Source of the DNA: Octopus vulgaris
Taxonomy: Eukaryota
Length of the DNA stretch: 64,000 bases
Assembly: GCA_951406725.2 (NCBI GenBank)
Contig: OX597820.1
Location: forward strand, 46,748,001 to 46,812,000
Reading direction: 5' to 3'
This document shows positions 1 to 64,000 of this stretch, piece by piece (within the stretch, counting starts at the first letter, position 1; each line of letters begins with the position of its first letter). Below the pieces are notes generated by a model. That model had not been told where the DNA came from. It saw only the letters and a program-made list of their open reading frames with translations, and searched no databases. Position numbers and translations under genes: made by a program.

Positions 1-807
1 CTATTTCGTCAAATGGTGTTTAGGTTTTGATTGACCAAATATCGTGGCTAAACTGTTGACTTTTTCCTCCCATTTCATTTTCTTTTTCGGTGTTTCGAGA
101 TATGCTGATAGCAGCAATAAGTTTAAAAAATTTATTGAGTAGGGAAAAGCAGCTAAAACGACTATGTCAGTATGTCGTAATTAACACACTACATGTTCCG
201 GCATCATGTCAACTCTGACTTCCAGTAGACAAACAAATGCATTCTAGCTGTGGCCATCCTGTCTTTTTCGTGGATATAGAAGACTCTACATGGCAATCAT
301 GTGTTGGAACATCAGAAACTGAAATTGGGATGATTTATTGCGAAAGTTCCGAGTGATTAGTAACGTAGCTAACAGAGGATGGGAACGGCTCTTTCAGGTC
401 TGCCGGATAAACCTGTACAGGCGGCGGGGAACGATAAACTCCATGGATGCCCCAAGCAAGACATACATTAAATGTCACTGCGAGTGATTTATTATGAAGC
501 TAAAATTATTAGGATTTATTTACACATATAAAGTTAGAACGATTTATTAATATTTTATATGAAAGCAAAAAATGATGTAATTAGAAAACCAAATTATAGC
601 ACAGAAACGTCGAATTTCAAAAAATTTCGGAATTTCTGTAGATGTTCCACGAATGGTGCGATATATATTTCTTTAATCCTGCTCCACATGCATTCTATTG
701 TGACTATCTGTTGCTGCATCGCTGGCATCAACATAGTGTAACCTGTAGCAATTAATTATAATGCAGGTGCCTGGAAATACTCATTGCATTATGGAAGGCA
801 GTAATAA

Positions 808-1385
808 GGCGCAAGCGAACAAAATCGTTAGCACGTCGGGCAAAATGCTTAGCGGCATTTCGTCCGTCCTTACGTTCTGAGTTCAAATTCGGCCGCGGTC
901 GACTTTGCCTTTCATTCTTTCGGGGTTGATAAATTAAGTAACAGTTGTGTACTGGGGTCGGTCTAATCGACTAGCACCCTCCCCAAAAATTTCGGGCCTT
1001 GTGCGTAAAGTAGAAAAGATTATTGAAGGCAGTAACAAAGCGGCGAGCTGGCAGAAACGTTAGCACACCGGGAGAAATGCTTTGCGGTATTTCGTCTGTC
1101 TTTACGTTCTGAGTTCAAATTCCGCCAAGGTAGACTTTGCCTTTCATCCTTTCGGGGACGACATAAAAAAAAGTGCCCGTTGAGTACGAGGTCGATCTAA
1201 TTGATTGTCCCCCTCCCCTAAAAATTTCAATCCTTATGCTGATAGTAGAAATTCTTCAAATGCCATTGAGGTCATCTTAGCCTTTTGAAGTCGAAAAAAT
1301 AATTACCAGTTAAACAGTAGGGTCGATACAGTCAACATGCTCCCTTCCCCTAAAAACTACTGGCCTTGTATCAAAATTTCAGACA
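808..1385 (+). mobile_element. Cluster of 2-3 copies of tRNA-derived SINE family A (central domain resembles the Meta/MESC domain)
   Basis: Head ggcgagctggcagaaacgttagcac, B-box gagttcaaattcc, core ggtcgactttgcctttcatcctttcggggtcgataaattaagtacc; the same sequence recurs more than 10 times in the window. Confidence 0.85.
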
Positions 1386-1454
1386 CTCATTATAGGCTGT
1401 AATGTGGAAGTACTTTGGTCTCTAGCGTAGCTAGGGATAGGTGTGAGGGAAAGG

Positions 1455-2697
1455 CAGTCCACTCCAGGTCGCGAAATTCTTTTCCTACGAGAGTTCCGAA
1501 TCCCAGTATTGAACTCATTTGCATACAGCCAATCAGAGTTCACTTTGACCTTGTTATCAAGTTAACAAAGGTGAGCATTCAAAATGGCGACCTCTGATTG
1601 CCATGCGAATCTTTGTCTAGTAAATTACGCAAATTGGCAACACTTATGGCATCATCTGCAAGCAGCTCTCCATTCCCTATATAAACTAAATTTCACATTT
1701 GTCACCCCTATTAACCCGTTTATAACAGTTAGATTTTGCTATAACGCACAATTTTCCACTGAACTCAACTAGAGTATTTTCCTGACTGGTCCTCAATGGG
1801 TCAATCAGAGTATGTTCCGAGGAATTGCTTTCTACACAACATATTTTGTCTATGGGGGGTTGTTGTTTGTTTGTTACCTCTCGAGCCACGCCTTGTTCAT
1901 AAGGGTCGGTTTCCCTGTTTCCTTGGCGTATAGGTTCACCTGGACGGGATGCCGGTCCGTCGCAAGTGAGCTGCAAGATGCAGGAGGAAAGAGTGAGAGA
2001 AAGTTGTGGCGAAAGAGTCAGCAGAAGTTCGCCATTACCTTCTGCCGGAGCCGAGTGGAGCTTAGGTGTTTCGCTCATAAACACACACATCGCCCGGTCT
2101 GAGATTCGAACCCGCGATCCCTCGACTGCGAGTCCGCTGCTCTAACCACTAGGCCATGTGCCTCCACGTATGGGGGTTAGAAATGTGTAATTCTCAAGAA
2201 AATTGAGAAAATGTGAAATTATATGTACAACGTGAATGGAGAGCTCACCCATGGTGTCATCAGTGTTGCCAATTTGCATAATTTACTAAAAAAAATGTAA
2301 ATGAGTCTAGTTTCCTTAATTTTTTTTGCCCAATTTTGCTAATTTCTCTTTTGAAATATTAAAAAAAATATTTGTTTAGGTTAGAACAGTGAAATTTCAC
2401 GAGTTTAGTTTCCCTTTAAGTAGCTACACTTTTAATGGGTAAATGATTTTACTTAACCAGTCCTATAGTTAATTCAAACTAACTTAAAAATACCCTTCAT
2501 ATATGTCCAAGTATTATCAGAAGAGAAAAGAAACATGGTCATTCCTTACCCAAGTTACCTTATCCTATCGCCCATCACTTGTTATGCGCTCATAAATTAA
2601 TTTGATAGATGAGCTCTGATTGGCTGTATGCAAATGAATTTATAATTGGGGTCCAGAACTCTCATGGGAAAAAAATTTCGTCTTCGGGTCACTCTTT
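1455..2697. mobile_element. Imperfectly palindromic non-autonomous DNA element (MITE-like) interrupted by a SINE
   Basis: 1475-1545 (ctcatttgcatacagccaatcagag) is inverted at 2610-2680 (ctctgattggctgtatgcaaatga); inner pair tagtaaattacgcaaattggcaacact / agtgttgccaatttgcataatttacta. Confidence 0.6.
1860..2167 (-). mobile_element. tRNA-derived SINE family C (similar to octopus OR-type SINEs)
   Basis: Reverse strand reads gtggaggcacatggcctagtggttagagcagcggactcgcagtcgagggatcgcgggttcgaatc; (CAA/CAAA) tail; flanked by tatggggg TSD-like duplication. Confidence 0.85.
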
Positions 2698-2944
2698 TAT
2701 GGGGAGGGACAGTTTTGGATTTGGCGTATAAGCCTATATAGGCTTGTGGTGTCCCGGGGCGGAAGCCGCAAACGTAAAGGATGCCCGGGTTGGCACACAC
2801 TTTAGCTGTCACTAACCTCGGTTGGACACAGGCACAAAACACATCAAAGGATCTGCCGTTTCACTACCCCTAGAACCACGTGGACTTCTCTATAACAACC
2901 ATGAGTGGTGGTGTGAGTCGAGAGAAATTTAACTGGTGGTTGTT

Positions 2945-3128
2945 TTAGCCCTTCGCTAAGGGGGTTCGCCGGACGGCACTGCCCCCCCCCCCACCTCACT
3001 ATTCAATGCACCCTTAGATTTACAGTGATACACTTATTTCGAAATTCCACTTCAGCATTATTACAAATTAGTGCCCACCCAGAATATCCTAAACACCCTC
3101 AGGCACCAAAGTTTGGCGATGGGCCTGG
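2945..3128. mobile_element. Short MITE with CAGGCCC(A/G)TCGC-type termini (hAT-like)
   Basis: Shares acaaattagtgcccacccagaatat...gatgggcctg with the copy at 40933-41091; termini gcccttcgc / gcgatgggcctg are inverted. Confidence 0.55.
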
Positions 3129-3592
3129 CCCCAAGATCAAGCCTAATCTAACAGATCTACGAACAAAAAACATTCTCCTCGTGCACATCTCGTCCTTTTA
3201 GTAGTTTCTAAGATTATCTTCATGTAATGTTTTCTCTTTTTTCAATATAGTGAGGTATTGATATGTTATGAATACGAATTATGACTATTTCATAACACGC
3301 CACAGAGTAAACTTGAAAGAAGGACAAAGTGAAAGTTCTGTCAGATTAATGACACCAATGCATTGGTATTCAGTTTGAGCTTCCAGAAATTAACTGGTGT
3401 CTCAAAAGCAACAAGAGACGACGTGTCTATGCTATCACTCGACTTACAGAAGTAGTAGCTAAATCCCTTTCAAATCATAACCCACTATCTTAAAGAAGGT
3501 GCATGGATAATGTAGTCACTGATATGTCTACCAACAGATGGAATACTCAGGGTTTGCATGATTATGATCATAGATCTGCTTGATGGCGGCTG

Positions 3593-4287
3593 GGATCTTT
3601 TCAGCTTGGCTGCCAATTTTCGAAAATTCAGAGTTTATTCAAAATTTTAAGATTTGGTACATTAATGTAGTTTTTTAAGCTGAATCTCAGGAAACACTTT
3701 TTCACTTTTTCCAGAAAAAACTTTTTCAAGATGTTATAGTTTAAAGTTTTATAATTTCCTCCCTTTGGAAATTTTCACTGTGTGCGTGTCAGCACGAGTT
3801 GTCAACTGAAAAACAATGAAATTCTGCTTTATGCACGCCATTACGCATAACTTTTTATTTCTTGGAATTTTCAGAAAATTTTTGCGAATTGGTATTCTAA
3901 ACGCAAGAATTCATGCGGTTATCCAAAAATAAAACAAAACCTTTTTTGGTGCGTGATTTAAGGCCTATTTGGCCATTATTTTTAGCAAATCTGACGACCA
4001 CTTCAATGAGTGGAATATATTTGTCAACACATGGTTTCTCGCAGACAAAAAAGTTCACATGCTTGGTGGTATGATACTATTGAAACAAGCATGAATGTGT
4101 CTGTGGCTTACGAATGGCTAAAATTACCAACATTTTGCAAACTTTAAAAGCTAATAACTCTTTATTTATTGGCTTATTGCGAAAATGAATTTCAAAGCAA
4201 TGATTTGCATATAAAATTCATTACACCGAATTTTAAATCAATTCGAACAGGAATTGAAGAGATTGAAAATTAGCAGCCAAAAGATCC
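3593..4287. mobile_element. Non-autonomous DNA transposon with GGATCTTTT TIRs (Merlin-like, long family)
   Basis: ggatcttttcagcttggctgccaattttc ... gaaaattagcagccaaaagatcc; degenerate 8-bp TSD ggcggctg/cgcggttg; related inverted copy at about 47690-48270. Confidence 0.65.
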
Positions 4288-4751
4288 CGCGGTTGTTTTG
4301 GTAATAACGTGGGTAGAAGAAAACTATAATCGTTTCACGGACGGGACAGCGACTGTAAGAGACGCGGTGCAATGGGTAATCTAGGTGGTATGTAATTAGT
4401 TCAGAGACATAAAGGTTGTCGTAGTACCGGATTATGCTAAGGCAGGGGCTGCAGCATATAAGTACACATTTGAAGGACAAATTTATATAGATGAGCAATC
4501 ATGGAGCAAAGGGAATCGAAATCAATACAGGGATTTCTCTTTAGAGGGATAGTCCTTGATTTTACAGCCCTAAATTCAAAACGATCAATGGGCGGCGCTT
4601 TTATGGTCCTAAATTATAATTGGTTTCAGGGTTGGACGTCCACGTGTGAAAATTACCATTGTTTACCCAAACAAGACATTGCCATAGGCCGAGAAAAGAT
4701 TTTTCTACCAGAAGACATTACGCTAAGAGTGGTGGTGGAGGAAAGAGTGTA

Positions 4752-4968
4752 AGGCGGCGAGCTGGCAGAAACGTTAGCACGCCGGGCGAAATGCGTAGCC
4801 GTATTTCGTCTGCCGTTAGGTTCTGAGTTCGAATTCCGCCGAGGTCGACTTTGCCTTTCATCCTTTCGGGGTCTATAAATTAAGTACCAGTTCACTGGAG
4901 TCGATGTAATCCCTTTGTCTGTCCTTGTTTGTCCCCTCTGTGTTTAGCCCCTTGTGGGTAGTAAAAAA
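4752..4968 (+). mobile_element. SINE family A, CpG-intact copy
   Basis: Full head, B-box and core, with the tail tttgtctgtccttgtttgtcccctctgtgtttagccccttgtggg. Confidence 0.9.
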
Positions 4969-6003
4969 CTAATTAATTGAATTGTAAAGAACAGTAAACG
5001 CGATTGCTTGAGGGTGAGGCGCAAACAAGGACGTCCATCTTCATTTTGTACATTTGTCATATTTTTCATTCATCGTTATATGTTTTATGTTTCCACTTGT
5101 ACTGTCTTGTCTCTCCTTGTATCGTCCCCATCTGTGTTTGGGCCATGAATGCCTAATAAAGAATCAAGAGGTTAGAGAAAGTTCCAGAGAAGATAAACAA
5201 ATACAGTATTCTTGGTCCCTGCTCGACCAATGTTTAAAGGAATCTCTTCGTCCACAATGCACTTCTCCAAGTGTGTACCATAGACACAATATCCTCATTT
5301 CTCACCACATAAATAATACCAGAGACACAAGTAGGTTGCACAGATAAAAAGTCCATAATAGACAAGTTTCTTGTTTTTCAATCCTAGGCTAAAGGAATCG
5401 TCGACTATAAAGAACAAAGTATTCTCCCGACTCCCATACGAAGCATTTCATTCCTGTTAATAATGTAACTACGAACTACTTTCTAATTCTGGTACAATAC
5501 TCAATTGGCAAGCAACTATGTAACTACGTAGATATTGCGAGATACTTGTGTAAAAATAAACGTTAATTAACCAACGTTCGAAGTAGGTTTTAACCAATTA
5601 ATTAAGACCCATCTAGCCAGCCCGACAAGATTTAAACATTACTATCATATATCATCATTTTTCTGGATTATAAAGAAGTAGTGAAAAAAAAAAAAGAAAC
5701 TATTGCATTAAAACTATTTTACGAACTATTCAAAACTTGGCAAAAATACCTGGTATTCAGTTGCAATATTTTTTTTTATCTTTATTGCTTTCACTTTACT
5801 CAATAACAAATTATTTTCATTAAAAATAAATGCCTTTCATTATTAGGTATCTTCACTGTCTGAAATATTTCTTTTCTTTTTTTTTTTTTTTTTTTTTTGA
5901 AACAGAAAATAAGCAGACCAAATGCAGAGCAGATGCACAAAAGTATGTGTAACCTTTTCGATTCAGAAAGTCTCTAGACATTTTGTAACATTAAAAGAGA
6001 CTG

Positions 6004-6004
<1 letters not shown>

Positions 6005-6042
<38 letters not shown>

Positions 6043-6132
6043 TATATAATACAGTATATGTATATATATAGTGTATATAATACAGTATATATATATATAT
6101 ATATATAGTGTATATATATTGTATATATATAC

Positions 6133-6194
<62 letters not shown>

Positions 6195-6391
6195 TGTATA
6201 TAATACTGTATTCGCCTTGATAGATCACTAGCCACTACACATTCTTTATTTTCTCTCCTTGTTTCTTTCTGTGGAAGAGCATAGGTTCGAAATGTTAAAG
6301 ACTTTTTCACTTCCCGAGTGTTATACTAATACATCTGTTTGTTATCTACACCACATGTCTTTGTCTTTTGTTTTGTTTTTTTGTGAATTCT

Positions 6392-6445
<54 letters not shown>
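6005..6445 (+). repeat. (TA)n microsatellite with an embedded Penelope-type 3' fragment (about 6195-6395) carrying a hammerhead-like motif
   Basis: Long TA runs on both sides; the insert matches 36698-36888; motif cttt-ctgtgga-a-gagc atag gttc-gaaa-tgtt-aaag at 6265-6300. Confidence 0.7.
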
Positions 6446-6449
<4 letters not shown>

Positions 6450-6729
6450 AATCTATGATGCTTAAAACACACAACCAGGAATTTTTGACTTTTGGCACAC
6501 TAGATTCTTTCTGACTTTATTCTATTTGCCGTTTTCTTGAGGTTTTTTTTTTTTAAATTAAAAACTTTTAAATGTTATTGTTTTTATCATCCCATAAATG
6601 GCGGTGCCCCAGCATGGCCACAGCATCTGTTAACTTCCAATGGTTCAAGACCATTGACAACATCAATCTCTTTGATCTAGGAGAGCTGTAAAGGCCAAAG
6701 TCACAGGCCTTTCTAGCAGACCAATCCAA

Positions 6730-7300
6730 TTAAAAACAAACTTACGTGGGAGACATAATCAAAAGTAGAAGTACACCAGAGTTGATATAATTCCAATTGG
6801 AAAGACAGCCCTATCAGTACATTCAGCAATGATGTAGTCTGGTTTAAATAAGCTATTGACAATTTAACTAAGGGATCCTTATGCCACACACAGTTGAAGG
6901 CTTTACTGATGTCAATAACAACAATGCTATCACCAAAGTTCTCAAGAGTTCTCAGTGAGTTGTGAGGTAGGAGGGCATATCTCCTGTAGAACTGGTTCTA
7001 AAGAAACTCTGCTAATGGTCACCAAGTAAAAGACAGACAAAAGGTGGTGAAAGAGGATTTTGTTTGTGACTGTTTCTATTGTCTTTGAGACATAGGAAGT
7101 AACTAGCATTTGAGAGGTTGACCTTTGTGGGAATAAGTCAGAGTTATATGTTTCCATAGATTGGAATAGATTCTTTTAGTGAGAAAAATATTGAAGTGTT
7201 TAGCAGTACAGGATATAAATCCTTGAAGTCACTGCTTGAAATTAATGGGAAAAAACACCTGTAAATTAGATCGCCTTACCAAGGTTGGCAGGAATAGAAT
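6730..7300 (-). pseudogene. Decayed non-LTR retrotransposon RT (CR1/Jockey-like)
   Basis: Minus-strand pieces VTSYVSKTIETVTNKILFHHL, FRTSSTGDMPSYL, LENFGDSIVVIDISKAFNCVWHK and INSGV match LINE RT motifs, with stops and frameshifts. Confidence 0.7.
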
Positions 7301-7639
7301 CTTAACATATTTGCTGACTGATGCATGAGATGGTGAGGTGGAAAATTTTGCTAATTCCATGCAATCTAAAACTGGAAGCAAAATAGGTTGTAAAGTGCTA
7401 TTTAGAAAGATATCTTAGCTGATGTTTTGGAAAAGATGCTGTCAAAGAAAAAATTGAGCTGAGATAGACGTTTTCAAGACAAAATAATTCCATATGGGTC
7501 TCTTATGTATGGATAGGAATCAAGTGGTGGAATATACTTAAATTTACCTCTTATTTTAACTTATTATATCTCTCTTAATTAAATTAGTCACTGACCTACT
7601 CAAAAGAGCCAGTAGCTCCTAGTATATGATATTAGTAAT

Positions 7640-7992
7640 ACAGTTCTATATTTAAGAAATGAGGAATTATGTACATTATTTTCATTTGACATATATTTGT
7701 CCTCATCTTGTTTGTTGTTAACACAACGTTTCAGCTGATATACTCTCCAGCCTTTCTTGGGGAAATTTCGAACCTGGGTTCTCATTCCTAGGGTATTTTT
7801 CAATGTTGTTGCTGTTCAGGTCACTGTCTGGAATCAAACTCAGAGTAGCCCACACTCTTAACCACTACACCATATGCCCACAGGCAATTACAGAGTGAAT
7901 TTTAGGGCTTATAAATTTGGAGGGCATATCATCCAAAACGTGTTGACAACAAACAAGATGAGGACAAATATCCATCAAATGTAAATAATGTA
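7640..7992 (-). mobile_element. tRNA-head plus hammerhead short retroelement, copy 1 (ribozyme core partly deleted)
   Basis: Minus strand: gggcatatggtgtagtggttaagag ... aaggctggagagtatatcagctgaaacgttgtgttaacaacaaacaagatgaggac; partial inverted copy of the 3' end at 7918-7992. Confidence 0.7.
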
Positions 7993-8242
7993 TGGTTTTA
8001 GTAGTTCATAATTTGTTGCTAGCGACATTTAGAAGGCCCCTAAAGAATCACTTGATTACTTGAAGTAACTACCAAATCTCCCTCAAATTATTTCCTAGCA
8101 TCATAAAGAAAGTTACACTGGTCAATGTAGTCCTTGATATATTACCTATGAAATGCCTCATGGCATAAATCTGCTTGATCAGACTTGACCTGGGGTTAAA
8201 TAACAACAACAACACTATATAAACATGTTGCTATGAACAATA

Positions 8243-8438
8243 ATGGTTTCAAACTTTGGAACAAGACTAGCAATTATCAACGCCAATACTCAAATTGTAC
8301 ATTTTTTTTATCAACTCTGTAAAGATGAAAGGCAAAATCAACCTTGATAGAATTTGAACTCAGAATGTAATGAGTCAGAAAAGAGACTGCATAGTATTTT
8401 TTCTGTCACTCTATAACAGTTTTGCAAGCTGACTAACC
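8243..8438 (-). mobile_element. Old SINE family A copy with TSD
   Basis: Degenerate core gatgaaaggcaaaatcaaccttgatagaatttgaactcagaatg; flanks gttgctatgaaca / gttactatgaaca. Confidence 0.65.
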
Positions 8439-8990
8439 TTGTTACTATGAACATTTATAAGAAGAGACCAAAGATTAATACAATACATAATACAAGAAAA
8501 ATTTTAGTAATATCTATTTTAAATAACATCCTAAAATATCTGGCCCCTGTTACTGAAAGTTGAATGAGCCAGATATACAGCATTAAGTATTGTCTCAAAG
8601 ATACAAAACAAATTGACTGCTAAATAAATTAAAGTCCTATGTGAGAGTAGTTCAATATCTAATCCAGCTGATTATTTTGACAAGCTGAAGAGTTAGAAAG
8701 TTTCTGGAATTAAAGACAGAAGAATAAAGATCTTTTAGTGAGTGAGATGTGAACAATTATAGTCAGAAGATCCCATAAATGTTGATTTCGATGTATAGAG
8801 AAGCAAACAATTCTCTATGAAGTTTATACTAGAGTGATGATGATAGAACTGGAAGTGAAGCTGCCATGTTAGTGTTTCAGTCATGACCCAAGGAATGGAA
8901 CTCATACATTATGAACTAGCAAAAGACTTCAGTCATCACTGCTTATGACTGACAGTAAGTCATTCCACTTAATACTGCTTATTTATATCA

Positions 8991-9375
8991 GGCGCAGGAG
9001 TAGCTTGCTTACCAACCACATGGTTCCGGGTTCAATGCCACTGCATGGCAGTTTGGGCAGGTGTCTCCTACTATAGCCTCAGGCCGACCAAAGCCTTGTG
9101 AGTGGATCTGGTAGACAGAAACTGAAAGAAGCCCGTCGTATATATGTATATATATATGTGTGTGTGTGTTTGTGTGTCTGTGTTTATCCCCCCCCCCAAC
9201 ATCGCTTAACAACCAATGCTGGTGTGTTTACATCCCCATAACTTAACGGTTCAGCAAAAAAGACCGATAGAATAAGTACTAGGCTTACAAAGAATAAGTC
9301 CTGGGGTTGATTTGTTCGACTAAAGGTGGTGCTCCAGCATGGCCACAGTCAAATGACCGAAACAAGCAAAAGAGT
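8991..9375 (+). mobile_element. tRNA-derived SINE family B with an internal TA/TG microsatellite
   Basis: catggttccgggttcaatgccactgc...gggcaggtgtctcctactatagcc...gaataagtactaggcttacaaagaataagtcc...gctccagcatggccacagtcaaatgac; many sibling copies. Confidence 0.85.
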
Positions 9376-9840
9376 ATCAGTGTAAACTGGGTCATTGAGG
9401 GTTAAGTGTTTTGATCACAGATTGAGGAAATGGTACTAAACCAGTGATAAAATTAAAGCAATGGTTCTTTCAGTTTGTTGTCTGATTTTCAATTATAGAT
9501 TGGCCATTCTTGGCTCTCATGCAGACAGATAATTTGGAAGGTGTATAATTGATTCAGTTTTACTTCCTCAGTGGGAAATTAAGATGCATCAACTGGAATT
9601 CCAGTTTTCATCCAAGTTTGCCTCTACATAACACTTTATGAGGAATATGTCAAGGTGCATTCCTCTTATCTGCTGGATTGTCAATTAGCTCAATGATTTC
9701 CAAAGTCACAAATAAAATACTTCCTTTCTCACCAAAACAAAAAAATGAAAATTATTTTGTCCCACATTTTCATCAACGAGAAAACAAAATAAATTTAGCA
9801 CCACACAATCCTTTTCCTTCACCACCATGCTAAACAAGTT

Positions 9841-10147
9841 TGGGCCTCCGTGCCGGTGGCACGTAAAAAGCACCATCCGATTGTGACCGTTGCCAGCCTC
9901 GCTTGGCCCCCCGTGCCAGTGGCACATAAAAAAGCATCATCCGACCGTGGCCGTTCGCCAGCCCTGTCTGGCACCTGTGCCGGTGGCACGTAAAAAGCAC
10001 CTACTACACTCACAGAGTGATTGGCATTAGGAAGGGCATCCAGCCGTAGAAACACTGCCAGATCAAACTGGGCCTGGTGCAGCCTTCTGGCTTTCCAGAC
10101 CCCAGTTGAACCGTCCAACCCATGCTAGCATGGAAAGCGGACGCTAA

Positions 10148-10178
<31 letters not shown>
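9841..10178 (+). mobile_element. 5'-truncated RTE-type LINE 3' UTR with (GAT)n tail
   Basis: Tandem gtggcacgtaaaaagcacc units, ggaagggcatccagccgtagaaac, atgatgatg tail; homologous to the 3' UTRs at 22330-22935 and 25400-25858. Confidence 0.8.
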
Positions 10179-10179
<1 letters not shown>

Positions 10180-11520
10180 AATACAATACAAGAAGGACAA
10201 TACACAAAAGTAGAGCAATTTGTCAACCTATCTTTCAATCCAACACTGTATAAATCCAATTCTACTCACCACAGAATCAGGTGATCCCAGTGACAGTCAC
10301 TCTACACCCATCACACAGTCCAAAAATCTATCTCACAGTTTCTTTACTATAAAGTCCACAAATCACCCAGTACTCCCCTCAATCTACTTCCCAATCTACA
10401 AATCCACCTGTCATTGCTTTAGTCCACCTTACATTCCTCTAATCTACCAAAGTCTATTAGTGCACCCTGTACAGGTCTAATTGATTAAACAGTCCTCAAA
10501 TCAAGTTGGCAGTCCTCCAATCCACTTTACAACACCTAGCCTTCCCAGCACTCTTCTCTTCATGCTTGTTCTAAACTAGATATAAACTTAATCCAATGAT
10601 ATCTCCGTTGCCAGGAATACTATTTGTTGATCAACAAAATCATTAAACCTGATTTATCAGAATTGGTTGATGTTGTCTCTTAGGACATACACTTACAAAC
10701 AAACAGCTATGCACAGCAATTAGATACGTAAATACGTGTGTGTCTGTGTCTGTGTGTGTCTGTCTGTGTCTGTGTGTATATGACTGTGTAGTTAAGAACC
10801 TTGCATCCCAACCACATTATTTTGAGTTCAATCCTACTGTACGGCACCTTGTGTGAGTGTCTTCAACTATAGTTCTGGACCTACCAAAACCTCAGAAGTG
10901 AATTTGACAGATGGGCATCTGAAAGAAGCCTGTTGTAAATATATATATATATATTTATATATATATGGTCAGAAGGGTGGGGGCCATTTGTGCTTCCGTT
11001 TTCTTGTTTTGATATCATATGATAGTTCTAAATGAGTATCACTATCATACAAGTGCTGTTCTACATTTCAAATCTTCTTTGTAAACAGGTCTACCAATGG
11101 GCAAATATTACTTTGCTTAAAGGTTAGCAGCAGGAAGAGTACCCAGCTGTAAAAACATTTGCCTCAGAGAATTCCATCTCAAACATGCAAGTATGGAAAT
11201 ATGATCGTTAAAACGATGTTGATGTGCACACACACACACACATACACACATATACACACACACACACATACACACATATACACACACACACACACACTGA
11301 TATTTAATTGTAAGATCCAAGGATCTAAGTGTAGGAAGTTAGTAGACTTCAAGCAGTCTGTTGGTAGGAATAAGAATACAATAGTAGGAACAATAGTAGT
11401 TTATTGACGTAAAAGGTTGTAAGTTTTTCCCATTTCGAAGTTTGATAAGCTGAAAAACGTTTTTTTTATAGCATACAGTTAGCAACTAGTCTTGCTATGA
11501 ATGCAAATAAAAATCCAAAT

Positions 11521-11740
11521 TGAGCATGTAAAATCCAGCCTATGTTTGCTTCCTAGCTAGCAGACCCTTGGAAGTAATAATTACTCACCAAGGAGTACTC
11601 CACTATCTACCCATCAGGCTGAAGATTCCTTAGTTAAATGAAGTTTACATTTTAAACTATATCTCTGGCAAGTTAAAATGTGATTCCTTTATGACAATGT
11701 TAGCTAGGAAATATATGTAGCTTGGATTTTACTTGCTCCA
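11521..11740. mobile_element. Small MITE-like inverted repeat element
   Basis: gagcatgtaaaatccagcctatgtttgcttcctagcta versus tagctaggaaatatatgtagcttggattttacttgctc. Confidence 0.5.
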
Positions 11741-11759
11741 TTCCCTCAATTTGGATATA

Positions 11760-11887
11760 CAGTAGTACCTTGGTTTTCAAACAACTCTGATAATGAATAG
11801 ATCATGCTTTATCTGCTGTCTTTCTCATATTCATTTAATACAGTAGTACCTCAGTTTGCAAACGCCTCTGATCATGAATAAATTATG

Positions 11888-11925
<38 letters not shown>

Positions 11926-12203
11926 CCTGGCCCCCGTGCTGGTGGCACATAAAAAGCACCATCCAATCATGGCCGTTGCCAGCCTCGCCTGGCACCTGTG
12001 TGGGTGGCACGTAAAAAGCACCCACTACACTCACGGAGTGGTTGGCGTTAGGAAGGGCATCCAGCCGTAGAAACACTGCCAGATCAGACTGGGCCTGGTG
12101 CAGCCTTCTGGCTTCCCAGACCCCAGTTGAACCGTCCAAGCCATGCTAGCATGGAAAGCGGATGCTAAATGATGATGATGATGATGATGATATATATATA
12201 AAT

Positions 12204-12250
<47 letters not shown>

Positions 12251-12571
12251 TTATAGTTATATAAATAAGGATAAGATCGTTATTTAAATATCAAACTTAT
12301 CAAGTGGCCAGCATGGGAATAAAAACCTTCAAAGGTAATAATTATTATTAAAATTATAATTTAGATTATCTAAGAGATACCACCATGCTGGAAATAGCAG
12401 CCAAAACTTGACTCTAAAACCACATTAAATGTTTATACAGCACCAGGACAGAAGACAAAAAGACAAAATAACCTAGCAAAAAAATTACTGAATAATTCCA
12501 GATAATTTTAAATATATATATATAAAGCACGATTCATTTGTGATCAGAGTTGTTCAAAAGCCAAGGTGCTA

Positions 12572-12574
<3 letters not shown>
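11760..12574. mobile_element. Tigger-like MITE termini with nested insertions (RTE tail 11926-12190, TA repeats)
   Basis: ta-cagtagtacct at 11760 and 11841; inverted end ccaaggtgctactg near 12574. Confidence 0.5.
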
Positions 12575-12603
<29 letters not shown>

Positions 12604-12904
12604 CATCATTATCATAATTATTTAACATCCACTTTGCCACGCTTGAATTTGTTGAGGTAGATTTTCTACAGACAGGTGCCCTTCCTGTTGCTAACCCTCA
12701 CCTGTTTCCAAGTAACGTAATATTCCCCATAACCAAACTTGTTTTCATGGAAGATTAGAAATGAATGACACTGCTTGCATGACAAAGACTCTCATTTACA
12801 ACTATCACATGAAGTATACTTATTCTCGTTTCTGTCACAACAAAATAATTTCATTTTATCATAGCAAAATTATCCACTTCCATTTTATGATATTTAAAAT
12901 GACC

Positions 12905-13125
12905 TAATATTGGTTTCAAATTTTGGCACAAGGCCAGCAATTTCGAAGGAGGGGGTAAGTCGACTACATCGACCCCAGTGTTCAACTGGTACTTATTTTA
13001 TGAACCCAAAAAGGATGCAAGGTGAAGTCAACCTTGGCAGAATTTGAACTCAGACTGTAAAGATAGATGAAATGTCACTAAGAATTTTGCCAGGTGTGCT
13101 AATGATTCTGCCAGCTCGCCACCTT
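12905..13125 (-). mobile_element. SINE family A (CpG-decayed)
   Basis: gaagtcaaccttggcagaatttgaactcagactg ... ttctgccagctcgccacc. Confidence 0.8.
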
Positions 13126-13406
13126 TGAAAATGATTCAATATTAATATCAAAATGTAAAGCTAATTCTTAGCCCCCTTCCTCACTCACTCACTCCTATGC
13201 AGTTTGCCTTCCCCATCTCCCTGACAACTCACCTTCATAACCTCACCTCTCTCCACCTATGTTCACTCACTGCATTCCCTTCCCCTCCATCCCCCACTTT
13301 TACTTTTTCACTCTTGCAAACTTACCTGCCCAATCACCCTATCCAATCCTCTCCACCACTTCATTTAAACATAACTCCTTGAAACTTGAAGTACACCCCC
13401 AACACA

Positions 13407-13446
<40 letters not shown>

Positions 13447-13459
13447 TCACACACACACA

Positions 13460-13491
<32 letters not shown>

Positions 13492-13507
13492 CAACTAGGG
13501 TAGCCAT

Positions 13508-13850
13508 ATAGTTCTATATTTAAGAGATGAGGAATCATGTACATTATTTACAATCAGCAGATATTTGTCCTCATCTTGTTTGTTGTTAACGGGCATATGG
13601 TATAGTGGTTAAGAGCGTTGGCTACTAACCCTAAAATTTTGAGTTCAATTCCTAGCAGTGACCTGAACACTAACAAAAATAATAATAATAATAATAACAT
13701 CGAAAAATACCTTAGGAATGAGAACCCAAGTTCGAAATTTCCCCAAGACACCTGAAGAAGGCTGGAGGGTATAGCAGCCAAAATGTTGAGCTAACAACAA
13801 ACAAGATGAGGACAGATATCCATCAAATGTAAATAATGTAAATAATGTAG
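13508..13850 (+). mobile_element. tRNA-head plus hammerhead short retroelement, copy 2
   Basis: Inverted 3'-end piece 13508-13590; tRNA-like head 13591-13660 (A-box tggtatagtggtt, B-box gagttcaattcc); (AAT)n; acac-CTGAAGA-a-ggctg...cagcc-aaaa-tgtt at 13748-13790. Confidence 0.7.
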
Positions 13851-14269
13851 TGCAGCCATGTATCTCCTTTACTAACAGATACCTGTTTCTGTTGTTCTAT
13901 CATACTCTAACCTTTCATTACCTGAAACAAAGCAACCGTCCACAAAATTACTCCCCACTAAGTTGAGGGGACTTGTCTTGCAAGTTACTTAGTCACCTTG
14001 CTGGTAAAGGTTCCATGTAAAAAGTACCCAGTACACTCTGTGGTGAAGTGGTTGGCATTAGGGAGGGCATCCAACCATAGAAATCATGCCAAAGAAAACA
14101 GTAGAGTTTGTTGCAGTCTTGAGGTTTGCCAGCTGCTATCACACCATCCAACGCATGCCAGCATGGAAAGTGGATTTTAAATGATAACAATGGAGATGAT
14201 GATGATGGAAGTAAACTCTTATGAATGTTAAACTTTGGTAACTTAATTCCATAGTGACATTTTTGTATT

Positions 14270-14672
14270 ACTCTCTTTACTTGTTTCAGTTATTTGACTG
14301 TGGCCATGCTGGGGCACCGCCTTTTAGTCGAGCAAATTGACTCCAGGACTTATTCTTTGTAAGCCTAGTACTTATTCTATCGGTCTCTTTTGCCGAACCG
14401 CTAAGTTACGGGGGACGTAAACACACCATGTCAAGCGATGTTGGGGGGACAGACACAGACACAGATACACAAACATATACACACACATACATACATTCAT
14501 ATATACATATATACGACGGGCTTGTTTCAGTTTCTGGCTACTAAATCCACGCACAAGGCTTTGGTCAGCCCGAGGCCATAGTAGCAGACACTTGCCCAAG
14601 GTGTCACGCAGTGGGGCTGAACCCAGAACCATGTGGTTCATAAGCAAGCTACTTACCACACAGCCACTCCTA
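14270..14672 (-). mobile_element. SINE family B, full length
   Basis: Reverse complement homolog of 8991-9375, including the head ggagtggctgtgtggtaagtagcttgc. Confidence 0.85.
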
Positions 14673-15566
14673 CTCCTATATGTAACAAATGAACTGCTGT
14701 TTCTTTTTTTGTTTTTGTTTTTGTCCATATACACTACTTGAAAGTGTCATTTTTCTATGCACATATACTGCTGTTTTATAATACTATCTCTAATAATCCT
14801 ACCACTTATACCAGGGAGGTCTATACACTACAGGAAGAAAATGTAGAAATAAACTCTGGGATATACATAAATATAATTGCTATGATGTGTTTTTTTTTTC
14901 TTTTTAGTGTAACCACAATGCATTTATTTACTGCACAGATCAACAACTATATAGAAATTCTCTTACCAATATAGGAGTTTCTCTCTCTCTCTCCCTCCCA
15001 TTTCTCTCTCTTTCCAGTGGGGATAGCTATGGCTCCCCTCTACAGCTAGACACCTATTTCTGTCCCTCTATTCATGCTCTAACTTCTCCCACCCACCTGA
15101 CACAAAGCCACCTCCCTTGATACTATCCCTGTTCAGCTGAGGTGTCTTTGTTTTGCAATTGGTAGCCTCATTGGTGCTCGCACTATGTAAAATGCACCCA
15201 GTACAGTATAAATTGGTTGAAATTAGGAAGGGTATCCAGCCATAGAAACCATTCCAAGACAGACTGTAAAACTCATAACTATCTTCTGACTTGCCAGCTC
15301 CTGTGAAACAGCCCTACCCATGCCCGCATAGAGGTAAGACATTAAATGATGATGGTGATATATACAGAGACAGACAGACAGACAGAAAGACAGGTGCCAG
15401 AATACCTGTGTGGTCAAGAATTTCCTTCCACAATCATGTGGTTGTGTGCTTGATTCCACCTGCAAGACATCTTGGGTAAGATGTTTTATCCAATAGCCCA
15501 ATATGTGATAACCAAAATGTGATAACTAAACCTTTGCAAGTGAAATTTGGTAGACAGAAACTGTAT

Positions 15567-15797
15567 GGTGAGCTGGCAGAAACGTTAGCATGCTGGGCAA
15601 AATGCTTAGCGGTATTTCGTCTGCCATTACGTTCTGAGTTCAAATTCTGCCGAGGTCGACTTTGCCTTTCATCCTTACGGGGTCGATAAATTAAGTACCA
15701 GTTACGCACTGAGGTCGATGTAATTGACTTAATCCTTTTGTCTGTCCTTGTTTGTCCCTTCTATGTTTAGCCCCTTGTGGGCAATAAAGAAATAAGA
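15567..15797 (+). mobile_element. SINE family A inserted in a family B SINE
   Basis: Typical head and core; flanked by duplicated agaaactgtatgg. Confidence 0.8.
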
Positions 15798-17080
15798 AAC
15801 TGTATGGAAGCCTCTAGGATTGATGTGTGTTTGTGTGTGTGTTATGTGTGTGTGTGTGTCTATGTGTGTGTGTGTCTATGTGTGTGTGTGTGTGTCTATG
15901 TTTGTGTGCATGCATGCACGTGTGTGTCTGAGTGTCTTCACATTGATACTTGGACCGCAGAGACAATTGTTTATATTCCTCTTAAACTAAACCTCCTGTA
16001 CAACAGTTCCTCGTTCAAAGTCTATTAAATTGCCTTGGAAACAAGTTAGGGTCGGGCACTGAGAAGGGTGTTCAGCCATAGGCTAGTGTCTCAAGAAGTC
16101 TTGTCCAACCCATGCCAGCATGAAAAAGTGAACTTAAAAGAACCGATGATCGTGATGATCATGACCATGATGAGGAGGAGGAGGAGGTGGAGGAGGAGGA
16201 GGGGAAGGAGGTTGATAGTGATGGTGACAGCGACAATGGTGGTGATGGTGATGATTACAGTGATAACAAGGATGATGGCAGTGGTGGTGATAACATTGGC
16301 ATGTGTTTGTGTGCATGTGTTGTGTGGGTGAGTGGGTGTATTAGCTAGGTAAAAGGATAGTGTTGGGTTCATAAATTCATTTCTCAGGAAAAGCAGTAAT
16401 GCTTTCACCACTGGTCATATTTTCACCCAAGATAACTTAGAATTCTTTATAAATGGCAGGTGCACTCTGTGTGTGTGTTTGTTTGTTGTGTGTGTGTGTG
16501 TGTGTGTGTGTTTTATGTTGTTTCCTGTCAAATATTTGATATCCGTGATTCTCATATGCTTTTTGCTGTTTTGCTTTGTTTTGTTCTATTTACTTGTGTC
16601 TTTAGCTATCAGAAGGAATTAATTTATTTTAGATTTAATGTGAAACTAATGAAGGTTTGACGTACAACTGATGTATGGGTGTTGCTACATGTCTAAGATA
16701 CGTAAACACACACACACAAGTACACACAAAGACACACACACAAACACACACACAAGCAAACACACACACACTAGCAAACACACACACACTAGCAAACTCA
16801 CATACACAGATTGATAAATAGATAGATAGATATAGCCAGAGCTATATATATATAATAATATAGGGTAAAATTAATTAATTAATTAATAATCAATAATTTT
16901 ACCAAGTAGTTCAGTATGTTAAAAGAACCATTATCGGTAAACTTAAACAGGGAGATTTTCTTATGTTAGAGAAATAGTTAGTTTTTAACTGCTATTTCTA
17001 AATTTCGGTATGTAGTGAAGCAAATTTTTGCTGAACCCTAATTATAATTATATTCATAATTATAAAAATTTTTGTTTTAT

Positions 17081-17136
<56 letters not shown>

Positions 17137-17137
<1 letters not shown>

Positions 17138-18530
17138 ACGAGAAGAAAATGAATGTAAATAACAAGGAGAAATTCATCGTTTTCACTGGTAAGTCTTTAA
17201 TTTAATTAATTAACAAAGAAGAAAGTAGCATTTACGATCGTTTCAATTTACTAGTTTTAGTAAATATCTTCAGAATGTGAAAAATAAATTGATACATTGG
17301 TAATGGTAATAAAGTCAAAATTTGTTAAGAACATTATATTATGTTCTTAAGTTGATTATTTGGCTAGGGAGTGGATTTCATTGTAGTAGATTGGTTAGTT
17401 TATGGTTCCACTGGGTAATTAAAGCAGGGTGTATATCATTTTGGTGTGGAATCCCAAGTTTGATTAAGCACATTTTTTAAGAGGGGCCTAGTACATAGCA
17501 TTAGCAGTAGAATATCACGCCTCGTTTCCAACATAAATATCTTTGATAGGCATAAAGAAATTTATAATTCCACACTACAGAAAGCAGGATTTAAACAAAT
17601 TAAATACCTTGACCCTAATCACCATACAAGTAGCCCAAATAACAGAAACCCACTCACTAATACCATTAACACCAACCATACACCATACATCACCACAAAC
17701 TACACCAACAATAAGAACAGTAGGTGTAACCCCAATAAAAACAACACCAATATGAACAATGCCAAGGTCCATACACAAACCACCAATAATAACAAAAATA
17801 GCCACAACACTAATACCGATAAAGTCATAATCAATAAGATTAACAATATTAACACAACTAATAACACCAAGTACACAAATAAGCTGAAAAATGACATTAG
17901 CTACAAAAATAATAATATAAACCTACACATCAGTATGAATAAAACTAAAGCGCTCCAAAGAACCAATATGAACCCTGTTAATAACAAGAAAGCCATGCCA
18001 TCTAGTCCACATAAACCCTATGCAAGCAGCACCAATAAAACAGACAAAAGTAACAGGAAAGTGAAACCCGACTATGGAAATAAGCTAGATAGCCATAACC
18101 ATAACTTCACACAACTCACAAACAAGGAGGGTAGCTTCTATACTAGAAAAAAAACTATAGAAAAAAATAAACAAAATAGTTGTAACATAACATGAACGCA
18201 GATATACCTAATAATTTATGTGGCTGCAAGGATAGAACAAAGTGCTATTTCTCAAATAGATGTAAGACAAATGACATAGTTTACCAATGTGACGTGCACA
18301 CAAATAGCCAGATAAAATCATATATAAGCACCACTAAAAACCAAATGATACTTAGATATAACACACACCAATCTAACTTTAGAAATAGGAGTAAGGCAAA
18401 TTCAACAGAGCTCAGTAGATATATTGTTGAACTTAAGGATAAAAACATAGATTATAGATTAAATTGGCATATACTCACAAAAACAACCTCGTACAATACT
18501 GCCAATAGATGCTGTGATCTCTGTTTACCT
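17137..18530 (+). mobile_element. Truncated Penelope-like element: RT C-terminus, linker and GIY-YIG endonuclease, preceded by an inverted pLTR
   Basis: RGLVHSISSRISRLVSNINIFDRHKEIYN near 17480-17570; ORF 18192 CGCKDRTKC..C..DIVYQC..SYISTT..RYNTH..STELSRYIVELK..W..C.LCL is typical of PLE GIY-YIG; a minus-strand hammerhead-bearing segment at 17137-17460 abuts (TA)n. Confidence 0.85.
17229..17277 (-). ncRNA. Minimal type I hammerhead ribozyme with canonical core
   Basis: Minus strand catt-CTGAAGA-t-atttacta aaac tagtaaat-t-GAAA-cgatcg-TA-aatg: stem I catt/aatg, 8-bp stem II, palindromic stem III ACGATCGT, GUA cleavage triplet. Confidence 0.8.
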
Positions 18531-18852
18531 GTCCAATCCTCTCTACCACTTCACTTATCTTCATTTCTGTATCTTGAAGATAAACCCCCAACTCATCTTC
18601 ACCACCATCTTCATATGGATGATGACAGCTGTATAAAGAAGGGCTGATCACTTAATGTGAAAGGACCACAAAGAAGAGGGGAACCCAAGAAAATATGGGA
18701 TGAAATGGTGAATGGTGATCTCAGGACCTGAAATCTTACAGAGATGACAAGAGAACAAGATGACTGGTGATATGCAGTTCTTAAGAAGCCCCACCCCCAT
18801 CCATGGTGAAACTGAGTTTGGAAGTAATGTGTGTCTGTGTATATATAATATA

Positions 18853-19716
18853 CAAAATCTGATCAATAAGTATCCGGACTGTTGCCACCATAGTAACAAA
18901 GCTAAAACACGCAGAGTGAAGTCACTTGACACAGATTGACCTTCACCTCTGTTGTGCATGAGCACTAAATTTTAACATTCTAGCTCACTTCTACTGTTTA
19001 CAGCAGTGCTTCAAAATAATGTGTGTAACATGTGATCGTCGCATTGACCATGACAGATAAAGTTGTCATGGTGATACCTGCTCAGAGGCCAACACAAAGT
19101 TGCAGAAAGTGTATGGAGAGGAGTGTATGAGTTGCACACAAGTGTAAGAGTGGTTCAGACATTTCCAAGATGGACAAAAAAGTGTTGATAGAACTGAGGA
19201 AAACATCACACATGTGCGTGCAGCTGTAAGGGGAAATCATCGAATCACCATCTGTGAGTTATCAGAGGATGTGCAAATTAGTTACAATTCAGTTCAGTCC
19301 ATTATCACTGAAGATTTGGAAATGAGACACATGTCTGCCAAGTTTGTGCCAAAACTGCTTTCAGCTGACCAAAAAGATACTCAGGTTTCAGTTACACAAA
19401 ATCTCTTTGATTGTGTCGAGAATAATGAAAACTGTTTGAAAACTTTGCATACACCTCTGAGTAGGTTTTGCCAAGCTTGTAGCAAAATTTGATGCAGATT
19501 CTCTGGCTAACTTTCTCTGTCGTAGTCAATGCAATGAATACACACTACACATGTTACTTCCAAGCACTGTTGTAAACAGCAGAAGTGAGCTAGAATGTTA
19601 AACTTAGTGCAAATGAACAGCAGAGTTCAAGGTCAATCTGTGCCAAGCAGCTTCACTCCGTGTGCTTTAACTTCGTTACAATGGCAACTGTCTGAACACT
19701 TATTGATCAGGCCACA
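18853..19716 (+). mobile_element. Internally deleted mariner with about 200-bp inverted ends
   Basis: ctgatcaataagtatccggactgttgcc... inverted as ggcaactgtctgaacacttattgatcag; internal ORF RITICELSEDVQISYNSVQSIITEDLEMRHMSAKFVPKLLSADQK (mariner HTH plus WVP-like linker). Confidence 0.85.
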
Positions 19717-19844
19717 ATTATGTATTATGTATGTATATGTATAAATGTACAGCTGGGCTCTTTGCCCAATTTTCTCCCCCGAGACACACCCACATCCCAT
19801 CATCTCTTTAACTGCAGCTTTTCCTTGATACCACTAATTTTACT

Positions 19845-20436
19845 CAGTACCTGGAACTGTAGTGTTTGAAGTGATCACAAGTGATAGCAATGTTATACCT
19901 CGATTCATCGTCCCACATGGCATCACACATAACACTGAGGCCTATATCAAGTGCCTGGAGGAGGTAGTGCTGCCCTGGGTCAAGAGGGTAGCAGCTGGAA
20001 GACCCTATGTCTAGCAACAGCACTCTGCACCATGCCACACAAGCAGAGGAACCCAGTCATGGCTGTCAGACAATTTCTGCAACCACATCACCCCCTAACA
20101 TCTGGCCACCTAATTCCCCAGACTGCAACCCCTTTGATTATTATGTATGGGGGCACAGCTGAGCAAGAGACCAACAAAACTCCTTGTAACACCAAAGATG
20201 AACTGAAGGCAAGGATTCATCAATTTAAACAAGGAGACCATCCAGAAGAGTTGCAGGAGATTCTGAAGTTGTTTGGAGGCTATGGTTGAAGCCAATGGCG
20301 ATTTTATTGAATAAATTTATTTTTTAGTATTTCAAGATATTTTTATGTAATTTCAGTAAATATATCTGTTAAAATAAGAGGTCAGTGTTATTTTCATTTT
20401 TGCATTATTTTGATGACAATTTATTCACCACAACCT
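19845..20436 (+). mobile_element. Decayed DD37D (maT-type) Tc1/mariner transposase, C-terminal part
   Basis: Frameshift-repaired reading YIKCLEEVVLPWVKRVAAGRPYV*QQ(D>H)SAPCHTS..QSWLSDNFCNHITPNIWPPNSPDCNPFDYYVWG; about 37 residues between the 2nd and 3rd catalytic positions. Confidence 0.75.
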
Positions 20437-20518
20437 GTGTGTGTGTGTGGGTGGGTGTACACGTACACACACTCACACACACACACATACAGACAGACTG
20501 ATGTATATTTGCAAAAGT

Positions 20519-20558
<40 letters not shown>

Positions 20559-20772
20559 CATACATACATACATACATACATACATACACACACACATAGT
20601 TGAAGAGTGAAGGATACTAATATCTACTCGGTTTCAGCAAACAAATACATATGCACACATGTGTGCATATAGGTTTGTGTATGCATATCTACGAATGGTT
20701 CTTTTGTCATATAACTACTGAACATGACTACTCATCTCTATGTGTACTTAGTCCCTTGTGTATTTATATTAC

Positions 20773-20857
20773 CTGCTTCAGAAGCCACGCACCACGCAAG
20801 AAAATAAAATGAAACCATCATTGATAAGTAGAGGAAAATGAGGCTAATCTTAAGCAT
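20773..20857 (-). CDS. Candidate host coding exon encoding a signal-peptide-like N-terminus
   Basis: Minus strand: acceptor tgttttatag| (exon starts 20891), ATG at 20857, MLKISLIFLYLSMMVSFYFLAWCVASEA, donor gcag|gtaata; no homology recognised. Confidence 0.35.
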
Positions 20858-21189
20858 TACATATCAATATATATTACTTATTTATTATCTCCTATAAAAC
20901 ATTCTAGTGAGGTCATTTAAACTGTGAAGAAGCCATTAAAATTGGCAGGAAACTGAACAGAGATTAGCAATCTTTTACTGCTCGATTGAACTATTGATTG
21001 ATCAGTCGAATCCCACTTGTTGTTTTTGTGACCACCAATGTAAACATCATCCTTGAGTTGTGGTACTGGTGATGGTTGTTGGCATTCTTGCTGAGTGTTA
21101 GGTGTTGTTCAGTGGTAGCTAGACATTAAGTTTGAGTTTCGAAACATAAAAGCGACTAGTTTTATATATATGTTAGGTGTAAAATTCTT

Positions 21190-21408
21190 TTATTCTTTTA
21201 CGTGTTTCAGTCATATGACTGCGGCCATACCGGAGCACCACTCTGAAAGGTTTTAGTCAAACAAATCGACCCCAAGACTCATTCTTTGTAAGCCTACTAC
21301 TTATTCTATCGGTCTCTTTTGTCAATGCACTAAGTTACAGTGACATAAACACACCAGTATCAGTTGTCAAGCGATGGCAGGAGGACAAACACAGAAACAC
21401 AGACATTA

Positions 21409-21439
<31 letters not shown>

Positions 21440-21444
21440 AATTA

Positions 21445-21505
<61 letters not shown>

Positions 21506-21585
21506 CGACAGGTTTCTTTCAGTTTCTGTCTACCAAATCTACTCACAAGGCTTTTGTCAGCCCGGGTCTAGAGTAGAAGACACAT
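21190..21585 (-). mobile_element. SINE family B (truncated)
   Basis: ctttgtaagcctactacttattctatcggtctc ... tttcagtttctgtctaccaaatctactcacaaggc. Confidence 0.8.
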
Positions 21586-21609
21586 AAGAGGTGCAACAAT
21601 ATTAAAGGA

Positions 21610-22935
21610 AGGCTAACTGGGAGGATAGGTGTTTGTATGTGGCAGATGCTCTGGAGCAATAAATACTAAAAATACTAAAGATGCTCTGGAGCAATAAATA
21701 CTAAAAATGTGCAGAGAACAACTTCCACCACATTCCAGGGAGAAAAACTAGAAGTAGTTGATAGCTTCCATAGGTGACCAAGTCAGTAGCGAGGGGAGGG
21801 TGTTCTGAAAGTGTAGCTACTAGAATAAGAATAGCCTGGGCAAAGTTCAGAGAGCTCTTACCTCTGCTGGTGACAAAGGGCCTCTCGCTCAGAGTAAAAG
21901 GTAGACTGTATGACGCATGTGTACGAACAGCCATGCTACATGGCAGTGAAACATGGGCTGTGACTGCTGAGGACATGCATAAGCTCACAAGGAATGAAGT
22001 CAGTATGCTCCGATGGATGTGTAATGCCAGTGTGCATACTCAAGAGAAAAGTTGGACCTTGAGAGAAAAGTTGGACCTAAAAAGCATCAGATGTGGTGTG
22101 CAAGAGAGATGACTGTGCTGGTATGGTCATGTGGCAAGAATGGATGAGGATAGCAGTGTGAAAAAGTGCCACGCTGTAGCGGTTGAGGGAACCTGTGGAA
22201 GGGGTAGACCCAGGAATACCTGGGATGAGGTGGTGAAGCATGACCTTCGAACATTAGGCCTCACCAAGGCAATGTCTAGTGAACGGGACCTTTGGAAATA
22301 TGCTGTGCTTCAGAAGACCTGGCAAGCCAAGTGAGACTATAACCTTGTGACCTATGCCATGGGTGTAACCAGCCCACTAATGTATACTGTTCCTTCATTG
22401 GACACTAAACTCTGCTTGCAAAGACCTGTTGAGGCAAGTGAAATCGAAATCAAATTCGATGACTGGCATCCATGCCAGTGGAGCGCTAAGAGCACCATCC
22501 AAGCGTGATCATTGCTAGAGCAGCAAACTGGCTTCTGTGCTGCTGGCACATAAAAAGCACCATCCAAGCATGATCGTTACAAGCATCACCTCACTGGCAC
22601 TTGTTCCGGTGGCATGTGAAAAAACATTTGAGTGAGGTGGTTGCCAGTGCTGCTGGACTGGCTCTAGTGTAGGTGGCACATAAAAAACACCATTTGAATG
22701 TGGCTGTTGCCAGTGCCGCCTGATTGACCATCGTGCAGGTGGCACGTAAAAGCACCCACTACACTCTCTGAGTGGTTGGCATTAGGAAGGGCATCCAGCT
22801 GTAGAAACTCTGCCAGATCAGATTGGAACCTGGTGCAGTCATCTGGTTCACCAGTCCTCAGTCAAATCATCCAACCTATGCTAAACAATGGCAAGTGTCT
22901 TCTACATTAAACGATGATGATGATGATGATTATGA
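21610..22935 (+). mobile_element. 5'-truncated RTE-type LINE (ORF2 C-terminus, 3' UTR, GAT tail)
   Basis: RIRIAWAKFRELLPLL...KGRLYDACVRTAMLHGSETWAV...MLRWMCN and GRGRPRNTWDEVV are typical RTE ORF2 C-terminal motifs. Confidence 0.9.
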
Positions 22936-23214
22936 TGAATGGGCTTCTTTCATTTTTTATTTACTGAATCCACTCATAAGTTACCCAAGATGCTATGCAG
23001 TGGGACTGAACCTAAAACCATGTGATTAGGAAACAAACGTCTTACCACCAAACCCAAACCTGTGCTTAAAAAAGAGAGATCACATGAACTGGTTTCAACC
23101 ATGTTGGGATTTCATTAGTAGGATGCATACCATCTTTAAGTGTCCACAGAGATCTTACTTATAATCCCACTATTTATTTAGGACTGAAATAGATAAGATA
23201 GACTAATATAGGGC

Positions 23215-24101
23215 TTGAATTTTGGCAGAAAACCAGGAATTTCAGAGATGTGGGTATGGGTTAAGTCATTTGCATTGAGCCCAGTGCTCAGCTGGTACTT
23301 ATTCTATGAATCCCGAAAGGATGAAAGGCAAAGTTTATTTCAGAAGAATTCGAACTCAGAAAGTAAAGATGGATGAAATGTCGCTAAGCATTTTCCCAGA
23401 TGTGGAGGTACATGGCCTAGTGGTTAGAGCAGCAGACTTGCTGTTGAGGGATTGCAAGTGTGTGTTTATGAATGAAACACCTAAACTCCACCTGGCTCTG
23501 GCAGAAGGTAATGGCGAACTTCTGCTGACTCTCTTGCCACAACTTCCTCTCACTCTTTCCTCCTGCATCTAACAACTCACTTGCAATGGACCGGCATCCC
23601 ATCCAGGTGGGGAACCTATACACCAATGAAACCAGAAAACCGGTCCTTATGAGCCAGGCATGGCTCAAGAAGGAACAAACAACAACAACATTTTCCCGGA
23701 TAGACTAATATTAGTTTTAAATTTTGGCGCAAGGCCAGCAATCGTGGAGTAGGGTGCAAGTCAGTTATATCGACCCCTTGTGTGCAACTGCTAATTATTT
23801 TATCAACCTCCAAAAGGATAAAACACAAAGCTGACTCCAGCATGCTAACAACTCTGCCAGCTCACCACCTAAAGATGGATCAATATTCTTTTCTATTCTA
23901 GACACAAGGCCTGAAATATTTGGGGAGGGGGCCAGTCAATTAGATCGATCCCAGTACACAACTGTTACTTAATTTACCAACCCCAAAAGGATGAAAGAAA
24001 AAGTCAACCTTGGCAGAATTTGAACTCAGAATGTAAAGACAGATGAAATACCACTAAGTATTTTGCCCAGCGTGCTAATGTTTCTGCCAGCTCGCTGCCT
24101 T
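23215..24101. mobile_element. Nested SINE cluster: family C (+, 23402-23688) inserted among family A copies (-)
   Basis: gtggaggtacatggcctagtggttagagcagc head and CAA tail with TSD cattttccc(a/g)gat; family A cores at about 23290-23400, 23715-23870 and 23886-24101. Confidence 0.8.
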
Positions 24102-24710
24102 AAGATAGATTAATATTAATAGCATATTATAGACAGGTGGTTTGATTAATAAATAATTTGTGTTCTTTTCACAACAGCAGGGTGTGAGTTGAGAGATTTG
24201 GCTGTTATTTCTAGCAGTTTAGCAACTAAATAAATGCTCCCACAGTGTATGTGGTAGTGACTGTAGTAGTAGTAGTTATAGTAATAGTAATGGTGATGGT
24301 AGTGTTGGTGGTGGGGTGGCAATGATACATGGTGATGGTAATCCTACTGGTTGTGGGGATTCAGATATATAGCAAAAGACACCCTCACTAGTGAAGTGAC
24401 ATGCTACAGACATAGACAAGACATGGTAACATCCCTGCGCTCCACTAAATCCTTAATAGCTTACCTCCATCCCCAACCCTTCCACTAACAACTCCACCAC
24501 CTTCATTTTCTATTTATTCTCACAAGTAAACCCGGTCAACTAAGCAATTAACTAATCAATAAATTAGTCCACTAGAGAATTGAACTGTCCACCTGAAAAT
24601 TGACGTTTCATGAGTCAAATGACAAGGTTACCAGTTCAATGACCGACCAATTAATCATGTGCATGTGTGTGAATGTGCATGTGTGTGTGTGCATGTGTGT
24701 GTATGTATGC

Positions 24711-24741
<31 letters not shown>

Positions 24742-24749
24742 TATGGGAA

Positions 24750-25858
24750 GATAGTTTTTGTGTGTGGCAGATGCAGAGGGGCAATAAACACCAAAGATGT
24801 ACAGAAAAGAGATTCCATCACATGCCAGGGGGAGAAACTAGAAGTAGTTGATAGCTTTCGCTACATATGTGACCAAGTTTGTAGTGGGGGGTGGTTACTC
24901 TGAGAGTGTAGCGGCTAGAATAAGAATAGCCTGGGTAAAGTTCAGCAAGCTCCTACCTCTGCGGGTAACAAAAGGCCTCTTGCTCAGAGTGAAAGATAGA
25001 CTGTATGATGCATAGCAGTGAAACATGGGCAATGACTGCTGAGGACATGTGTAGGCTTGAATGAAATGAAGCTAGTATGAGCCGCTGGATGTGTAATGTC
25101 AGTGTGCATATACGAGAAAGTGTAAGCACCCTGAGAGAAAAGTTGGACATTAGAAGCATCAGATGTGGTGGGCAAGAGTGATGACTGCACTGGTATGGTC
25201 ATGTGCTGCATATGGATGAGGAGAGCTGTGAAGAAGTGTCACCCTAACCCTAACAGTGGAAGGAACCCGTTGAGTTGGTAGACGCAGAAAGACATGGATG
25301 AGGTGGTGAAGCACGACCTTTGAATATTGGGCCTCACAGAGGCAATGACAAAAGACCAAGACCTTTGGAGATATGCTGTAATTGAAAAAACCCGGCAAGT
25401 AAAGTGAGATTGCAGCCATGGCCAATACTAGTGTCACATAACCAGCCCATTTAAAAATACGCTTGAATTGTTGGGTGATATACTGTGCTTGAGAAGACCT
25501 GTTGAGTCAAGTGAAATCGAAATCATAGCCATGGCCAGTGCTGGTGGCATGTAATAAGCACCATCTGAATGTGGTTGATGCCAGTTCCCCCTGACTGGCT
25601 CCTGCGCTGATGGCACAAAAAAAGCACCATCTAAACGTGGTTGATGCCAGTACCGCCTGACTGTTTCCCGTGCCAGTGGCACGTAAAAAGCACCCACTAC
25701 ACAAGCAGACTGGATCGGTTTAGGAAGAGCATCCAGCTGCAGAAACCTTGCCAGATTAGGTTGGAGCCTAGTACAGTCTACTGGCTTGCCAGTCCTCAGT
25801 CAGACCACCCACCCCATGCCAGCATGGAAAACAGACGTTAAATGATGATGATGATGAT
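24750..25858 (+). mobile_element. 5'-truncated RTE-type LINE, same family as 21610-22935
   Basis: CGRCRGAIN, GEKLEVVDSFRYICDQV, ctagaataagaatagcctggg, tandem 3' UTR units, GAT tail. Confidence 0.88.
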
Positions 25859-25939
25859 ATATGTATATATACATGTATACATACATATATATATATACAC
25901 ACACACATGTATATATATATATATGATGATGATGATATA

Positions 25940-26822
25940 TCTACTAATATGTGGAAATCGGTGGGTGTGTTTGTTTGTGGTATTGTTATCCAACTCCTCC
26001 TACATTGTTTTATCGATTTTGATGAAACTTGACACGTGAGTAGAACTCATGTCTGGAAAACTAGTGACATACTTAGATTGTTGAGAAAATCAACAATACG
26101 GCCCCCTGGAAGGGATTCTTATATCTACTACATATAACTAATAGCCCATTCACTCCTGAAAGGATCCTTATATATAGCCAACGGACATCACCCATTCATA
26201 TTCGTAAATTATTTCATATAAATCAAATTGAATGTGCTTATTTCTTTGCATTCGAACTATTTGAGTTATTTTTGCAATTTATCCAGTACAACACTTAAAC
26301 AAGTAAATAGTATTTTCCTAAACAATAGATCCACTTATTTCGGTTAGTGACTTATTCACAAATATACTAACACTAGCACTGCTGAGGGTAATATTCTCTG
26401 TGAACGCACAAAAGCTGTTTCCAGAGTTATTTACTTTGAATTGCTATCTCATATCAGATTAGTCTGTTATTTCGTAACCTGCTTCATGATTTTAGTATAC
26501 ATACTTTATTAGTATTTCTACTAAGTTCTCTGGGAACGTATTAAAGCCCTTTTCGGGGCTACTTTATTTGAATTTTTACTATAGGGTAATTAATTTCATG
26601 TTATTACATAACTGGCTTCAAAATTTGGGTATTTATAACTTACTGGGAATTCCTAAAAACAAGATCCTGTGTAAGACAGTTCAGTATTCTCAATAAATGC
26701 ACAAAAACCATTTTAAGGGCTACATACTTTGCAATGTTTTTACTGGATTAGTGAAACAATTATGAGAACAGAACCAAGGGATAAGCCCCACTTTCCTGGG
26801 AATTACTGGGTATGTCAGCTAG
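25940..26822 (+). mobile_element. Non-autonomous Helitron
   Basis: A|TCTACTAATAT 5' end and CTAG|T 3' end preceded by a decayed hairpin cctgggaattactgggta; inserted in an AT context, no TSD. Confidence 0.65.
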
Positions 26823-26966
26823 TATATATATATGACTGAAACAAGTAAAAAATAAAAGATGAAGGACTGAATGATAGTGAATGTGGAGAACTATATGGTG
26901 TGTGATTATATGGCAATAACTATAAAATCAATGTGAATGATTGTGATGCCTGGTAGTGAAACATGT

Positions 26967-27328
26967 ACAAGAGCACTCAGAGCACCAAGGCAACATCAAC
27001 ATCCTCTAAATGATTAGCCGGAGATAATTTTTAAACTGAGAATATCTTAAATAAACTCGACTGCTCTCACAGACAAGAATACTAAAAATGAACCCGACCA
27101 CTCTCAAAAATTAAGTAAAAAAAAAAAAAACAAGAAAAATAATCCAGAATCCTTGTCTGGTACCAGATTGATCCAAAAATCTAATCAGTTCATGTCAGTC
27201 ACGAGGCCAACCAACCTAGAAAGTTTCACCTGAATCTATCCAGCGGTTCTTGAGATATCTTGTCCACAGACAAATAAGTAAACACAACTGAAAACAATAC
27301 CTCCGCCTTCGCTAAGGTGGAGGTAATA
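26967..27328 (-). mobile_element. Helentron-associated (HINE/DINE-like) non-autonomous element
   Basis: Terminal stem-loop tacctccgcctt cgct aaggtggaggta next to a T-run on the minus strand; other end ccttggtgctctgagtgctcttgt. Confidence 0.5.
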
Positions 27329-27515
27329 AATGTAAAAAGTATGACATGTGGTAGATGAATACTGGAAAGAAGACAATACCATACAAATATGCGATTAGAT
27401 GATACATTGATTGGAGATGAAAATTTTAATGATTTTTTGTTCTTTTCTTTCATTAATGACTTAGAAGAGGAAAAGCAGCATTTATGACCATTTTCAGAGC
27501 CCTCATAAACTAGTA

Positions 27516-28733
27516 TTAGGTTGTTCCAAAAATAATGACCGATTTCAGAAATGTAATTTTATTCTGGAAAAATTAATAAAAATGTTTTGATTAGTGAAAG
27601 TATGAGCCATGAACACCTATGCATCTCTGCCATCAGTCAACAAGATTATTTATGCCTGTTGATAAAAACTTATTGGCTTTGATGCTAAGAAATCTTTGAA
27701 AGCTGATTCCACCTCTGGTTTGGACCTGAAAGTTTCATCACTTAAAAACGTGTTTAAATGCTTTAAGAAAATGGTAGTCAGTGGGTGAAAGATCAGGAGA
27801 ATATGGATGATGTGGTATGGTAAAGTCTTGTATCCCAAGTCTGTGAGTTTCTGCAGCATTATTCTTGCAACATGTGGCTTTGCATTATCATGGAGCAGAA
27901 TTGGGCCATACCGATTCACCAATGCAGGTTTCATTTTTTGCAAGTGAGCATGCATTTCAGCAAGTTATTTGCAGTAAACCTCTGCTGTAATACTCTGATT
28001 GGCTTCCAGAAAGCTGTAATAGACAACACCAATTGCGGACCACCAGACAGTCACCATAATCCTTTGCTGATGCAACTTTGGCTGTGGGAAATGTTCGGGG
28101 GACTCATCATGATCAAACCATTAACCTGATCATTTATGGTTATCAAAAAGGATCCACTTTTCTTCACAAGTGAATATTCGGTAAAGAAAAGGATCATTAG
28201 TATTTTGCAGAAAGAGCATCGAGCACACTCCAAAATGCCAAACTTTTTGATTTTCATTGAGCGGTATCCATTTATTGAGCTTTTTCACCTTACCAATCTT
28301 CTGCAGATTGCATGAGACTGTTGCAATACCAACACCAAGTGCCTGAGACATTTCTCTGACACTTTGACATGGGTTTTGTTCAACGATTGCTTTCAATTGT
28401 TCATTGTCAAGACTTCATGACTGTCTTCTACCTTCTTCATCTTCAAGGCTCTCATCACTACTATGGAATTTCTGAAACCACCTTCATACTGTTCAATCAC
28501 AGCTTGAGCTCATGCAAGAAAAGTAAGCAAAAGTCCTTTTTTGTCATGTTCATAGTTACTTGAGGCCTATGCTTCAAGAATGTTTTCTGTTTGAAATAAG
28601 TAGAAAATTATTAAAGAGCATACATCAATTATTAAGTATGTCAAAATTCATCTAAAATATAATTAAAGACGATGATAAAATTGTGTTTCAAAACACAACA
28701 CTTAGAGCGGCCATTATTTTCAGAACAACCTAA
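27516..28733 (-). mobile_element. Full-length decayed mariner (DD34D-type, Hsmar1-like termini)
   Basis: TIRs ttaggttgttccaaaaataatgacc / ggccattattttcagaacaacctaa with TA TSDs; ORF pieces KKLNKWIP, IFTCEEKWILFDNHK, PILLHDNAKPHVAR. Confidence 0.92.
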
Positions 28734-30574
28734 TAGAAGCCAGTTCTTTTCAGACAAGAGACCCAGCTCCTGTACTTGCATCAGAAAGGACTCTGCTAAA
28801 AGACATACAAGGGGCAGTTTAAAGCAGGCAACAGATTAAGTCTACCAGACAATAAAAGACAATTAAGGACTGAAGGATACAGTCAGATTACAAATGAATT
28901 TATTAAGTTTTACACATGATTGTATGTTAGTACCTCTTTACCTGCCTGTTTGTCTGTCTGTACATATGTACCTGCGTATGCATGTGACTATAACATTATA
29001 AAGACATTTATCCTTTTGTGACTTACTTAGATCTGACAGGAGTCCTTGAACTCATGCAGCCAAAGCTTAATCTGGTTTCTATGGTGTTTAAGTGACAGAG
29101 ATTACAAAACTCCCCACTGAATGGGACACCAATCCATCACAGGGGTTAACTTTCCAGTTATCTGCAGGAGTTCATCTGCAACTGAGTGGACTGGGGCATC
29201 ATGGAATTAAGTGCTTTATTCAAGAACACAATACTACATCCTGTCTGGGAATCAAAATTGCAATTGTAACTTTCAGGTCAGGTGCCTTCACTACCCTTTT
29301 GTGACCATATTCTTAATGGAATACACTAATTTTATGTTTCAGTTAATATTGGTTTCAAATTTTGGGGGAGGAGACTAGTTAATTATACCGACCCCAGGGT
29401 CCAACCAGAACTTATTTTAAAGTCACCCTTGGTAGAATTTGGACTCAGAACATAAAGATAGACAAAATGCCACTAAAGCATTTTGCCAGGCATGCTAACA
29501 ATTCTGCCAGTTTACTGCTCTATATGTTTCAATTAGTATTGAAAACGACCAAGAAATAGCTAGATTTAGTAAAACAAGTTTGTTGTTAATAAGCTCAAGG
29601 TTGGAGGATAACCTGAAAATAGACTCTTAAGATGAAGGAGGGTGTATATTTAAACTATGAATTCTTTATAATGCTTTTGATTTCAGAACAGGGTCAGTAA
29701 TTTTTAAGAGAAGGTTAGTTAATACTATCAACCCCAGTACTTGATTTGTACTTTATTTTATTGACCATGGAAAAGATGACTGTGGTAGGAATTGAACTCA
29801 GAACATAAAGAGTTGAAAGAAATCATTTTGTTCAATGTACTAGCAATTCTGCTACAGCATCATTCAGATTACTTTGTTGAATGTGTGATGCATTATCTCG
29901 CTGCTTTAAAATTCCAATGATTTGATATTTCTTTAGAATGACATTACTGGGTAGGTGTAAGAGGCTGGATCTGGCTAGTTTGAACATGAAATAAATAGAA
30001 TATTTGGGTTGGATATGAATGGTTTAAATGCATAAAATCTGAGGCATTTGCTGTGGAATAGCAAGCACTAAAAAGGTTAAATCTGTTCTCATTCTTTCCT
30101 TCCCACTTTCTTTCTCTCAGCTCATCTCTAACAAACGTGGTGAATACATGGTATGCCTATTAGTAGAGTCTAGTCATTAATATAGCAAACCAGATGTCTA
30201 CCTTAATTAAAAGGTTTACATGGTGATGAGTGGCAGAATCAGTGAAGCATAAAACTAAATATCTTAAGCGTACTTTGTTACATAACTTCATAGCCTGGAT
30301 TCAAATACCATTAAGATAAACTTTGTCTTAGATTCTTTGGAAGCTGATAAAAGTAAAAAACATCAGTAATATACAGGTATTTATCAATATTTCTGTCTAA
30401 TGAGCTAGTTGTTTGTGTTGTCTAATCATCACTCAAGTGAGAGATTTATAAATTTGTATATAAATGTTTGCAAATAGGGCAATGGTATACACATACATAC
30501 AGATATATCTTTTATCGGATCGCCTTATCGGCAATCTTTCGTCTCTAGATCGCCCTTTTATCTTTTTTTTTTTC

Positions 30575-30821
30575 ACTTTTTACTTGCTTCAGTCATTAGA
30601 CTGTGACCATGCTGGGGCACTGCTTTGAAGAATTTTAATTGAATGAATCAGCCCCCCACCCAGTACTTCTGGTACTTATTCTATCAGTCACTTTTGCCAA
30701 ACCTCTAAATTACAGGGACGTAAACAAAACAACACCAGTTGTTAAGCAGTGGTGGGGGACAAACACAGACACAAAGATACACAGATATATACATATTCAT
30801 ATTCATATACATACGTACATA

Positions 30822-30883
<62 letters not shown>

Positions 30884-31000
30884 ACAATCCTCTTTCAGTT
30901 CCTATTTACCGAATCAATTCACAAGGCTTTGGCTGGCCCAAAGGTGCAGTGGGGTTGGACGTGGAACCATGTGGTTGCCAAGCAAATTTTTTTACCTCAC
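30575..31000 (-). mobile_element. Diverged SINE family B with a TA expansion
   Basis: cagtcattagactgtgaccatgctggggcac ... ggtacttattctatcagtc ... ggaaccatgtggttgccaagc. Confidence 0.7.
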
Positions 31001-31445
31001 AGGCAGAGAGAAAGAATATGATTGAAAAGTGGGACTCAGATCAATGGAAATAAATGAACGTGTACACGCAGACAGACAGATAGGCTTTGAAGCAAAATAT
31101 AGATGTGCACAACATGTTGGTAGTTACCTGTTTGCCCAAAAAGATGAAATGTGTGTGTGTGTGCTTTTGTATGTATGCATGTATGTATGTATGTATGTGT
31201 GTATGTGTAAGGGGTGTATGGATGGATGGATGGATGGATGGATGGAATTGAATGGTGTTGTCTATTTTCACACAATGTCATACAGACTTTGCATGGAATG
31301 CAGTCAATTACACCTTAATTCATTAAGCAGGTAATTCAGCTGCTCAGACATCTGAATTCTCATCACTCTTTCTCTCTCTCTCTCTCGATACACACACATA
31401 AACACACACACACATACACACATACATAGATAAGGCTTCAAGATA

Positions 31446-31669
31446 CGAAGGAGTGCTGAAAAGTCCCTGGCATTAAGGGGGTCGCAAAAGGCTTGTTTGG
31501 AGGCCCAACCTTACGAGTTCTTTTACAGGACTTAGAAAAAACTGAAGGACACACGCATTGCAGCAGTCCTTCAGTTTTTCTAAGCCCTGTAAAAGAACTC
31601 GGAATGTTGGGCCTCCAACCAGACCTTTCGCGACCCCTTTAATGGCAGGGACTTTTCAGCATCCCATCG
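31446..31669. mobile_element. Fold-back mariner-type MITE (about 105-bp arms)
   Basis: ta-cgaaggagtgctgaaaagtccctg...aaaaactgaaggac [spacer] gtccttcagtttttc...cagggacttttcagcatcccatcg. Confidence 0.85.
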
Positions 31670-31828
31670 AATGTATGTATGTATGTATGTATGTATGTAT
31701 GTATGTATGTATGTGTGTGTGTGTATGTGTGTGTATGTATGTATGTATGTATGTATGTATGTATGTATGTATGCATGCATGTATGTATGTATGTATGTAT
31801 GTATGCATGTATGTATGCATGCATGTAT
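31670..31828. repeat. (TATG)n microsatellite
   Basis: Direct reading. Confidence 0.95.
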
Positions 31829-32414
31829 CGACGGATGGACGTCAGGGATAGGTCGCCTACATACGTTGGAATTTCTCTGTTTTGACAGGGATTTTTCAAA
31901 TTTTTTTCTCCCGATACCCTTGGAAATGATGGTGGGGGGAGACATCTTTTTAGCAAAAAATTTTCGAGGAATAATGACTTTTTTTTTTTTTTAATACATA
32001 AACACGCACATACACATCCCATAAATATTCATGCCCACACACAATTATACATACTAACATTACCACAAAGGACGTATCAACAACCGGTGCCATTTCAGAG
32101 TGTACAAGAATATCAAATTTTGAAAGCTTACCAAATTCCTGTTCCTCCTCGCCATGGTTCTTTGTGAGTTGCCTTGGACCATACTCATTCTGCTAGTTTC
32201 ACAACTTTCACTTTGCTAGAGCGACTAAGTGAATACCAAAATCTCGACATAGATTTAGATTTAGGAACCGACATAGCATACTCGATATCATTCGATATTA
32301 TTATATCGTCAATTATAAGTAAGGTCCTCTACTGGGTTTCATGTTGAAATATTACAAAGCACAAGTACGTTTGGTTTTTACAAACGAGATAATGAGAACC
32401 CGATATGTGAAGCG

Positions 32415-32445
<31 letters not shown>

Positions 32446-33029
32446 CTCCTTCTAAGTTAAAGAAACATTGTCATGCATATATGTGTGTGTTTATGTAAGA
32501 GTGTGGGTATATTGAGAGATGTATGGTTAATTTGCAATTATAAATCAAGGTAATAAAACCGCTCAGTGTAGGTGTAAATAGCTAAGTATTTATGAGTCTG
32601 CGTGCGTTTGTGTGTGTGTGTGTGTGTGATTGTGCGTGTATGTGTGTGTGTGTGTGTGTCTGTATGTGTGTGTGTGTGTGTGTGTTGTGTGTGTTGCGTG
32701 TGTATTTGTGTGAATATATACAAGTGCGTGCGTATTCAAACAATTTATGCCCAATTTATATCTGATCAAATTCTAATAACGCGTGTATATAATCCATATG
32801 AAAAAAAATGATCAAGTGCACGAGAGTGTGTGTGTGTAGAGGGGTGTTTGTGTGTGTGCTTGTGTAATGTATGTATCATTTGAGAGCAATTAAAATGATA
32901 TTTATCCAGCAAAACAATTCTTTATAGCCATATTCGATTTGTTTTTTACTTGGATTAAGTTTTATACATACATGTGGACATGTGTATTTGTGTGTCTATC
33001 TGCGCGTATGAGTGAATGTGAGTGCGATA

Positions 33030-33192
33030 GTATAAAGAGGGTGTAGAACGGAGCGTATGCCATTGCTAAGCAACGCTCACTTCCTCTGCAGCCTGACTTC
33101 CCCCTCTTCACCCTTCACCCTGCCCGCCTTGACCACCGCTTGCACGGTGGGCCGGTCTTCACACTTCAACGACGTCGGCGACGGTGGTAAGA
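33030..33192 (+). promoter_or_regulatory. Candidate promoter and first exon: TATA-like, RFX X-box-like, CpG-rich, splice donor
   Basis: tataaagag near 33030; cattgctaagcaacg at 33061-33075; GC/CpG-rich non-repeat segment ending gacggtg|gtaaga at 33186. Confidence 0.35.
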
Positions 33193-33878
33193 CAGGTATG
33201 AAACAAGTAACGGATATGTGGCGAGGGGTAGTGAGAGGAACGGAGGAGCTAGGGTGTGAGTATTGTAAGAGAGAGAGAGATATGTATAGAAAGGAAAATG
33301 TAATGAGAGAGGGAGAAGAGAGACATAGCAGGGAAATGTGAAAGAATGAGAGAGAGTGGGTTGACTGATACAGAACGAAAGGTTTAGAGTGTAAGAGAAC
33401 TATATAAAAGTACTAAGTCGAAATAGAGTGTGATTTGGGAAAGGAGAGGAGAATAAGAAAAGAAAAAGGCATGAGAAAAGGTTGGTTGGGTAAAGATGTA
33501 AAATAGATGAAGTGGAAATTAATGGAAGTATATGTAGTGGATCTTGCATGCATGAAGTGGATTCGATCCACCATAGCCAAATTTAAATTAACACTTTTAT
33601 CGTCACAACTGTTGACTCCGACATTTCATAATATTGTTTACAAATCAATCTTACCCGTTACATATATATAAATTAAAGAGTGATGTACTAAATACTCGCA
33701 TCTTGTCTTGTATGTATCCACATGTGACACACATCATATAAATTCTTGGTGTCCATGCATCATATACGATACAGCGACTAACTTGTTACGAAAGGAACAT
33801 CAGATATTTCTCAGAACGTATGAAATAAGAGCTAACTAAAAGTCTGGAAATATTCATAGACTTTTAAAGACAGACTTG

Positions 33879-34295
33879 GGATCTTTTCGGTTTGAACGGC
33901 AGTTTTTTCTAGTGGTGTCATATGAAATTGTCACCCATAATTATGGCCCTAGTATCGTTCTATTGCATTTCAATCTGTTTAGGGTTAGGGTTAGGGGTGG
34001 GGGGAAAGGTATCTTTTTTTTGTTCAGAAATGTAAATAAACCCAATCTGTTTCTTAAACGAGGGACATATTCATGCGGCACAGAATGTTTTCAACTCAAT
34101 AGACGTCATTGATTGGTTGAAATTGCAGAAATTGAAGGAAAAAAACAACAAATATCTTACAAACTTTAGAATTTTCTCAATAAAGCCAAGAGAAAAAGAT
34201 GTTTTATAAACACATTCTACCAGTATACGAAGTTTAAAAGTGTTTAGTTACGTGGAAATTATTTTTAAAAACTGCCGTTCAAACCGAAAAGATCA
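33879..34295. mobile_element. Merlin-like MITE with internal TTAGGG repeats
   Basis: TIR ggatcttttcggtttgaacggcagttttt / aaaaactgccgttcaaaccgaaaagatca; perfect 8-bp TSD cagacttg; ttagggttagggttagggg at about 33979-33997. Confidence 0.85.
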
Positions 34296-34479
34296 CAGAC
34301 TTGTGAAAATGCTTTGGACAGAGTAAATTGAAATTGAGAAAGAACGTAATTTACAATATCAAACGCTCAGAAGAAAGCAGAACGGAAATCAGTAGATATT
34401 ACTGTTAAAATAAAGGCACATGCATTCCGTCAATTTTACATCATGCTTTGGTAAACTCATGTTCCCTTCTAAAATTTGT

Positions 34480-35420
34480 GAAAAACCCCATGGCACTCAA
34501 AGCATTATCGCGAGTGATTGAGAGGATGAGGCGCTAAAACAACCAGGCAGTTTCCGAGTATAATCTGATACGCCAGTAAGACGGGACACAAATGAAGTTT
34601 AAAAATCTTGTCAGTGATCCACTTTCAACAACATCTCAAAAGCTACGGGTGGAAAATGTAATTTACCGACACTTTACAATATGCACTAACCCCCAACTAA
34701 ACTGCAGAATGAAGCACGTATGATGAAACAAACGAATCGGTTACGGTGCCTTTATTCCAGGGATAAGGAGAGTCCTTCGAGCCTTTACCATCATCCCTGG
34801 ACAGGCTCCAGAGTTGTAGGAATATTTATCCAGGCTAGAGTTCGTTTAATGATTAGGCTTATTTCATCATAGCGACCTTTGAGACCCACATTCAATCAAC
34901 GCGATAATTCCAAAAAGACCTCCGGAATCAAGGGGCTTACCACAATGACATCTCATTCCTCCGCATACATCATTTCCGACTCTAAGAGCGATGGCAATAT
35001 AGTACTCCTCCAAGCTGAGTAAGACACAAACGTTTATCACGAACAAAGCGTCAACCCACTCTCCAGAAAATATGACATTACCAGAAGGAAGGGAGCACTT
35101 TGATAAGATATCAAATACATTAAAATGAGACGGGTTCGATGAATGTCTAGGACCATACAAAGAATCTATCCGTACATATGTTTGTATGATATGGAATAAA
35201 AACAAACTAAGTGCAAAAGCTTGTCACTGTTGTGGTCCATTAGATGAATGCTAAATGTGTCCTATACAGATAGTGACAAACATTGAAATCCTTAGATGAT
35301 CGAAGCTTTTTAACAACATAAGGAGAGAAAAGGTTAGCTTCATTGGACACCTTATGAGATGATAATGACTTTAAGCACATAGTAACAAACCGAAACTGAA
35401 GGGAAGAAGTCGGTGGAGAC
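34480..35420 (-). pseudogene. Decayed CRE-like non-LTR retrotransposon (zinc knuckle plus restriction-like endonuclease region)
   Basis: SGEWVDAL...YIAIALRVGNDVCGGMRCHCGKPLDSGGLFG, then IIKRTLAWINIPTTLEP, RDDGK and PWNKG, matching the CRE-clade C-terminus. Confidence 0.7.
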
Positions 35421-35459
35421 AAAAGAAGATGATACTCTTTACGTCTCGGCTTCCAGCAA

Positions 35460-35846
35460 GACTTTTCTACTCTAGGTACAAAGCCCGAAATTTCGGTGGA
35501 GGGGACCAGTCGATTAGATCGACCCCAGTACGCTACAGGTACTTAATTTATCGATCCCGAAAGGATGAAAGGCAAAGTCGACCTCGGCGGAATTTGAACT
35601 CAGAACGTAACGGCAGACGAAATGCCTATTTCTTTACTATCTACAAGGGGCTAAACACAGAGAGGACAAACAAGGACGGACAAACGGATTAAGTCGATTA
35701 TATCGACCCCAGTGTGTAACTGGTACTTATTTAATCGACCCCGAAAGGATGAAAGGCAAAGTCGACCTCGGCGGAATTTGAACTCAGAACGTAACGGCAG
35801 ACGAAATACCGCCAGGCATGCTAACGTTTCTGCCAGCTCGCAGCCT
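35460..35846 (-). mobile_element. SINE family A dimer
   Basis: Two cores in tandem joined at gacgaaatgcc|tatttctttact. Confidence 0.85.
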
Positions 35847-35925
35847 TTCTGCAAGGCTGACCCAATACTCTGCTCGGTAGTGTTCGGATGAGGAGGACGT
35901 GAAAATCCACGATCACCGATGCAAC

Positions 35926-36010
35926 AAGAAGAAGAAGAAGAAGAAGAAGAAGAAGAAGAAGAAGAAGAAGAAGAAGAAGAAGAAGAAGAAGAAGAAGAAG
36001 AGGAGGAGGA
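35926..36010. repeat. (AAG)n trinucleotide repeat
   Basis: Direct reading, about 25 units followed by (AGG). Confidence 0.95.
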
Positions 36011-36074
36011 CTATCTAAAATATGTATATTTAGTGAAAAAAAAGAAATAGTTTCGCACCTGTCGAATGTTGGGT

Positions 36075-36460
36075 AATGACTGAAGAGTACGACGGTGATT
36101 ACAAGCGGCCGAAATGAGATTCCTAGGAAGGATCTCGAGAGGATATGTAACTCGGAGAGCAGCGAGTCTCTCCAGGTCGAGCCGCTACTTCTCCACATTG
36201 AGCGGTCATAGATCCGTTACTACAAACATGAGATTAGAATGTCGTAGAAAAGAATCGAGAAGCGGAATCTTCGAGCCGAGCCAACGGGTAGGAGGCCTAA
36301 GTGCAGACCAAGAACGACATGATTGAGTAATATCTGTAGTCTCGGTCACACTTGGAAATCCAGCCGGAAAGTCTTATGACCGTTGTTTCTGATATTTCAC
36401 TGCCTGAGGATTTTAACCCACGTGACCCTGCTTGGAATAGAGAAGATAGATGGATGGATT
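36075..36460 (+). mobile_element. RTE-type LINE 3' fragment
   Basis: LQAAEMRFL, EPLLLHIERS and PTGRRPKCRPRT motifs; gatggatgga tail. Confidence 0.65.
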
Positions 36461-36697
36461 CTGTTATTCTATTATTCTGTTACTTGTTTTAGTCATTTGA
36501 CTACGGCCATGCTGGAGCACCGCCTTAAAAGGTTTTTATTAGTCGTAGATATCGACCTCAGGACTTATTCTTTGTAAGCGTAATACTTATTCCATCGGTC
36601 CATTTTGCCGAACCGCTAAGTTATGGGGACGTAAATACACCAACATTGGTTGTCAAGCGATGATTAGAGGACAAACACAAAGACACACACACACATT

Positions 36698-36887
36698 CGC
36701 CATGATAGATCGCTAACCACTACACATTATTTTCTCTCCTTATTTCTTTTTGTGTTCCTTTCTGTGGAAGAGCGTAGGCTCGAAACGTTAAAGACTTTTC
36801 ACTTCCCAAGCGTTATACTAATAAATTTGTTTGCTGTCTACACCACCAGTCTTCGTCTTTTGTTGTTTTGTTTTTTTTAATTCTCCC

Positions 36888-36956
<69 letters not shown>
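36698..36956 (+). mobile_element. Penelope-type 3' fragment with a hammerhead-like motif, ending in (TA)n, inside a family B SINE
   Basis: cttt-CTGTGGA-a-gagc gtag gctc-GAAA-cgtt-aaag at 36758-36793; homologous to 6210-6395. Confidence 0.7.
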
Positions 36957-36959
<3 letters not shown>

Positions 36960-37356
36960 ACGAGCTTCGGAAAACATTCATTGAAATTGTTTAGTTAATG
37001 GAGAGGGATGATAAAGAGATGAATAGGAAATTCATAAAAGAAACGGTATGAGCAGGATACAAGATTAACAACGATTGGATTAGAAGTGAAGAATGGGAAA
37101 GAGAAGGTAGAGAGAGCAGGACCAAAGTGGAGGGAGATCAAGAAAAGAAGTATGGAGAGGGTAAAGAGATGAGAAAATAAAGAGTGAGGTTGAAGCCATA
37201 CCTTGAGAAAAATGGGAAAACGCCAGAAAATTCTAATCCAATTTACTTCGGCTCAGATTTTCTTCTCCTTACTGATTGAATCGACAGTTTTATTGATCAA
37301 TTTTAAGCAATGAAATTCGTATTGTTTTCACCAAGTTATTCGATGTAAATAAAATG

Positions 37357-39371
37357 CAGACATGCCTCACCTTACGTCGTTAATTGGTTCCAGGAGACAC
37401 GACTTAAATCGAAAAACGACTTAAGTCGAATTAATTTGTCTCTAGGCTAGGCTAGGCCAAATTTACTTTACGGCTAAACCGATAAGGACCATTCCCAGTT
37501 CTGTATTTTATTTATGAATGCATTTTCAATAATACATGGTTAATAAAAACTTATTTTAAGCTTACAAACAAATGATTTTTATTTTTTAATACAGTACAGT
37601 AAAAAAAATATATATAATCTAAATTTACAAATACAATTTGGCGGTATTTACCGTACGTCGCGGACGCTTTATTTATGAACGCAGTTTGCAATAAAATATG
37701 GAAAAATAAAAGCCTTTTTTTAAGCTTAAAAAATAAATTCAGTTATTATTATTATTTTGCAATAGTAAAAAAAAACAAAATAATTTAAAATTTATCATTA
37801 TGGTAAATTTGATTTGGTGATTTACATCGCGGATGTAGATGGCTGTGGATCGTCAACATCAACAGCTGACTCTGGCTGTTCTTGTTTTTCGATGCGCTTA
37901 AAAAACCGGTTGAGAGTTCCTTGAACTGTCTTCATCTTACCTCAAGGATTAGATTATAAGGAGCAAAAGCTTCGTGACAAGTCCCCATAATCTTGAAAAA
38001 GCGTTGAGCATTTGGATCCATATCTTCGAACATAGAAAGACCTTTTTCGATATCTGCATTTTTTTTTAATGGTAAAATGACGTGGCTCAGGTTCGACTTA
38101 ATCTTCTTCTTTATTTTGCTGCTCATGAAGCCCTATCAAATCCTCATTCGTCAAGGGCTGCTTGTCTTTTTCAAATAAATCTGTGAAATCCTCCTCCTCC
38201 AAATCCATTTCCAGTTTGCTCGTAGTCACCAACGTTTTGTTGATGGCAACATTATCAAACTGCTTAAAATCATTCGAGAATTGCGGGCAAAGCTTCTCCC
38301 ATACACCATTCATAGCCGTGCTCTGTACATCATTCCCTGCCGCTGCTATGTTTTGTACAGCCTTATAGATATCGTATGTCTTCCAAAAGGCACGAAGTGT
38401 GATAGACTCATCAAGATCAGTTGCAGCTATTGCTTGCCGCAGCGTACGCTTCATATAGTAACGCTTAATTAAAGATAATTATTCTCTGATCCATTGACTG
38501 CAGAAGAGACGTGGTGTTCGGAGAGTTGAGGTCAAAATCGATGATGTTATGCTGGTGGCCAGGAGCATTATCTAAGATAAGTAAAACCTTAAAAGGAATT
38601 CCCTTCTCCTTACAGTACTTCTCTTCTGTTGGGATAAAACGTTTGAAGAACCAGTCTTCAAAAACAACAGTAACCCATGCTTTTGAATTAGACACCCAGA
38701 TAACAGGGAGAGAGGCCTTGGGTATGTGCTTCAGGGCACGCGGGTTGTGTGCATGATACACAAGTAATGGCTTTAACTTAAAATCTCCTGCACAATTATC
38801 TCCCAATATAATGGTCACACGTTCTTTTGTGATCCTGTAGCCTGGAATAGTTTTCTCCTCCTAGAAAATGAAGGAACGGTCAGGCAATTTTTCCCCAATA
38901 CAATCCAGTTTCGTCTACGTTAAAAGCACACATAGCACATTCACTATGAATTTTCTTAAAATGAGAAAATAGCCGATAAACAGTCGTAAAAAATCTGAAT
39001 TCAAAATAATCACGGGAATCATGAGTGACAATGACGCCTAACGGTAGATAAATAAGACAACACAGCTGATTTTATGATTTTGTTTACTAAGCTACACTAC
39101 TTTATGGTGTGTATCTTAACATTTACTGTATGTATTTTAAAATGATTTTATATGCTTTTATTCTCATTTATTGTACAATAACATGATTTTATGTGCCTTT
39201 AACGGTTTTCTAGTGATTTAACGATTCCAATAGTTGTGACGGACAGACGTAAAATCGAGTAAAATGACTTGACTTGATTTTTATTTTTCCATATATTATT
39301 TTTGAAAACCGACATATAATCGAAAACGACTTAAATCGAAACGATTTAAGTCCTACATCGAGGTATACCTA
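37357..39371 (-). mobile_element. Internally deleted Tigger/pogo DNA transposon
   Basis: Termini cagacatgcctcac / cgaggtatacct; minus-strand FNVDETGLYW, AGDFKLKPLLVYHAHNPRALK, WVSNSKAWVT, LLILDNAPGH and PNTTSLLQSMDQ (DDE_1 domain); the N-terminal HTH appears to be missing. Confidence 0.92.
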
Positions 39372-40313
39372 TATAATCTTTTCTCGTTGGACTGCGGCTA
39401 TACTGGTGTTTAATCAAAGAAATCGACTGCAGTGTGCCGAACCGCTAAGTTACGGGGACAAACTAATACCGGCTGTCAAGAGGTGGAGACGAAGTTGACA
39501 ATCACAGATACACACACACACACACACACACGAACGCATACACACACGTGCGCGCGCACACACCCTGGGCTTCCTCGCAATTTCCGTCCACTAAAGTCAC
39601 TCGCAAGACATTGGTTGGCTCGGGGCTACAATAGAAGAAACTCGCCCAAGAGTGGTTTCGGGACTGAGCCCGAAACCACTCCGTTGCAAAATGTTTCACT
39701 GTTTGATTTATTTTAAAATAACCTGACTAAAATCAGTTTCATTGAAAAATGTGCGATTTATTGCCTTGTTATGTTCGCTTTCACGCTAATTTATATCTTG
39801 TGGAGTGGAGAAAGTCGATTGTATTGATCCTGCTGCTTACTATGAAAACTTTCACATTGCTATATTATAGTTACACGAGTTTTCTGAGACTTTACATTCA
39901 TACTACAAATTTTAGCTGCAATAAAAAACCTCAGAGCAGGCAATAAAATGTATTTTCTTGAATAAAAATGACTTTCGTCTGACTGTTTAAGTATATAAAG
40001 CATTTTGATGGAGATTTACGACATGCAACTGTTGCTAAAACGAATATCCATTTCCAAACTTAAAACTAATAATTACCTCAATTTAGCAACGTTGTAAGTC
40101 AATTTTCCGAACTTCGTGTATTAATGATGGCTGACAAAGTGAAATAAACTACACTGGATCTATGTAAATTAGCGAAAGGTAAACGTAATAGGTAACGACC
40201 GACAATAATTATGAAATCTGAAATTGTGTAAAATGAATTTTATTAATTTATTTAATTGGTAAACAAAAATATAAAATTGTTAAACGCAAATAATCTCCAA
40301 TACATTTCATAAA

Positions 40314-40622
40314 GTGGAGGCGCAATGGCCGCGGACTCGCAAGTCGGAGGATCGCGGTTTCGATTCCCAGATTTGGCGATGTGTGTGTTTATTGAGCGAA
40401 AACACCTAAAAGCTCCACGAGGCTCCGGCAGTGGGTGGTGGTGACCCCTGTTGTACTCTTTCGCCCCAACTTTCTCTCGCTCTTTCTTCCTGTTTCTTGA
40501 GTAACGCTGCGATGGACTATCGTCCCCCGTCCAGCTGGGAGGAACACATACGCCATAGAAACCGGGAAACCGGGCTCATGAGCCTGGCTAGGCTTGAAAA
40601 GGGCGCAAAGAAGAAAGAAGAA
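40314..40622 (+). mobile_element. SINE family C
   Basis: gtggaggcgcaatggcc...ggtttcgattcccaga head; TSD acatttcataaa. Confidence 0.85.
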
Positions 40623-40896
40623 AACATTTCATAAATGTCGTGAAAACGTTCTATTTGTGTGGTTGAGATCTGATAAACTATTAAACTTTCAATAGATTGT
40701 TTCAATACAGTTTTTCTTTGTGGGTGTGTAGGGGACTCTGTGTGGGGGTGGGGTGGGGGGTATCTGGGAGTGTGTGTTTATTGGGGGGGGGGGCATGTGT
40801 GTTCGTAGTGTGTGAGTGTGTTCGGTGTATGTGTGGTAGTTTGTACGTGCGTGCGCGTAGTCAATGTTTATGTGGTAGTTTGTGCGTATGCGCGTA

Positions 40897-40932
<36 letters not shown>

Positions 40933-41352
40933 CATGCCCGTCGCTAAGGAGGTGCACTGTCCCGTCACTATTCAATGGTGTACCTCAAATTTACTCCACT
41001 TTAGTGACTTCACTTTAGCTTTATCACAAATTAGTGCCCACCCAGAATATTCTGAAGCACCCCCAGGCACCCAAGTGTGACGATGGGCCTGGAGTGGATT
41101 AAGGCGGCGAGCTGGCAGAACCGTTAGCACGCCGGGCGAAATGCGTAGCCGTATTTCGTCTGCCGTTATGTTCTGAGTTCAAATTCCGCTGAGGTCGACT
41201 TTACTTTTCATCCTTTCGGGGTCAATAAATAAAGTACCAGTTACGCACTGGGGTCGATGTAATCGACTTAATCCGTTTGTCTGTCCTTGTTTGTCCCCTC
41301 TGTGTTTAGCCCCTTGTGGGTAATAAAGAAACAGATGGGACCTGGAGTGGAT
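40933..41352. mobile_element. hAT-like MITE (40933-41091) followed by a family A SINE (41102-41332) with TSD
   Basis: catgcccgtcgc...gacgatgggcctg termini; gatggg(a)cctggagtggat duplicated on both sides of the SINE. Confidence 0.7.
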
Positions 41353-42056
41353 ATAGTATGTATGTCTGTAAGCGTGTGATCAAGGGCATTGCTGTGTGTA
41401 CGCGCGCGCGTATAGTGTGTCTCAGCATATGATCAAACGCATTGCTGATTATTAACAATTCTTTACCTTCCTCTTTAAATTCAATACAGTTTGTTTTACT
41501 TTGGCCGCTAACTTATTTGTACCAAGTCCGAAAGATCTCTACATCTCTATTTTAAGAACCAGGTTTTGAACACTGAGCTATTTTCTGCATTGATTTTTAT
41601 ATTATTGCAATAATACCAATAGACGTGAGAGGTCGTTGTGCTCAGCTGTGTCTATATTTCATGCACACAAACACACACACACACACACATTTCCTGAGTC
41701 AATGAAAGTGCTAAACAAGTCTTCAGATCGATAATTGACTAAGTGGCATATTGCAGGTTGTTATTACAGAATGTATTGTAAATATTCAATATTAATATCA
41801 CCATACAACTGTGCTTGTAGGTGTGTCTGTGTTGTGTGGTAAGGAGTTTGCCTCCCGGCCACATGGTTCCTAGTTCGGTTCCACTGCATGATGACACCTT
41901 GGGCCCTGGGCAAGTATCTTTTACTAAAGACCTGGCATGATTAAAGCCTTGTGCGGAAACCGAAATGAAACCCGTCATATGTATATGTGACCGCGTGTGT
42001 ATCGTTGGCGATTTTCTTTCACCGTCTTCCCTTCCTTGGACCTTTCCTTTTTCTAT

Positions 42057-42091
42057 GTTTCTGACGAAGAGCTCCGCTCGAAATGTTAAAT
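42057..42091 (+). ncRNA. Minimal type I hammerhead motif in a Penelope-type fragment (about 41990-42180)
   Basis: gttt-CTGACGA-a-gagc tcc gctc-GAAA-tgtt-aaat; the fragment ends in (TA)n and sits within a family B SINE. Confidence 0.65.
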
Positions 42092-42176
42092 CCTTCTTCT
42101 TTCTTTCTTTGCCTGAGCGTCCAATAACATTATACTTGTTCCACGTCCTCGCGTTGTTGTGTTTTCATGCTTGGAT

Positions 42177-42214
<38 letters not shown>

Positions 42215-42223
42215 CATACATAC

Positions 42224-42255
<32 letters not shown>

Positions 42256-42835
42256 TTGTCCCCTACCACTGCTTGACAACCAGTCTTGGTTTGTTTACAT
42301 CCCCTAACTTAGTGGTTAGGTAAAAAGCGGCCGATATGATAAGTACCAAGCTTTAAAAATAAGGAAGTGCTGAAATCGATGTCTTCGACCGAATCTTTCA
42401 AGAAATGAGCAAACGGTGAAATGTAACTATAAACATATAAACAGTGGACCGTTTCTTTACATAATACGGCTTCTAACTGACTTAAGTTTTGTTTCTGAGG
42501 ATGTTTTATTAGATTTGAAAACAAATTACCGTTTACTTGCTTCAGTCATTAGACAGCAGTTATGCCGTGGAACCACTGTGAGGTCAAACAAATCGTCCCC
42601 AGTAATTATTTTTTTAATGTTTGGTACCTATTCTGTCGGTTCTCTTTTGCCAAACCGCTAAGTTGCATGGACGTAAACAAGCCAACACCGGCTGTCAAGC
42701 GGTATGTGGGGTGTGTGCTAACACAAACACAAAACCACACATACACACATACACACACACATACATACATACATGCATACATACATACATACATATGCAC
42801 ACACACACGCATACATACATACATACATACATACA

Positions 42836-42863
<28 letters not shown>

Positions 42864-42866
<3 letters not shown>

Positions 42867-43095
42867 TGGGGCACTGGGATATGTAACACACTACCTAGAT
42901 GCCAATCTAGAAAAATTAGGTTTCTCAGAACCAGAAAGGAGAAAGGTGATTCGAAGACAGCAGATTCAAGCCATCACTGGAAGTGTAAAAACCTGTAAAA
43001 CTTTCCAGAAGTTTATCATTCAAGCATATATAGCATGTCTAGACATGCAACTATATGCATGAGAGTACATACATTAAACAAAACATACAAATCTG
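42864..43095 (+). mobile_element. 3' end of an R4/Dong-like RLE non-LTR retrotransposon in (ACAT)n
   Basis: IGALGYVTHYLDANLEKLGF...IRRQQIQAITGSVKTCKTFQKF, typical of the RLE C-terminus; ACAT repeats on both sides. Confidence 0.7.
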
Positions 43096-43164
43096 CACAC
43101 ATACATACATACATACATACATACATACATACATACATACATACATACATACATACATACATAC

Positions 43165-43335
43165 ATTAGAAGTGCAATCTGTGAGTGAAACAGTGAAAAT
43201 ATGCAAGACTTTTCTCAAGTTCCAAATGTGAATTTGTCCGTGTTAACTACATCCCGAAGATGGAGCCTTATAACTTTGCTGGAAGCTGGCTCCCTCCTCA
43301 GTGGAAGACTTATAACAATTAAATAATAGAAGAGA
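43165..43335 (+). mobile_element. Second, distinct R4/Dong-like 3' end in (ACAT)n
   Basis: LEVQSVSETVKICKTFLKFQM* plus a short 3' UTR; ACAT repeats on both sides. Confidence 0.55.
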
Positions 43336-43365
43336 CATACATACATACATACATACATACATACA

Positions 43366-43396
<31 letters not shown>

Positions 43397-44711
43397 GACG
43401 GACCTTCGCACAGATTTTTGTCTATCAAATTTGTTCACAAGGTATCATTGGTCAGTCTAGGTCTATATAAAGCAGAAGACATGTATCCAAGGTGCTGCAG
43501 AGCGAGATTGAACCCGAAACCGCGTGGTCTTCAAAGCAAGCTTCTTAACCACACACACATACTTTCACATGTGTGACAGAAAAAGGTACACAAATATTTA
43601 TTAATAAAAAATATTTAGCGAATAGGTCACAGTTATCATAAGTTTTTACACTTATGTAAGAAATTAATGATCTCTTCGACTTGATTAATGCACAATGCCT
43701 GATTTTATTGAAAACCACCCGTGACTCGTTGGGTCACCGGGAAACTCTGAGTTTCCCAGCAACGTAGTTTTGTTTCGTTGGGTTTATTTTTTCTTTACCG
43801 TGTTATTCCGCATGCTTTCAATAAATGTGACATCGAAATCACGCGTAAACGGCTCCTTTCCCCAGAAAAGGAAAGATTTTACTGTTATTTCTTGCACGCC
43901 CTGCTGCCACATAACAGATATAGCTGTTACATAGTAGCAGAGCGTGCTAGAAATAGCAGCCAAATCTTTGTAGGTGAGATACTCGTAAAATCCCAATGGA
44001 AAAACATATTTCACCCCGAGGTTACGAACGGGTCTTTTACGAAATATTTACCGTATTTTTAGTCATTTTCACTTTAAAATACTTTTTAAATATGCCAAAA
44101 AAAGATTTTTTTGTAATGGTATTCAGTTGAAAATAATTTTAAAAACATTAAAATATTGTCTGTTTAAAGAAAGCTAAAAAATAAATACTTACTGTACAAA
44201 TAACTTACGTTTTTGAAATCACATTCACTTAAAAATATTTCTAAATGTTTAAGATATTGTGCTTAACAAAAGCAAAAATAATAGAAAAATTCACTGTAAA
44301 AAAAAACAACCCGTATTTTTTCATTGTTAAGTCACTGTGCTTAATCGAAAGATAAGACTGTCTTCCTTTCAGAATTAAGATTATTTTCGGAATATTTCCC
44401 CATTATGCCCCTCTATCTTAAAAACCACTTATCTGATTTACGCGAAACTTGTTTCATTCTGTTTGTATTAACACTTCAGGGTAAACTTAATTCATAGTAT
44501 TTTCCCATTATGTGCTAGTTTGGCTGGGTAACATTGCAAGCAAGCAAGATTTAATCTGACTTTTAATGTATTATAGGTTCAAGCACAGATGTAATTTTGC
44601 ATGCTAATGATGCAAACTTTAACCATATTTGTGAAACAATTTTTGATTTTAGCCTATAAGTTTGATCTTTTCTCGATATTTCGGCAATTAGTAATTTATT
44701 TATACAGACAC

Positions 44712-44857
44712 AAGCGTAGCTGTGTGGTTCAGTCCCATTGTTTGGTACCTTGGGCAAATATTTTCTACTATAGCCTTGGGCCGACCAAAGCCTTGTGAGT
44801 GGATTTGGTAGATGGAAACTGAGAGAAATCTGTCGTATCTCTCTTCCTCCCTCCCGC

Positions 44858-44910
<53 letters not shown>

Positions 44911-44911
44911 A

Positions 44912-44974
<63 letters not shown>

Positions 44975-44993
44975 GTGTGTCTGTCTGTCTGTC

Positions 44994-45045
<52 letters not shown>

Positions 45046-45260
45046 TGTGTGTCTGTGTTTGTCCCCAACCACTGCTTGACAACCAATGTCGATGGGTATA
45101 CGTTCCCGTAACTTAGCGGTTCGGCAAAAGAAATCGATACAGCAATTACTAGGCTTATCAAAAAGTAAGTACTGGAGTCGAATAATTCAATTAAAAATTC
45201 TTCAGGGCGGTGCCACTGCATGACCGCAGTCTAATCACTGAAACAAATAACAGATAAAAG
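44712..45260 (+). mobile_element. SINE family B with a compound (CTAT)(CTGT)(GT) microsatellite
   Basis: Family B head and tail flank the microsatellite at about 44858-45060. Confidence 0.85.
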
Positions 45261-46043
45261 ATATGTTCCCATAGAAACTGATGGATATAGCCATGAGGTT
45301 AGGTTTAGGGTTAGAGTTAATATTTCCTGTCCATCGCAAAATTTCATTACTTTGTTAATTCATTTTCTTTCTTTTTCCTTCATTAAACATTTTCATCTCT
45401 AAAAGTTTTCAAATGTTTTTTTTTTTTAATATTTATCTCAAAATCCTGTCGAGGTCGATAAAATAAGTAAAAGTTGAACACTGGGGTTGATTTAATAGAC
45501 CTACCCCGCCTTAGAAATTGCTGACCTTGGGATCTTTACCTTTTGACCGACAGATTTAAAAAATAATTTTCTGTAACTAAACACTTTCAAATTTCGTATA
45601 CTTGTAGAATGTGTCACATAAAACATCTTTTACTCTTGGTTGAGAAAATTCTGTATTTTGGAAGTTATTTCTTGTTAAAGCTGTCGTATTTCGGTAATTT
45701 CAACCAATTAATGACGTGTATTCAGCTGAATAAAATTACTGCTGTTGTTTGTCAACAACTTCCGGCGGTGTATATTTGACCTTGTGCCAAAATTTGAAAC
45801 CAGTATTAATTTCAAAATAAATAAATAAGCTATGACTGCCATAAAATCGTACTTCTTGTATGAAACCGAAGGGTAGAGTGGGAAGATATTGCCCAATGTT
45901 GGGAAAGTCATTGGAAAACAAGTCTAAGTGAAAAGAAGTAGGAACAGGCGTTTATTGAGAAAAAGGGGAAGGAATTCTTTATAGAGAGAGGAAGAGTAAA
46001 ATAATGATGTGTGAATGGATTTGTAATAATAATGAAAGAGTGT

Positions 46044-46440
46044 AAGGCGGCGAGCTGGCAGAAACGTTAGCACGCCGGGCGAAATGCTTACCGGTATTTT
46101 GTGTGCCGCTACGTTCTGAGTTCAAATTCCGCCGAGGTCGACTTTGCCTTTCATCCTTTCGGGGTCGATAAATTAAGTACCAGTTACGCACTGGGGTCGA
46201 TATAATCGACTTAATCCGTTTGTCTGTCTTTGTTTGTCCTCTCTGTGTTTACCCCCTTGTGGGTAGTAAAGAAATAGGTATTTCGTCTGTCTTTACGTTC
46301 AGAGTTCAAATTCGGTCGAGGTCAACTTTGCCTTTTATCCTTTCGGTGTCGATAAATTAAGTACCAGTTACGTACTAGAGCCGATCTAATCGACTGGCCC
46401 CTTCCCCAAAAGTTTCGGGCCTTGTGCCAATAGTAGAAAT
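46044..46440 (+). mobile_element. SINE family A dimer
   Basis: Two cores joined at gtaaagaaata|ggtatttcgtctg; aataatgaaagagtgt duplicated on both flanks. Confidence 0.85.
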
Positions 46441-47689
46441 GAATAATGAAAGAGTGTGAGGATATGAGTTTAAGAATGAGGAAGAGAATTGACAACGTTA
46501 AATATACATCTAACTGCAAGACAAAAACATTTCCAGTCATTAGAAACTCTTTGACTTGAAAATACTGAAGGGAAGGCGAAGATCATCGAAAGAAATCTAC
46601 ATTCGAGGTGAATTGCAGAAAAAGAAGAAAAGAAAAGTTGCATAACAACGAGAAACAAGAAGAAACGGAAGCACGACCCGAATAAGAAAAACTGGAAGAA
46701 ATCAAAATATAAAAAAAAAAACAAGAAGAAAATGGAGCAAGGTTTCAAGCAAAAAAAAGCATTAAGGATTTCTGAAAGAAGAGAAAATGATAGAGTGATT
46801 GAGAATGTGGTGACAAATGTGGCGACAGACGACAGGATAATATATAGTAAGAAAGTATCTGGTGACAAACTACTGCGGAGAATTTAGTAACAAAGAAAAT
46901 TGAAAGAGATTAGAAACATATTTGGTGACAGACGACAGCATAAAATGCAGTAGGAAAGTATTTGATGACAGATGAGTGAAGACGATACAGCACGGGGGAA
47001 AAAGTATAAGAATGTATGGTATTCAATAACTTAAGAACATAGCATGAGAGAGAGAGAGAGAGACCAAGCATTATTGTGACAGATGACCAGGAAACGTAAT
47101 ATTTTCAGTCATGTATTGGTAATCTTTCTATATCTCCATACAATTTCTCTAAAAGTCGTTTGTATAATTTATTTCGTACTCAAATATACCTGATCATTTC
47201 TTTTTTACCGGAACTACGCTATTTTTTAAATACATTTCATAACTTTGTTGTTTAGGCACAAGTCTATACTGATTGAGTAGACCTATGATCAAAAGCCTCC
47301 CAACCAAAATGATCTCATCTTTTTACAAGAATTCCAAGTTGTACATTATCCATTATGTGCCCTTCATGTTCTTAAGGCAGCGAAGGGTGATTTGTGAGAG
47401 ATTTTACTATTTTTAGCAGTTTGAGCGATCACTTAGATTCCTTTGTGTCATGAAATTTTTTTCCATGCAGAACTGTTGGTTTGTTATTCTCGTCATTGTC
47501 GTCATCGTTTCAATGTTCACGTTGCCCTGTTGATATGGGTTGGACAGAATTTTTTCAATGTTTTACCAAGGCTTTCCGATCTTTTCTGTTTGGCTTCCAC
47601 TTTTCTATTTCTTCAATTTCTGCTCAAATTGATTTCATATTTGGTATATTGGTGTAGTTTTGTATTGTAATCATTGACGTGAGATTCAT

Positions 47690-48270
47690 TTTCGCCATAA
47701 ATCAATAAATAAAGAGCTAATAGCTCTTAAAGTTTGCAAATTTTGGGTAATTTTAACCAATCAAAAGCCATAGACATATAGGTGCATGTTTCCATAGTAA
47801 CAAGCCAAGCATTTTCGCTTATTGAATGCTTAAAACACTCGAGGTATGACGTGGTCGTGAGATGTACTAAAAATGATAACTAAAGAGGCCTTAAATCACG
47901 CACCAGTTTTTGTTTTCATAATCGAATGAATTTCTGTGTGTAGAATACAAATTCGCAAAAATCATCTGAAAAGTCCAAAATGTACAAAAAGTTACGAGGG
48001 CTTATGTTGTGTGCATAAAGCAGAATTCCGACAATATTTCATTTGATTACAGTTGACAACTCGAGCAGTCACGCACAAAATGACAGTTTCCAAATCCTGC
48101 TTTCTGACTGTATAAAAATTATCAAACTTTAAACCTCTGTAACTTGAGAAAAAAAATCTGGAAAAAGTGAATTAGCTCCCGAGATTCAGCGTGAAAAATT
48201 ACATCCATACACCAAATTTTTTAATTTTCAGTAAACTTTAAAATTTCCACAGGTGCTGCCAAACAGAAGA
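47690..48270. mobile_element. Inverted homolog of the 3593-4287 DNA element
   Basis: ctggaaaaagtgaa...gagattcagcgtgaaaaattacat...caccaaat is the reverse complement of about 3650-3715; gaggccttaaatcacgcacca matches about 3945-3966. Confidence 0.65.
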
Positions 48271-49077
48271 CATTCAAGCTTTCCTCTCTTTTTTACGCAT
48301 CATAATGCACTTTTTAAGCTAGTTCTTAAAACAGCTAACCAAAGAGAATTCCCTTAATTGGAACGAAGCAAGATTATGGAAAAGTCACATGGTTTGAACC
48401 TTTCCACAATCAAAGAAAAGGAATGTTGTCCTTTGGTTAAGCAAATCCGACGAGAATGGGATTGCGGTATTTTCAATAGCTCCATATGAATTACAAGCCT
48501 TTCAACAGCAATCTAGATACATATCTGAAATAATATGATTAGTAGTGATGGCCGTATTACCTTTGATCGTAGGTTTGCGGGATCAGGGCGTGGCTATGTG
48601 GTGAGAAGTTTGCTTCTGAAACACATGGTTCCAGGTTCAGTCCTACTGCACAGCTATTTGGGCAAGTATTTTCTACTAAAGCCTCGAGCCAACCAAAGCC
48701 TTGTGAATGGAATAGGTGGACGGAAACTGAAAGAAGTCCGCATATATATATATGTGTGTATGTGTTTGTGTGTGTGTGTGTGTCTACCATTACTTAATGT
48801 TGGTGTGTTTACGTGTCTATAACTTAGTGGTCGGCAAAAGATAACGATAAAATAACTACCAGGCTTTGAAAGAAAGTTAAGCACTGGAGGTCGATTCGTT
48901 CGACTAAGAATTCTTCAAGGCGGTACCCCCAGTAAAATATAAAAGACAGACAATACATAAGATTACGTCATAACCAATAAGTAAACATTTTAACGAATTA
49001 TTTTACCCCAACCTGCTTCTTTCTCTGTCTCTCTCTGTCTGTCTGTTTGTCTCTCTCTCTCCCTTTCTTTTTTATTC

Positions 49078-49660
49078 TTATTTCTTTACTACCCACAAGG
49101 GGCTAAACACAGAGGGGGCAAACAAGGGCAGACAAACGGATCAAGTCGATTATATCGATCCCAGTGCGCAACTGGTACTTAATTTATCGACCCCGAAAGG
49201 ATGAAAGGCAAAGTCGACCTCGGCGGCATTTGAACTCAGAACGTAACGTCAGACGAAATACCTATTTCTTTATTACCCACAAGGTGCTAAACATAGAGGG
49301 GACAAACAAGGACAGACATAGATATTAAGTCGATTACATCGACCCCAGTGTGTAACTGGTACTTAATTTATCGACCCTGAAAGGATGAAAGGCAAAGTCG
49401 ACCTCGGCGGCATTTGAACTCAGAACGTAACGTCAGACGAAATACCTATTTCTTTATTACCCACAAGGGGCTAAATATAGAAGAGACAAACATGGACAGA
49501 CATAGGTATTAAGTCGATTATATCGACCCCAGTGCTTAACTGGTATTTAATTTATAGACCCCGAAAATCCTCGGCGGAATTTGAACTCAGAACGTAACGT
49601 CAGACGAAATACCGCTGAGCATTTCGCCCGGCGTGCTAACCATTCTGCCAGCTCGCCGCC
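49078..49660 (-). mobile_element. SINE family A trimer (units of about 180 bp)
   Basis: Three head-to-tail units with one A-box head (ccattctgccagctcgccgcc at the right end). Confidence 0.88.
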
Positions 49661-50207
49661 TTTCTTCTTTATTCTGCTTGCATTCATCCTTTACTCAACG
49701 TGCTCTTTTTTTTAAAGATATCGCCTACTTATTTAACCTGCTCCTTTCTTCTTGCCGCTTTCAAGGAATCTCTGTTACGAATTAAGATTAATGTGATGTT
49801 TTATTTTTATTTATCCATTTATTTAATTAATTATGAAATTATTTGTATGTCTATTCTTGTCATGTGAATTATCAATTACATGGAGAATTACAAAACACAC
49901 CCAATCAACGACTTAAACTCTCTTGTCTTCTGAGGCGAAGGGTATCAATCTTGGTTCTCTTTCTTTCTTTCTTTCTTTCTTTTCTTTTCTTTTCTTCTCT
50001 TCTCTTGTCCGACTTATGAAAACTCAGACGTGTGTGTGTGTGTGTGTGCGTGCGGCGGGGGGGGGGGAACTTACCAACAGTTTTTGACATGTATACTGTT
50101 GAAATGTAGGTAATTAGCTTGATTTAATGCGTTTGAGATAAGTTCCAGAACGCACTCCTTATCTACAACCACTTGCAATATATATATAAATAATACGTAT
50201 GTGTGTG

Positions 50208-50335
<128 letters not shown>

Positions 50336-50386
50336 GTGATCCACTGATGATATATACATGTGTGGGTGTACGTATATATATATATA

Positions 50387-50438
<52 letters not shown>

Positions 50439-50439
<1 letters not shown>

Positions 50440-50798
50440 AAAATTTAGAAGACTGACCACTAAAAGTGGACAGCCTTTATGCTAGATATAAACGTCAACT
50501 CTCCATTTTCCACAAAGAATGTGTTCTCAAGAAATTGTGTTTTGCAAACGACAAACTATGCTGATGATCTTGCAGATGTTTGCGTAACCATATACGTAAA
50601 TATTAACAAGTGAAACTAATTAGTACATAGGTAATCGTTTTTTTATTTCGTATATTTTCATTCGTCTTGCTTATTTTTACACTTTAGTTCTTTGCTGAAT
50701 TTTTTTCTTGAGAACACATTCTTCTTGGAAAATGGCGAGTTGACGTCTATATTTAACATAAAGACTGTCCACTTTTAGTGTCAGTCTTCTAAATTTTG
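50439..50798. mobile_element. MITE with about 95-bp TIRs and TA TSD (Tc1/mariner-type)
   Basis: ta-caaaatttagaagactgaccactaaaagtggacag ... ctgtccacttttagtgtcagtcttctaaattttg-ta. Confidence 0.85.
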
Positions 50799-50902
50799 TA
50801 TGCAAAAAAAATTTTTAATCTTCGGATTTCTTAAAAAAAATATGCTAGGCCACTGGTTTTAATTGATTAATATCAATTTTACCCTTATTTAATTTATACA
50901 TA

Positions 50903-51500
<598 letters not shown>

Positions 51501-51502
51501 TT

Positions 51503-51535
51503 CTAGCAGAGTTACCCGGCGTTGCCCGAGTAACA
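51503..51535 (-). mobile_element. Helitron-like 3' terminus
   Basis: Minus strand ttactcgggcaacgccgggtaa hairpin followed by ctctgCTAG; the 5' end was not located. Confidence 0.5.
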
Positions 51536-52788
51536 TACAATTGAAGAATTAGACTTTTCTGTTGTATTTTCTGTAATGAACTGGAATACCTATGTTTCGA
51601 ATTTCATCAAAATTGCAGATGAGGGTTATTTCCCTCATTACACACCTAAACAAAATTGTAATCGTGCCACATGTATCTCATACTACTGATTTTTATCCGC
51701 AGATTCCAAAATTCCTGTCTTATAAAACCTGTTAAAAGTATTTTGCTCCTGAAAATGAAGGTCATGGAGCTCTAAAATGTGAGAGTTAACGCCCCTATTG
51801 GGGGTGGGTATCTTAATGTCAACCAGAGAATTTGAATTGTTGAGAATCTTTTTAACTTGGGTCTTACATCTATTGTTTGTATTTCTTTGAAATAGGAAAT
51901 ATATGTTCACTAGGTTTGTAAAAGAGAGCAAAGCTACAGGAAACCAAAAGACGAATGATCACAATAAGCAGTCAGTTACCCTACCCTAGTCGTTACCACT
52001 CCCAATGTAGGATTCCTCACCGTCCAGGTAGCAGGCACCGCCGTAAGATGCATTACGAATCTATAGCAATTGGAAGGGCGTGACCCAACTGAAATAAACA
52101 TTAACATCTGTGTGACGTGAGGGCTAAGGAGAAATGAAAGTGTCACCTCTGGAGTTTGCAAATGACCTCTATACTGATACGTAACTGGACAGAATAAATT
52201 TACAATCTATAAATGTCTCTGAATAACCAGTCACTCATCTGGGAAGGCCTTCAATCAGTGTTATCATCTGGGGACTATGTGTGAACGGGTGATAATAAAA
52301 AGACTGAAAGGAGGTCTGCAATCAAATAACTTTACTCAAGACTTTGCAACTGAATCAGTGGAGGCAAAAATGCCTCTCATTTACTTGACAATTTATGCAG
52401 CACATTGCAGAAATCACAATGTAAGTGTATGTCAAAGCAAACTCTTACACTGTTGTACCATTGAATTACAAATAATGGTCAACTTTTATGGTCAGGTAAC
52501 CCTACAGTTTCCAAGAGCACAACTGTATTCGTTTTTGCTTAGATAAAATGACAAAATTGTTTCTAACTTGTAAGAAGATGAAATTTTATAAATATTACTT
52601 AATTCGTGTCTAATATCTATGGTTAAAATTTCATCAACAGCAAAGATATATGAATTGTCATGGGGGTTATGGCCCTTATGCATGGAATATAATTTCCAAA
52701 TTTCATAAAAATCCATTCAGTACTTTTGACCTAGTTTTGGATCATAAAAGAAATTACTAAAATTTGGGAGTTAAGGCTCCCATTAGTG

Positions 52789-52933
<145 letters not shown>

Positions 52934-53227
52934 GATATATACACACAAACACACACATACAAAGATAAATTGATAGATACAACTGATTGTGCAAACAAAA
53001 ATATGAGACACAGCCTAGTGCTTTTTTTGTTGATAAGCCTGGTACTTATTCTATTAGTTTTTTCTTGTGAAACCAGTAAGTTGTGTGGATGTAAATAAAC
53101 GAACAGCAGTTGCGAAGCAGTGATGAGGGCGAAACACAGAGACAAAGACACACACATACATTTACATATATACATACATATATACACGACTGATTTGTTC
53201 CAGTTCCTGTCTACGAAATCCATATAT

Positions 53228-55640
53228 ATTGTTGTTGGCATCCTTTTTGTCTCGGGAGACAATGGAGTAGCGCATAAAATAATCTAGCCCAGCTTTTACA
53301 TTTCATGTCCTAATACATCTCCTGCTGTGGCTGTGTAGTCCTATCCTGGACAAACACTCCCTCTGGCAGGTGCCGCAAATGTAGCGAAGATTTTGCTGGC
53401 TGGTTGTAATGTCATAGTTTCTTGTTGATGTCTTTTCTTGTCTTTCCATTTCTCCTCTCTCTCTCTCTCTCTCTATGTCACTCCTTTGTGTTCCCTCTTT
53501 TACGGCACGTCGCCAATCTCCACGGTTGCTGGCAACTGCTTCCCAGTTGGTAATATTGATGTTGCAGGCATTCATGTCCCTTTTGCAAACATCCTTGTAT
53601 CATAAGAACAGTCTTCCCGCAGACCTAGTGCCCCTAGCAAGCTCTCCGTAGAGTATGTCCTTGGGGATTCTGCCATCTTCCATACGGCTAACATGTCCAA
53701 GCCATCTCATACGTCTTTGTGTGAGGAGTGCAAACATACTTGGTATTCCTGCTTGCTTGAGGACATCTTTGTTGGGGACATGATTCTGCCATTTGATGCG
53801 AAGGATTTTCCGGAGGCAGCGCAGGTGAAAGACATTTATGCGACGCTCTTGCGTGTGTATGGCGTCGAAGTCTCACTTCCATACAGTAGAGTGCTAAGTA
53901 CACATGCCTAGTAAATTTTCATTTTGTAGTCATGGTCAGCTTATTGTTGTCCCATGCCCATTTGGAGAGTTGGGCCATCACAGCAGCTGCCTTGCCAATG
54001 CGTATATTGAGCTCAGCATCAAGGGATAGGTTGTAGGTGACGGTAGAGCCAAGATAAGTACACTTCTCCACCTCCTGTAGTCTGTGATCTCCAATATGTA
54101 TATTTGGGATGTCTGATGTAGCCCGACCAAAGATGTTGGTCTTCTTGAGGCTGATAACTAAGCCAAAGTCGCTACATACTTGCTCAAAACAGTTGATGAG
54201 CCTTTGTAGGGCTTCTTCTGTGTGTGATACCAGAGCGGCATCATCAGCAAATAGCATCTCCTTGATCAGGACGCTTCTGATTTTGGTCTTGGCACGCAGA
54301 CGCGAGAGATTGAACAGTTTCCCGTCACTTATACTGTGCAGAAACACTCCATCATCTGATATCTCAAAGGCATGTGACAGCAGCAGCGAGAAGACGATGC
54401 CAAATAATGTAGGAGCAAGGACACAATCTTGCTTTACCCCGTTTTTTTATTTGGAAGGCGGCTGATGTTGAATCATTGTGCTGTATGCTGCCTTGCATAT
54501 CATCATGGAAAGATTTGATGATCCTCAGCAGCTTTGGTGGACATCCGATTTTTTGGAGCAGGATGAAAAGGCCTTTTCTACTAACCAAGTCAAAGGCCTT
54601 TGTCCTATCAATGAAGGTCATATATAATGGCATTTCCTGCTCTCTGGACTTGTCCTGAAGTTGGCGTAGGGAGAATATCATGTCAACAGTTGATCTGCTT
54701 GTTCTAAAGCCACACTGCGATTCTGGATAAATTCGAGAGGCAAGCAGTTGTAGCCTCGACAGGATAACGCGAGCGAAGGTCTTTCCAACAGTGCTTAGAA
54801 GAGATATTCCGCGATATTTGTTACAATCACCACGGTCACCTTTGTTTTTGTAAAGCGTAATGATGTTAGCATTCCGCATATCCTGAGGGACTGTACCCTC
54901 TTCCCAGCACTGACACAGAAGCTCATGAACGTACCGAAGAAGGATGGTTTTTTTTGCCAGTGTTGATGATCTAAGGGGATGCCGTCTTTTCTCGGAGCCT
55001 TGTTACTTGCTAGGGAGTCAATAGCCTTGGTGAGCTCGGCTATAGATGGCAGACTGTCAAGTTCGCACATGACTGGCAAGATCTTGACACCCTCGATTGC
55101 AGCCTCAGCTACCGTGGTCTCCCGTGAGTAGAGATCCTGGTAGTACTCCACCCATCTATCCATTTGCTTGCTTTGGTCCTTGATGAGATCTCCAGTAGTG
55201 GATTTCAGACGGACTGACTTGGTTGCGGATGGACCGAGAGCCTTCTTCAAACCGGCATACATCCCATGGGTGTCGCCACTGTCAGCAGCTGACTGGATAC
55301 TCTGACAGATTTCCTGCCAATTTTGCACAGCGTCTGACAGTCAGTTGGGTTTTATTTCTTGCCTTTCTGAGTTCTTCGAGTGACTTTGTCGAAGAATCAC
55401 TCTTTTATTGCATCAGAGCTGCACGTTTTGCTTCAATAACTGTTTCCAGCTCTGAGAGCCCAGCACTGAACCAATCTGGGTTTTGCCTTTCTCTCATGCC
55501 GAAAGTATCTATTGATGTGGTATACAAAGCTTCCCTGATATAATTCCACCTACTTTCAGCAGATGAGGTTGGGTAGCTACTGAGGGCAACCTTGATAGAA
55601 ACAGCAAAACATTTTCGCAGTGTAGGGTCCGAGGTTCTGG
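53228..55640 (-). mobile_element. 5'-truncated RTE/BovB-like LINE (RT and C-terminal zinc finger), frameshifted
   Basis: ITLYKNKGDRGDCNKYRGISLLS, PESQCGFR, DRTKAFDLV, LFADD, YLGS and CGTCQRECLSRIGLHSH; short (CAA) tail; abuts a family B SINE. Confidence 0.95.
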
Positions 55641-55795
55641 CAGAAACGTTAGCACGGAGCTGGTAGAAACGTTAAGCACGCCAGGTGACTACGCAGCCTA
55701 CCGGCAAACAGGAAGGGTACATGTATTGAGTATGTGTGACCGATAATGTTTGCGACACTAGCGTTGCTCCTAATTCATATTTGAACAGTATATTG

Positions 55796-56402
55796 GGATC
55801 TTTTCGGTTTGACCGGCAGTTTTTAAAAATAATTTCCACGTAACTAAACACTTTTAAACTTAGTATACTGGTAGAATGTGTTTATAAAACATCTTTTTCT
55901 CTTGGCTTTATTGAGAAAATTTTATAGTTTGTAAGATATTTGTTTTTCTTCTTCAATTTCTGCAATTTCAACCAATCAATGACGTCGGATCTTTTCCTTT
56001 TGAACGGCACTTTTCAACACAATTTCTAGTTAACTAAACACTTTTAAACTTCGTATACTGGTAGAATGTGTTTATAAAACATCATTTTTTCTTGGCTTTA
56101 TTGAGAAAATTCTATATGTTGTAACATATTCCGTCTTTAATTTCGAGCATTTCGGCAATTTTAACCAATCCCTGACCTCCATTTTAGTAAATAACATTCT
56201 GTGCATAATGAATATGGGTTTATTTACATTTGTGAAGAAAAAAGATACCCTTCTCCCACCCCTAACCCTAACCCTAACCCTAACTCTAACCCTAAATCTA
56301 AAATAGATTGAAATGCAATAGATCGATACTAGGGTCATAATTATGGATGACAATTTCATATGACACCGCTAGAAAAAACTGCCGGTCAAACCGAAAAGAT
56401 CC
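55796..56402. mobile_element. Merlin-like TTAGGG-bearing MITE with a duplicated left end
   Basis: TIRs ggatcttttcggtttgaccggcag / ctgccggtcaaaccgaaaagatcc; 8-bp TSD gtatattg; (CCCTAA)n at about 56259-56296; second internal terminus at 55987. Confidence 0.88.
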
Positions 56403-57417
56403 GTATATTGTGATAAAGAGTTCAATGACACGAAATTAACAAAAATGCAACAATTCACATTTTCTTCCCCCCCATCCCCACCCCCACCCCACTTGAAAAT
56501 GGCAGCACATGATATGAATTGGTTAAGAAGTATCTTACGTTCTCTACGTCACTTCCAGCAACGTTAGCAACTGTTGCTATTAGATACGACGGCTGACAAA
56601 CTGTTTATTTATTGAAATGTTATAACCATCGTCGATATCAAGTCAGAATGGCTTTAAACTTGTAGTAACAGCATACTTAAAAGCGAAGTGTTCTGAGTAT
56701 TGGAAGTTGTCTGAGCAAGTTTCCAAAGTCATTTCCTCTTCTTTGGTCTGATTACATCGCTACTTTCCCCACCCCCTCTCTTGCTCTTCTCAATGTCTAC
56801 TTTCTCACTCACTCCTCTCCCTCTCTCGCTGACTCCGTGTGTCTGTGTGTGTGCGCTCACGCGTGTATTTTTACCCGTCATATATCCTGATCCTTCGTTT
56901 TTTTGTTGTTTTTTTTAAGTCTCCCCCTCTCTCGTTTTGTCTCTATCTAGCTGTTCCTCTTGCTATTTCATACACACACACACACAGTTACAATGCACAC
57001 ATACACAGTTACAATGCACACATACACATTCACTCTTCCCCCAGCTCCCTCGCTCTTTCTACTTCTTTACTATCATACATATCCTAATTCCTTTCTGTCT
57101 TATATAAAACCCCTAGCCATGGCGAAATTTGTCTCTCCTTCTCTCTCACTTGTTCGCTCTTTCTCATTCTCTTTCTCTCTCGAACACGCGCACACTCACT
57201 CACACATATACACACGCACGCACACATACTTACACACACTCTCCATTTGTCTAACATTCACTCTGTTACTCTTCGTCTGTTTCTACTATCCCTTCATCGT
57301 CTGCTCATTGAAAAAAAAAACTTCCTCTTTCTCTCCCACTCTTAGTCTTCTCTAACCTTTGTCAGTCCATCAACATCGGATCTCCTCTGAGTTTTCTCTA
57401 CCCTGAACATGTACGCG

Positions 57418-57462
<45 letters not shown>

Positions 57463-57534
57463 TTCTACCTTTTCTACCTTTTCTACTTTTCTACCTCATT
57501 TGTTAGCACTGTGCTTTTACTTTATCCCACTTTC

Positions 57535-57942
57535 GGATCTTTTCGGTTTGACCGGCAGTTTTTTCTAGCGGTGTCATGAAATTGTCACCCATAATTATGA
57601 CCCTAGTATCGATCTATTGCATTTCAATCTGTTTTAGGGTTAGAGTTAGGGTTAGTTAGGGTTAGGGGTGGGGGGAAGGGTAACTTTTTTTCTTCAGAAA
57701 TGTAAATAGACCCAATCTGTTTCTTAAACGAGGGACATACATATATAGACGTCATTGATTGGTTGAAATTGCAGAAATTGAAGAAAAAACAACAACAAAT
57801 ATCTCACAAGCTATAGAATTTTCTCAATAAGGCCAAGAGAAAAAGATGTAATATAAACACATTCTACCACTATACGAAGTTTAAAAGTGTTTAGTTACGT
57901 GGAAATTATTTTAAAAAACTGCCGGTCAAACCGAAAAGATCC
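57535..57942. mobile_element. Merlin-like TTAGGG-bearing MITE
   Basis: Same TIRs; TSD ccactttc/tcactttc; ttagggttagagttagggttagttagggttagggg at about 57634-57668. Confidence 0.88.
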
Positions 57943-58469
57943 TCACTTTCTTCTTAATGTTGTTTCCCCTGCTGTATTTTCTTTGTCCTCCTCAACACAC
58001 TCTGTCTCACTTTATCAGCTGGTCTCTTATTCAGAATCCTTTTTAGTGGGTTTCGTCATTAAAAATCGTCGTTGTTAGTTCACAATCTTAGGTAGGCTGC
58101 GTGTGAAGGTATGAACGACCATACTTATATCTATGTGACACATTTGTGGTAAAAGGAAGACCGGAAGGAGTGGGGAGAGATGACGTCACGTCGGCGAGTG
58201 AGAAGAAACGTTCCCTCTTTTTCATGCCGTCAGCGATTGAGAGAAGACGTGGCGAAGAGAGGTCGTGACAACACGTCTTAACAATTGAACAATCTGCCGG
58301 CGGTACCCGATTGCATGTCGAGGTATGACTGACTTTATCTACGTACCTCCAAACCAAAAGCCGTTTCGGCACGTTGTTACCAGCTGTGAGGATAGATACG
58401 TCCGAGAAGTGGATTTTTATATTTTTATATTGCTTTTGTTCTTCCACTTTTCTTTTTCCAATGGCCACA

Positions 58470-60750
58470 TAAATCAGAGTCGGTAGTGATGTGATGAGAC
58501 TGTTCACTAAGGAAGGCGATGTGGTGGCCTGGATAAAGATGTGACTGGTGGCGAAGCTGCAGTGAATAGATGTGGCTAGACTTATGCCGTTGTACTTAGA
58601 AAGCAGTGCGCTGAATCTCTACCTGGAGATGGATGAGGCGGACCAAGAGAAAGCGGGAAAAATTGAAGAGCGGCTGAAAGACGCGAACACGGAGGGGACT
58701 TTTAAAGCCTACAACAAGCTCGGGAGAGTGAGATGGCCGGCGAGCAGATAGACGATCACGTGAGCGAGATTAATAGATTGGTGGGCCTAGCAGGGTTTAC
58801 TGGAGCAGCGATGGAGCGGGTGGTGAAGTTGGCTTTTGTGACCGGCTTCCCCAACCATATCTCTGTACGTCTACAGCAGATGCTGGACATCGAAACTATA
58901 TCAGTAGGAGAGGTGATCGACAAATCGCGGGTGTTGTCGCAAAGCGACACTCGCGACGTAGAAGCCACAGTGCCGACGGATACGAGCGGGACGAAGAGGC
59001 AGGCAGCAAACGACAGCAACTGTCTAGCGAGGCGAACGGCCCTGGGACCATGCCTCAGATGTCGATGCCCGTACAGGGTCAGGGAGTGCACAGAACCGAA
59101 GTCAACGGTGGTATGTTTCCAATGCGGCCACCCTGGGCACATAGTGAATAACTGCTGCCGGGAAACAAAGAAGAGTTACTGCGCCGTTAGTTCCCTCCAT
59201 GACCAACTGAAGGCGCATCACCGAACGTTGCTTGCAGTAAGGTTTATGGTGGGTGTGAGGGAAGCACGAACCCTCGTGGATACGGGTTGCACAAGAATCC
59301 TGGTGACCGCAAGAATGATCGAGAGCTGAAGAAAAAACATCAGGCTCAGAGAGATAGATGATAGGGAGGTCAAATGTAGGGGTGTCAACGACGTGAAAAT
59401 GGAAATACAGGGTTCGTGTTGAGGCTGCAGTTGATTGTAGTTGATGAGGTGGTGGACAGCGTCGACGTAGTGATCGAATGAACGTGATCACACGATTGAG
59501 CGGTGTGACGGTTAGCGGGCAGGAGTAAAGTTTGGTGACCGATGTCCTGCGTGCTATTAGTGTGGAGCGGAGGAAGAAAACTGTAGGAGTGATGGATTAC
59601 TGAAACAGAGAGGGTCTTCCATCGTCACAGTTAAAGACGACGACTTCCGTGCTGAGTTCGACGGCGAAAGACGGACGGCGGAGCACTTCTTGAAAGGAGA
59701 ACCTCCCGTACTGAGAAACAAGGTGAGCTGCAACGAGCACAGCCTAAAAGGAGAAGCCAAGTTTGAGTTCGAGACAGAGGTGAACTGGTGGATAGAGGAG
59801 GGCATCTTGATGCCAGGGAGTGAGGAGACGAAGGGCGGTGTGCTGCCGTTGATGGCTGTGTTTCAGACGACAAAGAATAAGATTCTACCGGTGCTAGACT
59901 TCAGGGAACTGAATGAATATGTGTCCTGTTATATGGATGGTGTGACACCAAACGTGTGTGAAGAAACCTTTCGTGAGTGGAGGCGAATGGGGGTGGGACG
60001 ACTACGATCATCGACCTCAAGTCAGCCTATCTGCAGCTCCATGTATCAGAGAAGTTGTGGAAGTACCAACTAGTGAGCTACAGGGGCAGAACGTACTGTC
60101 TGTCTCGACTGGGTTTCAGCCTGAGTTCAGCGACGGTCCTCAAGGTGGCTTTCGGCAAAGAGGTCAAAGTGGAGCAGGCTACCAGTTCATATATCGACAA
60201 TATCTTGGTAGATGAGAATGTGACATCGGCAGAGGAAATCGCGGGCTATCTTTGGAGGTTCGGGCTGACAACAAAACCGTCGGAGGCTATAGAAGGAGGT
60301 ACGGCGCTGGGATTCAGGATCGAAAGAGACAAAGTGTGTTCCGCAGCAGCTAGAGTTGGAAGGGATTACATCTGTGCAGGCTGGAGACGAAGTGTTGGTG
60401 AAGCCCCTGAACAAACCTCGAGTTTAACAAGTGCAGATTCCGAAGAGATGTGGTTGGAGACTGATGACAAATACACTTTCAACGAAAGATATCTCAAAGT
60501 ACACTTAACTGATATGGGGCAGAGACAGTGGCATAACTATGGGTGAAGGTGAGGGTGACAGGAGGCAGTCTATCACCCGGGCGACACTTTTGTGGAGGAG
60601 TCACTTCTGGATCTGGAGGCGTTTCCATCATCCGAGTGACACTTTTATGGAGGCGGCACTTTTGGGTCTGCTGTATAGACTGTGGGGCCCAGGGGTGGCA
60701 AACTCAGGGCTACCTCAGGCAGTACACATTCTAGCGTGTTGCTAGAGCGT
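58470..60750 (+). mobile_element. Decayed Ty3/Gypsy LTR retrotransposon (gag, protease, RT; RNase H and integrase largely deleted)
   Basis: gag-like LMPLYLESSALNLYLEM, CCHC knuckle CFQCGHPGHIVNNC, protease LVDTGC, RT KILPVLDFRELN, IDLKSAYLQL and SYIDNIL; several frameshifts. Confidence 0.9.
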
Positions 60751-62075
60751 TAGGCTGGAAGAAATCGAATAGACTAGCGCCAGAGAACAAGAAGCGTATG
60801 TAGAGGGGTGGGGTACTCGAGGAAGAAAACGTCTTCATGAACTGTGTAAGAATTCCAAAATCTCGATGTCAACATTCTCGGCCATCAGAAAGATGTCATT
60901 TCTTGAAAATGTTGGGAGTGAAGACTATAAATTCCGAGACTAAATCCCGTAAAGAATGTAAAAGTCTTTTTGACATATTGTGGGATAAAAAAAAATACTG
61001 GTTTTAAGTAACCTGTTGGTTTGGATCCATGCAAATAATCATCTAGAGGTGTGGAAGAACGTTTCTTCTCAGTTGTTCGATGGACTTAGCATCGAAAAAC
61101 AGAGAGAAAAAAAGACGAACTTCCCCCTTCGATGTCACAATTGCTGAATTTGGTGTTAACCGCCGTCTTCTTTCCATTACGTGTCACAACAGCCACCATC
61201 CATCCAAATGGAAACATTTGGATTTGGTAGCCGACACTGACCGTCCCATATTTTTTGAAAATTCAGTCGATTATCTTCTTTCGTTCCTGGTAATGTTAAT
61301 AAAGTGCCTGCATGCATAGTTTGTATTCGTACATGTTTTTACTTGAAAAAGATCAAATATCACTTTCGTCACAAATATTATCTGAAGCCGACAACAGCTC
61401 TCGAAACCAACGTCATTTCACCTCTGACATTTAACGTAAAGGGCATTCTTACTTCGGCGACACAATTTCCTTTTGAAGTTTCCGCCGTCGCCTTCTTGAG
61501 ATTTGAAGCCGATTGACATTTGTAGCGATTGCTTTTGAATTTGCCTTCGACTTGAAATAAGAAATACTTTGTGAGGTTTTAAACTATTCATTTTGTCGTT
61601 TTAGAGAAGTAAATGAACAAGTTTCTTTTGTGATTATACGAAGAGTTGACAAGTAGAACAAGAAGAAAATCTGTTATCTCTCTATATATAAAAGTTTGCA
61701 GAGATCCTCCCTTCGGGAATACAGTTGATAAGCTTTGACTGGGGTAGATCCCTGAAGGAAGCTAGTCGCCGGAGTAAGGATGTACCTTAGCATAAATGTC
61801 AGAGGTGAAATTACGTCAGCTTCAAGGGTAGATAGGTAAACTCGGCTTCTGATAACATTTGTAATGTAAGTGATATTTGATCTGTTACAAGTAAAGACAT
61901 GTATAGCACAAAGGACTCATACAGGCAGTGGAGTGATATTACCAGAAAAAAGATAACCGAATTTTAAATATAATCGGACGAACAGTGTCGCTACCGGATT
62001 CAAATAGGGAAAGGTAGCGGAAGAGACATGCTAGCAGATGAGGGAGTGATAGAGTGAACGGCTGTATCTCTGTTT

Positions 62076-62462
62076 GTGGAGGCGCAATGGCCCAGTGGTT
62101 AGGGCAGCGGACTCGCGGTCGTAGGATCGCGGTTTCGATTCCCAGACCGGGCGTTGTGAGTGTTTATTGAGCGAAAACACCTAAAAGCTCCACGAGGCTC
62201 CGGCAGGGATAATGGTGATCCCTGCTGTACTCTTTCACCACAACTTTCTCTCACTCTTACTTCCTGTTTCTGTTGTACCTGTATTTCAAAGGGCCGGCCT
62301 TGTCACTCTCTGTGTCACGCTGAATATCCCCGAGAACTACGTTAAGGGTACACGTGTCTGTGGAGTGCTCAGCCACTTACACGTTAATTTCACGAGCAGG
62401 CTGTTCCGTTGATCGGATCAACCGGAACCCTCATCGTCGTAACCGACGGAGTGCTTCCATCC
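62076..62462 (+). mobile_element. SINE family C variant with a different 3' tail
   Basis: Intact tRNA-like head gtggaggcgcaatggcccagtggttagggcagcggactcgcggtc...ggtttcgattccc; ccat tail; TSD atctctgtttgt. Confidence 0.88.
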
Positions 62463-64000
62463 ATCTCTGTTTGTAAAGCAACACTGTAAAGAAACCTGAG
62501 GCACAACGTAATAAATCTTACTATTGAGACATTTACTTTTCTTTCTGCTCGATAGAGAAACGTTTGTCGACATTTACAGCGACTGGGAAAGCTCTACAAA
62601 CGGTCACTCGCCCATCTAGAAATAGCTGCTAAATTACACCCTACTACCTTTGATCATAGCACTGTTCGATTGGAGTTTACTTGAAGCTAATCAACAACAA
62701 CAACAACAATGAAGTAAACTCTGTTGTAGGTACTCAAAGATCTGTGTTGCTTATTTCAGTCTTCATCGGGTAAATCTGCAGAAAATTTAAAAGGTATTTC
62801 GCAAATATAACAACGAAAATTGGTCGTATATAATTTTCTTTTATTTTCTTATTTACAAACGGTGGGTTTTACTGCTATTACAAAGCAACAATAATTCCAC
62901 AGCAAATTGTTTTGAGAATTAAGGTTAAATATAGAATTGAAACATGGAAAAATCTAGAATTAATTTGCAACAGTTTACGTGAATGTAAATGTTAGATAAT
63001 TTATGTTGTAGAAATGTTAGATACGATGTTCATAGATATTGTCTTCATGTCGATCGGATAATGTATATAGTAAAATTTAATATGTACAAACAGGTCGTCA
63101 GGAAAGTAAAATAAACGTGCATGAATTTACTGTTTGAAATTCTGTAGAGGCTATGCCGCGGTAGAAGTTAACTGCTATCCTGAAAGAGTGAAATGCGAGC
63201 AAAATAAAATCTGACTCATGATTGCTACCATAATAAATCGCCAGAAACAGAGATTTGCTTGTGTCTAGCGAATGCGACCAAGGGAGAAACAGGGAGATAT
63301 TTAATTTTCACGTGATTTCGAAGAAAATTAGCTCCAAAGTCTACGTGTCTCTGATTCGCTAAAGCAGAATATGTAACAACATTGGCTGTTAAAATGGAGT
63401 CGGAGTAGACCTATGATGAAAGCTATTAAATAGTGGGATTTTAACATGCTTTAGCTTCTAAGCTGCTATAAATTTTGTTATATACTTTTACAGAATTCCA
63501 ATGGCAGATTCAATTAGCTATGAATATGATGCTATTTAATTGCTTGCCAGTTTATAATTTCTTTTATTTATTATCTGATTGTTTTTGTATAGACACCACA
63601 TAGTACGCCTATTCATGTGTAAGTTATCTTTCTTAGTTTAGTCAGTTTCTCTATTCGACTTTTCCTTCATCGAAGACACAATTGTACATTTCTTAGCTCC
63701 CACTTCTACATAATTTTAGCTCCAAGTTGAGACGTTCAAATAATCCCGATTACTCCTTATACATGCCATCAGGTCATGGGAAGCAGAAGGTGAAATCATT
63801 TGTCGCGCAAAAACTTGAGCTGCACGAAGTAACAATCAAACCTCTAAAACCACACCCTACGTCTTAAAAACGAAAGGGAATCTAGTTTTTTTCATTCGCA
63901 AAATATGCATTTTTTAAAAGGAAGTAAAAAATCTGAAAGTCGGCTATAAAAATGTATAAATTAACCAGTCTTCCTTACTGTCATGGCATTCAGACAATTA

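Follow-up and report, generated by a model that had tools for sequence, protein, structure and literature searches.

The tRNA-headed repeat with a hammerhead ribozyme at positions 13508-13849 of the window (the whole 64,000-nt stretch of Octopus vulgaris DNA analyzed here) is the pLTR of a broken coding Penelope/Poseidon retrotransposon, and not a stand-alone SINE. The repeat works like a SINE and belongs by class to Penelope/Poseidon: the whole coding element measures ~2.9 kb, and solo copies of its pLTR with target site duplications (TSDs), on the order of 10^4 in number, are the dominant form. As a rule, autonomous retrotransposons rely on Pol II, and SINEs depend on Pol III and take their 3' end from a LINE. 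We favor, with a probability of about 0.6, a reading in which the start of the RNA is fixed by a captured Pol III promoter and the SINE-like solo copies arise when reverse transcription (RT) starts within the first pLTR.

A pLTR shared by the repeat and its coding element

Copy 1 of the repeat lies between degraded TSDs (13498..13507 and 13850..13859, 8/10 identity with an exact core of 6 nt). It opens with an inverted arm (13508..13590, minus strand), which corresponds to the 3' part of the pLTR, includes an optional tail of ~32 nt (13508-13541) and shows a 2-nt microhomology at its joint with the head. The tRNA-like head (13591..13665, plus strand) forms the 5' end of the pLTR; its +1 is position 13591, and the A box from +8 (13598-13608) and the B box from +53 (13643-13652) have the spacing of a tRNA. 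An (AAT)n spacer follows (13666..13697, plus strand), variable in length between copies and often the site where other retroelements insert. The body (13698..13849, plus strand) is the start of a Penelope/Poseidon ORF with the ATG at 13718-13720 and a broken frame, and its 3' limit is the untailed site. Inside this coding stretch lies a minimal type I hammerhead (13747..13791, plus strand), made up of stem I, CUGANGA (13752-13758), an extra A, stem II, a mutated GAAA box (13780-13783) and a palindromic helix III, with a predicted cut after 13787. The sequence-only reading named a tRNA-like head, an (AAT)n spacer, a minimal hammerhead and an inverted duplicate of the 3' end, and each is found where that reading placed it. 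Its statement that the repeat has no ORF is right for the fragment itself and wrong in that the fragment carries the start of the Penelope ORF (~52 codons from the ATG at 13718).

Copy 2 spans 7638-7992 and matches copy 1 by blastn with an E value of 2e-46. On the minus strand it comprises an ORF end and 3' spacer leading into the head (7880..7916, stop codon 7911-7909), followed by the head (7879-7817), the body and a tailed 3' end (together 7638..7879); an inverted untailed arm lies on the plus strand (7918..7992). Both copies are inactivated, as had been supposed. In copy 1 GAAA has become AAAA and CGUU has become UGUU, stem I is disrupted, and a TTTT private to this copy lies between its two promoter boxes, A and B (13637-13640, plus strand); copy 2 has lost 9 nt of the hammerhead core. 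The inverted arm of copy 1 pairs with its 3' end across about 50 nt (within 13508-13849). Elsewhere in the window, a different short repeat, also abundant and built of 184-nt tandem subunits, occupies 35456-35819, 46034-46450 and 48960-49627. Open frames that resemble retroelement fragments by eye include an asparagine-rich one of 243 aa (17464-18195, plus strand), an RT-like one of 212 aa (54364-55002, minus strand) and a gag/protease-like one of 207 aa (58706-59329, plus strand).

A search for an autonomous Penelope-like element (PLE) with the same 3' end led to a Penelope/Poseidon partner through shared upstream flanks. Common sequence upstream of the head, the last part of an RT-endonuclease ORF, is found in 6 of 30 hammerhead loci (listed by position), in 1 of 30 loci picked by the head and in copy 2 of the window. 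The head comes after the stop codon in 30/30 copies selected by the ORF C-terminus, and the ORF end runs into the head in 30/30 copies picked by the spacer. From the ATG the body stays in frame across the ribozyme and the tail and leads into the N-terminal part of this ORF; the pLTR overlaps the ORF start, and the first ~52 codons are the body. One locus (L440) holds a complete pLTR-ORF-pLTR unit that begins at the head +1, and another (L443) is a partial tandem of ORF end, pLTR and ORF. Candidate partners found with the Pfam GIY-YIG model were rejected as Penelope-like families of other kinds, with the 3' end of the repeat present in 0/30 loci.

The ORF of about 2410 nt joins, in a single frame, an RT with a C-terminal GIY-YIG endonuclease carrying CCHH, the endonuclease being assigned by alignment and pattern and not by Pfam. 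The RVT_1 match is weak (E 2.7e-6, below cut-off) and the Pfam GIY-YIG model gives no match to the C-terminus of the family, which aligns to the Pfam-positive GIY-YIG of locus L091 and has the CxC and R/E/H pattern. The CX2-5CxxC linker, a Neptune feature used as a class criterion in the available part of PMC8557442, is absent in L239 and its close relatives and present in L091; we assign the family to Penelope/Poseidon because it lacks this linker. Poseidon_Ac of Anolis (PMC11167929) and Pen2a/Pen3a of Adineta (PMC3846280) have the same linker-free ORF of RT and C-terminal endonuclease, according to the portions of their descriptions available. A relative of the protein occurs in Octopus sinensis (73% identity). 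No intact ORF appears among 150 scored of 4871 candidates, where the longest frame reaches 569 aa of ~800, and all five 5'-complete or tandem copies have broken frames. A second, apparently young Penelope-like family is also present in the genome (L091, L092, L037, L042), with a Neptune-type CxxC linker, an upstream ORF of ~360 aa and many intact frames of 781 aa; loci related to it carry a UUGAUAA-type hammerhead variant downstream.

The tRNA-like head and the hammerhead

Taken by majority, the A and B boxes of the family agree with the tRNA-type consensus and are spaced exactly as in a tRNA. When three heads were aligned locally with 11 tRNA sequences from the genome, z reached 7.3 (Arg-TCG); among the few isotypes compared, Arg-TCG is the best-scoring donor for one head and Arg-TCT for two. 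The probable tRNA origin of the head rests on these boxes, their spacing and this alignment; neither head nor hammerhead is detected by Rfam (gathering threshold, and E up to 1; window and 8 loci) or by ARAGORN. The head is an integral part of the repeat, as the sequence-only reading had it: 27 of 30 head-picked loci run on into the body, and in the remaining three other elements interrupt the sequence within the (AAT)n spacer. The head and (AAT)n as a SINE of their own were rejected because of this continuity and because the ORF end runs into the head.

Other LINEs, whose C-termini we take to resemble R4/Dong, occupy the spacer and split head from body at L002, L014, L028, L121, L122, L156, L162, L167, L341 and L355, and many copies are head-less because of such insertions. 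The ORFs of these spacer-inserted LINEs are also TTTT-poor. Ten of 30 heads (loci L289-L318, L111-L140) are preceded by 8-24 nt of the reverse complement of their own 5' end, which suggests fold-back extension of the finished cDNA at a small 5' palindrome.

The intact 35-nt hammerhead core has 2155 exact occurrences in the genome and its reversed control has none, so the motif is not a product of chance. Of 83 arms from sets assembled without regard to the ribozyme, 67 retain CUGANGA, 69 GAAA and 42 the palindromic CGUU, and 29 retain all three. At the motif level the hammerhead has the Penelope-type features given for metazoan minimal hammerheads in the available text of PMC4209133 (minimal type I, an extra base after A9, a palindromic helix III), which bears out its earlier assignment. 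The pairing of two copies through the palindromic helix III is computed at -5.7 kcal/mol. The exact hammerhead pattern has 0 matches in metagenome contigs. In Anolis Poseidon, ribozyme mutants had no effect on insertion in vitro, as reported in the accessible portion of PMC11167929. We take the hammerhead for inherited Penelope hardware, probably not a circle-making device.

Copy starts and the insertion signature

The abundance of the repeat changes sharply at the head. Exact 22-mers number 758 for the spacer before the head, 3735 for the head start, 7993 for the ATG region and 104 for the tail-to-ORF junction, with controls at 0. Retention of the first three 22-mers is similar (6, 7 and 8 of 30), and abundance therefore falls ~5-fold within ~30 nt at the head start; the corresponding arm numbers, 3,800, 16,000 and 30,000, are orders of magnitude from a small calibration. 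The upstream match is no longer than 7 nt in 25 of 30 heads listed by position, which places about 80% of starts no more than 7 nt from the first base of the tRNA, and the other five continue into the ORF, three of them being near-identical duplicates. Longer copies begin at the same point. Among 92 distinct tail-to-ORF junctions (90 loci), six reach the head start and begin there, none runs upstream into the ORF end, and the remaining 86 stop earlier or are interrupted; a set of 30 loci selected by the beginning of the ORF includes one tandem and two copies that begin at the head. A single start is thus common to long and short RNAs, and we infer that it lies at about -5 to -7. Pol III usually initiates a few bases ahead of the first base of a tRNA. 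Since 45 of the 92 junctions end no more than 100 nt beyond the tail, RNAs containing the ORF served as templates for short copies.

After removal of duplicates by flank, 210 stretches gave 165 distinct insertions: 65 two-ended, 87 one-ended and 13 other. The arms form inverted pairs or stand singly, and direct pairs are only occasional. In 62 of the 65 two-ended insertions the tail is present on exactly one end (binomial p 2e-15), and 42 of the 65 have an exact TSD of at least 8 nt, mostly 8-14 nt, compared with 1.6% of shuffled pairs. The 3' ends fall at two positions about 32 nt apart, which recur in RNA reads of one other organism and in contigs of four more; two of these four show additional variants at high depth and may contain younger copies. 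Arms within one insertion agree at two subfamily sites in 37/42 (expected 0.62) and 14/15 cases (expected 0.58) and have 21 rare variants in common, where shuffling gives 6 on average, and therefore both arms usually derive from one source; two of the four columns used for this comparison, outside the 3' repeat, gave no excess. Neither arm is systematically longer (24 versus 29, with 9 ties). The untailed start site contains a 9-nt unit (e.g. window 13832-13849) in one, two or three repeats, in frame with the ORF, and its number may stem from slippage during priming.

Movement by Penelope machinery, proposed from the window copies, is borne out by the inverted arms, the one-sided tail, the TSDs and an autonomous partner with the same pLTR. 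One-sided tails, inverted arms, TSDs and 5' palindromes are known for Penelope in the part of PMC3846280 available, and internal RT start at two tail-flanking sites is described in vitro for Anolis Poseidon in the excerpted text of PMC11167929. In the favored reading of a captured Pol III promoter combined with internal RT start sites, transcripts would begin 5-7 nt ahead of the head. The Penelope RT-endonuclease, probably a dimer, would nick both DNA strands, and reverse transcription would begin internally, for each strand at its own site, with 32 nt between the two. An RT start in the first pLTR would give a SINE-like copy of ~330 nt, and one in the second pLTR an ORF-bearing copy; microhomology or the small 5' palindrome would let the two cDNAs join head to head. 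With the promoter and the RT start sites retained, solo copies could re-transpose like a SINE; no separate lineage of solo copies is visible.

Promoter, alternative readings and known relatives

On the sense strand, the 2.67 kb between the ATG and the 3' pLTR contain no TTTT, the Pol III terminator, common to at least 30% of copies (246 aligned segments, at least 17 copies per ORF position), and private runs occur at 0.37 per kb. By contrast, six shared runs are found in 1.8 kb of the second Penelope family of the same genome, and 79 related ORFs from metagenome contigs have a median of 3.2 TTTT per kb, a density also given by the 59 of them with similar T content. When one 569-aa frame is resampled with codons as used in two control ORFs, P(0) is 0.007, and at matched T content (59/79 related ORFs) the Poisson P(0) for 2411 nt is 5e-4; estimated from 14 shared TTT runs alone, the P for absent TTTT is a weaker 0.03-0.1. 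Shuffling one decayed copy with its codons preserved gave no significant deficit (3 TTTT observed, 3.0 expected), and GGGG is likewise absent; both count against the Pol III reading. Nor is the deficit unique: 6 of the 79 related ORFs are without TTTT in the matched stretch, and several R4/Dong-like ORFs of the same genome are equally TTTT-poor. As an indication of Pol III, the TTTT evidence is suggestive and not decisive. Within 450 nt past the match, none of the 79 related ORFs has an A/B-box pattern, where the pattern recovered 10/30 positive controls and many matches end before the ORF end. Related Poseidon ORFs from other samples (L447, L449, L458, L492) contain TTTT-free stretches of 1.8-2.6 kb, with no tRNA-like head seen.

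We infer that the element is transcribed by Pol III from the 5' pile-up and the lack of a shared TTTT, both of which bear on it indirectly. It is rather unlikely, given the same pLTR origin, that the head is a passenger, that Pol II reads from an internal promoter starting at the head, and that the short copies are by-products of RT start in the first pLTR on an ordinary mRNA. Such a promoter has a precedent in the Penelope of D. virilis, where it is internal, TATA-less and placed at the pLTR start (PMC2377424, in the section available), and, in the accessible passages of PMC2377424 and PMC3846280, Penelope elements with Pol II-type promoters likewise have 5' palindromes and a pile-up of 5' ends at the boundary of the pLTR. 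Majority boxes of tRNA type at exact spacing, together with starts clustered directly ahead of the tRNA +1, speak against a passenger head. The TTTT-free stretches of other Poseidon ORFs would suit Pol II, but five of the six TTTT-free relatives have a TTTT shortly behind the ORF (the contig of the sixth ends there), and in the octopus family the shared TTTT is missing from the non-coding pLTR too. Pol II also gains from the use of ORF-containing RNAs as templates for short copies and from the ORF having to be translated; an uncapped RNA would require an unusual translation route, which counts against Pol III. That the ~2.9-kb autonomous coding element as a whole exchanged Pol II for a tRNA-derived Pol III promoter, purged terminators from its entire frame, is translated uncapped and spawned its own SINE (~10^4 pLTRs) is possible, and we hold this wider claim tentatively, at well below even odds.

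The sequence-only reading saw in the repeat a separate SINE or retrozyme that borrows the enzymes of another element. The analysis does not support this: the pLTR of the autonomous element itself comprises head, spacer, ribozyme and tail, no column is diagnostic, and the copies are mostly inverted pairs rather than head-to-tail arrays. A SINE would have a lineage distinct from that of its partner, and here the sequence is the same as the partner's pLTR. We regard as improbable an independent tRNA-headed SINE with master copies of its own, mobilized in trans by Penelope enzymes. Short copies do outnumber ORF-linked ones about 4-5 to 1, possess both promoter and RT start sites and show slightly lower CpG decay (0.18 versus 0.25), but their non-CpG divergence equals that of ORF-linked copies (median 4.1% in both) and their organization is identical to that of the autonomous pLTR. 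After correction no column is class-specific (best p 0.006 over 231 columns) in a comparison of 60 ORF-linked with 106 other arms, query-biased sets dropped, which is small enough that minor solo masters could be missed. A candidate short-copy marker, position 31 of the head, was traced to query bias: its enrichment was gone once these sets were dropped. Least credible is a non-LTR retrozyme, in which self-cleaving tandem transcripts would give circular RNAs of ~300 nt as the transposition intermediate. The 29 of 83 arms with intact minimal hammerheads, the palindromic helix III with its computed two-copy pairing, and N7, a position tolerated by the ribozyme, as the sole core position with a common non-CpG variant would all agree with it. 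Against this, the copies begin at the head and end at the two tail sites and not at the cleavage site, inverted pairs place the ribozymes on opposite strands, and the Anolis ribozyme mutants left insertion in vitro unaffected in the available account (PMC11167929). The same-strand tandem units with a hammerhead each that characterize retrozymes are not the arrangement found, head-to-tail pairs being only occasional by informal count (L153, L435).

Three ordinary RNA-seq runs from another organism, about 6% of each scanned, yielded 6,292-8,587 matching reads from both strands equally. In this sample there is no pile-up of read begins or ends, and the 15 joints listed, of 80, include neither a back-joint at the cleavage site nor a spliced intron. 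The pattern fits passive co-transcription; small RNAs and Pol III RNA lie outside the reach of such data.

The pLTR shares with tRNA-derived SINEs (SINE2) a tRNA-like head, a length of ~330 nt, dispersal at high copy number, TSDs and a 3' end in common with an autonomous partner. Unlike in SINE2, the entire unit, head included, belongs to the partner, the 3' end is fixed by internal RT start sites and not by a poly(A) or repeat tail, and the insertion is inverted. The octopus tRNA-derived SINEs OK, OR1 and OR2 were reportedly described by Ohshima and Okada in 1994. In the available parts of PMC4824008 and PMC4758252, OR1 and OR2 are each classed as CORE SINEs; OK, OR1 and OR2 were set beside the octopus pLTR by description. 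With Penelope/Poseidon PLEs, as far as their accessible descriptions go, the family shares a pLTR over the ORF start, the pLTR hammerhead, an inverted 5' arm, solo pLTRs, an optional one-sided tail of 30-40 nt, the TSD and the 5' palindrome; it differs from them in the tRNA-like A/B-box head, the dominance of ~10^4 solo copies and the lack of a shared TTTT.

Closest in design are the TRIMp3 elements and Sm-alpha. TRIMp3 elements (Cassandra, Helenus, Ajax) also have a Pol III promoter derived from a small RNA within a terminal repeat, but are non-autonomous LTR elements of about 0.3-1.3 kb according to the available text of PMC10886601, whereas the octopus repeat belongs to a ~2.9-kb coding Penelope. 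The same text argues that autonomous partners of TRIMp3 need Pol II. TRIMp3 elements are defined by two true LTRs with PBS and PPT and a TSD of 4-5 bp; the octopus family has inverted insertions and TSDs of mostly 8-14 nt. Sm-alpha and Sj-alpha of Schistosoma are short repeats in which a Pol III-type promoter precedes a hammerhead; they differ, in the portions available of PMC6765202 and PMC2770079, in being tandem repeats with multimeric transcripts that are cleaved, whereas the octopus unit has a minimal Penelope-type ribozyme within an autonomous pLTR. Animal non-LTR retrozymes also are short repeats that lack coding capacity, are related to pLTRs and carry type I hammerheads, and are believed to move by PLE enzymes, but are defined by tandem units with at least two ribozymes (bioRxiv 10.64898/2026.07.22.740005 and PMC7761336, both in part). 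The available text of that preprint contains neither 'tRNA' nor 'Pol III'. Among the matches listed by our full-text literature search, none describes a Penelope whose pLTR promoter derives from a tRNA, in cephalopods or elsewhere. In a paper on O. vulgaris repeats (PMC13282606), the accessible text has no 'ribozyme' and the accessible supplement no 'hammerhead'. The sequence may already be catalogued, the search having covered literature outside Repbase and Dfam.

The identification provides a Penelope partner for the tRNA-headed repeat. In this family one sequence serves as both SINE-like unit and autonomous element, which offers a concrete route for the birth of a SINE. A tail on one side in nearly all two-ended insertions fits two internal RT start sites, one per strand, and amounts to a genome-scale test of the Penelope mechanism. 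In annotation, such copies would be classed as unclassified SINEs, and inverted insertions of this kind within host transcripts would form double-stranded RNA, a possible target of A-to-I editing. If the whole element is indeed read by Pol III, it would provide a rare long Pol III mRNA and raise the question of its translation.
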